This document shows, piece by piece, positions 1 to 39,736 of a stretch of DNA of 39,736 bases; positions within the stretch are counted from its first letter, which is position 1; each line of letters begins with the position of its first letter. A program made the position numbers and the translations under genes. This DNA is from Methanosarcinales archaeon. Lineage in GTDB: Archaea; Halobacteriota; Methanosarcinia; Methanosarcinales; Methanogasteraceae. The stretch is from assembly GCA_021159385.1 (NCBI GenBank), contig JAGGRW010000200.1, positions 1-39,736 on the forward strand, written 5' to 3'. The notes under the pieces are model-generated. The model saw nothing but the letters and a program-made list of their open reading frames with translations, ran no database searches and was not told the DNA's origin.

Positions 1-32
1 CAACCACTCCAACCACTCCAACCACCACGATC

Positions 33-896
33 ATGCCGACCGCACAATCGGTCTTTCCGCAGGAACTTGGGAATCAGTACCACGATCCGGAATTCATCGG
101 AATGGGCGGGTTCGCACGGGCATTCCGGGCAAAGAGAACGACAGATGGCAGGATCGTGGCAGTAAAGATACCAATTAGCCTTGACAAAAACAGAAAAGCT
201 TTTCTGCGAGAGATAAACCTGTGGAAGTGGTTGAAGCACGAGAACATCGCATCGCTACATGCTGCAAACGTCCTGCCGATTCCGCATCTTGAGATAGAGT
301 ACGCCGGACACGGCAGTCTCGATCAGATAGAGGTGCCCGTGAAGCTCAAAACGGCTTTGGCGATCGTTCTCGGGATTGCAGACGGATTGGCTTATGCACA
401 CGCGCAGGGCGTGACTCACAGGGACTTGAAGCCAGCAAAAATCCTCGTAACCGAAGATAACACGCCGAAGATCAGTGACTGGGGGCTCTCGAGGATCATG
501 GCAGAGAGCGAGACGTCTCGCGTTCATGGCTTCACACCGCTCTACGGCGCACCGGAGCAGGTAGCTCCAGGAGAATTCGGGGAACCTGATGAGAGAACAG
601 ATATTTACCAGTTGGGACTCATATTCTACTGGCTCTTGACCGGAAGAACGCCTTATGGGGGTGGCGATCTGGTTGAAGTCACAACAGCGATTGCAAAAGA
701 GTTGCCTGAGCCACCATCGAAGATAAACCAGGAAGCCAGTGTCGTTGACTCGATAATCCTGAAATGCATCACAAAAAGAAAGGAAGATCGATACCAGAGC
801 GTAAGAGAGCTCCGGGAGGAACTCACGTCCGTGTCGTCCATGCCGTCAGTGTCGTCCGCGTCGCATATACCCAGCCCGGAGATTTACTGGTTCTGA
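33..896 (+). CDS. Hanks-type Ser/Thr protein kinase domain, probably the C-terminal part of a gene starting before the window
   Basis: GxGGF loop, VAVK, HRDLKP, DWG, APEQ and DIYQLG motifs. The frame is open to the window edge (TTPTTPTTTI before Met). Confidence 0.92.
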   Translation: MPTAQSVFPQELGNQYHDPEFIGMGGFARAFRAKRTTDGRIVAVKIPISLDKNRKAFLREINLWKWLKHENIASLHAANVLPIPHLEIEYAGHGSLDQIEVPVKLKTALAIVLGIADGLAYAHAQGVTHRDLKPAKILVTEDNTPKISDWGLSRIMAESETSRVHGFTPLYGAPEQVAPGEFGEPDERTDIYQLGLIFYWLLTGRTPYGGGDLVEVTTAIAKELPEPPSKINQEASVVDSIILKCITKRKEDRYQSVRELREELTSVSSMPSVSSASHIPSPEIYWF

Positions 897-1103
897 TGGA
901 TTCTGTGGTTATTAGAATAGTCGGAAGTGTTTTTGAGGGGTGGATCGGATAGAAATTGTCCAGGAGGTTGAACTCATGAAAAAGAGATTGAGCATTCCAA
1001 AACCTCCCGTGCTCATCCCACCACCCGACTGCAAGCCCGCAGATGCCCCCTACCTTAGCCGGATATGGCGGGAATTGGGCTTCAGAGAATGCCACGAGGA
1101 TAC

Positions 1104-1559
1104 ATGAAATTACGAACCCACATCGCCTGCGGAATATTGCTCGCATCGCTCGTCACACCCGACCCGTCATTCGGCGTCCTTTGCTGGGCAGTGATCTGGT
1201 CTGTCGTAAGCGACTTTGACGTCTACATCCCAACAGTGCGACACCGCGCAGTCACCCACTCTCTCGCTTTCGCGCTTCTTTCGGGCGCTCTTCTCCTCGC
1301 ACTTGGAAAATCCGTGACAATCCCGGTCGTGCAGACGTTTTTCACGCCGTTCTATTCCGCTCTTGCGTCGCTGTGCATAATCTCACACCTACTGCTGGAC
1401 TCGCTGAACCCGGCTGGCGTACCGCTCTTCCTGCCGTTCAGCACAAAGAGAGTGCGATTTCCAGTGATCGGAGGGAAAATCCGGTCAGATAACCTGATTG
1501 CAAATGTGGGCATTCAGATAATCGCGATCTGGGTTGCGATACGGATTATTCTCCTGTGA
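1104..1559 (+). CDS. Membrane-bound metal-dependent hydrolase (YdjM-like)
   Basis: TH...SDFD...HRAVTHS...SHLLLD...GVPLFLPF pattern with hydrophobic segments. ATG at 1104 follows GAGGA. Confidence 0.85.
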   Translation: MKLRTHIACGILLASLVTPDPSFGVLCWAVIWSVVSDFDVYIPTVRHRAVTHSLAFALLSGALLLALGKSVTIPVVQTFFTPFYSALASLCIISHLLLDSLNPAGVPLFLPFSTKRVRFPVIGGKIRSDNLIANVGIQIIAIWVAIRIILL

Positions 1560-1632
1560 CTCAAGCGGTCAATACATTTTTAGTCTCTCAGACTGCACCA
1601 GCAACCAGAAAAATCACAGAGGCGAACCCTGC

Positions 1633-2805
1633 ATGAACGACAACGGAACTGCAACTGCAACCACAATTGCAACCACAATTGCAACCACAACTACAACTGC
1701 AAACGAGCCGCTCACCTATAAAAATGCTGGTGCGGACACTGGAAAGGTGGAGATCGCGCTGAAACGGATAATAGAACTCGTGAAGACGACGTTTGAGTTC
1801 AGAGATGGCATCGGAAAGCCAGTTCTACCGATCGGGCATTTTTCCGGAGTAATCGACATCGGAGGCGGCAGATCACTGGCTGTCAAGACGGATGGCGTCG
1901 GAACGAAGGTCTTCATCGCGCAACTCATGGAGCGGTATGACACAGTCGGAATCGATTGCGTCGCAATGAACGTAAACGACATCCTCTGCGTCGGCGCAGA
2001 ACCGATCTCGATGGTTGACTACATCGCGGTTCAGGAGCCCAACCCCGATATCCTTGAAGGGATCGTGGCTGGGCTTGTCGAGGGGTGCAGGCGCGCCGAT
2101 GTGACGCTCTCCGGCGGAGAGATAGCGATCATGCCGGAGATGATCAGAGGAATGGGAAATCGGGAATCAGAAGAGGATAAGAGGGGCTTTGACCTTGTTG
2201 GGATGGGTGTCGGCACAGTCGCAAGCGACAAGATCATAACCGGCGATAAAATCGAAGACGGTGACGCGATACTCGGTCTTGCGAGTTCCGGAATCCACAG
2301 CAACGGAATGACGCTTGCAAGGCGGGCTCTCCTGGATAATACTGGATTTGACGTAGATAATCGAGTCGATGGTCTGGACAGGTCGCTTGGAGAGGAGTTG
2401 CTCGAGCCAACGAAGATATATGTCCGTGAAGTGCAAGAGATGCTCAATTTAGGTTTGAATCTGAAATCACTTGCCCATATCACAGGCGATGGCTTTCTGA
2501 ACCTCAGGAGAGTCAGCAAGAACCACGGGTTCAGGATCGACCGCCTGCCTGATGTGCCACCGGTCTTTGAGTTGATCCAAAAATACGGTCATGTGAGCGC
2601 GGAAGAGATGTATCAGGTCTACAACATGGGAATCGGCTTCTGCATCGTTCTTCCGGAGAATGAGGTCGATTACGCGATCTCCACCGCAGGAAAGCACGGT
2701 ACCGACTGTTACGTGATCGGACACACATTCAGGGATGCCGACAGAACTGTGATCCTCGAAGAGCAGCGTCTCAAGAGCGAGGACGGGCGGTTTGTCAGGT
2801 ATTAG
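1633..2805 (+). CDS. purM: Phosphoribosylformylglycinamidine cyclo-ligase (AIR synthetase)
   Basis: TYKNAG, TDGVGTK, GIDCVAMNVND, GGE, SSGIHSNG, AHITG and YNMGIG motifs. Confidence 0.96.
   Translation: MNDNGTATATTIATTIATTTTTANEPLTYKNAGADTGKVEIALKRIIELVKTTFEFRDGIGKPVLPIGHFSGVIDIGGGRSLAVKTDGVGTKVFIAQLMERYDTVGIDCVAMNVNDILCVGAEPISMVDYIAVQEPNPDILEGIVAGLVEGCRRADVTLSGGEIAIMPEMIRGMGNRESEEDKRGFDLVGMGVGTVASDKIITGDKIEDGDAILGLASSGIHSNGMTLARRALLDNTGFDVDNRVDGLDRSLGEELLEPTKIYVREVQEMLNLGLNLKSLAHITGDGFLNLRRVSKNHGFRIDRLPDVPPVFELIQKYGHVSAEEMYQVYNMGIGFCIVLPENEVDYAISTAGKHGTDCYVIGHTFRDADRTVILEEQRLKSEDGRFVRY
1657..1690 (+). repeat. 12-bp tandem repeat (GCAACCACAATT, ~2.8 copies) in the purM 5' end
   Basis: Read directly; encodes ATTIATTIATT. 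Confidence 0.85.
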
Positions 2806-3469
2806 TGTCGCGACAATTTAATTTGTGGACATGATAAAAAATATCCATGTCCTACTATATATCGCTCTCGCGCGACGATTGATGAGACTCATAACATTCT
2901 TCGACTTCCATAGAGTTGCGTTCTCAAGAAGATTTTATATAAAATGGGTTATTATCCCCACTGCATGAAACACGGGGAACTCCACCATGATTTATGCACG
3001 ATAACGTTTTTGACTGATCATGTAGTGATGACGCTGAAGTATCATGGGATGATTCCGATTGGAGACGATCGCCGCGGCACAGGGAGCATCTGTAAGACCT
3101 GTGAAGAGGTCGAATATCGGGACGATGAATCGCTATGTATAGGCTCTGGACTTAAGTATAAATCCGGGGTTTAGTGACTTCGGAGACGGGCAGAGCGCGT
3201 GTTTGGGGTCGGGTGTGAATTGAATGATCGAAAGGATTTTGTGGGGCAGGTGTATGCACCGAGACGAGAGCGTATAACACGAGACAGTATAACGTGAAAA
3301 CGTGAACCCAACCAAAAGTAATATATAGCCCATATAGCACAACATACGTTAGTGAGTAAGTCCACCCGAAAGGATGATGGTGCTTTGAGTTGAGTTGCGT
3401 CACACATACCAGGACATGCATGGCATGATGGTTACACCGCAAAAGTGGCATATATGTGCAGTAAGGCGG

Positions 3470-3544
3470 CACTGGAACATAACATGGCAGGCTCAACGGC
3501 GTCCAAAAATGGATGTGTACCCGGGACGAGTAGGGTAGGGTTCA
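3470..3544 (-). ncRNA. Candidate DUF3800-associated structured RNA directly 3' of the gene
   Basis: On the minus strand, TACCC-N10-GGGTA and TCCA-TTTT-TGGA hairpins lie right after the stop codon. DUF3800 genes are known to be flanked by conserved RNA motifs. Confidence 0.35.
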
Positions 3545-4177
3545 CTACTTCCTCCACATTTCGTGTGTGACAATACATTTGTTTTTGACTATCTCGAAAT
3601 ATTTGGGGTCCTGTCGATTGTAGCATCGGTATACCGCACCGCAAACGAAATCAACGGCTTGCAAACACGGTTCTTGGTGAGAATCTCTGTGGGCAATATT
3701 CAATACCTTCAGCCCATCCAATAGCTCTGTAATCTTCCATCCAAGATATTGATTGAAGTTCTCCCTATGTTTTTTAGCGAATTGTCGATCCACGATAAGG
3801 TCTATTTTTGGATCGGGCGTCTCGATGAGGAATTTGTCCAATAAAACCCTGCACATATAAGTATAAAATTCGTTCCTTTTCTCTCGAAGTCGTTGATATA
3901 CGCGCGCCTTCTCGACATGAACATATCCAAGCTCGACATTATTAGAGCTGATGATGTCCAATATGCCAATTTTCACATTATCTGGCGCCTTATTAAACTT
4001 GAATTCTCCCAGTTTACGATTTTTTTTGGATGATGCTTTTCTTATTTTTCTCCTATATCTTTTCAGCGCATTTTCAATCGTTTTTGGATCGCGTGTCGCT
4101 AAAACTGCGATGACATAATGTTTTGAAGATTGCCTATTGAAACCAAGATCGCCGCTTTCGTCAAGATAGATATACAA
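3545..4177 (-). CDS. DUF3800 family protein
   Basis: N-terminal YIYLDESGDLG, central EFKF and C-terminal LQAVDFVCGA (QxxD) motifs; AT-rich. Confidence 0.9.
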   Translation of the reverse strand: MYIYLDESGDLGFNRQSSKHYVIAVLATRDPKTIENALKRYRRKIRKASSKKNRKLGEFKFNKAPDNVKIGILDIISSNNVELGYVHVEKARVYQRLREKRNEFYTYMCRVLLDKFLIETPDPKIDLIVDRQFAKKHRENFNQYLGWKITELLDGLKVLNIAHRDSHQEPCLQAVDFVCGAVYRCYNRQDPKYFEIVKNKCIVTHEMWRK

Positions 4178-4342
4178 AGGTACTCACTGGTGTTGGGATT
4201 GCTTCAAAGTGATTTATACTTATTCAAAGAGATTGATTGGAGGCAAACAGACACTAACAACATTCATATATGTCATCGATTCATCCGCCCCACATCTGTC
4301 CGCGCTCGCCCTCATCACATGTACGCGACCCCCCTTGTGATG

Positions 4343-4360
4343 CCCGCAATTCATTGCGGG
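4343..4360. repeat. REP-like palindrome CCCGCAAT-TC-ATTGCGGG
   Basis: Perfect 8-bp inverted repeat; related copy at 30418-30435. Confidence 0.65.
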
Positions 4361-4441
4361 GTCTGTGACTGGATTATAAAATTGTCTAAAAATTAAGTTG
4401 ATGAGACAATAGTGGAAAAGGTTGACGGCACGAGCGCAAAG

Positions 4442-5569
4442 TCACATCATCGCACTCCGCATCTTCCTCGCGGCATCATACCCGATCGACCCGCCGATGA
4501 GCCCGCCAAGAACTGCGAGCCCGACCTGAAGCCACGCGTACCAATCCGCATAGCAGATCTTCCACGCAGCCGGCGAAAAAAGGAAGTAGAAGAGCCAGTA
4601 CGAGATAAAACCCCGTGACATGCCGTAGATAACAGATGCAACCCGCGTATCCGCATAATTTCCCCCAAATAGCGCAACCTCGGCGTCCACGACCGCACCC
4701 TCCAGGAGGTACCACCCGAGCCAGACCGTTATGTTCGAGCCCCAGATCACCATGCAGACCATCTGGTCAACGAGGAATAGCAGCGTGGCAGTGCCGGGTT
4801 TTCGGACGAGGTGCAGCGCAATCACAAGCAGCGCAGACACCGGGATTGTGAATATCAGCCCCCCAAACGGCCCAAGCAGGTCATTGAACGTCTGCCAGAA
4901 CCATCTGAAGACGACACCGGCAAGCGCTGCGAGCAGTGCGATTGTGACGAGGTCGATCGTTGTGAACATCTCAAGAATCCCGAACCTGCTGACTGCAAAG
5001 AGCACTATTGCAACCAGAACGAGGCTGACAATGATTGTGCCGTAGGTGATCCACGATGGCGGCGGGATGATCGTCACTCTGTGTTTGTACTCGGTTCCGC
5101 TGCCGTCCGCTGCCGTCACACTCACGAGGAATTCCTCATTTGTCTTCATCGGGATTGAGTCCGGAGGTTTCACCCGGATCCGCACTGTAACAGACTCTCC
5201 ACTCGCAATCTCCCCGATCTCGACCGCTACGGTGTTGTCATGCGCACTGATCCGCTCGCTCAGTTCCTGCGTTGGGACCGATACCGACAGCAGATCCGGG
5301 ACCGCAATCGTTGCGGCGACGGTTGCGACATCTGTGCCGCTGTTTTCAAAGACTATGCGAACGCCCTCTACAGATCCGCCCGCAACCAGTTTATCGGGCG
5401 CAAAGACGCCCTCCTTCCGGTCGGGGATGGTGACTGTTACCTGTATGTCATCGACACTGTCCGCGGCACCGGCACTGCCAGCCGCACAAGCCACGGGCAG
5501 ACAGGATAGGCAGGATAAGGATAGCGCCAGTATCACGGCGAGAACGAAGAATATCGGTCTGTGATTCAT
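4442..5569 (-). CDS. ECF transporter S-component-like protein with signal peptide and N-terminal extracellular beta-rich (Ig-like) domain
   Basis: Signal-like N-terminus, ~140 aa beta-rich region, then FTTIDLVTIALLAALAGV...LVRKPGTA multi-TM region; in an operon with ecfT. Confidence 0.75.
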   Translation of the reverse strand: MNHRPIFFVLAVILALSLSCLSCLPVACAAGSAGAADSVDDIQVTVTIPDRKEGVFAPDKLVAGGSVEGVRIVFENSGTDVATVAATIAVPDLLSVSVPTQELSERISAHDNTVAVEIGEIASGESVTVRIRVKPPDSIPMKTNEEFLVSVTAADGSGTEYKHRVTIIPPPSWITYGTIIVSLVLVAIVLFAVSRFGILEMFTTIDLVTIALLAALAGVVFRWFWQTFNDLLGPFGGLIFTIPVSALLVIALHLVRKPGTATLLFLVDQMVCMVIWGSNITVWLGWYLLEGAVVDAEVALFGGNYADTRVASVIYGMSRGFISYWLFYFLFSPAAWKICYADWYAWLQVGLAVLGGLIGGSIGYDAARKMRSAMM

Positions 5570-5605
5570 GTCACTTCACCCCACCGCATCCCGTACCATT
5601 CCACA

Positions 5606-6742
5606 TCATCCGCGCCCTCGCCTCTTCTTCGCGTAGACCAGGAGAAGCGCAATCAATGAGATTACGAGCACTGCCACGACCGGAATCGGGATAGCCGGAC
5701 CGCGAGATGATTGCGTCTCGAAGACCGTTAGTTTCGTATCGCCGGTGACGTTCTTCTCGTGAACGACTGCAAAAATTGCGTTGAACGGATGTATGTACTG
5801 CTCGCCACCTCTCTTGAAGATTGCAGTGTTATTATGGCTGACGATGGAATCAGTGACAGTAAAATTGTCAAAATCGAGGTAGCTTCCTGTCTTTGCCTTT
5901 CCCACGTCCGTTCCAATGAGTTTTGAGTTGAACCACAGTTCATCCTCCTCCCCATCAGTTCCTGCAATTATTACAGTCCAGAGGTCTGCTCTTTCGACAG
6001 TCGCATTGTCCACATCCCCTGAAAACGGAGCAACTCCTTGATTTATAATGCTTCCGTCCGCAACCGCCTTGCTGAGCGCATGATTCCCCTCATCGATCCA
6101 GAATTGGGTGTACGGCATGCTCTGGTTCTCATACACCGCGACGAGGAATATCGCATAAGGCGCACCGTTGTTGTTCTCGTAGGTGGCTGAGACCTTGTTT
6201 ACCCCAACCACTAACGCTGCCCCGGAAACATCGTACGCGTAGCATGAAATCCCCCACGCAGCGATGTAATCGGGTTCACCTCTCGTCGCAAGTTCGTCTT
6301 CATTGATCGAGACCGTCAGCGTATCGCCGTCGTTGTAGTTCCACATCGGCACATAGAGGCGAGCGTAAATTATATTATTCGGAAGATCAAAATACTCGAC
6401 GTACGGATCAGAGTATGTGAGTCCATGCCCTCCACCGACATAGACGCCGCCGTGCAGGCTTCCTTCTGCGATCGTGTAGAGCGGGGTACCGCTGCCATGC
6501 CACTCGCCAGCAGTCGCCGCGGGCGAAAGTGACAGGCTGATCGCGATTGCGATTATGATTGCGCCCGGAAGGATCGGAATCGTCGGCTTTTGTGGTAGCC
6601 GGATGTACAACAACACGAAAGATGTGACGACGGAGATTATCCCCTTCGCGTTATATCGGAGGAAACGCAGAGACGCAAAGGTGCAAAGGCGCAAAGAACG
6701 AAAATCGCAGTTTATGCCGATGTCGAGTGCAGCCGCATTCAT
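5606..6742 (-). CDS. DUF3344-type cell-surface protein with C-terminal TM anchor
   Basis: G.PL.T...G...GGVYV, YARLYVPMW, YDVS, LVAVYEN and WIDEGN motifs; C-terminal TM followed by KKRR. Start codon uncertain. Confidence 0.75.
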   Translation of the reverse strand: MNAAALDIGINCDFRSLRLCTFASLRFLRYNAKGIISVVTSFVLLYIRLPQKPTIPILPGAIIIAIAISLSLSPAATAGEWHGSGTPLYTIAEGSLHGGVYVGGGHGLTYSDPYVEYFDLPNNIIYARLYVPMWNYNDGDTLTVSINEDELATRGEPDYIAAWGISCYAYDVSGAALVVGVNKVSATYENNNGAPYAIFLVAVYENQSMPYTQFWIDEGNHALSKAVADGSIINQGVAPFSGDVDNATVERADLWTVIIAGTDGEEDELWFNSKLIGTDVGKAKTGSYLDFDNFTVTDSIVSHNNTAIFKRGGEQYIHPFNAIFAVVHEKNVTGDTKLTVFETQSSRGPAIPIPVVAVLVISLIALLLVYAKKRRGRG

Positions 6743-7611
6743 GTTCCCAACCCCGGAGCGGTTCCGCCAAAACCAACGGAACTCAGGTACGTGCCGGTTC
6801 CCAGAAGCGCCACGATGTAGGCTATCATGAGATAATCGCTGGTTCCCAGCTGCAACTCGTCAACAAACGTGCGGTTCTTCGTCGCACGAAACGCACGCGC
6901 GTCAGCAGCGATTGCGATCTGCCGCCCCTTTCGCAGAAGCCCGACGACCATCGGGAAGAAGATGTGCCGCAGCGCAGTGATCTTCGTTCTGACGCCGCCT
7001 TTGATCTCAAGCCCGCGTGCCCGCATTGCGTTTATGATGATCATGCTCTCCTCGATCATCGACGGCGCAAAACCGACCGCTGACGACACCATGAACGCGA
7101 TCTCGTTCGGAACACCGATCCAGGTGTCGGTGCGTGGAATTCTCACGAATCGCACCAGTCCGAGGAGGAGCTCGCTCGGATGTGTGCTTGCAACGAACGC
7201 AAAAGCCGCACTCACGGTTATCATGAACCGAAGCGACTGAACAAGCCCGTAAAACGCGCCTTCTATGTAAAAATAGACTCCGCCGGTTATGCTTCCGAGC
7301 ACCGGGAATGTGGCCGGGATCACTGTCAACGTAGGATTCGCAGGGTCGCCCCAGTAGTAGAAGAACGACTGTGTGAGCATGAATCCGAAGACCATCGTGC
7401 CGAAGACGAAGAGCATCGCACGCACCTTTGCTGCGGACGGTCTCATCATCGCCCAGAACGGGAGCGTGGACACGAATGCGGTAGCAAGAAGGAGCGGCGT
7501 TCCCAGCAACATGCTCAGAACCGACATCCCGAAGACCCAGCAGAGCTTCACCCGCGGGTCGAGTCTGTGCATGATCGTATCTTTCTGCTCGTATCGGAAC
7601 AATCCTCGCAT
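6739..7611 (-). CDS. ecfT: ECF transporter transmembrane T component (CbiQ/EcfT family)
   Basis: MHRLDPRVKL, plus two Arg motifs (AMRARG, AADARAF). Confidence 0.9.
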   Translation of the reverse strand: MRGLFRYEQKDTIMHRLDPRVKLCWVFGMSVLSMLLGTPLLLATAFVSTLPFWAMMRPSAAKVRAMLFVFGTMVFGFMLTQSFFYYWGDPANPTLTVIPATFPVLGSITGGVYFYIEGAFYGLVQSLRFMITVSAAFAFVASTHPSELLLGLVRFVRIPRTDTWIGVPNEIAFMVSSAVGFAPSMIEESMIIINAMRARGLEIKGGVRTKITALRHIFFPMVVGLLRKGRQIAIAADARAFRATKNRTFVDELQLGTSDYLMIAYIVALLGTGTYLSSVGFGGTAPGLGT

Positions 7612-7890
7612 CGGATAGTTGAGCTTGATGATACTATTTAAGACTTGTGGCGTGGTGTGTGAGACTTTTTAATTTTTTCTGGTCGAGCGAAAAATTGGTA
7701 GTGTACCAATCCGGGATAGTTAATGGAGATAAAAGCGTCCACGTCATAATATCCGATAAAAGGGTAATTATACGTACATGCTCGATGTCATGCTCATATA
7801 TTTCCTCATAATGCATGTTATGATCAACTATTGTAGATCAGGACACTACCGGGATACCGAAGACCCATCTGTTAATCGGTCACTTTCCAG

Positions 7891-8505
7891 TCAAATCTCT
7901 CTGGCACCGGTATGCTGTGTCAGAAACTGCTTGAAACTGTCAACGCCATCATCGAGCGCATTTATATTTTCTCTGAACAATTTCGTGCCCGGGGTGTAGA
8001 ACTCGCACCGCACAGCAACACCATCATCATGTCTGGAGACCAGTACCGCAAGGTACATTCTTATCGTGTTCAATGTCAATCCGACGTAGGAACCTCTCGT
8101 GAACACCAGTTGATCGGGACTCGTGCCGGATTTCAGAGAATATCCCTGCGAGGTGAAATATTTGCTGGCAACGTCGCGTACGGCATCCGAATCAACACCC
8201 GCAAGTAGGATCGTCTTCCGGTGGGTATTCATGCCGCCGGTAACAGTCCACATCATAACGATCGCGAGAAACGCACAAACGAGGATGATCGATAGGGTGA
8301 ACAGGTACGTGTCAGCGCCACTTGCGTTCGTCGAATCCGATTCTCCGGCAAACGAATCAGCTACCCCCATTCCATAGTTCGGATCGGTGCCGGCATCCGC
8401 AATGCCGGTCAACATCGACACACATGCCCCAGAGAATACTACGAGCAATATCGATTGCGCCAACGACATCGGCACTGATGACTTTCTTATATGTGCCCCC
8501 ACCAT
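7891..8505 (-). CDS. Hypothetical membrane protein
   Basis: 204-aa ORF with a signal-like segment and a second TM; fills the gap between genes. Confidence 0.6.
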   Translation of the reverse strand: MVGAHIRKSSVPMSLAQSILLVVFSGACVSMLTGIADAGTDPNYGMGVADSFAGESDSTNASGADTYLFTLSIILVCAFLAIVMMWTVTGGMNTHRKTILLAGVDSDAVRDVASKYFTSQGYSLKSGTSPDQLVFTRGSYVGLTLNTIRMYLAVLVSRHDDGVAVRCEFYTPGTKLFRENINALDDGVDSFKQFLTQHTGAREI

Positions 8506-8617
8506 GATATTACATCACGATATCATATCACATATACTTATCGGGTTTCCGGTCGGAGGACTGATAAAGTCAGGATCGAAGAATCATGGCGTGACCGCCG
8601 AGAACGCCTCGCCCTCG

Positions 8618-9349
8618 CTACTCTGCTGAGTCCAGCCTGAAATAGATCCGCCTGTTGTTCCTCCCCTTGTTCTCAGCCTTTATTACCTCGATATTTCCGA
8701 TCTCCCCTGTATTTCGCACATGCGTCCCGCCACACGCCTGCAAATCGAACCCAACGATATCGATTACGCGTATCTCTTCCATATCAGGAAGATCCATCCG
8801 GAGTTTCACGATCGATGGAATCTCAAGCGCTTCAGCCTTCGAAAGAATCTTTATGTCAACCGGAATATTCTGATTGATGATCTCATTCGTCTTCTCTTCA
8901 AACGACTTGATCTCAGACCTGTTAAAATCTTTCAAACTGAAATCAACCCTCGTCTTCGCATCCCCGATCTGGTTGCCTGTGATGAGCGCGCCTACCTCCT
9001 TGTGAATCACTGCACTGAGCACATGACAGGCGGTGTGCGATCGCATGAAGTAGTATCTCCGGTCCCAGTCGATCCTACCAGTGACCGGATCACCCGCGGT
9101 AAGCCCGAAATCAGATGGGTTAAGGACTTCGACCTCGCTCTCGATCACATCATCCACCTTCCGCACATAGACGACGGGATATTCCCGATCGCCCCTGATG
9201 AGAACTCCGAGATCGTTCGGCTGACCACCTGCATTCGGATAAAAAGCGGTTCTGTCGAGGATAACGAAACGATCATCGATTACGCCCTCGACCACCGCAC
9301 CAAACTCCTTCAAATAGCAATCAGACAGGTACAGCGCATCTGTTTTCAT
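8618..9349 (-). CDS. alaX: Free-standing alanyl-tRNA editing protein AlaX (AlaX-M type)
   Basis: LDRTAFYP.AGGQP.D, HTACH and CGGTH zinc motifs. Confidence 0.93.
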   Translation of the reverse strand: MKTDALYLSDCYLKEFGAVVEGVIDDRFVILDRTAFYPNAGGQPNDLGVLIRGDREYPVVYVRKVDDVIESEVEVLNPSDFGLTAGDPVTGRIDWDRRYYFMRSHTACHVLSAVIHKEVGALITGNQIGDAKTRVDFSLKDFNRSEIKSFEEKTNEIINQNIPVDIKILSKAEALEIPSIVKLRMDLPDMEEIRVIDIVGFDLQACGGTHVRNTGEIGNIEVIKAENKGRNNRRIYFRLDSAE

Positions 9350-9379
9350 TTTATCACTATCGCACCTTTTTATAATTTC

Positions 9380-10783
9380 TCATGCCTTCACAGCAAGCTG
9401 TTCTCCGACCATTGCGTCGATCAGTTCGAGAAATTCGTCTTTTGCACCCATAGGAATGGTCGCGCCGGCTGCGATGTTGTGTCCGCCGCCCATACCCTCG
9501 ACCTTCGCAGCGCACGCCTTCAGAGCGTCCGCAAGATTCAGCCCCTGCCTGATAAGCCCCTGCGTCCCGCGGGCTGAGACCTTGAGCCCGTCATCGCTCT
9601 CCGCGAACGCAAAGATCGGCATCTTCCGGTTTCTGGTGTTTGTGAGGCTCATTCCTGCAACGATGCCGACGATCGTGTCCTTGATCGAACTTCCCGCATC
9701 AAAGTACTGGATATGGTGGAGTTCCGTTATGCCTTCCTCTCTTACGAACTTCAACCCGTTCACAAGGTTTTTCCTGTGGTTTACAAGAAGCTCACGCGCT
9801 CTTGTGAGTTCCATCTCCCGATCTCCGATGCAAACGGCGAGACCGACATCAGCGAACCCGTATCGTGCGGTTGCATTGAGCAGGGTTGCGTATTCGGACG
9901 CGTCACGCATCTCGGTTCCTTCCTGCTCTCTTGCCAGCACATACACCTCTGTAATCAGTCTGTGGATGTTGTACGACGACATCTTCTTTGTGATGCAGTG
10001 CTGAACCAGCATCGATACGACCTTCTGCTTCTCGTCTTCGCTGAGATCGATCCACCGCTTCCACTGCTCGCCGCGGAAGTTGATGCCAGCCCGCTTCAAG
10101 AACTCGATGCTCGCGCTCTCGTTTCCTGTGATACCAGGGAGGTACGGATCAGAGGAATACTGCAACAAACGAAACACCTGACGCGTCTGTTTCCCAAATA
10201 GCGAGAGATCCTTCTTGTACTCGATAACTCCGCAATCCCTGCCGCGTTTCAGGATTTCCCGGTTGCATCCAACCAGCTTTCCGGACCTTCTTGCCTGCAG
10301 GTCGCCGACAGCGCCAACGATGGCAAGATCAGCGAGGTCAGCGTTCGTGCCAGCGTCCCTGCCGAGAGACTGCGCAACGATATACGCGCAGCCCGCGCCG
10401 CTCAACTCGGTCGATCCATCGATTCCGAAGAGGTGCGGGTTCAGGTGTCGCACCTGTAAATCGCAGCCAACGTCACGCTGATCGATCTGGTGGTGGTCAG
10501 CGATCACGATGTCTATTCCCGCCGGCATCTCGGAGAGCATCCCGCTGCCGAGATCTGTGAAGACGGTCGGGACATTCAGATCCGCGACCCGCTCGAGAGT
10601 ACCCCTGTCAAGTTGCTTGACAAAGGTTGTGCTGTGTTCGATTCCGGATCGTTCAAGCGCACGAGACATGATCGCAGCAGCGGTCAGTCCATCTGCGTCG
10701 ATGTGTGACACAATCCGCACCTCCGAATGCTTCTTGATCACTGCGGCGCAGGAGTCAGCCGTATCTTTCAGTGGTTGGTTCAT
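9380..10783 (-). CDS. recJ: Archaeal RecJ-like DHH/DHHA1 nuclease
   Basis: SHIDADG, TDLGSG, DHH, SARG and GGGHNIAAGA motifs. Confidence 0.88.
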   Translation of the reverse strand: MNQPLKDTADSCAAVIKKHSEVRIVSHIDADGLTAAAIMSRALERSGIEHSTTFVKQLDRGTLERVADLNVPTVFTDLGSGMLSEMPAGIDIVIADHHQIDQRDVGCDLQVRHLNPHLFGIDGSTELSGAGCAYIVAQSLGRDAGTNADLADLAIVGAVGDLQARRSGKLVGCNREILKRGRDCGVIEYKKDLSLFGKQTRQVFRLLQYSSDPYLPGITGNESASIEFLKRAGINFRGEQWKRWIDLSEDEKQKVVSMLVQHCITKKMSSYNIHRLITEVYVLAREQEGTEMRDASEYATLLNATARYGFADVGLAVCIGDREMELTRARELLVNHRKNLVNGLKFVREEGITELHHIQYFDAGSSIKDTIVGIVAGMSLTNTRNRKMPIFAFAESDDGLKVSARGTQGLIRQGLNLADALKACAAKVEGMGGGHNIAAGATIPMGAKDEFLELIDAMVGEQLAVKA

Positions 10784-10845
10784 GGTTGTCGGGTCGTTTT
10801 GTCAGGTCGTGTTTATCTGGGCGATTTTTTCATAACTATCAACCA

Positions 10846-12522
10846 TCACTCCAGTAATTCCCGGATCACACGTCCGTACGCAGGTCTTGCGATCAGAACG
10901 CCGATCAGAACGCCGATTATGGTTGTTATCGCGAAACCCTTGAGTGCGCCGAACCCCATCACAAGAAGTGGCGACATCGCGATGATCGTTGTTGCCGCAG
11001 CGGCAATGATTATTGCAAACGCCTTTCCGATGCGGGAGAGGTACACCTTCAGAGACGGCATCACACCCTCGTAGAGCACCTCGTCTGTGATTATCACCAG
11101 ATGGTCGATTCCGGTTCCGATGACTGCGATGACCCCGGCAATACTTGGCAGGTCGAGCTGCCATCCGACAAGCGATGCAAAACCGAGAATCATGAATACC
11201 TCGCTTACCGATGTTGCGATCATCGGGAGGATGATCTTCTTCTGGCGATACCGGAGGAATATCACGAGAGCGACGGTTATCAGTGCAAAGAGTCCCGCGA
11301 TTACGGTCTGTTCCTTGAACTGGGCTCCGAGTGCTGCCGGTACCTGACCGGATCCGACAACAGAGACCTCGACAGGGAGCGCGCCTGCACGCAGATGCAC
11401 CTGAAGCTGCACCGCCTTCATCCGCCCCTCTTCGCCGCCGCCTGTGGTCGCAACAAGCCCGTATGAGGGCACGTTCTCGTCTTTCTCGTATAACGCCCTC
11501 AAATTGTCTGCAAGCTCATAAGCGATCGGCGCAGAGTATATCTCTTTATCGTCGAGGAGCATGACCAGTTCGTGTGCCGCTGGGTCATCGACTGCGCCGG
11601 ATTCGACTGCTGCGTCCCTTATCGCATTAGCACCGACGCCGTCCACCGTAAAGCCAATTCCCCATCCGCCGTCTCGCTCCCTTGGTATGTCCACTGCGGT
11701 GATGTGCTCGCCCCATACGACATGTTCTGTCGTGTTGTTGTCCGTCGTGTAGATGCGGATCTCGAACTTTCCTGGTGTTGCAACGATCTCCTGCGCGGTA
11801 TTGAGGTCGATTCCGGCAAGATCGATCAGAAGGATGTTATTCTCAACAGGGGTGATCGGAATCTCCTTTAGCCCGAATATATTCAGTTTCTCGTTTAAGA
11901 TGGCTTTCGTCATCTCCTGCGTCTTCTTTGTCACTTCCTCTTTGAAGACGGGTTTGCCTTTGATGTCCTTTGCAATCGATCCGCCGACTGGAGAGAGCGC
12001 ATCTACAAGCTCGCTTTTGCTGATTGTGGAGCGGATCTCGTACAGATCATACCCGTCGTTGCCGAGGTAGATCACCTCGCAGTTCAGATGTTTTGAAAGG
12101 TACGTCCGAATCGCATATTCCCGGCTTGTTGTGAGCGTAATCTCGTCATCCCTGACGAACGCACTGCCATATCCTATCGCCTCGATCTCCTCCTTCGTCG
12201 GGGTCTCTTCCGCCTCCACATCCGTTCCTGCTCCAACAATTTTGAACATGATATCGGATTCTGACTGGTCGAGGATCTCGACCTCTCCGAACGCGTCAGA
12301 GAACTCTTTTCTGACGATCTCGGACGGATCAGCATCAATTCCAGCGATCACGCCCTCCAGCCGGAGTTGCAGCCGTGACCCCCCCTCAAGATCGAGTCCG
12401 TATTGCAAGCGTGACGAAAAACCACCATCAGTATCGTAACTCGGGTAAATCGCGACGAGAGCTGCCAACATGAAGAAGACGAAGACTATGATCCTGATAT
12501 CCTTGTACAGTTTGGTACTCAT
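10846..12522 (-). CDS. secD: Protein translocase subunit SecD
   Basis: GLDLEGGS, LRAGALPV, LDLPSIAG.IAVIGTGID and LKGFA motifs. Confidence 0.96.
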   Translation of the reverse strand: MSTKLYKDIRIIVFVFFMLAALVAIYPSYDTDGGFSSRLQYGLDLEGGSRLQLRLEGVIAGIDADPSEIVRKEFSDAFGEVEILDQSESDIMFKIVGAGTDVEAEETPTKEEIEAIGYGSAFVRDDEITLTTSREYAIRTYLSKHLNCEVIYLGNDGYDLYEIRSTISKSELVDALSPVGGSIAKDIKGKPVFKEEVTKKTQEMTKAILNEKLNIFGLKEIPITPVENNILLIDLAGIDLNTAQEIVATPGKFEIRIYTTDNNTTEHVVWGEHITAVDIPRERDGGWGIGFTVDGVGANAIRDAAVESGAVDDPAAHELVMLLDDKEIYSAPIAYELADNLRALYEKDENVPSYGLVATTGGGEEGRMKAVQLQVHLRAGALPVEVSVVGSGQVPAALGAQFKEQTVIAGLFALITVALVIFLRYRQKKIILPMIATSVSEVFMILGFASLVGWQLDLPSIAGVIAVIGTGIDHLVIITDEVLYEGVMPSLKVYLSRIGKAFAIIIAAAATTIIAMSPLLVMGFGALKGFAITTIIGVLIGVLIARPAYGRVIRELLE

Positions 12523-13430
12523 CTTTTATTCCTCCTCGTCTTCGGCTTCTGAAGATACCATTTCAAAATCCCGGTATTTAGCATCCACGTATTCATCAGA
12601 TCGGCGACGAGACCGAATATCAGGACGATTGCGATATCGGAGATGATGCTGATCTGCGGAAACGTTGGTACGATGAGGTAGGAGTATGTTGCGACAAGGT
12701 ACATAACTGTAATCGCGGCGAGCGTTGTGCCGGTCATCGTCATACCGGTCGTCATCGCGCCCCTGATCTTATCATCGAGATTGCCACGTCGTTTGAGAAG
12801 CCTTGTCGTCAGTAGAATGTCGCTGTCCACCGAATACCCGATCAGCATGAGAAGCGCTGCAACTGTTCCGAGCGATAATTCGATTCCGGTAATGGCTATG
12901 AATGCGGCAGCAATCACTATGTCTGAGAATGCGGATAGCACAACCGCAACCGACGGGACGAATGTTCGGAAGATCAAAAAGATTATCGCAGCCATCAGGA
13001 CGAACGATATCAGTATCGCTTTTACTGCCTGTTTCTGTAACGACGCCCCGTAGACTGCGCCCATCTGCTTGATCTCGGGAGTCGCATAACCGTAATCGCT
13101 ATTGACCTCTGTAACAAGCGCCCTCTTCTCATCCTCACTCATCGGACCGAACTTGATCATCCTGCGATTGCCAGAATCCAGCAGATCGATCACAGGATAC
13201 TCGGAGAACGCAGCCGCCAGAACCTCGTACGAGTCATCGGTAGCAAGCGTGATCATCGTCCCGCCCTCAAACTCGAATCCGAGACGCACAGGCGAGCCAG
13301 TGCTGACAAACATCCCGCCGAGCACAACCAGTGCGATTGCAAGCACGACAAGTGGTGGAACGACCAGTTGTTCCGGTCTGTGGGCTCTGATGTACCTGTC
13401 GAGCGCTGATACCAGATTTAGTGTGCTCAT
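12519..13430 (-). CDS. secF: Protein translocase subunit SecF
   Basis: LGFEFEGGT and AALLMLIGYSVDSDILLT motifs; 4-nt overlap with secD. Confidence 0.96.
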   Translation of the reverse strand: MSTLNLVSALDRYIRAHRPEQLVVPPLVVLAIALVVLGGMFVSTGSPVRLGFEFEGGTMITLATDDSYEVLAAAFSEYPVIDLLDSGNRRMIKFGPMSEDEKRALVTEVNSDYGYATPEIKQMGAVYGASLQKQAVKAILISFVLMAAIIFLIFRTFVPSVAVVLSAFSDIVIAAAFIAITGIELSLGTVAALLMLIGYSVDSDILLTTRLLKRRGNLDDKIRGAMTTGMTMTGTTLAAITVMYLVATYSYLIVPTFPQISIISDIAIVLIFGLVADLMNTWMLNTGILKWYLQKPKTRRNKR

Positions 13431-14287
13431 CGATCCCTCCTGATTCCATCAGCGATCAGATTCGCAACGCTCACCACGCCAACGCTCCTGTCGAGCGTGT
13501 CAGTCGCAACAATATCCTCGATTCCCGATGCAAAGAGGCGCAGCGCAGCATTGCGTGCGAGTACCGGGTGAATACATGCGGAAAAGACCCTGTTCGCACC
13601 GTTTTCGCGCAGCACCTGCGCAGCCTCTGTGATCGTACCTCCGGTCGAGATCATATCGTCCATCAGGACGACATCTCGTCCGGAAACGTCCATCTTCTTT
13701 CTTTTTATCAATACATCCTCTCCACTCAATCGTGTTTTTTCCAGATGATCAAAATCAACTCCGAGATGCTCGGATGCGGATCGCACGAGATCGATTGCGC
13801 CCTCATCCGGTGCAACGATCATGGGGTGCGTTAGTCCCATTGCAGCTATCCGCTCGCCGACAACAGGCGCAGCATCGAGATCGGTCGCCTCCGCATCAAA
13901 GTGTGAAAGCACATTCCGGTTGTGAATGTTTATTGTAAAGACGCGATCTGCTGTTATCGCACCAGCGAGCGCACGGGAACTCACAGCTTCTCCGTCCAGA
14001 AACCGCCGATCCTGCCGTGCATATCCAAAATACGGGATTACGACATCGATCTTTTCTGCCCGGTCACATGCATCGATCAGTTGCAGAAGCGAGATATAAT
14101 CAGAGTCGGTCGGCGTTGACTGGATGATAACAGAATGAGCACCCACATCAGGCACGCGAAGGTACTGCTCGCCATCAGGAAACCTGAAAAAATCGACATC
14201 TGCAAGACGAGATCCCAGCGCACGCGCAACCCTTCCTGCCAGTGCCTGCGAGGACGGTCCTGATATGATGCTTATTGCTGCCAACAT
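13427..14287 (-). CDS. prs: Ribose-phosphate pyrophosphokinase
   Basis: FPDGE, PYFGYARQDR, APDEGA and DDMISTGGT motifs. Confidence 0.96.
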   Translation of the reverse strand: MLAAISIISGPSSQALAGRVARALGSRLADVDFFRFPDGEQYLRVPDVGAHSVIIQSTPTDSDYISLLQLIDACDRAEKIDVVIPYFGYARQDRRFLDGEAVSSRALAGAITADRVFTINIHNRNVLSHFDAEATDLDAAPVVGERIAAMGLTHPMIVAPDEGAIDLVRSASEHLGVDFDHLEKTRLSGEDVLIKRKKMDVSGRDVVLMDDMISTGGTITEAAQVLRENGANRVFSACIHPVLARNAALRLFASGIEDIVATDTLDRSVGVVSVANLIADGIRRDR

Positions 14288-14404
14288 GTCGTATTCTTAT
14301 GATCGTTCTGTCTGATCCAACTAATACCTTTCGATTGCGGTGGCGGTAACAACAGTCGTTGGGTTCGCGGGTTTTGCCCAAACCCGGCAGAGAACGGAAC
14401 GCGT

Positions 14405-14610
14405 CACCTGCGCCGGTCCCGAAACCCGGACATCGGGATTCTGGTGTCTGGCGATCCCGCGCGTCTTCTCGATCCTGGCACTGGTTGGAAGCCCATGGCA
14501 GTCCCAGCCCTGTGGGAACATCGCGTTGTGCCCCCGCATCCGCTTGTATCTTGCCACAAAGTCGATGCAACGTCAGTTAAGCGAGTTTCCGATGTGCAGA
14601 TTGTTCGTCG
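14405..14610 (-). pseudogene. valS: Valyl-tRNA synthetase fragment (HIGH region)
   Basis: Translates [39 protein letters not shown]. TGA at 14573-14575 replaces the expected Trp; frameshift downstream. Confidence 0.85.
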
Positions 14611-14629
14611 TCTGATACTCAAGGAAACT

Positions 14630-14770
14630 AGGTATCCACTTCAAAAAGCATGGCAAAACTCATCTTCAGTCTTTCTGAAAATATACGAAAAAACATCAAT
14701 CTGTGTTCATCCATGTTAATCAGTGGCTAAAAGTCATATCAGCCACAGATTAACACTGATTTCACGGATT
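14630..14770 (+). repeat. Dispersed MITE/REP-like repeat, copy 1
   Basis: AGGTATCCACTTCAAAAAG...GTGGCTAAAAGTCATATCAGCCAC matches the reverse complement of 32726-32852. Confidence 0.8.
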
Positions 14771-14867
14771 TCACTAATCCAATCGTACCAATGTTTGCAG
14801 GATCGACATCATGTTTTCAACCGACCAGAAAAATTAAAAAGACTCCGAATTCTCGACATCGATTGAC

Positions 14868-15242
14868 TCATGCTGCACGATGTACGCCCGGTTCACGTCC
14901 CTGTACTCGATTGTGAGCGGACGGAATCGACCCATCGTCGAGTTCAACCGAAAGTTCGAAACTGCCGAAATCATCTGCTTCCAGTTCTCCGATGAAGTAT
15001 TCCGGGTACGGCTGCCTCGGGGTCACGCCATCGGCAGCATCGATCGAGACGACCACACCCGAAAGATCGGTTGCGCCGTTAAAGAGGGCGATCGTAACAG
15101 TTCCGGTGTCACCGGGCATAAGCGTTGCCGGATCCACCGTGCAGTCCACCACAATCGTGGGCGCAATCTCGGTGTCTGCATGAACCGTTGGAACAACGAA
15201 TACGCTCAGAACGATGGATAGTAATATCAGTGTTTTATTCAT
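14868..15242 (-). pseudogene. Truncated COG1361-type S-layer/surface protein
   Basis: Signal peptide, VDPATLMPGDTGTVTI and YFIGELEADDF motifs, but only ~124 aa, implying internal deletion and truncation. Confidence 0.65.
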
Positions 15243-15852
15243 ATTCCACTTGTATATAGGTATATCATGGCTATGCCCCACAGCAGACAAAATACCGCAG
15301 GTATGCCAAGCACCGTGATAATTGCGTATTTCGTCGATAGATTGCGTGCATGCTTGATCCCAAATATCCATATATTCGCGCTCCACAACAAGAGAAGGAT
15401 TTGGATGATGGTTGCTGCCAGCGTCAATGGATGCATGGGTGGGGAGTGCCAGGCGAGAACTCGATGGTTGGGCGCACAGCCAGGGTTGCAGCAACTCCTA
15501 TGACTGTTGCAATGATCATTGGGATGAAACCATATCCAACGAACTCAAACACCCGTTTGAACGACCCCGTTCCGTTGAACAGCATCGAGATGGCATAGAA
15601 TACTCCGGCATACAGTAGCCATCCGATGAACGGCATAATAAGCCCCATGATGGCGCCGATTACTGCAAAGATGCTTGCAATCACCACCGCCTCTATCGGG
15701 AAAGAGGACACTATTGCACTCATGGTTATCACACTGGAGATAGCTCCAACGATGGCTGCAACGAGCACGATTACGAATGACGTCATCAGTTTTGTGTCTT
15801 TTGCGGATAGTTCGGCAAAGAACTGATCCGGGTTTGTCAGAACATTTGTCAT
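15239..15852 (-). pseudogene. Yip1 family membrane protein, frameshifted
   Basis: VLTNPDQFF...GSFKRVFEFVGYGFIP is in one frame and LWSANIWIFGIKHARNLS in another; break near 15440. Confidence 0.75.
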
Positions 15853-15910
15853 ATTAGATCACCTCATGAATGGATATTCTTCTTTTTGGTATATAGATTT
15901 CTGTTCATAG

Positions 15911-16144
15911 TTACGATTCCTCGATGTCTGATTGATTCTGGTTCTGTGAATGCTCATAGTGGATGAACAGCTCCTCGATCGTCACGCCAAAGAAGTCCGC
16001 GAGTTTGAATGCAAGCTCAAGCGATGGGTTGTACCGCTGCTTCTCGATTGCATTGATGGTCTGGCGGGTGACCCCAAGTTTCTCTGCCAGATCCTCCTGT
16101 GTCAGGTCGTGCATCGCCCGAAAGACCTTGAGCCTGTTCTTCAT
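15911..16144 (-). CDS. XRE-family HTH repressor (TRQT recognition helix)
   Basis: MKNRLKVFRAMHDLTQEDLAEKLGVTRQTINAIEKQRYNPSLELAFKLA. Confidence 0.95.
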   Translation of the reverse strand: MKNRLKVFRAMHDLTQEDLAEKLGVTRQTINAIEKQRYNPSLELAFKLADFFGVTIEELFIHYEHSQNQNQSDIEES

Positions 16145-16150
16145 CGGAAT

Positions 16151-16549
16151 CTACATCCTCCATCTATAGCATGCATAGAACCCAAGATAGCAGTACAGCA
16201 TCAAAATTGCCAGAGCCCCGAGCCAATCACCGGCTGCCTCTCCACTCATCGCCCCGATGAATGGATGAACAAAGCGGTTCAACATGTAGAGTGCCAGCAG
16301 CCCGATCACAAATACGCTGAATGCGGCACTCGCTGCCCTTCTGCTAATCTCCAGTGTCCGTTCGTCGTGTGTTATGACTCTGTACCTCTGTCTCGCGCTG
16401 ATCAGTATGATTATCCCGATGCCAACACCGATCGCTCCGATGATTGCATTTGATGTGAGCACTCCTGCGAGCACGCTGGCGACTGCGATGACGTGTGCTG
16501 CCACACGCCAGATCGTAAACATCTTCTCATTGTTTGTGTTATCAGACAT
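16151..16549 (-). CDS. DUF2178-like membrane protein
   Basis: 2 TM, DERTLEISRRAASAAF, 2 TM; lies upstream of an XRE HTH. Confidence 0.8.
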   Translation of the reverse strand: MSDNTNNEKMFTIWRVAAHVIAVASVLAGVLTSNAIIGAIGVGIGIIILISARQRYRVITHDERTLEISRRAASAAFSVFVIGLLALYMLNRFVHPFIGAMSGEAAGDWLGALAILMLYCYLGFYACYRWRM

Positions 16550-16571
16550 TTTGTATTGCCTCCATGTCCTT

Positions 16572-16591
16572 ATGTAAAGTATTAGTTACAT
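16572..16591. promoter_or_regulatory. Putative XRE operator ATGTAA-N8-TTACAT
   Basis: Palindrome between a TATA-like TTTATGTA (minus strand, ~16596-16603) and the ATG at 16549. Confidence 0.7.
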
Positions 16592-16742
16592 TTAGTACAT
16601 AAAGCTTTCTACCAACCCCGGTGAACAGGTGAGTATCAACGATATCATCGTCTGCACGTTCCTGCAGATGCTCTTCGACCGCAGACACCATGATCGGCAG
16701 GATCTTTGTTGCGCTGACGATGGAACTTGAGAGTCAGTTCTG

Positions 16743-17915
16743 TCATCCCTTCAGATACCCCGGAATGTCCCTTATCCGGATCTTCTTCCCCGACATCAGA
16801 ATCGCGTTCCTGAATATTCTTGCCGAGAGTTTGATCACCACGAGGACCGAGATTGTGAGTATCAGGAGGCTTGCTGCGATCTCATAGACCGAAATACCTG
16901 TTAGCGTGATTCGCATCAGTGTTGTTGCGGGTGCCGTGTAGGGTATGTATGTCAGAACCCTTGCGACGGTCGAATCCGGTGCGGCGATGATTACACCGAG
17001 CAACATTATTGGCAAAATCCCCATCATCGTGAATACCATCGCGCCCTGCTGCGCGTCTTTCATGGTGCTTGCTGGCGCCGCAACACATGCCATCGATCCT
17101 GCGAAGAGGAGATAACCCAGGATAAAATATGGGATTGCAAGAATCATTATCTGGGAGATCTGAATCTCCTGAAATACTGCTGCTAACGATGTTAACGAGA
17201 TCATTAGCGTCCCCGAACAGATCCAGACACAGATTTGCAGGAGTCCGGCAGAGCCAAACCCAATAAGCTTCCCTGTGAGAAGTTCTTCAGGAGAAAGTGA
17301 GGAAAGCAGGATCTCGACCGTCTTATTCTCCTTTTCCGCAACGATTCCCTGCATCAGATACCCCGAGGTTGTCATTATCGAGAGCATCATCAGAATTGCG
17401 ACCGCATAAGGTATCAAAAACCGGACCTCCTGCTTTTCTTCAACCTCTCCCTCTTCGTTTAAGGTGATCCGCTCCATATCTGCCGGGCGTCTGATCCGGT
17501 CACCCAGTGGTTCGTCCACATCCAAGTCGCGCAGAAGGTTGTCGATTATGAACGCCTCAATCAAACCGGTCGGGGCTGAACTGAAGAATCCGCCTGTGCT
17601 ATACAGGACAACTCTTCCGGTTTCAAGATAATCCGGGGGGATTGTGATAAATGAGTTTATCTCGTCATTCAAGAGCGCATGCTCTGCATCCCCGATATCT
17701 TCAAACCGGGTGAAGATTCCATCCGGCTGCATGATCCCGGTCTCGTCCACAAAACCGATGTTTCGCGGGGAATCGGTGGCTATCTGCATGACGTAGCCTG
17801 ACGTGAACATCACCGGCAGGAGGATTACGAGCGGCAGGATCAGAGTCAGGATGAAGCCCTTCGTCTTAACAGTCGCCAGAAACTCGTGCTTTGCGACGAC
17901 GAGTGTTTTACGCAA
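16743..17915 (-). CDS. ABC-2 type exporter permease (NatB-like)
   Basis: VAKHEF, IVAEKENKTVEILLSS and LLTGKLIG motifs; multi-TM. Confidence 0.92.
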   Translation of the reverse strand: MRKTLVVAKHEFLATVKTKGFILTLILPLVILLPVMFTSGYVMQIATDSPRNIGFVDETGIMQPDGIFTRFEDIGDAEHALLNDEINSFITIPPDYLETGRVVLYSTGGFFSSAPTGLIEAFIIDNLLRDLDVDEPLGDRIRRPADMERITLNEEGEVEEKQEVRFLIPYAVAILMMLSIMTTSGYLMQGIVAEKENKTVEILLSSLSPEELLTGKLIGFGSAGLLQICVWICSGTLMISLTSLAAVFQEIQISQIMILAIPYFILGYLLFAGSMACVAAPASTMKDAQQGAMVFTMMGILPIMLLGVIIAAPDSTVARVLTYIPYTAPATTLMRITLTGISVYEIAASLLILTISVLVVIKLSARIFRNAILMSGKKIRIRDIPGYLKG

Positions 17916-18891
17916 CGCTAACCACCTCGATAAAGATCTCGTTCAACGACGGCGATTTCATCTCAAATCTTCTCAGTTTTACGGATTCCATCAGATTCTT
18001 GAGAACATCCTGCGGGTCAGTTCCTACCCCTATGTCCAGTTCAGCGTATCTTCCATAATCTTCCATCCCTGTTACGCCGTCGATCGGTTTCAGGTCTCCC
18101 TCGTACTCCACAACCATGACCGGTGATTCCCTGTAATCGGCTTTTATCTGATCGAGTGTGCCGTAGAGCACTTTCTTGCCATGGTTGATCATCAGAATCC
18201 GGTCGCACATCCGCTCTGCCTGATCCATCTGGTGCGTGCTCAGTATGATCGTCTTCCCATCGCGCTTCAGATCGAGCATGATGTCCTTCACAATCTTCGT
18301 ATTGACCGGATCGAGTCCGGAGAAGGGCTCATCCAGAATCAGGATGTCCGGGTCATGAATGAACGCGGAAGCGAGCTGGATCTTCTGTTGCATCCCCTTG
18401 CTCAGGTCACTCACCCGCCTCTTTTTGTGATCGATGAGGTCGACCTTCTCCAGCCAGAAATCGATCCGGTCATCGGGTTTTTTGACGTTTTTGAGGTTTG
18501 CAAAGTACTTCAGGCATTCAAAAACCGTTATTTTCTGGTAAAGCCCCCTCTCCTCCGGAAGATAACCAATCCTCTCCTTAAAAGCCTCATCAAACGCTTT
18601 TCCAAACATTTTAACAGACCCATGATCGGATTTGATGATGTCAAGGATTATTCGTATCATCGTGGTCTTTCCCGCTCCGTTCGGTCCGAGTAATCCGAAT
18701 ATCTCCCCGCTTTCGATATGAAAACTGAGATCATCAAGGATCGTCTTCGTGCCGAAGCTCTTTGTCAGGTGTAGAACATCCAGAACCGGCTCATCTGTTT
18801 CATCCGTTTTTTCCACCTGCGCACCCGCGATTACAGCCGCTGCTGTTTGCCAGATCGTAAATAGTCTCTTGTTCTTTGTGTTATCAGACAT
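17908..18891 (-). CDS. ABC exporter ATP-binding subunit (NatA-like)
   Basis: GPNGAGKTT, LSKGMQQK, LILDEPFSGLD and STH motifs. The N-terminal ~22 aa resemble the DUF2178 protein at 16549. Confidence 0.93.
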   Translation of the reverse strand: MSDNTKNKRLFTIWQTAAAVIAGAQVEKTDETDEPVLDVLHLTKSFGTKTILDDLSFHIESGEIFGLLGPNGAGKTTMIRIILDIIKSDHGSVKMFGKAFDEAFKERIGYLPEERGLYQKITVFECLKYFANLKNVKKPDDRIDFWLEKVDLIDHKKRRVSDLSKGMQQKIQLASAFIHDPDILILDEPFSGLDPVNTKIVKDIMLDLKRDGKTIILSTHQMDQAERMCDRILMINHGKKVLYGTLDQIKADYRESPVMVVEYEGDLKPIDGVTGMEDYGRYAELDIGVGTDPQDVLKNLMESVKLRRFEMKSPSLNEIFIEVVSVA

Positions 18892-18919
18892 TTTGTAATG
18901 TCTCCCTGTCGTTATAAAT

Positions 18920-18937
18920 TGTAATGTACGTTTTACA
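18920..18937. promoter_or_regulatory. Putative XRE operator TGTAA-N8-TTACA
   Basis: Same palindrome as 16572-16591, upstream of the ABC genes. Confidence 0.65.
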
Positions 18938-18950
18938 TGAAGTGGATGCG

Positions 18951-19148
18951 TCAATCATCATCGAAAATAAACAGCTCCTCAATCGTCGTCTCCAGAACCT
19001 TTGCGACATCGTGAGCCAGCTTGAGCGACGGATTGTACTTCCCCTTCTCGAGAAACACAATCGTCTCCCTTCTCACCCCGACCTTCTTTGCAAGCTCCTC
19101 CTGCGTCAGGTTGTATCGTGCCCGCAGTTCCTTGATTCTGGTATTCAC
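18951..19148 (-). CDS. XRE-family HTH repressor (RRET recognition helix)
   Basis: GTG start overlaps the upstream stop; [39 protein letters not shown]. Confidence 0.93.
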
Positions 19149-19549
19149 CGGGCGTCGCCCCTCCGGTTGTAGTACCACCTGAGCATGATCCACGACCAGA
19201 TCCCGACAATGAAGAGATCGGGCACAACATCCTTAAAATTGAAGTTTAGTCCCCAGATACAACCTATTGCTTGAAGAAGAGCCATCATAAGAAGAAGGCT
19301 GCAGAACGCATGATAACCCGCCTTCTCCTCGACCTTCGCCGACCGTTCGTCCTGTATCAGGTACTCTTCTGGTGTTATTGCTGCAACGACGATTGCGACG
19401 ATTGCGACGATCCCCATAAGGAGCAGGGCAAAACCAATTCCGAAATATGAGTAATCTGGGGTAAAACCCAGCATGATGCCGCAGGCGATGATCAGGAGAA
19501 GAGCGCCGCTTGATAACCGCAAGATATCTCTATCTTTTCTGAATTTCAT
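19145..19549 (-). CDS. DUF2178-like membrane protein (array member I)
   Basis: [11 protein letters not shown]...[19 protein letters not shown]...WYYNRRGD. Confidence 0.85.
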
Positions 19550-19869
19550 CAAACCACGTCCCCCTTCCTGCTGTAGTAAAAATGCGCAACCAGAAAACTC
19601 CCGATCATCACTCCGGAAACAGCGGCGATAACCAGACGGGCAGTCAACAGTTCCGGTCTGAATATGCACACAAACGCCAGAGTCCCAACAGTCACAAATG
19701 TAAGAACCCATGACCTGCTCAACGATTGCCTCGTAATCCTGTCGGTCCGCTCGTCAAACTCGATCTCGTCTACGTGCTTATACCCCCGCCGCAGCCTGCG
19801 GACCGTTTCATAGAGCACCACGATCACCACGAAATACAGATACCAGATCCGGAAATCGCCTTCCTGCAT
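19549..19869 (-). CDS. Divergent, shorter DUF2178-like membrane protein (array member H)
   Basis: DERTDRITRQSLSRSW...FYYSRKGD. Confidence 0.75.
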   Translation of the reverse strand: MQEGDFRIWYLYFVVIVVLYETVRRLRRGYKHVDEIEFDERTDRITRQSLSRSWVLTFVTVGTLAFVCIFRPELLTARLVIAAVSGVMIGSFLVAHFYYSRKGDVV

Positions 19870-19873
19870 ATTA

Positions 19874-20230
19874 TCACTTCTCCCAGATTCCCAACAGTCC
19901 GAGCAAAAATCCTATAAGCAGCCCTGCGATGGCGGCTAACGCTATGGCAAGTATGGGGTGGCTATACCAGAATCGGTTATATGCATTATCCACCACACTC
20001 AGTTGATAGAGTTTGTCCCGAACCGGCGGAACCGCCATGAAAAGTATGACTGCTATCAAAAAGAGTATGTGGGTCCAGCTTATCTGGTCCAATTCGACGT
20101 CTCCCTTTAGATAGAAGTAAATAAAACCCAGGATACCGCTGAATAGCAGAAATCCAAAGAGACCTATCGCTTTCAAAGCTGTTTTTACACTTGTTGATTG
20201 TTTACGTTTTTCAGGATCTATGGTTTTCAT
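19874..20230 (-). CDS. Hypothetical 3-TM membrane protein inside the array (slot G)
   Basis: ATGA overlap with the upstream gene; lacks the DER and WYYNR motifs. Confidence 0.7.
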   Translation of the reverse strand: MKTIDPEKRKQSTSVKTALKAIGLFGFLLFSGILGFIYFYLKGDVELDQISWTHILFLIAVILFMAVPPVRDKLYQLSVVDNAYNRFWYSHPILAIALAAIAGLLIGFLLGLLGIWEK

Positions 20231-20631
20231 ACGATCTCACCTCTGCGGTTGTAGTACCATTTGAGTATAAGGAATGAATATGCTCCGACAAGCAGGGTTG
20301 TCCAATACATATCTTCAAGTTCAATGCCGAGCGACCAAATTTTGTCTGCCCAAAATAGAATTATTACAGATAACACGACCATCCAGCCAGCATTATATCC
20401 TGCTTTTTCAGTGATTCTTGTAATCCGTTCATCTGCTATAAGCTCTGTTTTTGGTTTTGTCGCGGTGTATACCGCCCTGGTAAATATAAATAGTCCGGCA
20501 AAAATTAAACCAAATCCTATGAAAAATGTGGTTTTAGAGGGTGCTTGAAACATCAACACCACACCCAATAAAACCACCACCAGACCGACTCTTAAAAGTC
20601 GTAAAATATCTTTATCTTTTCTGAATTTCAT
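20227..20631 (-). CDS. DUF2178-like membrane protein (array member F)
   Basis: KPKTELIADERITRITEKAGYNAGW...WYYNRRGE. Confidence 0.87.
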   Translation of the reverse strand: MKFRKDKDILRLLRVGLVVVLLGVVLMFQAPSKTTFFIGFGLIFAGLFIFTRAVYTATKPKTELIADERITRITEKAGYNAGWMVVLSVIILFWADKIWSLGIELEDMYWTTLLVGAYSFLILKWYYNRRGEIV

Positions 20632-21041
20632 ACGATCTCACCCCTCCGGTTGTAATACCATTTAAATATAAATCGTGAGTATATCCCTACTCCCATGATA
20701 AAGATGCATAGGTCCCTAAGTTCGAGGTTTACTGACCAGATTATATCCACCATGATCACGGTTAATACAAATGACGAAACCATCCCAAATGCAGAATTGC
20801 CCGCCTTTTCATTGATTCTCGTGACCCTTTCATCCGCTACAAGTTCTGTTTTTGGTTTTGATGTTGTCGCAGCATACAACGCTGAAAGCGATGTGATCAA
20901 CCCAATAATAATTAAATATAATCCAGCATAAAACGTAGCTCTATACCCTGTCGGGAATTGAATCGCAAGCATCCCCAATAGAATCAATCCAATACCAATG
21001 CCTAAAGCAAATAAAATCCTTTTATTTGTTCTTATTTTCAT
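20628..21041 (-). CDS. DUF2178-like membrane protein (array member E)
   Basis: KPKTELVADERVTRINEKAGNSAF...WYYNRRGE. Confidence 0.87.
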   Translation of the reverse strand: MKIRTNKRILFALGIGIGLILLGMLAIQFPTGYRATFYAGLYLIIIGLITSLSALYAATTSKPKTELVADERVTRINEKAGNSAFGMVSSFVLTVIMVDIIWSVNLELRDLCIFIMGVGIYSRFIFKWYYNRRGEIV

Positions 21042-21063
21042 TTACATCGCCCGCGTTCTCAAA

Positions 21064-21174
21064 TTAAAACACGAAGTCACCCAACGACTCCGCTACTCTT
21101 ATCAGCTCGTCCGTCTCAAGTTCCTCCTGAGTCAGGCTGTATCGCGCCCACAGTTCCTCGATTCTGGTTTTCAC
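21064..21174 (-). pseudogene. Chimeric remnant: XRE-HTH N-terminus fused to a LolA-like lipoprotein C-terminus
   Basis: VKTRIEELWARYSLTQEEL|ETDELIRVAESL; the halves match 19148 (HTH start) and 22822 (lipoprotein end). Confidence 0.85.
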
Positions 21175-21572
21175 ACGATATCCTCCCTTCGATTATAATA
21201 CCATCTGAGTATAACAAACGAAAGCATTCCAACAAAGAAAATATCAGGTGAAACGCTCTTATAGCTAAGATCTAATCTCCAGAACATAGCTATTGATTGA
21301 ACAAGAGCCCCGGTCCCAAGGAGAATCCAGAACGCGTGATAACCTGCCTTTTCATTGACTCTCACAGACCTTTCGTCCTGTATCAGATCTTCTTTTCTTG
21401 CTGCTGTGATGATGGCTATGATGATCGCAATAATCCCCGCGATGATCAGGACCGAACCGATCCCGAAATAGGTAGGACCGGAAAGAAAACTCATTATGAG
21501 GATACCGGCGAGGATTAATAGAACAGCAATGCCTGAGAAACGCAGGATATCTTTATCTTTTCTTATTTTCAT
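21171..21572 (-). CDS. DUF2178-like membrane protein (array member D)
   Basis: MKIRKDKDILR...[19 protein letters not shown]...WYYNRRED. Confidence 0.87.
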   Translation of the reverse strand: MKIRKDKDILRFSGIAVLLILAGILIMSFLSGPTYFGIGSVLIIAGIIAIIIAIITAARKEDLIQDERSVRVNEKAGYHAFWILLGTGALVQSIAMFWRLDLSYKSVSPDIFFVGMLSFVILRWYYNRREDIV

Positions 21573-21976
21573 ACTACATCCCCTCTCCTGTTGTAGTACC
21601 ATCTGAATATAAACCAGGAATATATTCCTACTAACAGGGTTGTCCAGTACATATCCTCAAGTTCGAGGTCTAATGACCAGATTTTATCTGCCCAAAACAG
21701 AATCATTACAGCTAACAAAACCAGCCAGCCTGCAGTATAACCTGCTTTTTCATTGATTCTCGTAACCCTTTCATCTACTATAAGTTCTGTTTTTGGTTTT
21801 GTCGCGGCGTGTGACGTCATGACAAACATAAATAGCCCAGTAAAAGTTAAACCAAGTCCTATGAAAAATAGGGCTTTAGATTGTGCTTGAAATATCAACA
21901 TAACCACACCCAACAGAACCGACCCCAGACCAATTCCTGAAGTGAGTAAAATCTTTTTATCGGTTCTTATTTTCAT
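21569..21976 (-). CDS. DUF2178-like membrane protein (array member C)
   Basis: KPKTELIVDERVTRINEKAGYTAGW...WYYNRRGD. Confidence 0.87.
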   Translation of the reverse strand: MKIRTDKKILLTSGIGLGSVLLGVVMLIFQAQSKALFFIGLGLTFTGLFMFVMTSHAATKPKTELIVDERVTRINEKAGYTAGWLVLLAVMILFWADKIWSLDLELEDMYWTTLLVGIYSWFIFRWYYNRRGDVV

Positions 21977-21977
21977 T

Positions 21978-22373
21978 TTATTTACCCTCTACCCTGTTGT
22001 AATACCATCCAAGTATAACAAACGAAAACACACCGATAAGAAGAGTCGCCGAGAGCGTACCTCTAATTTCAAGATTGTATAACCCTCTTTCATCTGCCAG
22101 TAACAGCAGTCCGCCAGACATTACAATTATCCAGAATGCGGCATATCCCGCCCTCTGATCATTTTTCTCTGTCCTTTCATCAGGCAGGACTTCTGTTTCC
22201 GGTCTTCGCATGGCGTACAATGCTGAACCAAGCATGATCAGTCCGACCCAGATAAGAGAACAGTGCTTAAAATCATAACTATGAAGACAATTGATTATGC
22301 CCCCCAAAACCATCACGGTTCCTGCCAGTAAGCCCCCTATAACGAATGCATCCTTGTGGTTTCTAATTTTCAC
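21978..22373 (-). CDS. DUF2178-like membrane protein (array member B)
   Basis: GTG start overlaps the upstream stop; PDERTEKNDQRAGYAAF...WYYNR. Confidence 0.85.
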   Translation of the reverse strand: MKIRNHKDAFVIGGLLAGTVMVLGGIINCLHSYDFKHCSLIWVGLIMLGSALYAMRRPETEVLPDERTEKNDQRAGYAAFWIIVMSGGLLLLADERGLYNLEIRGTLSATLLIGVFSFVILGWYYNRVEGK

Positions 22374-22780
22374 TGAATCACATCCCCTTTTCTGTTGTAG
22401 TACCACCTGAGTATGTTCCGCGAAATTATCCCGACAAACATCGCCGCATAGTACATATCCGCGATTTCGATTCCAATCGACCATGCCCGATCCGACCCGA
22501 ATAGAATAGTCATGGATATCAGAACCATCCAGTATGCGGAGTTGCCCGCCCTCTCATTGATTCTTGCAATCCGTTCGTCCGCTACGAGTTCTGTTTCCGG
22601 TTTCGTTGTGGCGTGTAACAATATAGTAAATATAAGCATCCCGGCAACGATCAAACCCATACTAAAGAAGAACTGGGCTCTGGAAGGCGTCCAAAAAGCC
22701 AGTATAGCTACACCCACCGCGATCACGCTTATACTTACCCCCATAGACAGTTTAATCTTCGTATCTGTTCTTATATTCAT
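22370..22780 (-). CDS. DUF2178-like membrane protein (array member A)
   Basis: KPETELVADERIARINERAGNSAY...WYYNRKGD. Confidence 0.87.
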   Translation of the reverse strand: MNIRTDTKIKLSMGVSISVIAVGVAILAFWTPSRAQFFFSMGLIVAGMLIFTILLHATTKPETELVADERIARINERAGNSAYWMVLISMTILFGSDRAWSIGIEIADMYYAAMFVGIISRNILRWYYNRKGDVIQ

Positions 22781-22821
22781 CCGGTATCACCCCTTCCCGC
22801 ACAAAATAAAAAAATACGGAG

Positions 22822-23916
22822 TCATGTCATCGACTCCGCTACGTTCACCAGCTCGTCCTTCTCAAGCCCACCAGACAGCGAATAATCGATGCCATCTGCG
22901 CTCCACTGAAGCGTGTTCATACCGAACATGGACGTAAACTCTCCGTCAGTGCCATTGATGCTCACAATCTCGGGTTCGCCCATTCGCGGTCCGGACTGTT
23001 CCGTATCGTCACTGATCCACTCTGAGAGATACAATCGCTCATCTCCGTTCGTATATTTCAGCGATACGACCTCCCGCTCGCCACCAGTCACCATTGCATG
23101 GTCGTCTAATTCGTATCCTTCCGGCAGATATGACGGGGTTCTCAGATCGAATGTGAGGTTCGCCCTCGCTTCCTCAAGCGTCATCTTCTCAGGCATCCTA
23201 TCCTCAAACGATTCCTCCACGACCTCAGCACCAACCGGTGCCTCGAATATGAACTCGCTGTCAGGGATGCCGGTGTTAAACGTTATATCCCGGTATTCAA
23301 CCTTCACCATTGGATTGCCGTCCGCATCGTACATCTCCGTCCCGAGCAGCATCCAGTTTTCACGATCGACCCATACGCGTGTCTTAGCGATGAATTTACG
23401 CTTAGATTCATCCTTGGGCGTTGCCTCGATCACATAAGTGCTCCGCCCGCCGACATTCTCGGTGCCCTTGTATGATATGTCGTTCTCATCCATGAGATCC
23501 TTTACGATGCTGGTGTAATCCATCTCAAACGGTTCATCCCCCATATCAGGGAGTTCCGTCTTCGTCACCTGATTCTTTGCAGGGTCGTACATCCACATCG
23601 TGCTGCCATTCCTGATCATCACCGTGCCTGCAAATTCGGCTGGCTCGATGAATTCGGAGCGGGTTTTATCCGGCATTTTGGTCATGATCGTTGCATGCGT
23701 GGTTTCGGTTTCCCCGCCATACGACGATGTCATGACCATCGTGGCTGAAAAGTCCTTTATGCTCTCCTGCTTCGCTTCCATCCTGGCAGCGATCTGGTCT
23801 GCGGACATTTCAGACATCTGATCGACGCATCCTGTGAACAGGACGGCTGCAAGGACGATTGCGACTGCTGCGATCTGTTTCGTCCGTCTCTCCATTTGTT
23901 TCGTCTGTTTCTTCAC
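22822..23916 (-). CDS. LolA-fold lipoprotein with DUF4367-like C-terminal domain
   Basis: Lipobox LFTGC; KMPDKTRSE, NGSTMWMYDP, WVDRENW, FNTGIPDSEF.F, PSYLPEGY and DELVNVAESM motifs. Confidence 0.85.
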   Translation of the reverse strand: MKKQTKQMERRTKQIAAVAIVLAAVLFTGCVDQMSEMSADQIAARMEAKQESIKDFSATMVMTSSYGGETETTHATIMTKMPDKTRSEFIEPAEFAGTVMIRNGSTMWMYDPAKNQVTKTELPDMGDEPFEMDYTSIVKDLMDENDISYKGTENVGGRSTYVIEATPKDESKRKFIAKTRVWVDRENWMLLGTEMYDADGNPMVKVEYRDITFNTGIPDSEFIFEAPVGAEVVEESFEDRMPEKMTLEEARANLTFDLRTPSYLPEGYELDDHAMVTGGEREVVSLKYTNGDERLYLSEWISDDTEQSGPRMGEPEIVSINGTDGEFTSMFGMNTLQWSADGIDYSLSGGLEKDELVNVAESMT

Positions 23917-23951
23917 CTGTTTTCACCTTCTTATGCTGTCTCTGTTGTTGA

Positions 23952-24003
23952 AGTTACTTATTTCTAACTCCATGTTAGATATAGTTAACATCAAGGTATA
24001 AAA
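23952..24003 (-). promoter_or_regulatory. Promoter of the lipoprotein/DUF2178 operon with two tandem operators
   Basis: TTTTATA (minus strand, 23997-24003) followed by ATGTTA-N8-TAACAT (23972-23991) and AGTTA-N8-TAACT (23952-23969). Confidence 0.7.
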
Positions 24004-24264
24004 GGGTTTCGGGGTCGGGTGCAAGACCCGGTACGTAAAAGTTTCAAAAACAGTGTCGGTAGCAATAGTTCCGAAAGCCGCTTTTCGGATCGACAGTGAT
24101 GCGGAAGCGTTGCGCAGCAGCGCCGGAGGCATAAAAATTGCCAGAAACAGACCCATTTCCCGGGAAACCCAATAATTTTACGCCGCGGAGGAGTCCCCCG
24201 CAACCCCCACAAAAGACTTAATACCAAATCACAAGAATCAACATCACAAGAGGTGCATAACAAT

Positions 24265-26172
24265 ATGGCAAAAATCCTGGGAATTGATCTTGGAACCACG
24301 AACTCCTGCATGGCTGTGATGGAAGCGGGCGAGCCCACCATCATACCGAACGCCGAGGGTGGAAGAACAACTCCTTCTGTCGTCGGATTCTCGAAGACCG
24401 GAGAGCGGCTGGCAGGGCAGATTGCAAAGAGACAGGCGATATTAAATCCGGAACGGACAGTCTCTTCAATCAAACGGCACATAGGCGAGAAGGACTACTC
24501 CGTAGACATCGATGGCAAGAAGTATTCGCCGCAGGAGATCTCTGCCATGATCCTGCAGAAGATGAAAGCCGATGCGGAGGCGTATCTGGGAGAGACGATA
24601 ACAGATGCCGTGATAACGGTGCCCGCGTACTTCGATGACTCCCAGCGGCAGGCGACAAAGGACGCCGGGGCAATAGCCGGGTTCGATGTGAAGCGGATCA
24701 TAAACGAGCCGACTGCGGCTGCGTTCGCTTATGGACTCGACAAGGACGAGGGCGAGCAGACCATCATGGTCTACGATCTCGGTGGTGGCACGTTCGATGT
24801 CTCGATACTTGAGCTTGACCCGAGTATCGGAACGTTCGAGGTGAAATCCACGTCCGGAGACACTCATCTCGGCGGGGACGACTTCGATCAGAAAATTGTG
24901 GATTACATCGTCTCCGAATTCAAGAAACAGGAAGGAATCGATCTATCCCCGGACAAGTCAGTGATGCAGCGGCTCACCGATGCTGCCGAGAAGGCGAAGA
25001 TCGAGCTTTCAGGCGTTGTCACGTCAACGATCAGCTTGCCATTCATAACGGTTGGTCCCGACGGGCAGCCAAAGCATCTCGAGATTACGCTCACTCGTGC
25101 GACATTTGATGAACTGACCGCAGACCTTGTGAATCGGACGATAGCGCCGATGGAGGATGCGCTCAAGAGCGCGGGACTCTCAAAAGGTGCGATCGACCGC
25201 GTACTCCTCGTTGGCGGCTCAACCAGGACGCCATCGATAATCGACGTAGTCGAGCGGATCACCGGAAAGAAGCCATACAAGAACATCAATCCCGACGAGG
25301 CTGTCGCTATGGGCGCGGCGATCCAGGGCGGGGTGCTCTCAGGCGATGTGAAAGACGTGCTGCTTCTGGATGTGACGCCGCTTGCGCTCGGAATCGAGAC
25401 GCTCGGCGGGGTTGCGACGCCACTGATCGAACGAAACACAACGATTCCGACGAAGAAGAGTCAGATATTCTCAACGGCAGCGGACAACCAGCCATCTGTC
25501 GAGATTCACATCCTGCAAGGGGAACGCGGCATTGCATCCGCAAACAAGACGCTCGGCAGGTTCATGCTCGACGGCATCCCGCTTGCTCCGAGGGGAATAC
25601 CGCAGATAGAGGTGACATTCGATATCGATGCGAACGGCATCCTGAACGTGAATGCAAAGGATCTCGGTACCGGAAAGGAGCAGTCGATCACAATCAAGAA
25701 GCCTGGCGGATTGTCCGAAGAGGAGATCAAGCAGATGATCAGGGATGCTGAGGATCATGCTGAAGAGGATAAGAAGCGAAAAGAGGCTGTTGAGACGAGG
25801 AATTCCGCTGAAGCGCTCGTAACCTCCGCTGAAAAGACGCTCAAGGAAGGCGGCGACCTTGTAACTCAGGATCAGCGAGAAACTGTCGAGAACGCGATAG
25901 AAGAGTTGAAGAAAACGCTTGAGAGTGGTGCTGGTGGCGAAGGTGAGGGCGAGGGCGCTGACACGCAGGAGATAAAAAAGAAGACAGAGGCGCTGACAGA
26001 GGCGATCTACCCAATCGCATCCGCCATGTACGAGAAAGGCGCGGCAGATCAGGCAGCAAGCCATGGCGCAGGCCAGGCGACAGGAGCGGAAGGTGCAGAG
26101 GGCGCAGCTGGCGGCGAAGGCGGAGATACTGTAGTCGATGCCGATTACGAGGTCGTGGACGACGAGAAATGA
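24265..26172 (+). CDS. dnaK: Molecular chaperone DnaK (Hsp70)
   Basis: [30 protein letters not shown] and DADYEVVD motifs. Confidence 0.99.
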
Positions 26173-26978
26173 CGCAGTCCCGGTCACTGCCCTCCCTGTC
26201 CCTGCGAGACGTTAGCTTCTCGTCACTCTGCGTAACGGATGACCCGTTTGCGTGGGCTCACAGACTCGAGGACATCGGCTTCGGCGGCTGGGAGGTCGTG
26301 CAGGAAGGAAAGCAGGTCGTAGACGACCGGAACATCGGAAAAATGCGCGAGGTCTGTCATACGACAGACCTTGCGATAACGATCCACCTGCCGTTTTCAG
26401 ATCTCAATCTCGCCAGCATGAACCAGCCGATCTGGGAGGAGGTCATGCGGCAGCATAAGTCCTGCATCCGGATTGCTTCCGAGTTCGCGGACCTGATGGT
26501 TGTGCATCCGGGCTACCTCTCGCCTATCGGGGCGCAGATGCCCGATCTTGCGTGGCAGCAGAACATCACCGGGTTGCAGCAGTTGTGCGACTTCGCTAGC
26601 GATTTCGGGGTCAAGATCGCTGTTGAGAACATGCCACGGATGGAGCTCGTCTTCGGAAGGGAACCCGGGGAGATGGCTGGCATGATAGAACTCGCAGATC
26701 GTGAGAATCTCGGCATGACGCTTGATCTTGGACATGCGCACACGACCGGCACGCTCTCCGAGTTTCTACTGATGAAAGAGATCGTGCATGTGCATGTGCA
26801 TGACAACAAAGGGAGGAGGGATGAGCATCTGCCGATCGGAGCTGGCACGATTGCGTGGGATCCTGTGATTAGTGAGTTACGCAAGCGGCACCGCGGGTGC
26901 AGGTTCGTAATCGAAGCGAGGAGTCTTGCGGAGGGGAGCGAGAGTCTGGAGCGGCTGCGTGAGATGGGGTGGCGGTAG
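26169..26978 (+). CDS. Sugar phosphate isomerase/epimerase (xylose isomerase-like TIM barrel)
   Basis: [32 protein letters not shown] and DEHLPIG motifs. Confidence 0.88.
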
Positions 26979-27060
26979 CGCTGTAGTGAAGTGGTATCGG
27001 AGAGCCAGTGTTCATCCTCTGGCAGTGGGACCTTTTCGCACAAAATGAAAAATACAATCA

Positions 27061-27113
27061 ACCGCAGATGAACGCAGATTTGTTAACTCTGGCATCTTTG
27101 TCGCATCTGCGGC
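27061..27113. repeat. REP-like hairpin (ACCGCAGATGAACGCAGAT...ATCTGCGG)
   Basis: CCGCAGATG/CATCTGCGG arms between convergent genes. Confidence 0.65.
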
Positions 27114-27151
27114 TATTCAGATGTCATGAAATTTAGGGCACCACTCGTTTT

Positions 27152-27904
27152 TCAGTCTTTCCCTTTGCCCATTCCAAGCGTGCTCAGCATCTCTACCGGG
27201 AGCGGAATCACAACGGTCGTCGCCTTCTCCTCGGTCGCATCCTTGATCGTCTGGAGCGTCCGGATGTATAGAGCGCCGTTCTGCTCGTTTAACACCTTCG
27301 CAGCATCTGCCAGTTTGATTGATGCCTGCAACTCGCCCTCAGCGTTTATAACCCGTGCTCTCCGGTTCCTTTCCGCCTCTGCCTGCGACGCCATTGCGCG
27401 CTGCATCGCCTCAGGGAGTTCGACGTCTTTTATCTCGACAGCTGAAACCTTGATCCCCCATGGATCGGTGGCTTCGTCGATGATCTCCTGGAGCCTCTTG
27501 TTGATCTTATCCCGCTCGGAGAGAACCTCGTCCAGTTCGACCTGCCCGACGACGCCGCGGAGCGTTGTCAGCGCCATCTGCGCGGTTGCAGCCGAATAAT
27601 GCTCGACCTGTACAACCGCCTTGCTCGGATCCATCACCCGGTAATAGACGACAGCGTTCACACTCGCTGTTACATTATCCTTGGTTATGACCTCCTGCGG
27701 CGGGATATCAAGCACGATCGTCCTCAGATCGACCTTCTGCATCGTCTCGAGTAGCGGGATTATGAAGAAGAGCCCCGGACCACGTGCGCCGACCAGTCTG
27801 CCGAGCCGGAAGATCACGCCGCGCTCGTACTCCTGAACGATCTTTACTGCGCTTCCGAGAACGAGAAGCGCTATTAAAACTATAGGTATTAAATATCCTT
27901 CCAT
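27152..27904 (-). CDS. SPFH/band 7 (stomatin-like) protein
   Basis: YERGVIFRLGR, GPGLFF, ITKDNV and AMASQAEAER motifs. Confidence 0.95.
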   Translation of the reverse strand: MEGYLIPIVLIALLVLGSAVKIVQEYERGVIFRLGRLVGARGPGLFFIIPLLETMQKVDLRTIVLDIPPQEVITKDNVTASVNAVVYYRVMDPSKAVVQVEHYSAATAQMALTTLRGVVGQVELDEVLSERDKINKRLQEIIDEATDPWGIKVSAVEIKDVELPEAMQRAMASQAEAERNRRARVINAEGELQASIKLADAAKVLNEQNGALYIRTLQTIKDATEEKATTVVIPLPVEMLSTLGMGKGKD

Positions 27905-27990
27905 GGTATCACCCGGATACCAATGGTCTTCGTGGTTTATAATGATTTGTGCTGTATGGGGCTGGAGTGGTTGGCGGTGTTGGTGCGAGA

Positions 27991-28030
27991 CTGGTGTGTG
28001 GCTGGTGTGTGGCTGGTGTGTGGCTGGTGT
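27991..28030 (+). repeat. 11-bp tandem repeat CTGGTGTGTGG (~3.6 copies)
   Basis: Read directly, in a divergent intergenic region. Confidence 0.85.
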
Positions 28031-28110
28031 GGTTGGGTTGGTATGTGCTTGGTGTGGAGCCGCTCCACGCCATCGGAAACACTATTACACCGCGCAGCCA
28101 TCGTTTGAAT

Positions 28111-28923
28111 ATGGACGACCTCCTGACACTCGGAAACAAGATCTCCGCCGCAATCACTGATGCGATCGCGCCCATAATCGGCACACCGGAGTCCGGAAAA
28201 GTGCTCTACACCGGCGCAGACGGCACGCCCACGAAGATGATCGACGAGGTGGCAGAAAACGCCGCGCTCAATGTCCTGCGGGACGATGGGCGGAAGATAC
28301 TACTTGTGAGCGAGGAATGCGGCGAGAAACTGATTCATGGAGAGAAAACTGACGTTGCAGGTGGCGACATTGACTTCACGCTCGTTCTCGACCCGCTCGA
28401 TGGGACGTTCAACGTAATTTCCGGAATTCCGTTCTATTCAGTCTCAATAGCAGTAGGGGAACGCGATCTCTCTGACATCTCATTCGGATTCGTGCAGAAC
28501 CTCCATTCAGGCGACGCCTATCACGCAGAGGCAGGAAAAGGCGCGTACCTCAACGGAAAGCGCATCAAGGTCTCAACGAATGACGATTTGCAGAAGTTGA
28601 GCGTCACTGCTTATGCCTATCGGACGGACTCAACGAAGGTGGCTGATCTCGGAAGAACCGTGCGGAGGATCAGGGTTCTCGGGAGCGCGTCGCTTGAGCT
28701 CTGTTATGTCGCAAGCGGAGTCCTTGATGCGTTTGTTGACTTTCGCAGGTATCTCCGGGTGGTTGATATCGCTGCCGGAAAGTTCATCGTGGAGGAGGCT
28801 GGCGGGAAGGTCACAGACACTGTGGGTGCGCAGCTTCGTGGCGAACTCTCGATCACGTCGCGGGTGGATATGGTTGTCTCCAACGGGCCGGTTCATGAAC
28901 GGTTGCTGGAACTGATCGCATAG
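28111..28923 (+). CDS. suhB: Bifunctional fructose-1,6-bisphosphatase/inositol monophosphatase
   Basis: GADGTPT..ID..AE, SEE, DPLDGTFN, RVLGSASLELCYVA and DIAAG motifs. Confidence 0.9.
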   Translation: MDDLLTLGNKISAAITDAIAPIIGTPESGKVLYTGADGTPTKMIDEVAENAALNVLRDDGRKILLVSEECGEKLIHGEKTDVAGGDIDFTLVLDPLDGTFNVISGIPFYSVSIAVGERDLSDISFGFVQNLHSGDAYHAEAGKGAYLNGKRIKVSTNDDLQKLSVTAYAYRTDSTKVADLGRTVRRIRVLGSASLELCYVASGVLDAFVDFRRYLRVVDIAAGKFIVEEAGGKVTDTVGAQLRGELSITSRVDMVVSNGPVHERLLELIA

Positions 28924-29032
28924 TTGGGATAGCCAGACCGTGGAAGCGACCCGAATATTGTATACCGTGTACACCGCTAACGCTTTTCAATAATTCGGAG
29001 ATGCTGTGTACTCCAGGTTCCATGCCATAAAA

Positions 29033-29122
29033 ACCACCTTCCGACCGAGATCAAGATCAAGAAGACGCGCGGAATCGCCAGACACCAGAATCCCGATGTC
29101 CAAGTTTCAGACCGTCGCAAGG
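29033..29122 (+). pseudogene. Second valS-derived fragment
   Basis: LPTEIKIKKTRGIARHQ; nucleotide match to the reverse complement of ~14408-14490. Confidence 0.7.
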
Positions 29123-29285
29123 ACGTGGACGAGGGCATGAAGATCGAGTAGTGTTGCGCATCAGGCTCGGTGGTTGGAGGGATTTTATTGCTTAACCGAA
29201 CGCATATAAGGTGCAATCACCCCAAAGTTTGGGACGTTAAGTTTTATATTTTATAGCGCAACATCATAACGACGGCACAGGAGGG

Positions 29286-29747
29286 ATGAACTTGAAAAAA
29301 ACCGAAAGGATAAAAGAACTGAAAAGTTTCGTCAAATATCTGGAAGATTGTAATATTTTCAAGTTTAAAGTCAACATATTCAATAACAGACTCAAACTCC
29401 AGAAATACATATTTTTAGCCAGAAAATATGGTTTCAATCTGAGATATTCATATAATTTATATATCCACGGTCCGTACTCGCCACAACTTGCTGATGATTA
29501 TTATGCATTGGGGGAGTCGGCAATCGAACCTGAAAAAATAACCCTGGATGAGGGATTCATTAAACTCATTAAAAAGAAGAGTGAATGGTGGCTTGAACTC
29601 GCCTCAACAATTGTGATGATCTCTGAAAGGTATAGAGATATGGGGGATGAGATGATAATCAAACTTGTGAGAAACAGCAAGCCTTTTGCTTCCGAAAGTG
29701 AGGTTGAAGAGGTTATTTCAAAGTTAAGAAAAGCAAACGCCATCTAA
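29286..29747 (+). CDS. YwgA/SocA(DUF4065)-like putative antitoxin
   Basis: RLKLQKYIFL...YNLYIHGPYSPQLADD...LELAST; AT-rich. Confidence 0.7.
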   Translation: MNLKKTERIKELKSFVKYLEDCNIFKFKVNIFNNRLKLQKYIFLARKYGFNLRYSYNLYIHGPYSPQLADDYYALGESAIEPEKITLDEGFIKLIKKKSEWWLELASTIVMISERYRDMGDEMIIKLVRNSKPFASESEVEEVISKLRKANAI

Positions 29748-30253
29748 CGGTTTTTTCCAGCACCGCGTTTGGTGAATCTGTCTGATATTTTTAAGTTACT
29801 CTTTGCATCATCATATATTCTACTAAAGATTATTTTATTTTCCAGTAATTTCCGATCAGTTGTTATGAGCCATTCGGATGTGGGATCTGCAAGAGCTTGT
29901 GCAACTATCAACGTATCTGTTGGTTTTATGTGGTTATCAGCCCTCATCAGTTCAAAGGCTATCTTGTAACTTTCTTCGTCTGGAGGGGGTGTGTTCGCAT
30001 TCAGTTTAACTTCAATGAGCGTCTGAAGATTCTCAACAATTCCACCATTATTAGAGTTGAATAACCAATTCATGCACTCCCCAAGACTAATAAGCGGAAT
30101 CTTAACCATTATATCCGGATTCTTTATCATGGTTACAGCATTCTCTATGACGCCTTTTGAATGTTTCCTCTCGTCCCCTTTCTTGAAATAACCGATAATA
30201 ACGTTTGTATCAAAGTAAATGCTCTGTTTTGGCTCGTTTTTGTGTTTTGTCAT
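29744..30253 (-). CDS. PIN-domain (VapC-like) ribonuclease
   Basis: IYFDTNVII, E, TDTLIVAQA and LITTDRKL acidic motifs. Confidence 0.85.
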   Translation of the reverse strand: MTKHKNEPKQSIYFDTNVIIGYFKKGDERKHSKGVIENAVTMIKNPDIMVKIPLISLGECMNWLFNSNNGGIVENLQTLIEVKLNANTPPPDEESYKIAFELMRADNHIKPTDTLIVAQALADPTSEWLITTDRKLLENKIIFSRIYDDAKSNLKISDRFTKRGAGKNR

Positions 30254-30417
30254 GAGGTGGCACCAAAGAACTGAAGCGGTGTTTTGTCTGCATCTGACAT
30301 GAGATGAATCTATGCCTTGTGTATCAGGTTCCACGCCAAAAGACCTTTTCGACCACGCGGGTCCCCCACCCCCGGCTTAACTCATGATATTCTTCCAAAA
30401 CCCCGTCTGCGCCACCA

Positions 30418-30435
30418 CTCGCAATGAATTGCGAG
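30418..30435. repeat. REP-like palindrome CTCGCAAT-GA-ATTGCGAG
   Basis: Perfect 8-bp inverted repeat; shares its core with 4343-4360 in the opposite orientation. Confidence 0.65.
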
Positions 30436-30678
30436 GCGTTCTCACTCATAAGGTGAGGTACCCCGCCCAACACTGGAGAAGGGCGCCTGCAAGGAACAGA
30501 AATAACCCGGGTTTTGCTATCCAGCCCAAATACAAGTTATGCTTACCCGAGACAATCCGGAGTTTCCGGAAACCAATGAAAAGTTTCGGTCTTCGGACAT
30601 ACCCACATCCCGCCAAGACCATCCATCTTTATCTACCTTGAGGTAAGAAGTACCGTTCATTCGGTATGAGGTGGTACC

Positions 30679-31224
30679 ATAATACGGACGTTCATTGCTG
30701 TTGATCTGCCGGATTCGTTCAGGGACACGATTGCGGAGATCCAGCAGGAATTTAAAGGAAACACGAAGCTCGTGGACCCGAAGCAGGTTCACATTACGAT
30801 GAAGTTTCTTGGCGACGTGTCGGAAAAGAGCGCGCACGAGATCAAAGATGCACTTTCCGGCATCAGTTGCAGACCATTCGCTGCGAAGGTTCACGCCGTC
30901 GGCGCGTTCCCGAAACCGAGTTACGCCCGTGTGATATACATCGGCGCACATCCGAAAGATGCTTTTAATAGCTTGCACGCAGATGTAGAACAGCGACTGT
31001 TGCCGCTCGGGTTCAAAAGCGAGAAGCGTGCGTTCACTCCACACGCAACGATCGCACGGGTGAAACGCGTAACAAAGGAGCAGAAAATGCAGATTGAATC
31101 CGCAATCAAACGTCTGTCGGATGTTCCGATCGGAACGATGGATGTTACCACGATCAAACTGAAGAAGAGTACACTGACGCCTGCGGGCGCAATCTACGAA
31201 ACACTCAAGGAAGTGCATCTATGA
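30679..31224 (+). CDS. thpR: RNA 2',3'-cyclic phosphodiesterase (2H family)
   Basis: HITMKFLG and PHATIAR 2H motifs. Conserved RTFIAVDLP lies upstream of the ORF-track start; probable ATA start at 30679. Confidence 0.9.
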
Positions 31225-31676
31225 GCGAAGAAGCGATTTTTGTTGTGAAGACCACTGCGAATCAGGAACGTTCGGTTGCAAATATTCTTGCGCATGTCGC
31301 GCGGAAGGAGCGGTTCGATATACGTGCGATCCTTGCGCCCGATGAACTGCGCGGCTACCTGCTGGTCGAGGCTGGCGACCGCGACGAACTGAATCAGGCG
31401 GTGCAGATGGTGCCCCATGCCAGATCGCTTGTTGCTGGCGAGTCCGTGATGGGGGAGGTAGAGCACTTCCTGACACCGAAGCCGACTGTGACTGGCATAT
31501 CGGTCGATAGCGTCGTGGAACTGATTTCAGGACCGTTTAAGGGCGAGAAAGCGAGGGTGAAGCGGGTCGATGAGGGGCGCGAGGAGATAACGGTTGAGCT
31601 GTTCGAGGCGGTCGTGCCGATACCTGTAACTGTTCGCGGTGATCATGTCCGGGTTTTGAAGCGAGAAGGGGAGTGA
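31221..31676 (+). CDS. spt5: Transcription elongation factor Spt5 (NusG)
   Basis: [16 protein letters not shown] and [20 protein letters not shown] motifs. Confidence 0.96.
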
Positions 31677-31780
31677 GGACGTAAATCGCAGTCTGAGTCC
31701 GGGTCTGATTCCGATTCCAGGATTGTGGCACTCGTTGGAACACCCAACGTTTAAGTGGAGGTGTTTCAAATATTGTTGAA

Positions 31781-32614
31781 ATGCTATTTGACATCACAAC
31801 AGCGATAATCGCGCTCGCGGTAACCGGCGTTTTTGTAGGAATTGTGAGCGGGCTTCTCGGCATCGGCGGATGCTTCATCATGGTTCCGGTGCAGTACTGG
31901 GTATACACGGCGATGGGAGTCTCCTCGGATGTTGCGATCAAGCTTGCGTTCGGGACAAACCTCGTAGTCGTGCTGGCGACGTCGGTGAGCAGCTCACTTG
32001 GGCACAGCAGAATGGGCGCGGTCTTCTGGCGGGCTGGAATAGTTCTCGGCATCACTGGTGCGATCGGAGCTATGATCGGCGCAACGATAGCAACGCATCT
32101 CCCTGGCGATGTTTTGAAGGTCATCTTCGGAACCGCGCTCCTTGCAGGCGGCGTACGAATGCTGACAGCAAAGCCGCCGAAGATCGACGATGGCATGAAC
32201 GGTCGCCCACTTCTCTGGGCGGCACTGGGTTTTCCGCTCGGAATCATTGCCGGCGTCAGCGGAATCGGCGGCGGGATACTGATGATTCCTGTGATGGTTA
32301 CCGTTCTCAGATTCGATATGCACCGGGCGGTCGGAACGTCAACGGCTCTTATGATCTTTACGAGCGCTGGCGGGGTTTTCGGCTATATCGCAAACGGACT
32401 CGGTGTTGCGGGTCTGCCTGCGTATTCGATCGGTTATGCAAATCTTGGTGCGGGGCTGGCGCTCGTTGTAACGAGCGTCCCGATGGCGCAGGTTGGCGTG
32501 AGAATTGCCCACCTGCTGCCTGCAAAGAAACTGAAGTATCTCTTCATCGTTGCGCTGATCTTTGTGGGGCTGAAGATGATCGGAGTCTTCGGGTGGCTTG
32601 GTCTGCCTATTTGA
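31781..32614 (+). CDS. TauE/SafE (TSUP) family membrane transporter
   Basis: SGLLGIGG...VP and GIGGG..MIP...AVGTS internal repeat. Confidence 0.9.
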   Translation: MLFDITTAIIALAVTGVFVGIVSGLLGIGGCFIMVPVQYWVYTAMGVSSDVAIKLAFGTNLVVVLATSVSSSLGHSRMGAVFWRAGIVLGITGAIGAMIGATIATHLPGDVLKVIFGTALLAGGVRMLTAKPPKIDDGMNGRPLLWAALGFPLGIIAGVSGIGGGILMIPVMVTVLRFDMHRAVGTSTALMIFTSAGGVFGYIANGLGVAGLPAYSIGYANLGAGLALVVTSVPMAQVGVRIAHLLPAKKLKYLFIVALIFVGLKMIGVFGWLGLPI

Positions 32615-32725
32615 GCGGTCTTGAGTGATTCATACGGATTTCACAAATTTACGCAGATATTGCCTTAAATCTGTGTAATCAGTGTAAATGGCTGCGCCGC
32701 TGCTGGCGCAGACAGTGGCTGATAT

Positions 32726-32852
32726 TGGCTGATATGACTTTTAGCCACAGATGAGCACAGATGAACACAGATGAACACGGATTAAGGTTTTTCCGTATAT
32801 TTTCAGAAAGACTGGAGATTAAGTTTTACCATACTTTTTGGAGTGGATACCT
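32726..32852 (-). repeat. Dispersed MITE/REP-like repeat, copy 2
   Basis: Inverted homologue of 14630-14745 with additional CACAGATGAA units. Confidence 0.8.
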
Positions 32853-33002
32853 GAAATTCACATATTCGTACCATTCGAGATAAAATCACGAATGCTGTCG
32901 TTTGTCGCGAGACTGCCGATTGATCAAAAGATCCGCCACAAGATGATCACATCAACTTTAAAACCGGATAGTTTTATAACCAATGGACTCATAAATTAAC
33001 GT

Positions 33003-33287
33003 ATGAGCGCGCTTGAAAAGGTATTCGGAAGGACGGCGCAGATGATCGTTCTTGAGAATCTGATGAAGAACAGGGGCACATTCACATACCTTTCCGGAAT
33101 CGCGGAGGAGACCGGACTCTCGCATTCGAGTGTTTCGCGGGTGATCGAGCCGCTGCTCGCAATCGAGATCATAACGGAAAAAAAGGTTGGAAAACAGATT
33201 CGCACGTTCACGCTGAACGACGCAAATCCCCTGACCGGATTTTTGATGGACTTTTACGACGAACTGGGAACGTTCCTCCCTGATTGA
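33003..33287 (+). CDS. Winged-helix DNA-binding protein
   Basis: YLSGIAEETGLSHSSVSRVIEPL...KKVGKQIRTF; TTTTATAA at ~32972. Confidence 0.8.
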   Translation: MSALEKVFGRTAQMIVLENLMKNRGTFTYLSGIAEETGLSHSSVSRVIEPLLAIEIITEKKVGKQIRTFTLNDANPLTGFLMDFYDELGTFLPD

Positions 33288-33298
33288 AGGAAACCCGG

Positions 33299-33502
33299 AT
33301 GACTATGGACGACACACAGGAAGACTTCAAGGAACTGGATGCGGCAATCCTTGCCGAATCGAAGAAGAGCCCTGCGCGGACGGTTCTCATCTGCCCGCAA
33401 TGCGGCTCAAAGAACGTGGCGTACTGGCTGGGCTTGAAAGCCGGCTGCCAGTACCAGTGCAAGGACTGCGACTACGTCGGCGCGTTCGTAATCGAGGAGT
33501 AG
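33299..33502 (+). CDS. Small zinc-ribbon protein
   Basis: CPQCGS...YQCKDCDYVG. Confidence 0.75.
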   Translation: MTMDDTQEDFKELDAAILAESKKSPARTVLICPQCGSKNVAYWLGLKAGCQYQCKDCDYVGAFVIEE

Positions 33503-33578
33503 GCTTTGGGTTTGGGCAGGCTGTTCGGATCGCCCTGCTGATGCCCTCACACCCTTATACCCTGTACCCTCACCCACC

Positions 33579-34259
33579 TCACAAGAGTTCGTGAAACCCG
33601 GGTTGCTGTTGAGTCATGTCCTCGAAATCACTGATCGATATGATCGGGATATCAGCACACGCATCCGCGCATCCCATATTCTCGGGTCGATAGACATTGA
33701 TTGTTGCAGCCGTTCTCCTGTATGCATTTATGATCGCCTCAAGGCTCTCGATGCCGGTGATGGTCGTGCCGTTCGCCATTTTAAATGTACCATCTATGAA
33801 GAACCCATTCTCAAAGAGAATCGTTCCGGTGCCCGATCTCGTGACAATCTCGATGCACCCGGTGTGTTTCCACGTTTCAAGCGTCAAAAGCAGTTTGTCG
33901 ATGTTTACAAACTCAGAACTCATGTTCTCGTAGACCGTCCTGTTGTTCACAAACCCGATGAGCGCATTCAATACCGCATCTGAGACCTCGCCCACATCAA
34001 GACCGACGTCTCCTGATCTGCAGCGTTTTATTATGTCGGCGCACGCTGGTTCCCCGATTACGACCGTGCCGGAATCCACCTCTTCGATCGCATCTACGAA
34101 CGCCCCTTTTCGCAGAAAGATGGTTCCCGAGAAATTGTCAGCGGTTGCCGCAACGTACCCTGTAAGTTCCCGCTTCTCCAGTTCGGCAAAAATCTCCCCG
34201 ACCTCGACCATCGTGCTCGTTAGATTCCTGAAGACTACAGTCCCTCCCGGTAGGATCAT
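33579..34259 (-). CDS. DUF2226/PATAN-like tandem-domain protein
   Basis: Two repeats: LEKRELTGYV..SGTIFLRKG and LETWKHTGCI..TGTILFENG. Confidence 0.65.
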   Translation of the reverse strand: MILPGGTVVFRNLTSTMVEVGEIFAELEKRELTGYVAATADNFSGTIFLRKGAFVDAIEEVDSGTVVIGEPACADIIKRCRSGDVGLDVGEVSDAVLNALIGFVNNRTVYENMSSEFVNIDKLLLTLETWKHTGCIEIVTRSGTGTILFENGFFIDGTFKMANGTTITGIESLEAIINAYRRTAATINVYRPENMGCADACADIPIISISDFEDMTQQQPGFHELL

Positions 34260-34268
34260 CTTCTCACC

Positions 34269-34463
34269 CTACCGCAGCGTAATCTTCTTGATCTCTTCCA
34301 GTCGGGTGACGAGACCGCTCAACTCATCGCCAGTGATCTCTGTCCTCGACCGCATCCCGAGCATGTCGCCGCTCAACTGCTGTACGCGCGTCCAGAAGAC
34401 CAGATTCGCCAGCAACGACACCGTCAGAAAGATTCCGACCAGTAACCATAAGTAACCCCACAT
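34269..34463 (-). CDS. Small single-TM protein with coiled-coil-like tail
   Basis: GGAGGT upstream; N-terminal TM; co-oriented with the next gene. Confidence 0.65.
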   Translation of the reverse strand: MWGYLWLLVGIFLTVSLLANLVFWTRVQQLSGDMLGMRSRTEITGDELSGLVTRLEEIKKITLR

Positions 34464-34466
34464 AAT

Positions 34467-34718
34467 TCAACCTCCATATATGCTTACACCCGCATCCATA
34501 TACGCGCCTACACTCTGCACGAAACGACCGTTCGAGTCAGCGATGCCGACACCGTCACCGATGTTGATGTTGATGTTGATGTCGGCCCCAACTCCGGTTT
34601 CAACTCCAGCTTCAACCCAGTGCGACGCGGTCAAGCTTTTTACAATTCCAATTCCAATACGATTCGCCATTCCTGTTGCTGTGATGGCGACGACGTAGAG
34701 ACTGTTCGCGAATTTCAT
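34467..34718 (-). CDS. Hypothetical low-complexity protein
   Basis: GGAGG upstream and tight spacing, but the sequence is repeat-derived (INININI). Confidence 0.3.
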   Translation of the reverse strand: MKFANSLYVVAITATGMANRIGIGIVKSLTASHWVEAGVETGVGADINININIGDGVGIADSNGRFVQSVGAYMDAGVSIYGG

Positions 34719-34929
34719 CTATCCCATATCCTCCATCTATTGATGATGGCATCGACCACTATCCAGAGTAGCGGACCGATGAACCCCCACATCACATACT
34801 GTTTTGCGCACATATAAATGTAGCCCTCGCCCTCCCGGAGATCACGAAGATTAGGCAAACCGGCAGGCACCATGAATGCCATGGGCACCCTGCGATAGGG
34901 TTTTAAGTCCTGCGGCGATAATCTGATCG

Positions 34930-37029
34930 ATGAATAGGGATATACAAAAGATCGCGATTATGGTTGTGGCTGTCCTCGTGGCATTTGGGATAGGGATTGC
35001 ATTATTTCTACAGGGCGAGTCCGACATCGCACTCTGGTTTGTGATAATAGGCGTTCTTGCGATCTTTGTCATCGCATCTGTTTGGTACATCAGATCTGTT
35101 AAGGCGCGGAGGCTCGAGGACCCTGCGGCACGCGTGAAGGAGCGTGAACTGCGCAGCGTCTGCAAGAACTTCATCCGACTGCGGGATCGGATACATGCCG
35201 TCGAGGAGGCGCATTCGATCACGATTCCTGAGAGCATAAGCGAGGTGGACGCAATCGAAGGCGCATTGCAGGAGGTCGGTGGGACAATCGATCCGGAGAA
35301 CCAGTCAATCGACTGCGATCAGGAGACGATCAAGGGAGTCACCCTCTTTGCGGTCAGAAACACCGCACAGGACCTTGATCAGGCAGAGGAGCGTTTCGTC
35401 GGTCGGTTGCATGATGCTGCAATCAAGCGTGCGGACGACACCTGCGCAAAGTTCGAGACGCTCTCAGACGCGGGATATGACATGGACTCCTACCGCGTCG
35501 AACTCGCATCCCTTGTGCCGCCTGAGATGGGTTTCGACGAGATTGTCCAGTATCTGGATCAATTGAAGGTTTTGACAGAAGATGCGCTGCGAGGGTGCGT
35601 GGATGACGCAAAGAAGCTCGCAGAGTACCACACCGGTGATACGTCCGCTGCGCGGGTGGAGGGCGCGTTGCAGGAGCAGGATTATGGCGAGGCAGTGGCT
35701 ACGCTTGAAGAGGACATAGCAACACTCAAGACCGCGACAGAGGAGGATTTCCGGACGTATCGAAGTTCGCTACTCAGTGCCCTCGACGTTGCAATCGGCG
35801 CAACTCATGATGAGCGGTTCGCAGAATTCAAGACAACGGTTCTCGATGCGTCGAGTTCCGAGAAGCTTGTCCGGATCCGAGAGGTCGGTGACGCGTTCGT
35901 GAAACACTGCCAGGGCATCGTTGATCTGATGCACTCTGAACTCGTCGGTACTGAAAACCACATAAAAGAGTTCATGCCGCCCGATTACTTCTGGAAGGAG
36001 AGCGGCTTCTCAGAGAAGGAGTACAGGCTTGTGGGAGCGGGAGTGGATGTGGATGTGGATGTCGGAGATCTTGGTGCTGTCGAGGATGTTGCCGGGTCGT
36101 TTGCGTCTGCGGTGAGCGAACTGGTTCCTGCCATGAATATAAATAATAATGCATATAAAATATTGAATAGTTATCATCGGACGGTTGAGCGCCAGATACG
36201 AAAGCAGTTGGTGGCTCACAACGTCGTCTCCGAGAGCGATCTGAAGGTCGCGCACCCTGGTGAGTTTCTGCACCTGTACGATTACTACCACCCGGACGCG
36301 TCGTACCACGAGGACAAAGGGACGCTGCACCTTCTGGAGGGCGCAAAGACGATTGAGAACCCGTTGGCGATTGCGGTCTCGGATGCAGACGGGGGTCTGG
36401 TCGAAGGCGCAAAGGTGACTCTTGCCCACGAGAGCGGGATCGGCGTCACCATGAATTACGTAACAGGCGAGGATGGGTGCGCAACAATCGAGAACCCGGG
36501 CGACGGGCGGTACCGGCTGATCGTTGACGCCGCGCAGTACCGGAGGCACGAGGACACGGTCGTTCTGCCGGCACACGAGATTGCGATCACGCTTGAACGG
36601 CTTGGGCTGAAGGATTACCTCTGTCGCGAGAAGGCGCAATCGATAAAAGATAACCTCAAGCGCTACGCGTCGGACGTTCTCAGGGAGCTTGCGAGAAGCG
36701 GGGTCGTCTCGTCCGGGTCTGAGATGCGGATCACAAGAGAGTATCGCGCATGTCTTCTGTACATACTCGCAGAGGAGTACCCGAATCTGCGGTTTGTATC
36801 GCCGGACTCACCGGATTCACCAGACTCATCTGCCCCGTCTGCCCCGTCAGATTCCGAATACATCGTCTACGATGAGGGGATGATGGTGTCACGGTTAATC
36901 GAGACTGCAGAAGCGATGGAGGGGGCTGCCCACGCCATATCTGACTTTGGAATCCCGCTTCCGGAGAGTGAGGTTCGCAACTTAATCGAAGTCGCGGGAG
37001 AGAAGGGCGTCAAGATCGCGGTGGAGTGA
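34930..37029 (+). CDS. Membrane-anchored helical protein with a carboxypeptidase-regulatory-like (beta-sandwich) domain
   Basis: Two N-terminal TMs, long acidic helical region, then [16 protein letters not shown]...TGEDG...[12 protein letters not shown]. Confidence 0.8.
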
Positions 37030-37036
37030 TGGCTGG

Positions 37037-38365
37037 ATGGCTGATATGACGCTACTTGACCGTGCGCGTAAGGGCGAGATCACTGCTGAGATCAGGCGCG
37101 CCGCTGAGGCTGCGGCGGGTGCGGGAATTGATCCCGAAACGCTGCGGCGGCTCGTCGCAAAAGGACACGTCGTAATCCCGATGAACGTCTCGTTGCGGGC
37201 GGTTCCCACACCGATCGGTGCATGCATGCGCACCAGGGTGAACGCGAACATCGGAACGTCTGCTGATTACGCGGATATCGATTCCGAGATTGAGAAGGCG
37301 AAAATTGCGGTTCAGTGCGGCGCAGACACAGTCATGGACCTCTCAACAGGCGGCGACCTCATGGATACGCTGGAGAGGATTCTTGATGCCACTCCTGTTC
37401 CTGTGGGAACGGTTCCGATCTATCACGCGGCGTGCACGAGAACCGCGGGGACTGCGCTTTCCGACATGACCTCTGATGACCTCTTCAATGCGGTCAGGAG
37501 TCATGCAAAGAGCGGCGTTGATTTCATGACGATTCACGCCGGCGTAACCAGTGCGACTGTGGACAATCTTATTGCGAGCGAGCGGATACTTACAATCGTT
37601 AGCAGGGGGGGTGCGCTCACAACTGCGTGGATGATGCAAAACGAGCAGGAGAATCCGTTTTACTCCGAGTTTGATTACCTGCTTGAGATCGCACGTGAGT
37701 ACGATATCACGCTCAGTCTCGGCGACGGCATGCGCCCGGGTTGCATCGCTGACGCCAATGACTATGCGATGTTCTCTGAGGTGATAACGCTCGGAAGACT
37801 GGTGAAAAGGGCGCGAGCAGCAGGCGTCCAGTGCATGGTCGAGGGTCCGGGACATGTTCCGATGGACGCAATCGAGTACGGTGTGCGGGTCACAAAGGAG
37901 CTCTGCGACAACGCTCCCCTGTACCTCTTAGGACCGGTCGTGACCGACATAGCTCCAGGCTACGACCACATCACAAGCGCAATCGGCGGCGCAATCGCTG
38001 GCATGAATGGTGCGGATTTCCTCTGCATGGTGACGCCAGCCGAACATCTTGCGCTCCCAACCGTTGATGACATCAGGGAGGGCACAATCGTGACAAGGAT
38101 CGCTGCCCACGCAATCGATCTCGTGAAGCCGGGTGTGCGGGATTCAGCGCGCGCGATGGACCTCAAAATGGCTGTCGCCAGAAGAGACCTCGACTGGGAC
38201 GCCCAGTTCGAGTTAGCAATCGACTGCGAATGCGGCGGGCAAAAGGAGAGCCAGCGTGCAAGATCGATTCACGAGGCGAGAAACAGCCAGAGCGAGACAT
38301 GTTCTATGTGCGGGGAACTCTGCGCAATCAAAGTGATGAATAAATCGCTCGGGAAGAAGGATTAA
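37037..38365 (+). CDS. thiC: Phosphomethylpyrimidine synthase ThiC family
   Basis: [48 protein letters not shown] and CSMCG..C motifs. Confidence 0.9.
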
Positions 38366-38388
38366 CGCTGGCATCGGATTTTACAGTC

Positions 38389-38397
38389 TTTTTTTTT
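38389..38397 (+). terminator. Archaeal oligo-T terminator after thiC
   Basis: T9 run ~24 nt after the stop codon. Confidence 0.55.
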
Positions 38398-38531
38398 CCG
38401 TAACAATTACGCACCATTCTCTTTGAAGTAGTAGCAAAATGACATCAATTATTTGCATCCTGTGTTCAATCACCATGTTTAAGATGATGTTTGTTGAGTG
38501 TGGCAGGAACAGATCCTATGAGGGATACCAA

Positions 38532-39226
38532 ATGAAAGGAAAGAATATGATATTGCTGTCGGTTGCGGTACTTGCAATCGGGCTATTCGTGCCCCCGTAG
38601 ACGATGGCAATGTTCGTTGGACAGCACCAGTGGTTCAGCGTGAGAACTGCTGATGAGCAGTACATACTCTGTCAGCGATATCATGAGGGAGGTTGCTGAG
38701 TGGCAAGCCAATACTGGTGCCCACAGCACATACAGAGACGCATACACTGTTGAAGCTGGCTGCTTCTGCCACCAGATCAACGACACGCAACTGAGTGAGG
38801 AATGGAACCTCTCTAACGGAGAACTACGATTTCGTCCATTTCAATGCATCAGGTAACGTGACTGGTAAGGACAACTGGACATGGCGAACAAACCAGACCC
38901 CACATGCCGCGCTGAGCGTTCTATGTGTTGACTGCCACCAGAATGCAGCGGATCAGTTGAGCAATGAGAATTCTGCGCACAGAGAGTTCTATAACCAGAC
39001 GAGAAACGAACCAGAAGGCAGCAACAATACCGCATGTATGGCGTGCCATACGATGATCGGGCTCAACATCACGATGGAACGGATCAAGAGCGGTATCGAG
39101 CTAGTTGCGAACCACACCAACTACACGGCTGGCTGGACAGTGGAAGCATACGTGAACAACACCGAAAGGACGACCAACTATACGTACTGGGCGCCAGGTG
39201 AATCGCCACATAAGAATTCAAGTTGA
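38532..39226 (+). pseudogene. Secreted multiheme cytochrome c, disrupted
   Basis: Signal peptide, MFVGQH, CQRYH (degenerate), CFCH, CVDCH, CMACH. TAG at 38598; frameshifts near 38687 and 38812. Confidence 0.85.
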
Positions 39227-39253
39227 TCCTCATGGATCAACTTTTCTTTTTTT
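39221..39253 (+). terminator. Hairpin plus T-tract terminator
   Basis: AGTTGATCC-TCAT-GGATCAACT followed by a T-rich run. Confidence 0.75.
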
Positions 39254-39448
39254 ATTGTGCCCCGCATATTTAACCGATCATGGAGCCGGAGGCATCAGTC
39301 ATCGCACCGGTTTTGGACGAGTCGAACTGTTTTGAGGCGAGACTGATTCCAAAATCGCGGGATCAGAACGCGAAGGAGTTTCGTAACTACCCAATGTATG
39401 TTGATTGGTCCCTCGATCGCGATTCTATGCTTTCTGGCAAGAAAAATA

Positions 39449-39516
39449 ACCGCAGAGTTCGCAGAGGGGCGCGGAGTTTTTATCCTCCTCCGCGTTCCTC
39501 TGCGCCCTCCGCGGTC
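39449..39516. repeat. REP-like hairpin (ACCGCAGAGTTCGCAGAGGGGCGCGGAG...CTCCGCGTTCCTCTGCGCCCTCCGCGGT)
   Basis: Long imperfect inverted repeat built from ~9-bp CGC(A/G)GAG units. Confidence 0.75.
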
Positions 39517-39736
39517 AAATTCCCTGTTTGGTGCAGGCTGTGTCCCGGGTCAAGTAGTGCTGGTATAGGTGAAGTCTCACGATAGTGTTTTAGGTACCTG
39601 AATAGTACACGGGTCTTGGGACGAAATTCACGTACATCCCGCCAGTGTGGTACCACATCACCCATCACCTCCAGATATCCCACTCTTCGGATGTTGTGCC
39701 CCACAAGCTTAGAGCCGCGTCTCAGTCTCCTTCCGC
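39480..39736 (-). CDS. 3' end of an unidentified gene entering from the window edge
   Basis: Frame is open to the edge; the C-terminus runs into the REP-like hairpin. Confidence 0.4.
   Translation of the reverse strand, partial: GRRLRRGSKLVGHNIRRVGYLEVMGDVVPHWRDVREFRPKTRVLFRYLKHYRETSPIPALLDPGHSLHQTGNLTAEGAEERGGG

Follow-up and report, generated by a model that had tools for sequence, protein, structure and literature searches.

The operon described here lies on the minus strand of a 39,736-nucleotide stretch of DNA (the window, to which all positions refer) from a methane-oxidising ANME-2c archaeon. It comprises a LolA-like lipoprotein gene, eight DUF2178-type paralogs (A-F, H and I), an unrelated gene (G), a dead repressor copy and a gene for a 65-residue XRE repressor, and downstream of it lie an ABC-2 exporter and then a ninth DUF2178 gene with a repressor of its own. 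The first-pass annotation had read the lipoprotein, A-D, a scar, E-I and the HTH gene as one co-oriented unit, and all of these elements are present. The features, from the promoter onwards, are:

23998-24011, minus: archaeal promoter core, BRE-like cGAAA plus TATA box TTTTATA (24004-23998), read in the sequence
23974-23989, minus: O1, putative operator GTTA-N8-TAAC, invariant in a 14-locus alignment
23953-23968, minus: O2, putative operator GTTA-N8-TAAC, likewise invariant
22822-23916, minus: lipoprotein, LolA/RseB-like N-domain and DUF4367 C-domain (Pfam)
22370-22780, minus: DUF2178 paralog A (Pfam 30.9 bits)
21978-22373, minus: DUF2178 paralog B, GTG start (Pfam 18.7 bits, below cut-off)
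21569-21976, minus: DUF2178 paralog C (Pfam 24.9 bits)
21171-21572, minus: DUF2178 paralog D (Pfam 33.6 bits)
21064-21174, minus: repressor gene remnant (the scar), 36 open codons
20628-21041, minus: DUF2178 paralog E (Pfam 22.6 bits, just below cut-off)
20227-20631, minus: DUF2178 paralog F (Pfam 22.7 bits, just below cut-off)
19874-20230, minus: G, small membrane protein outside DUF2178, no Pfam family
19549-19869, minus: DUF2178-like paralog H, no Pfam match (paralog HMM, E 6e-35)
19145-19549, minus: DUF2178 paralog I (Pfam 28.7 bits)
18951-19148, minus: HTH, 65-residue XRE repressor of the CylR2/PbsX class (HTH_3 58.2 bits)
17908-18954, minus: ABC ATPase, DrrA-like (ABC_tran 112.5 bits, DrrA1-3_C 57.4)
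16743-17915, minus: ABC-2 permease (ABC2_membrane_3 138.5 bits)
16573-16590, minus: putative operator of the second unit, TGTAA-N8-TTACA, close behind a TATA-like CTTTAT
16151-16549, minus: Z, ninth DUF2178 protein, single-type (Pfam 39.5 bits)
15911-16144, minus: HTH2, second small XRE protein (HTH_3 67.5 bits)

The longest open reading frame for B extends to 22484 and that for HTH begins at 19193; the GTG start used instead for HTH overlaps the stop of I. Much of the array is AT-richer than its flanks, as had been remarked (GC 0.386-0.454 over 20001-22500 versus 0.48-0.60), and GC3 is 0.37-0.48 in B-G versus 0.60-0.68 in the lipoprotein, H, I, HTH and neighbouring genes. The 2.05-Mb, 87.6%-complete genome has eight PF09946 matches, all within the window.

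Paralog types and their distribution

Assignment of the paralogs to DUF2178 (PF09946, Pfam cut-off 22.8 bits) holds in part when each is taken alone: A, C, D and I score above the cut-off, B, E and F fall below it, and H has no match. An HMM of the paralogs matches all eight with E-values of 6e-35 or better (4e-50 for B). The DER motif and the C-terminal YY are invariant in an alignment of the eight members with Z, and reading the sequences confirms two features reported at first pass, the AGxxA segment (SLSRS in H) and the C-terminal (W/F)YY(N/S)R. Across 93 DUF2178 sequences, with a mean column identity of 28%, the E of DER never varies, and its D and R are conserved to at least 90%. H, at 106 residues, lacks the first helix and has three hydrophobic segments by hydropathy. 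G, with approximately three hydrophobic segments, reaches an hhalign probability of 1.6% against the DUF2178 family and has no named match in the protein atlas; orthologs of it occur in loci L014 and L034 and fragments in L013 and L023.

Sequence comparison indicates that the paralogs are old, well-supported orthologous types rather than a recent burst, which is at odds with the expanding repertoire originally proposed. The A-type clade (support 96/80; closest relative of A 68% identical) occupies the penultimate position in other arrays and the first here, and in other arrays the B-type (100/100) directly follows the lipoprotein. Paralog C is 91% identical to L028_2, and E forms a clade with L014_4 (100/99); clade support is 98/99 for the H-type and 100/99 for Z. 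D and I, 52% identical to each other, belong to one type (94/96; D is 93% identical to L014_3) that closes the run of membrane genes in each of the 11 complete ANME-2c arrays. F is a C-like copy, 69% identical to C in protein and 81% in DNA over 300 nt, and none of the other loci examined has a one-to-one ortholog of it.

The repertoire had also been described as diversifying, but we see no diversifying selection at the amino-acid level. The pooled dN/dS is 0.33 (0.17-0.87 for single ortholog pairs), and no region exceeds 1, with values of 0.21 for the cytoplasmic segments (the DER loop and both termini), 0.41 for the helices and 0.42 for the outer loops. Between types, identity is 0.42-0.56 in the cytoplasmic segments versus 0.19-0.29 in the membrane and outer parts, and within types it is 0.57-0.84 in every region. 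The placement of the basic N-terminus, the DER loop and the WYYNRRG tail in the cytoplasm is predicted from hydropathy and the positive-inside rule.

The cassette of lipoprotein, array and repressor was found in 11 complete ANME-2c loci with two to eight copies, so that array content differs among relatives, the comparison on which the first-pass annotation had staked its reading. L014, from an independently assembled genome, has the order B-C-D-remnant-E-G-H-I-HTH, and L028 lacks A. Contigs of another study contain strain variants without F and G or without A; F and most of G are skipped in the former, and a variant joining B directly to the lipoprotein spacer comes from a low-depth contig (depth 6.7, shorter side 21 letters). 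RNA contigs 90-95% alike occur in one metatranscriptome of a relative, with possible DNA carry-over. Arrays of 3-10 copies are present in Methanoperedens, an ANME-3 bin and others. The family is otherwise usually single-copy, as had been stated: 139 of 301 genomes of the phylum have it, mostly with one or two matches per genome. Of 17 loci from other genomes, 16 have an HTH gene of the same class next to DUF2178, and the pairing of DUF2178 with this CylR2-like XRE repressor class is near-obligate.

The repressor, its putative operators and the neighbouring genes

The array repressor profile matches 9k3w, a 65-residue 'PbsX family' regulator, at 4.5e-17, and CylR2 (1utx), its second-best solved relative, at 4.9e-12; the protein is 41% identical to the annotated cylR2 product of an E. 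faecalis plasmid. It is 94-100% identical within ANME-2c and 81-84% identical to its counterparts in three loci of other families, and because it is almost invariant it offers no co-variation with any of the paralogs. The stop of I overlaps the start of HTH (GTGA), and the stop of D overlaps the start of the remnant in the same way; D plus remnant is a 269-nt direct repeat, at 71% identity, of I plus HTH. The remnant keeps the N-terminal helix and the C-terminal end and lacks the middle of the HTH. It aligns to the live gene and to matching remnants in L014 and L013; these copies stay open for 36/38/32 codons, with differing ends. No DUF2178-HTH fusion was found among longer proteins, the single longer match having no HTH domain.

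Upstream of the lipoprotein, 14 aligned ANME-2c loci show little or no variation in the block GAAAC..TTTTATAC, and the sequence preceding this block is unalignable. The sites O1 and O2, to which the repressor presumably binds, are 5 bp apart and start 8 bp past the last TATA-box base. With up to one mismatch allowed, the 2.05-Mb genome has a single copy of the double site, and the window has two single sites (O1 and O2) against 0.24 expected. Of 35 loci, some of them duplicates of one contig, 16 carry the double site, and in the mapped ANME-2c loci it lies just upstream of the lipoprotein gene; in Methanoperedens and G034 loci, related sites are found between a TATA box and the first DUF2178 gene.

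The lipoprotein scores 73.3 bits with LolA_like, 50.4 with DUF4367 and 40.2 with MucB_RseB in Pfam, and 55.7 bits with the NCBIfam lolA model, below its 112-bit cut-off. It has a lipobox, LFTGC, read by eye, and is the first cassette gene in every ANME-2c locus whose start was covered. As for the suggested link to an ABC exporter, homologous ABC genes follow the HTH gene here and in four loci outside ANME-2c (L019=L048, L039, L043 and L046), but the 10 other complete ANME-2c arrays all lack an adjacent exporter. One B-type copy, in L013, continues in frame into the outer domain of an ABC-2 permease (35% identity over 112 residues, E 1e-16). We also note that an N-terminal part of the ABC ATPase reading frame (~18814-18891) resembles the first 25 residues of Z.

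HTH2 belongs to a different subfamily from the array repressor by sequence comparison. Eight loci carry the putative operator motif of this second unit immediately before the DUF2178 gene, namely the Z-type loci L006 (the window), L007, L008, L010, L011 and L014 and the Methanosarcinaceae-family loci L001 and L002. The different palindrome of this second unit and the ABC homologs following HTH in four further loci were counted towards the relay considered below. No signal molecule or biosynthetic gene was found among the 24 window proteins scanned.

A proposed relay and alternative readings

We give about an even chance to a multi-input relay of membrane signals to an auto-repressor, resembling CylR1/CylR2 or AyrA/AyrR and built by segmental duplication, probably with exchange between lineages. 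The sensor role signalling through the XRE protein that was first suggested is kept as the best reading. In its favour are the pairing with HTH genes, the kinship of the repressor to CylR2, the CylR1 and AyrA precedents, the resemblance of CylR1 to DUF2178, the contrast between shared cytoplasmic and type-specific outer parts, the conserved promoter and sites, the constancy of the D/I-type and the ties to ABC exporters, the L013 fusion among them. Counting against it are the weakness of the CylR1 similarity, the different family of AyrA, the near-invariance of the repressor, the lack of any DUF2178-HTH fusion among longer proteins, the missing exporter beside 10 ANME-2c arrays and the lack of a signal or biosynthetic gene among the 24 window proteins scanned. 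The 65-residue repressor, probably as dimers, would bind the two sites 8 bp past the TATA box and shut its own operon (lipoprotein, membrane paralogs and repressor), and in this genome the repression might extend by read-through to the ABC-2 exporter. The repressor itself lacks a sensor domain, and we infer that the DUF2178 proteins are its membrane partners, by analogy with CylR1 for CylR2 and AyrA for AyrR. The cytoplasmic segments common to all types would be the repressor-contacting face, and the type-specific helices and outer loops would recognise differing membrane-borne signals, for which hydrophobic peptides, uncleaved signal peptides or lipoproteins, and lipids are candidates. Once activated, a sensor would either sequester the repressor or render it inactive. 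The core partner may be the D/I-type, whose gene is always translationally coupled to that of the repressor, with the other types as optional extra inputs or modulators. The lipoprotein could be an outer ligand-binding co-sensor or part of the output, in which case it and the exporter might remove the offending hydrophobic molecule. The dead repressor copy after D indicates that the array grew by segmental duplication, with probable unequal crossing-over at conserved gene junctions, and cassettes seem to have been exchanged between ANME-2c lineages.

A rather unlikely but serious alternative is that the paralogs assemble into a hetero-oligomeric membrane machine which, with the lipoprotein and, in loci that have it, the exporter, handles hydrophobic cargo (lipoproteins, lipids or signal peptides), the XRE protein being a mere auto-repressor signalled otherwise. 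Old, well-supported types under purifying selection fit a hetero-oligomer equally well, and the LolA/RseB-fold lipoprotein always first in the cassette, the permease fusion in L013 and the AyrA precedent taken up below all favour it. However, copy number varies from two to eight in one family and from three to ten elsewhere with only the D/I-type constant, which is hard to square with a fixed complex, and across the phylum DUF2178 is mostly single-copy with HTH alone, lacking both lipoprotein and exporter. The 65-residue repressor also appears to have no room for a ligand site, so a partner would have to deliver the signal.

We consider improbable the alternative of the first-pass annotation, that immunity genes accumulate in the array under control of the XRE protein, every paralog counteracting its own membrane-active peptide or toxin (archaeocin-like) or blocking a receptor used by viruses. 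The variable, strain-dependent gene content, the differing genomic contexts among genera, the type-specific outer and membrane parts, the atypical GC3 of several types in all genomes and an IS200-like transposase adjoining one array are as this reading would have it, as is a synonymous divergence from G014 of 0.08-0.36 in the DUF2178 genes, far below the 1.08 of DnaK. Yet no toxin, bacteriocin or lanthipeptide gene was found among the 24 window proteins or 10 flank proteins of L014/L015, no relatives were found on viral contigs, no region has a dN/dS above 1, and the types are kept as orthologs across genera rather than turning over. The near-obligate pairing with a repressor, even in single copy, points to regulation.

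It is highly improbable that the array is an artefact, whether through misassembly, through repeat collapse or as a series of pseudogenes in decay. The metagenome bin has 226 contigs, the paralogs share junction repeats of up to 81% identity, one repressor copy is dead and one Z-like gene survives as a remnant, but the nine membrane reading frames are open, closely packed and under purifying selection, L014 shows matching gene order, and single per-run contigs from two DNA runs, which may include the source sample, span A through F (20052-22816 and 20166-22861) and G through the ABC gene (18900-19991 and 18900-20086), the sole break falling inside G, where variants exist.

Comparison with known systems

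The relay had originally been likened to SdpI/SdpR, which is not the closest precedent: the SdpI model matches only B, at 12.6 bits against a cut-off of 28.2, and SdpR is ArsR-type. CylR1/CylR2 and AyrA/AyrR are closer, and the DUF2178-HTH pair type thus has characterised analogues; for the multi-copy array form, a literature search on the name DUF2178 found no published description.

In S. aureus, the XRE repressor AyrR controls an ABC-2 transporter and receives a membrane signal (stable signal peptides) by way of the membrane protein AyrA; AyrBC function requires AyrA, and derepressed ayrBC seems toxic without it (PMC4542188). Because AyrA is also needed for transporter function, this precedent cannot tell a sensor role from a subunit role. 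AyrA differs from DUF2178 in its family (DUF3169), its six helices and its D-E(a/g)E motif.

CylR1 is a small membrane protein with three predicted helices encoded just upstream of cylR2, and induction by an extracellular peptide requires it (PMC3709268; bioRxiv 10.1101/2024.08.13.607848). It has no Pfam family, and only five relatives were found, near-identical and too few for a profile. CylR1 (L036:901-1185) has DER after its first helix and ends in FFNKRTS; both motifs align with the 93-sequence DUF2178 alignment in hhalign (E 6e-4, probability 28.8%). On the DUF2178 HMM it scores 9.3 bits, a value reached by none of 2000 shuffles (maximum 7.1, mean -1.9, sd 2.0), and the similarity between CylR1 and DUF2178 appears weak but non-random.

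Gene content and integrity of the array

The array is a compact minus-strand unit that opens with a lipoprotein gene and closes with a small XRE repressor gene. Its junctions are mostly overlaps of one or four bases or gaps of a few bases, and the stop codon of I overlaps the start of the repressor gene (HTH); the exceptions are the 41-base gap between the lipoprotein gene and A and the 22-base gap between the repressor remnant and E. The genes are as follows.

22822-23916, minus strand: lipoprotein, 364 aa, first in transcription order
Directly after the lipoprotein gene, minus strand: membrane paralogs A, B, C and D, in that order
21064-21174, minus strand: repressor-gene remnant of 36 codons, between D and E
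After the remnant, minus strand: paralogs E and F, the unrelated small membrane gene G, the short paralog H, and paralog I, in that order
18951-19148, minus strand: XRE repressor (HTH), 65 aa, end of the array
Beyond the repressor gene, co-oriented with the array: a DrrA-like ABC ATPase gene, then an ABC-2 permease gene
Beyond the ABC genes: Z, a ninth DUF2178 gene, with its own small XRE gene (HTH2)

Four of the eight array members pass the PF09946 cut-off of 22.8 bits outright (A 30.9, C 24.9, D 33.6, I 28.7), as does Z (39.5). E (22.6) and F (22.7) fall 0.1-0.2 bits short, B scores 18.7, and Pfam gives no PF09946 match for H, although an HMM built from the paralogs finds all eight at E 6e-35 or better, and they share one tree with the members that pass. 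The first-pass annotation had described a DER motif and a C-terminal ending of an aromatic residue, YY, N or S, and R as common to all eight, and this holds; DER is invariant in the nine window copies, and across 93 DUF2178 sequences the E never varies, and conservation of the D and R is 90% or more. By hydropathy each paralog has four hydrophobic segments, except H with three. NCBIfam has no family for any of the membrane paralogs, a protein-atlas search with D returned only unnamed or DUF2178 clusters, and G has neither a Pfam family nor a named match in the atlas. A search for DUF2178-HTH fusions, which is weak evidence, found none and matched one longer protein (257 aa, DUF2178 only), and viral contigs yielded no relative of D.

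The lipoprotein matches LolA_like (PF17131) at 73.3 bits against a cut-off of 30, has a DUF4367 C-domain and a MucB_RseB match of 40.2 bits, and its N-terminus contains a lipobox, LFTGC, read in the sequence as a putative lipid attachment site. The genome is a 226-contig bin that is 87.6% complete, and every one of its DUF2178 matches falls in the window. The neighbours of the array include housekeeping genes encoding DnaK, SecD/F-like proteins, PRPP synthase and a DHH phosphoesterase. Two further features of the surroundings deserve mention. The ABC ATPase ORF (17908-18954, minus strand) has an N-terminal extension (18814-18891) resembling the first ~25 residues of Z (MSDNT..FTIW..), which looks like what is left of a Z-type gene after an in-frame fusion; in genome G007 (locus L011) an intact Z-type gene stands directly upstream of the ABC genes. 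Downstream of HTH2, on the same strand (14868-15852), are a membrane protein with a Yip1 domain (69.2 bits) and an overlapping ORF of 208 aa without a family.

There is little reason to regard the array as an assembly artefact, and we give that explanation almost no weight. Logan contigs of two DNA runs contain 0.97 and 0.94 of the sampled words, with A through F in single contigs (20052-22816 and 20166-22861) and G through the ABC gene likewise (18900-19991 and 18900-20086); the two runs may include the source sample, and the comparison is thus a test of the assembler and not of the sample. The sole break in both runs lies inside G (20037-20051 and 20131-20132), where there are alternative unitigs, and this indicates strain polymorphism. 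Locus L014, assembled independently, has the order B-C-D-remnant-E-G-H-I-HTH, as in the window. Contigs from another study include variants without F and most of G and one variant without A, the latter at a low depth of 6.7 and with a short side of 21 letters; L028, which carries the closest C ortholog found (92% identity), also has no A. The RNA run X19 contains contigs 90-95% alike over parts of HTH, I, H, B and the lipoprotein gene, one of which runs C straight into H; they are those of a relative, DNA carry-over is possible, and uncovered bins do not count as silence.

Distribution, repressor and putative operators

Relatives were sought with a single-protein query, and the records of the closest are titled ANME-2c, ANME-2 cluster or Methanosarcinales archaeon. 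The lipoprotein gene leads the cassette in every same-family locus whose start was fetched, and the 11 complete cassettes, from lipoprotein through repressor, have 8, 7, 6, 5, 5, 5, 5, 4, 3, 2 and 2 DUF2178 genes. The commonest layout is lipoprotein-B-C-H-A-D-HTH (L022 and L024; L031 is a protein-for-protein duplicate of L022), and the window has lipoprotein-A-[B C D HTH-remnant]-[E F G H I HTH]. The last membrane gene is of the D/I type in all 11 complete arrays. Elsewhere in the order there are arrays that lack the leading lipoprotein gene, with 4-10 copies in Candidatus Methanoperedens (at loci not cut by a contig end), eight in a 'Methanosarcinaceae archaeon' bin, five in Candidatus Methanovorans (ANME-3), four in genome G034 and three in a 'Nanohaloarchaea' bin. 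Across the phylum, 139 of 301 genomes have DUF2178, mostly with one or two matches and at most four, compared with seven in the window's genome, all counted with the Pfam model, which undercounts diverged copies. At L021:4236-6432 (G003), three successive matches to the lipoprotein gene (359, 268 and 94 aa) precede the array, which suggests tandem duplication of that gene or fragments of it.

A small XRE repressor gene adjoins every array whose end was fetched, and of 17 loci from other genomes 16 have an HTH of the array-repressor class next to DUF2178. Homologs of the ABC genes also lie behind the HTH gene in L019 (the same as L048), L039, L043 and L046, but the other 10 complete ANME-2c arrays have no adjoining ABC exporter; the exporter link is real but not constant. 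In L013 (9717-10724, minus strand), a 336-aa open frame runs from a B-type DUF2178 protein through one additional helix into an ABC-2 permease outer domain, with 35% identity (E 1e-16) to residues 48-149 of the window permease; this may be a genuine fusion protein or the scar of a rearrangement.

The repressor itself shows 94-100% identity within ANME-2c, and 81-84% to the repressors of three loci of other families. Fourteen loci whose sequences upstream of the lipoprotein gene do not otherwise align have in common an invariant BRE/TATA block and two GTTA-N8-TAAC sites spaced 5 bp apart. In the window these elements are as follows.

24004-23998, minus strand: TATA box
23989-23974, minus strand: O1, putative operator
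23968-23953, minus strand: O2, putative operator
23916, minus strand: GTG start of the lipoprotein gene

With up to one mismatch allowed, the genome has no second copy of the double site, and O1 and O2 are the only single GTTA-N8-TAAC sites in the window, where 0.24 are expected. The double site is present in 16 of 35 loci (some of them duplicate fetches of one contig), and lies upstream of the lipoprotein gene in the mapped ANME-2c loci. Arrays of Methanoperedens and G034 have related sites downstream of the TATA box and ahead of the first DUF2178 gene, one of them identical to a window site. Placed over the expected transcription start, which would fall inside O1, the sites fit ordinary archaeal repression, a step that we infer. 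The Z-HTH2 unit carries a TATA-like box of its own and another palindrome, TGTAA-N8-TTACA, which is conserved upstream of DUF2178 genes in eight loci.

The best solved relatives of the HTH profile are a 65-aa 'PbsX family' regulator (9k3w, E 4.5e-17), for which a literature search found no paper, and CylR2 (1utx, E 4.9e-12, residues 5-62). Searched by tblastn, HTH matches 1261 plasmid records, and its best plasmid relatives (62-73% identical, in Bacillus and Clostridium) overlap small membrane genes annotated as DUF3796; the annotated cylR2 of an E. faecalis plasmid is 41% identical. We also note repressor homologs with a small ORF 3-4 bases upstream at L057:2102-2698 (Halobacterium salinarum pNRC100) and L056:2158-2686 (a S. 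aureus plasmid). These ORFs, of 131 and 112 aa, have weak Pfam matches to membrane-protein families and none to DUF2178, and the annotation of the pNRC100 ORF as an ISNCY transposase looks doubtful.

Paralog types, growth and apparent exchange

The array had been described at first pass as an expanding one, and the trees modify this. A quick tree of 99 copies (with eight rows dropped, namely a fusion, fragments and duplicates) and a careful tree of 65 ANME-2c copies (four rows dropped) both recover the types B (support 100/100), A (96/80), D/I (94/96), H (98/99), Z (100/99) and E (100/99), and in both the C-like copies are paraphyletic. By this phylogeny the paralogs are old orthologous types and not the product of a recent burst. 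D plus the remnant is a 269-nt direct repeat, at 71% identity, of I plus HTH, and gene junctions repeat at up to 81% identity; the repeat and the recurring junctions argue for growth by segmental duplication and unequal crossing-over. The remnant is also present in L014 and L013, both of other genera. We considered it as a conserved mini-protein and reject this for now; the frame is open for 36, 38 and 32 codons, but the C-terminal ends differ, and the divergence is too low for a verdict.

Pairwise dN/dS values averaged over genes, which could hide a few positively selected sites, range from 0.17 to 0.87 by the Nei-Gojobori method for 22 window-centred pairs; in a second set of 22 ortholog pairs the pooled value is 0.33, with 0.21 in cytoplasmic segments, 0.41 in helices and 0.42 in outer loops. 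Between types, consensus identity is 0.42-0.56 in the N-terminus, DER loop and C-tail versus 0.19-0.29 elsewhere, whereas within types it is 0.57-0.84 for all regions. Hydropathy and the positive-inside rule predict that the three better-conserved regions are cytoplasmic. In short, the paralogs have a common inner face and stable differences in their membrane and outer parts.

The window's DnaK gene (24253-26169) has dS values of 0.98-1.16 relative to four other ANME-2c genomes. Relative to G014, which belongs to another genus, dS of the cassette genes is far lower, at 0.08-0.36 in the DUF2178 genes and 0.23 in the lipoprotein gene and in HTH; for the lipoprotein gene relative to G009, G005 and G002, dS is 0.64-0.78. 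The flanks of the cassette are non-syntenic between genera, with DapB and a GTPase at L014 and an IS200-like (Y1_Tnp) transposase gene at L015 (5286-5711, genome G005), ~500 bases downstream of the repressor gene. In all ANME-2c genomes examined, the B, C, D and E types (19877-22373 in the window) have a GC3 of 0.32-0.50. It is mostly 0.49-0.68 for A, H, Z, the terminal (I-like) D/I copies and the lipoprotein genes, with the exception of L020_5 at 0.37, and mostly 0.54-0.67 when the D/I copies are set aside; in the window it is 0.68 for HTH and 0.60 for I. Since the split follows type across genomes, the odd codon usage goes with the gene type and not with the host. Exchange of cassette parts from a shared pool fits these observations, on the basis of one housekeeping gene and metagenome bins.

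Readings of the array and comparison with known systems

Several readings of the array are plausible to different degrees. The one we favor, and to which we give about an even chance, is that of a multi-input version of a membrane-to-repressor device like CylR1/CylR2 or AyrA/AyrR. One auto-repressor would be served by up to eight membrane partners that have a common repressor-facing side and differ on the signal-facing side, with the D/I type as the constant core partner, and the LolA/RseB-like lipoprotein could be an outer co-sensor, or part of the output together with the exporter. It seems unlikely that the paralogs instead form a hetero-oligomeric effector complex, a reading that the stability of the types would suit and that the variable number of copies speaks against. 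An immunity repertoire, as had also been entertained at first pass, is more doubtful; the differences among paralogs do lie in membrane and outer parts, and they are stable within types.

A bolder reading, which we offer as a speculation with a low chance of being right, is that the array serves as a combinatorial bank of receptors for membrane-active peptides or lipids, by which the consortium-forming ANME-2c, ANME-2d and ANME-3 sense kin, partners or competitors. Each paralog type would serve a different signal, the signals would converge on one near-invariant repressor, and cassettes would be traded between lineages. If this is true, bacterial peptide quorum sensing would have an archaeal counterpart that works without a phosphorelay, and DUF2178 would have its first function. 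The array is a variable and apparently exchanged accessory locus in uncultured methane-oxidising archaea, whose signalling is little known, and it provides a natural experiment in which an invariant repressor and operator are confronted with up to ten partners alike in their cytoplasmic face and different elsewhere. That common face points to the residues to mutate, namely DER, the basic N-terminus and WYYNRRG, and the rest may set specificity.

Pairs of a small XRE protein and a small membrane protein are very common, but only CylR1/CylR2 and AyrA/AyrR have been studied, with the relay mechanism known in neither, and it is through these two bacterial analogues that the kind of pair is known. 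Literature searches found nothing on DUF2178 by name and nothing on the array under related DUF names, and we did not find in print either an archaeal multi-copy array with a leading lipoprotein, conserved types and operators, or the CylR1-DUF2178 link that we propose.

The single-copy DUF2178 and small XRE pairs of archaea and Bacillota, of which Z with HTH2 is one, have the same two families in the same order. They differ in having one membrane gene rather than 2-10, no lipoprotein, a different HTH subfamily, and the palindrome TGTAA-N8-TTACA in place of GTTA-N8-TAAC.

The first-pass annotation drew an analogy with SdpI/SdpR of Bacillus subtilis, in which the membrane protein captures the repressor on meeting an extracellular peptide. 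SdpR is an ArsR-type regulator and that of the array is XRE, and the SdpI Pfam model reaches 12.6 bits, on B only, against a cut-off of 28.2; what survives of the analogy is the idea of capture of a repressor by a membrane protein. For the lipoprotein alone, there is an analogy to RseB-RseA-sigmaE, where a LolA-fold protein outside the cytoplasm stands upstream of an inhibitor that spans the membrane and holds back a transcription factor. The MucB_RseB match of 40.2 bits is in line with this, but the NCBIfam RseB model, with a cut-off of 368, gives the lipoprotein 20.2 bits, and no genes for sigma or anti-sigma factors or a proteolytic cascade were seen.

The ayrRABC operon of S. aureus is described as encoding an ABC-2 transporter and a small XRE protein that represses its own promoter, where it has a palindromic site (PMC4542188, PMC5727409). 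AyrA is described there as a six-helix DUF3169 protein with the acidic loop motif D-E(a/g)E that relays a build-up of stable signal peptide to AyrR, and the authors propose AyrR/AyrA as a general two-component device without a phosphorelay (PMC4542188, PMC5727409). A search of the literature from 2018 gave nothing relevant to AyrR/AyrA among the matches listed. The array is similar in its palindromic sites at the auto-repressor's own promoter (here by sequence only, at 14 loci and unique in the genome), in the proposed passage of a membrane-borne signal from membrane protein to XRE repressor, in the acidic motif conserved within a membrane-protein loop, and in overlapping stop and start codons. 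The ABC ATPase and ABC-2 permease of the ayr operon are a partial parallel: co-oriented genes, perhaps of the same operon, are present in the window and homologous ones at four other loci, and none adjoin the other 10 complete ANME-2c arrays. However, AyrA is a six-helix DUF3169 protein given in those sources as having 'one homolog per genome', and the array has four-helix DUF2178 proteins with DER in 8+1 copies and no DUF3169 among its Pfam matches; the repressor gene is first in S. aureus and last in the array, the exporter is no constant part of the ANME-2c cassette, and AyrR and the array HTH are likened by description only.

CylR1/CylR2 are the regulator pair of the Enterococcus faecalis cytolysin operon. 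CylR2 represses the operon, and an extracellular peptide induces it only if CylR1, presumed to be a membrane protein, is present; no phosphorelay is involved, the mechanism being given as unknown (PMC3709268; bioRxiv 10.1101/2024.08.13.607848). In an E. faecalis plasmid, cylR1 encodes 94 aa, ends one base before cylR2, has DER after the first helix and ends in FFNKRTS. Aligned to the 93-sequence DUF2178 alignment by hhalign, CylR1 gives E 6e-4 at a probability of only 28.8%, with the DER and tail motifs co-aligned, and it scores 9.3 bits on the DUF2178 HMM, a value reached by none of 2000 shuffles. These similarities weakly support homology of the membrane partners, which is best called probable but unproven, since CylR1 has no Pfam family and the relatives found number five, near-identical and too few for a profile. 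The two systems differ in that CylR1 is a single partner of 94 aa with three predicted helices and the array has eight paralogs, mostly with four; the CylR1/CylR2 signal is a lanthipeptide subunit from the adjacent toxin gene cluster, whereas no lanthipeptide enzyme or precursor is present among the 24 window proteins scanned; CylR1/CylR2 has neither a lipoprotein nor an ABC-2 exporter; and the promoter logic is archaeal in the array and bacterial in CylR1/CylR2. In both, nevertheless, the gene directly upstream of the repressor in the same operon encodes a small multi-helix membrane protein in which DER follows a helix and the C-terminal tail is basic and aromatic, the array HTH is related to the 66-aa XRE repressor CylR2, and the phosphorelay-free character of CylR1/CylR2 is a further point of likeness.

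What the first reader, a model, noticed from the sequence alone, without database searches (positions are those of the whole stretch)
21064..21174. Deletion scar reveals a higher-order duplication of the whole [lipoprotein-DUF2178n-HTH] module
The 36-aa ORF begins like the intact HTH (VKTRIEELWARYSLTQEEL vs [19 protein letters not shown]). It switches at a CTTG microhomology (21117-21120) to the lipoprotein C-terminus (CTTGAGACGGACGAGCTGATAAGAGTAGCGGAGTCG vs CTTGAGAAGGACGAGCTGGTGAACGTAGCGGAGTCG). Paralog pairs match by position: A~E (GNSA), C~F (FWADKIWSL.ELEDMYWTTLLVG) and D~I (YFGIG, LIQDERS, GYHAF; each precedes an HTH). B, G and H are unit-specific. Inference: two modules were fused into one operon under a single repressor, with fixed first and last slots and variable middle slots.
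Basis: partly seen in the sequence, partly recalled or inferred. Interest (0 to 1): 0.72.

Follow-up and report, generated by a model that had tools for sequence, protein, structure and literature searches.

The report
Chimeric gene scar joining two arrays
The 36-codon ORF is a dead hybrid of a repressor gene's start and a lipoprotein gene's end, marking where two arrays of small membrane-protein genes were joined in an ANME-2c-type archaeon; the scar is real but an ordinary kind of recombination remnant.

Summary
Window 21064-21174 (- strand) fuses the first 19 codons of the HTH gene (51/58 nt identical to 19091-19148) to the last 12 codons plus 3' flank of the LolA-like lipoprotein gene (31/36 nt). 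The switch lies at CAAG/CTTG, 21117-21120. The same breakpoint occurs in 3 of 27 family genomes and in one metagenome contig that is not a copy of one of them. It is therefore neither chance nor an assembly error.

The remnant evolves like a pseudogene: ORF lengths are 32-44 codons, with 2-5 nonsynonymous differences per pair against 0 in intact HTH genes.

The scar does show two arrays joined head to tail under one promoter, whose double palindromic operator is unique in the assembly. However, A/E, C/F and D/I are not products of one duplication. Their dS values are 2.15, 0.40 and 0.85, and AU tests reject each pair as sisters. The last slot is fixed; the first is not.

"Deletion" is not demonstrated. 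No relative keeps two complete modules, and a one-step insertion or duplication gives the same joint. The array otherwise evolves by cassette gain and loss at gene boundaries.

The parts
23953..24013 (-). Promoter of the operon: BRE/TATA-like element (about 23996-24013) followed by two palindromes GTTA-N8-TAAC (23974-23989 and 23953-23968), 21 nt apart
   Evidence: Conserved in 15 of 15 aligned family loci. The only two matches in the window (expected 0.24). The only pair 19-23 nt apart in the 2.05-Mb assembly. The same architecture lies upstream of DUF2178-HTH operons in other archaea: 37 of 67 assessable loci, against 0.046 expected per search window.
22822..23916 (-). Lipoprotein gene (LolA_like + DUF4367 domains); parent family of the 3' half of the scar (homologous part 22811-22866)
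   Evidence: Pfam LolA_like 2.6e-20 and DUF4367 3.5e-13. blastn of the fragment to 22811-22866, E=1.5e-8.
22370..22780 (-). DUF2178 gene A, first array. It sits in the first slot only in this window
   Evidence: Pfam DUF2178, 30.9 bits. Falls in the A clade of 9 rows, 99/95, whose other members sit just before the last gene of single modules.
21978..22373 (-). DUF2178-like gene B (GTG start)
   Evidence: Pfam 17.7 bits, below the cut-off. B clade supported 99/100.
21569..21976 (-). DUF2178 gene C
   Evidence: Pfam 24.9 bits. Groups with the C genes of G004, G009 and G014, 95/94.
21171..21572 (-). DUF2178 gene D, the terminal-slot type of the first array
   Evidence: Pfam 33.1 bits. In the D1 clade with the last genes of single-module genomes G005, G020 and G024.
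21117..21174 (-). Scar, HTH-derived half: codons 1-19 of a repressor gene. The GTG start overlaps the stop of D
   Evidence: 51/58 nt identical to 19091-19148; E=1e-16. Pairs of scars differ by 2-5 nonsynonymous changes in these codons; 10 pairs of intact HTH genes differ by 0.
21042..21120 (-). Scar, lipoprotein-derived half: the last 12 codons (21085-21120), a degraded stop region, and the 3' flank up to the start of E
   Evidence: 31/36 nt identical to the lipoprotein C-terminus. Closest to non-resident lipoprotein alleles (L036, 83-86%) rather than the resident ones (69-76%) in all three genomes that carry the scar.
20628..21041 (-). DUF2178-like gene E, first gene of the second array
   Evidence: Pfam 22.6 bits, against a cut-off of 22.8. 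E clade of 5 rows, 99*: 3 follow the scar and 2 follow a B gene directly.
20227..20631 (-). DUF2178-like gene F (C-type); absent from the G014 array
   Evidence: 69% aa identity to C. Nearest relatives are L035_F and L040_C (97*) and the C-slot genes of G002/G042. Absent in G014.
19874..20230 (-). Gene G, a small membrane protein with no family match
   Evidence: No Pfam, NCBIfam or PADLOC hit. Orthologues in G014, G016 and L037.
19549..19869 (-). Gene H, a shortened DUF2178-like protein
   Evidence: Aligns to the C-terminal two thirds of the paralogs, including the DER motif and the YY.RKGDVV end. Found between the C and A genes in single modules.
19145..19549 (-). DUF2178 gene I, the terminal-slot type of the second array
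   Evidence: Pfam 27.4 bits. I clade with G014, L037 and G013. Predicted as four long helices, pLDDT 77.9.
18951..19148 (-). Intact HTH_3 (XRE/CylR2-like) repressor gene, 65 aa
   Evidence: Pfam HTH_3 8e-16. PDB 9k3w 4e-13 and CylR2 1utx 1e-9. 77-100% identical across 39 archaeal loci.

Best explanation
The 36-codon ORF is a non-functional chimeric remnant. One illegitimate recombination at a 4-nt microhomology (CTTG) joined two pieces. The first is the opening 57 nt of the repressor (HTH) gene that closed an upstream array (lipoprotein, then ..B-C-D, then HTH). The second is the last 36 nt plus 3' flank of a lipoprotein gene that opened a second array (E..I, then HTH).

The second array was most likely already diverged when the joint formed. 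I favour capture of a diverged array anchored on the ultra-conserved HTH gene, in the manner of homology-facilitated illegitimate recombination (about 0.4). Deletion between two complete tandem modules comes next (about 0.25), level with an in-situ tandem duplication followed by cassette replacement (about 0.25).

Shown: the chimera, its breakpoint, its presence in several lineages and its relaxed constraint.

Inferred: the route of formation. Also inferred is the consequence, that the second array has no promoter of its own. All eleven genes would then hang on the one promoter upstream of the lipoprotein gene, whose TATA box is followed by two GTTA-N8-TAAC palindromes. These are the presumed operators of the CylR2-like repressor encoded at the operon's end.

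Apart from this one joint, the array changes by gain, loss and exchange of whole cassettes at the conserved gene ends. The A/E, C/F and D/I resemblances reflect old slot-type subfamilies, not the joining event.
For: Chimera and its significance.

Same breakpoint in G000, G014 and G009 (3 of 27 family genomes), in metagenome contig L037, and in L034, which looks like a copy of the G014 locus. A contig of run X1 spans it, and contigs of X4, from another study, cover it with variants.

Relaxed constraint:
- ORF lengths of 36, 38, 32 and 44 codons.
- 2-5 nonsynonymous differences per pair in the 19 HTH-derived codons, against 0 in 10 pairs of intact HTH genes.
- No Pfam hit.
- Divergence of the fragment between G000 and G014 is 16/132, comparable to dS of the flanking genes (0.08-0.36).

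The second array was diverged when joined:
- dS is 0.85 for D-I, 0.40 for C-F and 2.15 for A-E.
- D groups with the last genes of single-module genomes and excludes I. AU tests reject each pair as sisters.
- I-type and E-type genes also occur outside fused loci: G013, L035, L036.
- The lipoprotein-derived half is closer to non-resident alleles (83-86%) than to the resident lipoprotein gene (69-76%) in all 3 genomes.

Single promoter and operator.

Cassette turnover:
- Array maps differ among 15 family loci.
- In L035 and L036, E directly follows B, with the same boundary as the window's B-to-C boundary.
- Contigs in runs X4, X19 and X20 skip whole genes with joints at gene boundaries: lipoprotein-to-B, lipoprotein-to-C, A-to-D, C-to-H, F-to-H, E-to-H and D-to-HTH.
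- Gene starts are 71% identical among paralogs, against 41% mid-gene.

Mosaicism: between G000 and G009, dS is 0.12-0.15 for C and D but 0.78 for the lipoprotein gene and 0.55 for HTH.
Against: - The ORF stays open in 4 of 4 distinct variants. pN/pS is below 1 in 5 of 6 pairs (0.24-0.63) and undefined in the sixth (0 synonymous, 5 nonsynonymous). Weak constraint, for example as a translational bridge from D to E, is therefore not excluded.
- The second array of G009 (C-like, G-like, A-type, D2-type) differs from that of G000/G014 although the breakpoint is identical. Whole arrays can thus be replaced after the joint formed, so present-day divergence of D/I and C/F does not strictly date the joining.
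- The HTH start is nearly invariant even at synonymous sites across genomes. The G014 scar also carries a 26-nt patch identical to its own HTH gene, which suggests gene conversion. Identity between the scar and its parent is therefore no clock.
- The preference for non-resident lipoprotein alleles rests on about 8-10 nt in about 72.
- All genomes are fragmented MAGs, so binning of short contigs is uncertain.
- Binding of the repressor to the palindromes, and co-transcription across the scar, were not observed.
Confidence: 0.7

Rival explanations
1. Two complete modules (lipoprotein, array, HTH) stood in tandem. A later deletion of about 1.3-1.5 kb between CTTG in the first HTH gene and CTTG near the end of the second lipoprotein gene removed the rest of the first HTH gene, the second promoter and most of the second lipoprotein gene.
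For: - The topology fits.
- It explains why the two arrays and the two lipoprotein alleles were already different.
- An HTH gene followed by a lipoprotein gene exists in another family (G026: four DUF2178 genes, HTH, lipoprotein).
- Tandem lipoprotein genes exist in G003 and G012.
Against: - It needs two events where one suffices.
- No locus with two complete modules was found in 27 family genomes, in the best 80 of 488 or more HTH loci, or in 11 metagenome loci.
- Many contigs are short and the MAGs are 56-94% complete, so absence is weak evidence.
Confidence: 0.25
2. A one-step in-situ tandem duplication. Unequal exchange at CTTG duplicated the stretch from the lipoprotein C-terminus to HTH codon 19. 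The scar is the duplication joint, the two arrays were identical at birth, and later cassette replacement made them different.
For: - A single event with a single novel joint at a microhomology, as observed.
- The D-plus-scar stretch is collinear with I-plus-HTH, and the lipoprotein-C-terminus-plus-A stretch with scar-plus-E.
- Wholesale replacement of the second array did happen, as G009 against G000/G014 shows.
- Cassette exchange is rampant.
Against: - None of the three paralog pairs are sisters.
- dS of the pairs is heterogeneous and well above the divergence of the scar from its parents.
- The gene after the scar is E-type, not the B-type that follows the resident lipoprotein gene in the other scar-bearing genomes.
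- The lipoprotein-derived half matches non-resident alleles better.
Confidence: 0.25
3. The ORF, or its RNA, is maintained for a function. It could be a small protein, a translational coupler between D and E, or an attenuator or promoter element inherited from the lipoprotein 3' flank.
For: - The ORF is open in all 4 variants and its start overlaps the stop of D.
- The last roughly 38 nt before E are well conserved: 37/38 between G000 and G014.
- pN/pS is 0.24-0.63 in 5 of 6 pairs.
Against: - Length and C-terminus vary, at 32-44 codons.
- Residues that are invariant in the intact HTH are replaced.
- The fragment lacks the recognition helix and has no family hit.
- The hairpins after the lipoprotein stop and inside the scar are no better than shuffles, z = -1.3 and -0.7.
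- E works without the scar in L035 and L036.
Confidence: 0.07

Closest known systems
CylR1/CylR2 regulator pair of the Enterococcus faecalis cytolysin operon
   Same: The HTH here is a 65-aa single-domain XRE protein that matches CylR2 structures by sequence (1utx, E=1e-9). Its gene directly follows genes for small multi-helix membrane proteins, and palindromes lie in its own promoter region. The review PMC3709268 (passages read) describes CylR2 as a promoter-binding repressor. It describes CylR1 as a suspected membrane protein with three predicted transmembrane helices that is needed for induction, and suggests the pair may be a kinase-less two-component system.
   Different: The system here is archaeal. 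The membrane partner is DUF2178, with four predicted helices. No sequence relation to CylR1 was tested. Up to nine membrane-protein genes accompany each repressor. No lantibiotic genes are nearby. Binding and signalling are untested.
Orphan immunity-gene arrays of Vibrio cholerae T6SS clusters, and C-terminal displacement in Rhs/CDI loci
   Same: These are arrays of small genes that grow by insertion of foreign modules next to a conserved anchor. The proposed route is homology-facilitated illegitimate recombination, which leaves 3' remnants of the displaced neighbouring gene (PMC5361080, abstract and passages read). Here a 3' remnant of a lipoprotein gene precedes E, the array content is mosaic between lineages, and a conserved anchor (the HTH gene) is available.
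   Different: No toxin or effector gene is present. The anchor would lie on the 3' side. The scar also keeps the 5' end of the regulator gene. The function of the cassettes is unknown, and there are no PADLOC hits.
Tandem-duplication or deletion joints at microhomology (chimeric pseudogenes)
   Same: Head-to-tail units, with a single novel joint at a 4-nt microhomology that fuses the 5' part of one gene to the 3' part of another.
   Different: The two units are not each other's closest relatives. The joint is shared by genomes of three genera whose second arrays differ.
Pfam DUF2178 (PF09946) membrane proteins paired with an HTH_3 regulator
   Same: A, C, D and I pass the Pfam cut-off. A DUF2178-type gene lies directly upstream of the HTH gene in 52 of 73 loci from other archaea.
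   Different: Most loci have one or two such genes: 34 and 12 of 73 (counted). This window has seven, plus H and G, as well as a lipoprotein gene and the scar. No paper in the held library mentions DUF2178.

Membership tests
HTH_3 / XRE repressor (PF01381) | Full five-helix domain scoring above the Pfam cut-off | tested here: met
   Intact gene 18951-19148: 58.2 bits against a cut-off of 23.
HTH_3 / XRE repressor (PF01381) | The same, for the 36-aa ORF | tested here: not met
   No Pfam hit. Only codons 1-19 are homologous, so the recognition helix is missing.
CylR2-like autorepressor | Sequence relation to CylR2 | tested here: met
   phmmer against 1utx, E=1e-9 over residues 4-62.
CylR2-like autorepressor | Palindromic operator in the regulated promoter | tested here: met
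   Two GTTA-N8-TAAC palindromes, 21 nt apart, after the TATA box. Conserved in 15 of 15 family loci and in 37 of 67 assessable loci of other archaea. This is in-silico evidence only.
CylR2-like autorepressor | Binds that operator and responds to a signal through a membrane partner | not testable with these tools
   Needs EMSA or footprinting and genetics.
DUF2178 (PF09946) | Pfam score above the cut-off of 22.8 bits | tested here: inconclusive
   A 30.9, C 24.9, D 33.1 and I 27.4 pass. E 22.6 and F 22.7 fall just below, B scores 17.7, and G and H have no hit. All except G align with the family and share the DER motif.
Tandem duplication of one unit | Corresponding genes of the two units are each other's closest relatives | tested here: not met
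   AU tests: A+E p=4e-6, C+F p=0.0014, D+I p=2e-42. dS values are 2.15, 0.40 and 0.85.
Deletion between two complete tandem modules | Relatives that retain both complete modules | tested here: not met
   None found in 27 family genomes, 80 HTH loci or 11 metagenome loci. The sample consists of fragmented MAGs.
Array growth by homology-facilitated illegitimate recombination | One microhomology joint plus a conserved anchor on the other side, with inserted DNA of foreign type | tested here: inconclusive
   The CTTG joint is present. The HTH anchor is 77-100% identical across archaea. The lipoprotein-derived half is closer to non-resident alleles. The second array is mosaic. No donor was identified.
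LolA-like lipoprotein | LolA_like and DUF4367 domains plus a lipobox-type N-terminus | tested here: met
   Pfam 2.6e-20 and 3.5e-13. The N-terminus has a hydrophobic stretch ending in TGC.

The most novel reading that the evidence does not exclude
DUF2178 proteins are CylR1-like membrane relays for one ultra-conserved, kinase-less archaeal repressor switch. The HTH protein is 77-100% identical across the 39 aligned loci from many archaeal phyla, and the same double operator is found across archaeal phyla. ANME-2c archaea have expanded the switch into a battery of laterally shuffled cassettes, comparable to orphan immunity arrays. On this reading the scar records the capture of a whole foreign array onto a resident promoter.
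Probability: 0.25. Interest if true: 0.7.

Novelty: new member of a known kind. Interest (0 to 1): 0.42.

Why it matters
The scar is a dated landmark in an otherwise fluid locus. It proves that whole arrays of small membrane-protein genes can be joined head to tail and placed under a single autoregulated promoter. Together with the cassette-boundary joints seen in natural populations, it shows how such arrays grow in uncultured methane-oxidising archaea.

The more useful by-product is a testable regulatory unit that no paper in the held library describes. It consists of an HTH repressor conserved at 77-100% identity across the 39 aligned archaeal loci, its double GTTA-N8-TAAC operator directly after the TATA box, and a DUF2178 partner gene directly upstream in 52 of 73 loci of other archaea. 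This gives DUF2178 a concrete hypothesis: a CylR1-like signal relay.

Tried and rejected
- Complex prediction of gene I protein with the HTH protein (alignments A1 and A2): no verdict, score 0.00. This is not evidence either way.
- Foldseek of the I model against the PDB: 0 matches at E<=0.001.
- RNA folding of the lipoprotein 3' hairpin and its copy in the scar: z = -1.3 and -0.7, not distinguishable from shuffles.
- PADLOC: no defence family for the lipoprotein or the membrane proteins; only generic HTH hits.
- NCBIfam: nothing for the DUF2178 genes; the lipoprotein scores below the equivalog cut-offs.
- Literature: 'DUF2178' returned 0 papers. 'PF09946/YozG/COG3655' returned only place-name noise.
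- Earlier notes of this scan near the place: none.
- RNA-library contigs (X19 and X20, one study) lie on the lipoprotein gene, B, D, H, I and HTH at 88-99% likeness, but none lies on 19944-21161. They come from relatives, so neither expression nor silence of the scar can be read from them.
- An assembly chimera was considered and rejected, because the joint occurs in independent assemblies with their own substitutions.
- Using scar-to-parent identity as a clock was rejected. The HTH start is nearly invariant at the nucleotide level, and G014 shows a likely gene-conversion patch.

Full report
**Locus**

On the minus strand the window carries one gene string:
- a lipoprotein gene with LolA_like and DUF4367 domains (22822-23916);
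- four DUF2178-type genes: A (22370-22780), B (21978-22373), C (21569-21976) and D (21171-21572);
- the 36-codon ORF (21064-21174);
- E (20628-21041), F (20227-20631), G (19874-20230), H (19549-19869) and I (19145-19549);
- a 65-aa HTH_3 gene (18951-19148).

The assembly is a 2.05-Mb, 226-contig MAG. All its DUF2178 paralogs sit in this locus. Contigs of relatives in the same family carry record titles such as "Candidatus Methanogaster" and "ANME-2c".

**Observation**

- The first 58 nt of the ORF match the start of the intact HTH gene at 51 of 58 positions.
- The next 36 nt match the lipoprotein C-terminus at 31 of 36 positions, and the homology runs on into the 3' flank.
- The two homologies overlap in CTTG.
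- blastn of the fragment against the window with itself masked finds these two places as the top hits (E=1e-16 and 1.5e-8). They remain the two best hits against the whole assembly (5e-15 and 7e-7). Shuffle z-scores are 30 and 12.

By contrast the adjoining genes are far less alike. D against I shows 60-71 identities per 100 nt.

**The joint is shared**

An identical breakpoint is present in G014:C68, G009:C97 and metagenome contig L037. Contig L034 carries it too, but its per-gene identities are those of the G014 locus, so it is not counted as independent. A degenerate junction pattern hits 3 of 27 family genomes, one in each of three genera. In G017 and G004 the contig ends inside D, so they cannot be scored. 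A 2765-nt contig of run X1 spans the joint with 3 differences. Contigs of X4, from another study, cover it with variants. It is not an assembly artefact.

**The remnant is decaying**

- The ORF is 36, 38, 32 and 44 codons long in the four distinct versions.
- In the 19 HTH-derived codons, pairs of scars differ by 2-5 nonsynonymous changes. Ten pairs of intact HTH genes differ by none.
- Between G000 and G014 the fragment differs at 16 of 132 sites, within the range of dS of the neighbouring genes (0.08-0.36). Only the last roughly 38 nt before E are well kept, at 37/38.
- Against this, pN/pS over the 30 shared codons is 0.24-0.63 in 5 of 6 pairs, and the ORF is open in all four versions. Weak constraint cannot be excluded.
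- The G014 scar carries a 26-nt run identical to G014's own HTH gene where the other scars differ at five sites. This looks like gene conversion.

**Paralog pairs**

Amino-acid identities are 69% for C-F, 52% for D-I and 44% for A-E. A is closer to C and F (49% each), and E is closer to C (53%) and F (50%).

A 58-row maximum-likelihood tree with members from 16 loci gives four results.
- A terminal-slot clade (99/97) contains D, I and the last gene of every array. Within it, D groups with the last genes of single-module genomes (G005, G020, G024), while I groups with G014_I and G013.
- C groups with the C genes of G004, G009 and G014 (95/94).
- F groups with the C-slot genes of G002/G042 (93/92).
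- A lies in a clade of nine genes (99/95) that elsewhere sit just before the last gene, and E forms its own clade (100/99).

AU tests reject A+E (p=4e-6), C+F (p=0.0014) and D+I (p=2e-42) as exclusive sisters. Joining the whole A clade to the E clade is not rejected (p=0.087), but that grouping was named after seeing the tree.

Synonymous divergence is 2.15 for A-E, 0.40 for C-F and 0.85 for D-I. The pairs are therefore old subfamilies of unequal age, not copies made by one event.

**Slots**

A terminal-clade gene precedes the HTH gene or HTH scar in 15 of 15 positions in family loci and in 3 of 3 metagenome loci.

The gene after the lipoprotein gene is B in 9 of 16 loci. It is C-type or another gene in the rest, and A only in this window. 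"Fixed last slot" holds; "fixed first slot" does not.

**Cassette turnover**

- Array maps differ from genome to genome, for example B-C-H-A-D, C'-C-H-A-D, B-D and B-C-D-scar-E-G-H-I.
- E orthologues follow the scar in three loci. In L035 and L036 they follow B directly, across the same boundary sequence as the window's B-to-C boundary.
- Contigs in runs X4, X19 and X20 skip whole genes, with joints at gene boundaries: lipoprotein-to-B, lipoprotein-to-C, A-to-D, C-to-H, F-to-H, E-to-H and D-to-HTH.
- Gene starts are 71% identical among the paralogs, against 41% mid-gene. This makes the ends plausible recombination sites (inference).
- Between G000 and G009, C and D have dS of 0.12-0.15, but the lipoprotein gene has 0.78 and HTH 0.55. 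The locus is therefore mosaic.

**How the joint arose**

Three routes give the same topology:
- (i) two complete tandem modules followed by a deletion;
- (ii) a one-step tandem duplication from the lipoprotein C-terminus to HTH codon 19;
- (iii) capture of a diverged array, with homologous exchange in the conserved HTH gene on one side and a microhomology join on the other. This is the route proposed for orphan immunity arrays (PMC5361080, passages read).

Evidence that the second unit was already different:
- the tree and the dS values above;
- I-type and E-type genes that occur outside fused loci;
- the scar's lipoprotein half, which matches non-resident alleles at 83-86% (L036 best) but the resident lipoprotein gene at only 76, 76 and 69% in the three genomes.

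Evidence that weakens this: G009 has the same breakpoint but a different second array, so arrays can be replaced later.

No locus with two complete modules was seen in 27 family genomes, 80 HTH loci or 11 metagenome loci. I rate route (iii) at about 0.4 and routes (i) and (ii) at about 0.25 each.

**Regulation**

Upstream of the lipoprotein gene, 15 of 15 family loci share three elements: a BRE/TATA-like element, then ATGTTA-N8-TAACAT, then GAGTTA-N8-TAACTTC.

GTTA-N8-TAAC occurs only twice in the window, 21 nt apart, against 0.24 expected. The assembly holds 12 single matches but no other such pair. No match lies near the scar.

The HTH protein is 77-100% identical across the 39 loci in alignment A2, 28 of them from archaeal lineages outside the family. 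Its partner is as little as 13-20% identical in the most distant loci but keeps an invariant D-E pair.

Among 73 non-family HTH loci, 37 of 67 assessable ones have the exact palindrome within -250 to +120 nt of the array start, against 0.046 expected. It usually occurs as a pair 21 nt apart, after TTTAAATA.

The closest solved relatives of the HTH protein are a PbsX-family regulator (9k3w, 4e-13) and CylR2 (1e-9). CylR2 represses its promoter and works with the small membrane protein CylR1 (PMC3709268, passages read).

Inference: the HTH protein autorepresses the operon at the double operator, and the adjacent terminal-slot DUF2178 protein relays a signal to it. After the joint formed, the second array depends on that one promoter.

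The I model is four long helices, with the DER motif at the start of helix 3 (pLDDT 77.9).

**Context**

The ABC transporter after the HTH gene is not a conserved neighbour. G014, G009, G005 and G010 have other genes there, although an ABC pair follows the HTH gene in L088 and L123.

**Verdict**

The scar is real, shared between lineages and informative. As a kind of feature it is ordinary.

Noticed in passing
window 18850-18960 compared with 16500-16620: A second chimeric joint. The promoter region and roughly the first 14-24 codons in front of the ABC ATPase gene are homologous to those of the DUF2178-like gene J (16151-16549): local score 87 against a shuffle maximum of 29. The ATPase therefore probably starts at the ATG near 18899, not at the TTG at 18954. 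Both copies carry TGTAA-N8-TTACA (16573-16590 and 18920-18937), the only two matches in the window.
   Followed up: partly
loci L052-L124 (genome contigs): The HTH protein is 77-91% identical to the window's across Woesearchaeota, Bathyarchaeota, Thermoplasmata, Methanoperedens, ANME-1, Altiarchaeota, Methanobacterium and others, with 488 or more relatives. It almost always follows one or more DUF2178-type genes and shares the same TATA-plus-double-palindrome promoter. No paper in the held library mentions DUF2178.
   Followed up: partly
L015 7466-7582 (G014 scar) compared with L015 5900-5956: The G014 scar has a 26-nt run identical to G014's own HTH gene at five sites where the other three scars differ. 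This suggests gene conversion between the scar and the intact gene.
   Followed up: partly
G002:C74 (L020) and G042:C77 (L033): The DUF2178 proteins of these two arrays are identical although the genomes are assigned to different genera. This points either to very recent transfer or to mis-binning of short contigs of 5.0 and 5.6 kb.
   Followed up: no
G003:C135 (L018 1536-3732) and G012:C93 (L032 1-2186): Two lipoprotein genes lie in tandem ahead of the array. The second one in G003 is split across two frames.
   Followed up: no
window 15424-16549: A second small module lies downstream: the DUF2178-like gene J, a paralogous HTH gene (54% identical to the main one), and a YknW-family (Yip1-like) membrane protein.
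   Followed up: partly
window 18900-24100, runs X4, X19 and X20: Natural populations hold many array variants that differ by whole cassettes, with joints at gene boundaries. RNA-library contigs of relatives bridge C-to-H, F-to-H and D-to-HTH.
   Followed up: partly
G026:C4 (L027 13093-16001): In another family of the same order, the lipoprotein gene lies after the HTH gene: four DUF2178 genes, then HTH, then the lipoprotein gene. The HTH-to-lipoprotein adjacency needed by the deletion model therefore does exist in nature.
   Followed up: no
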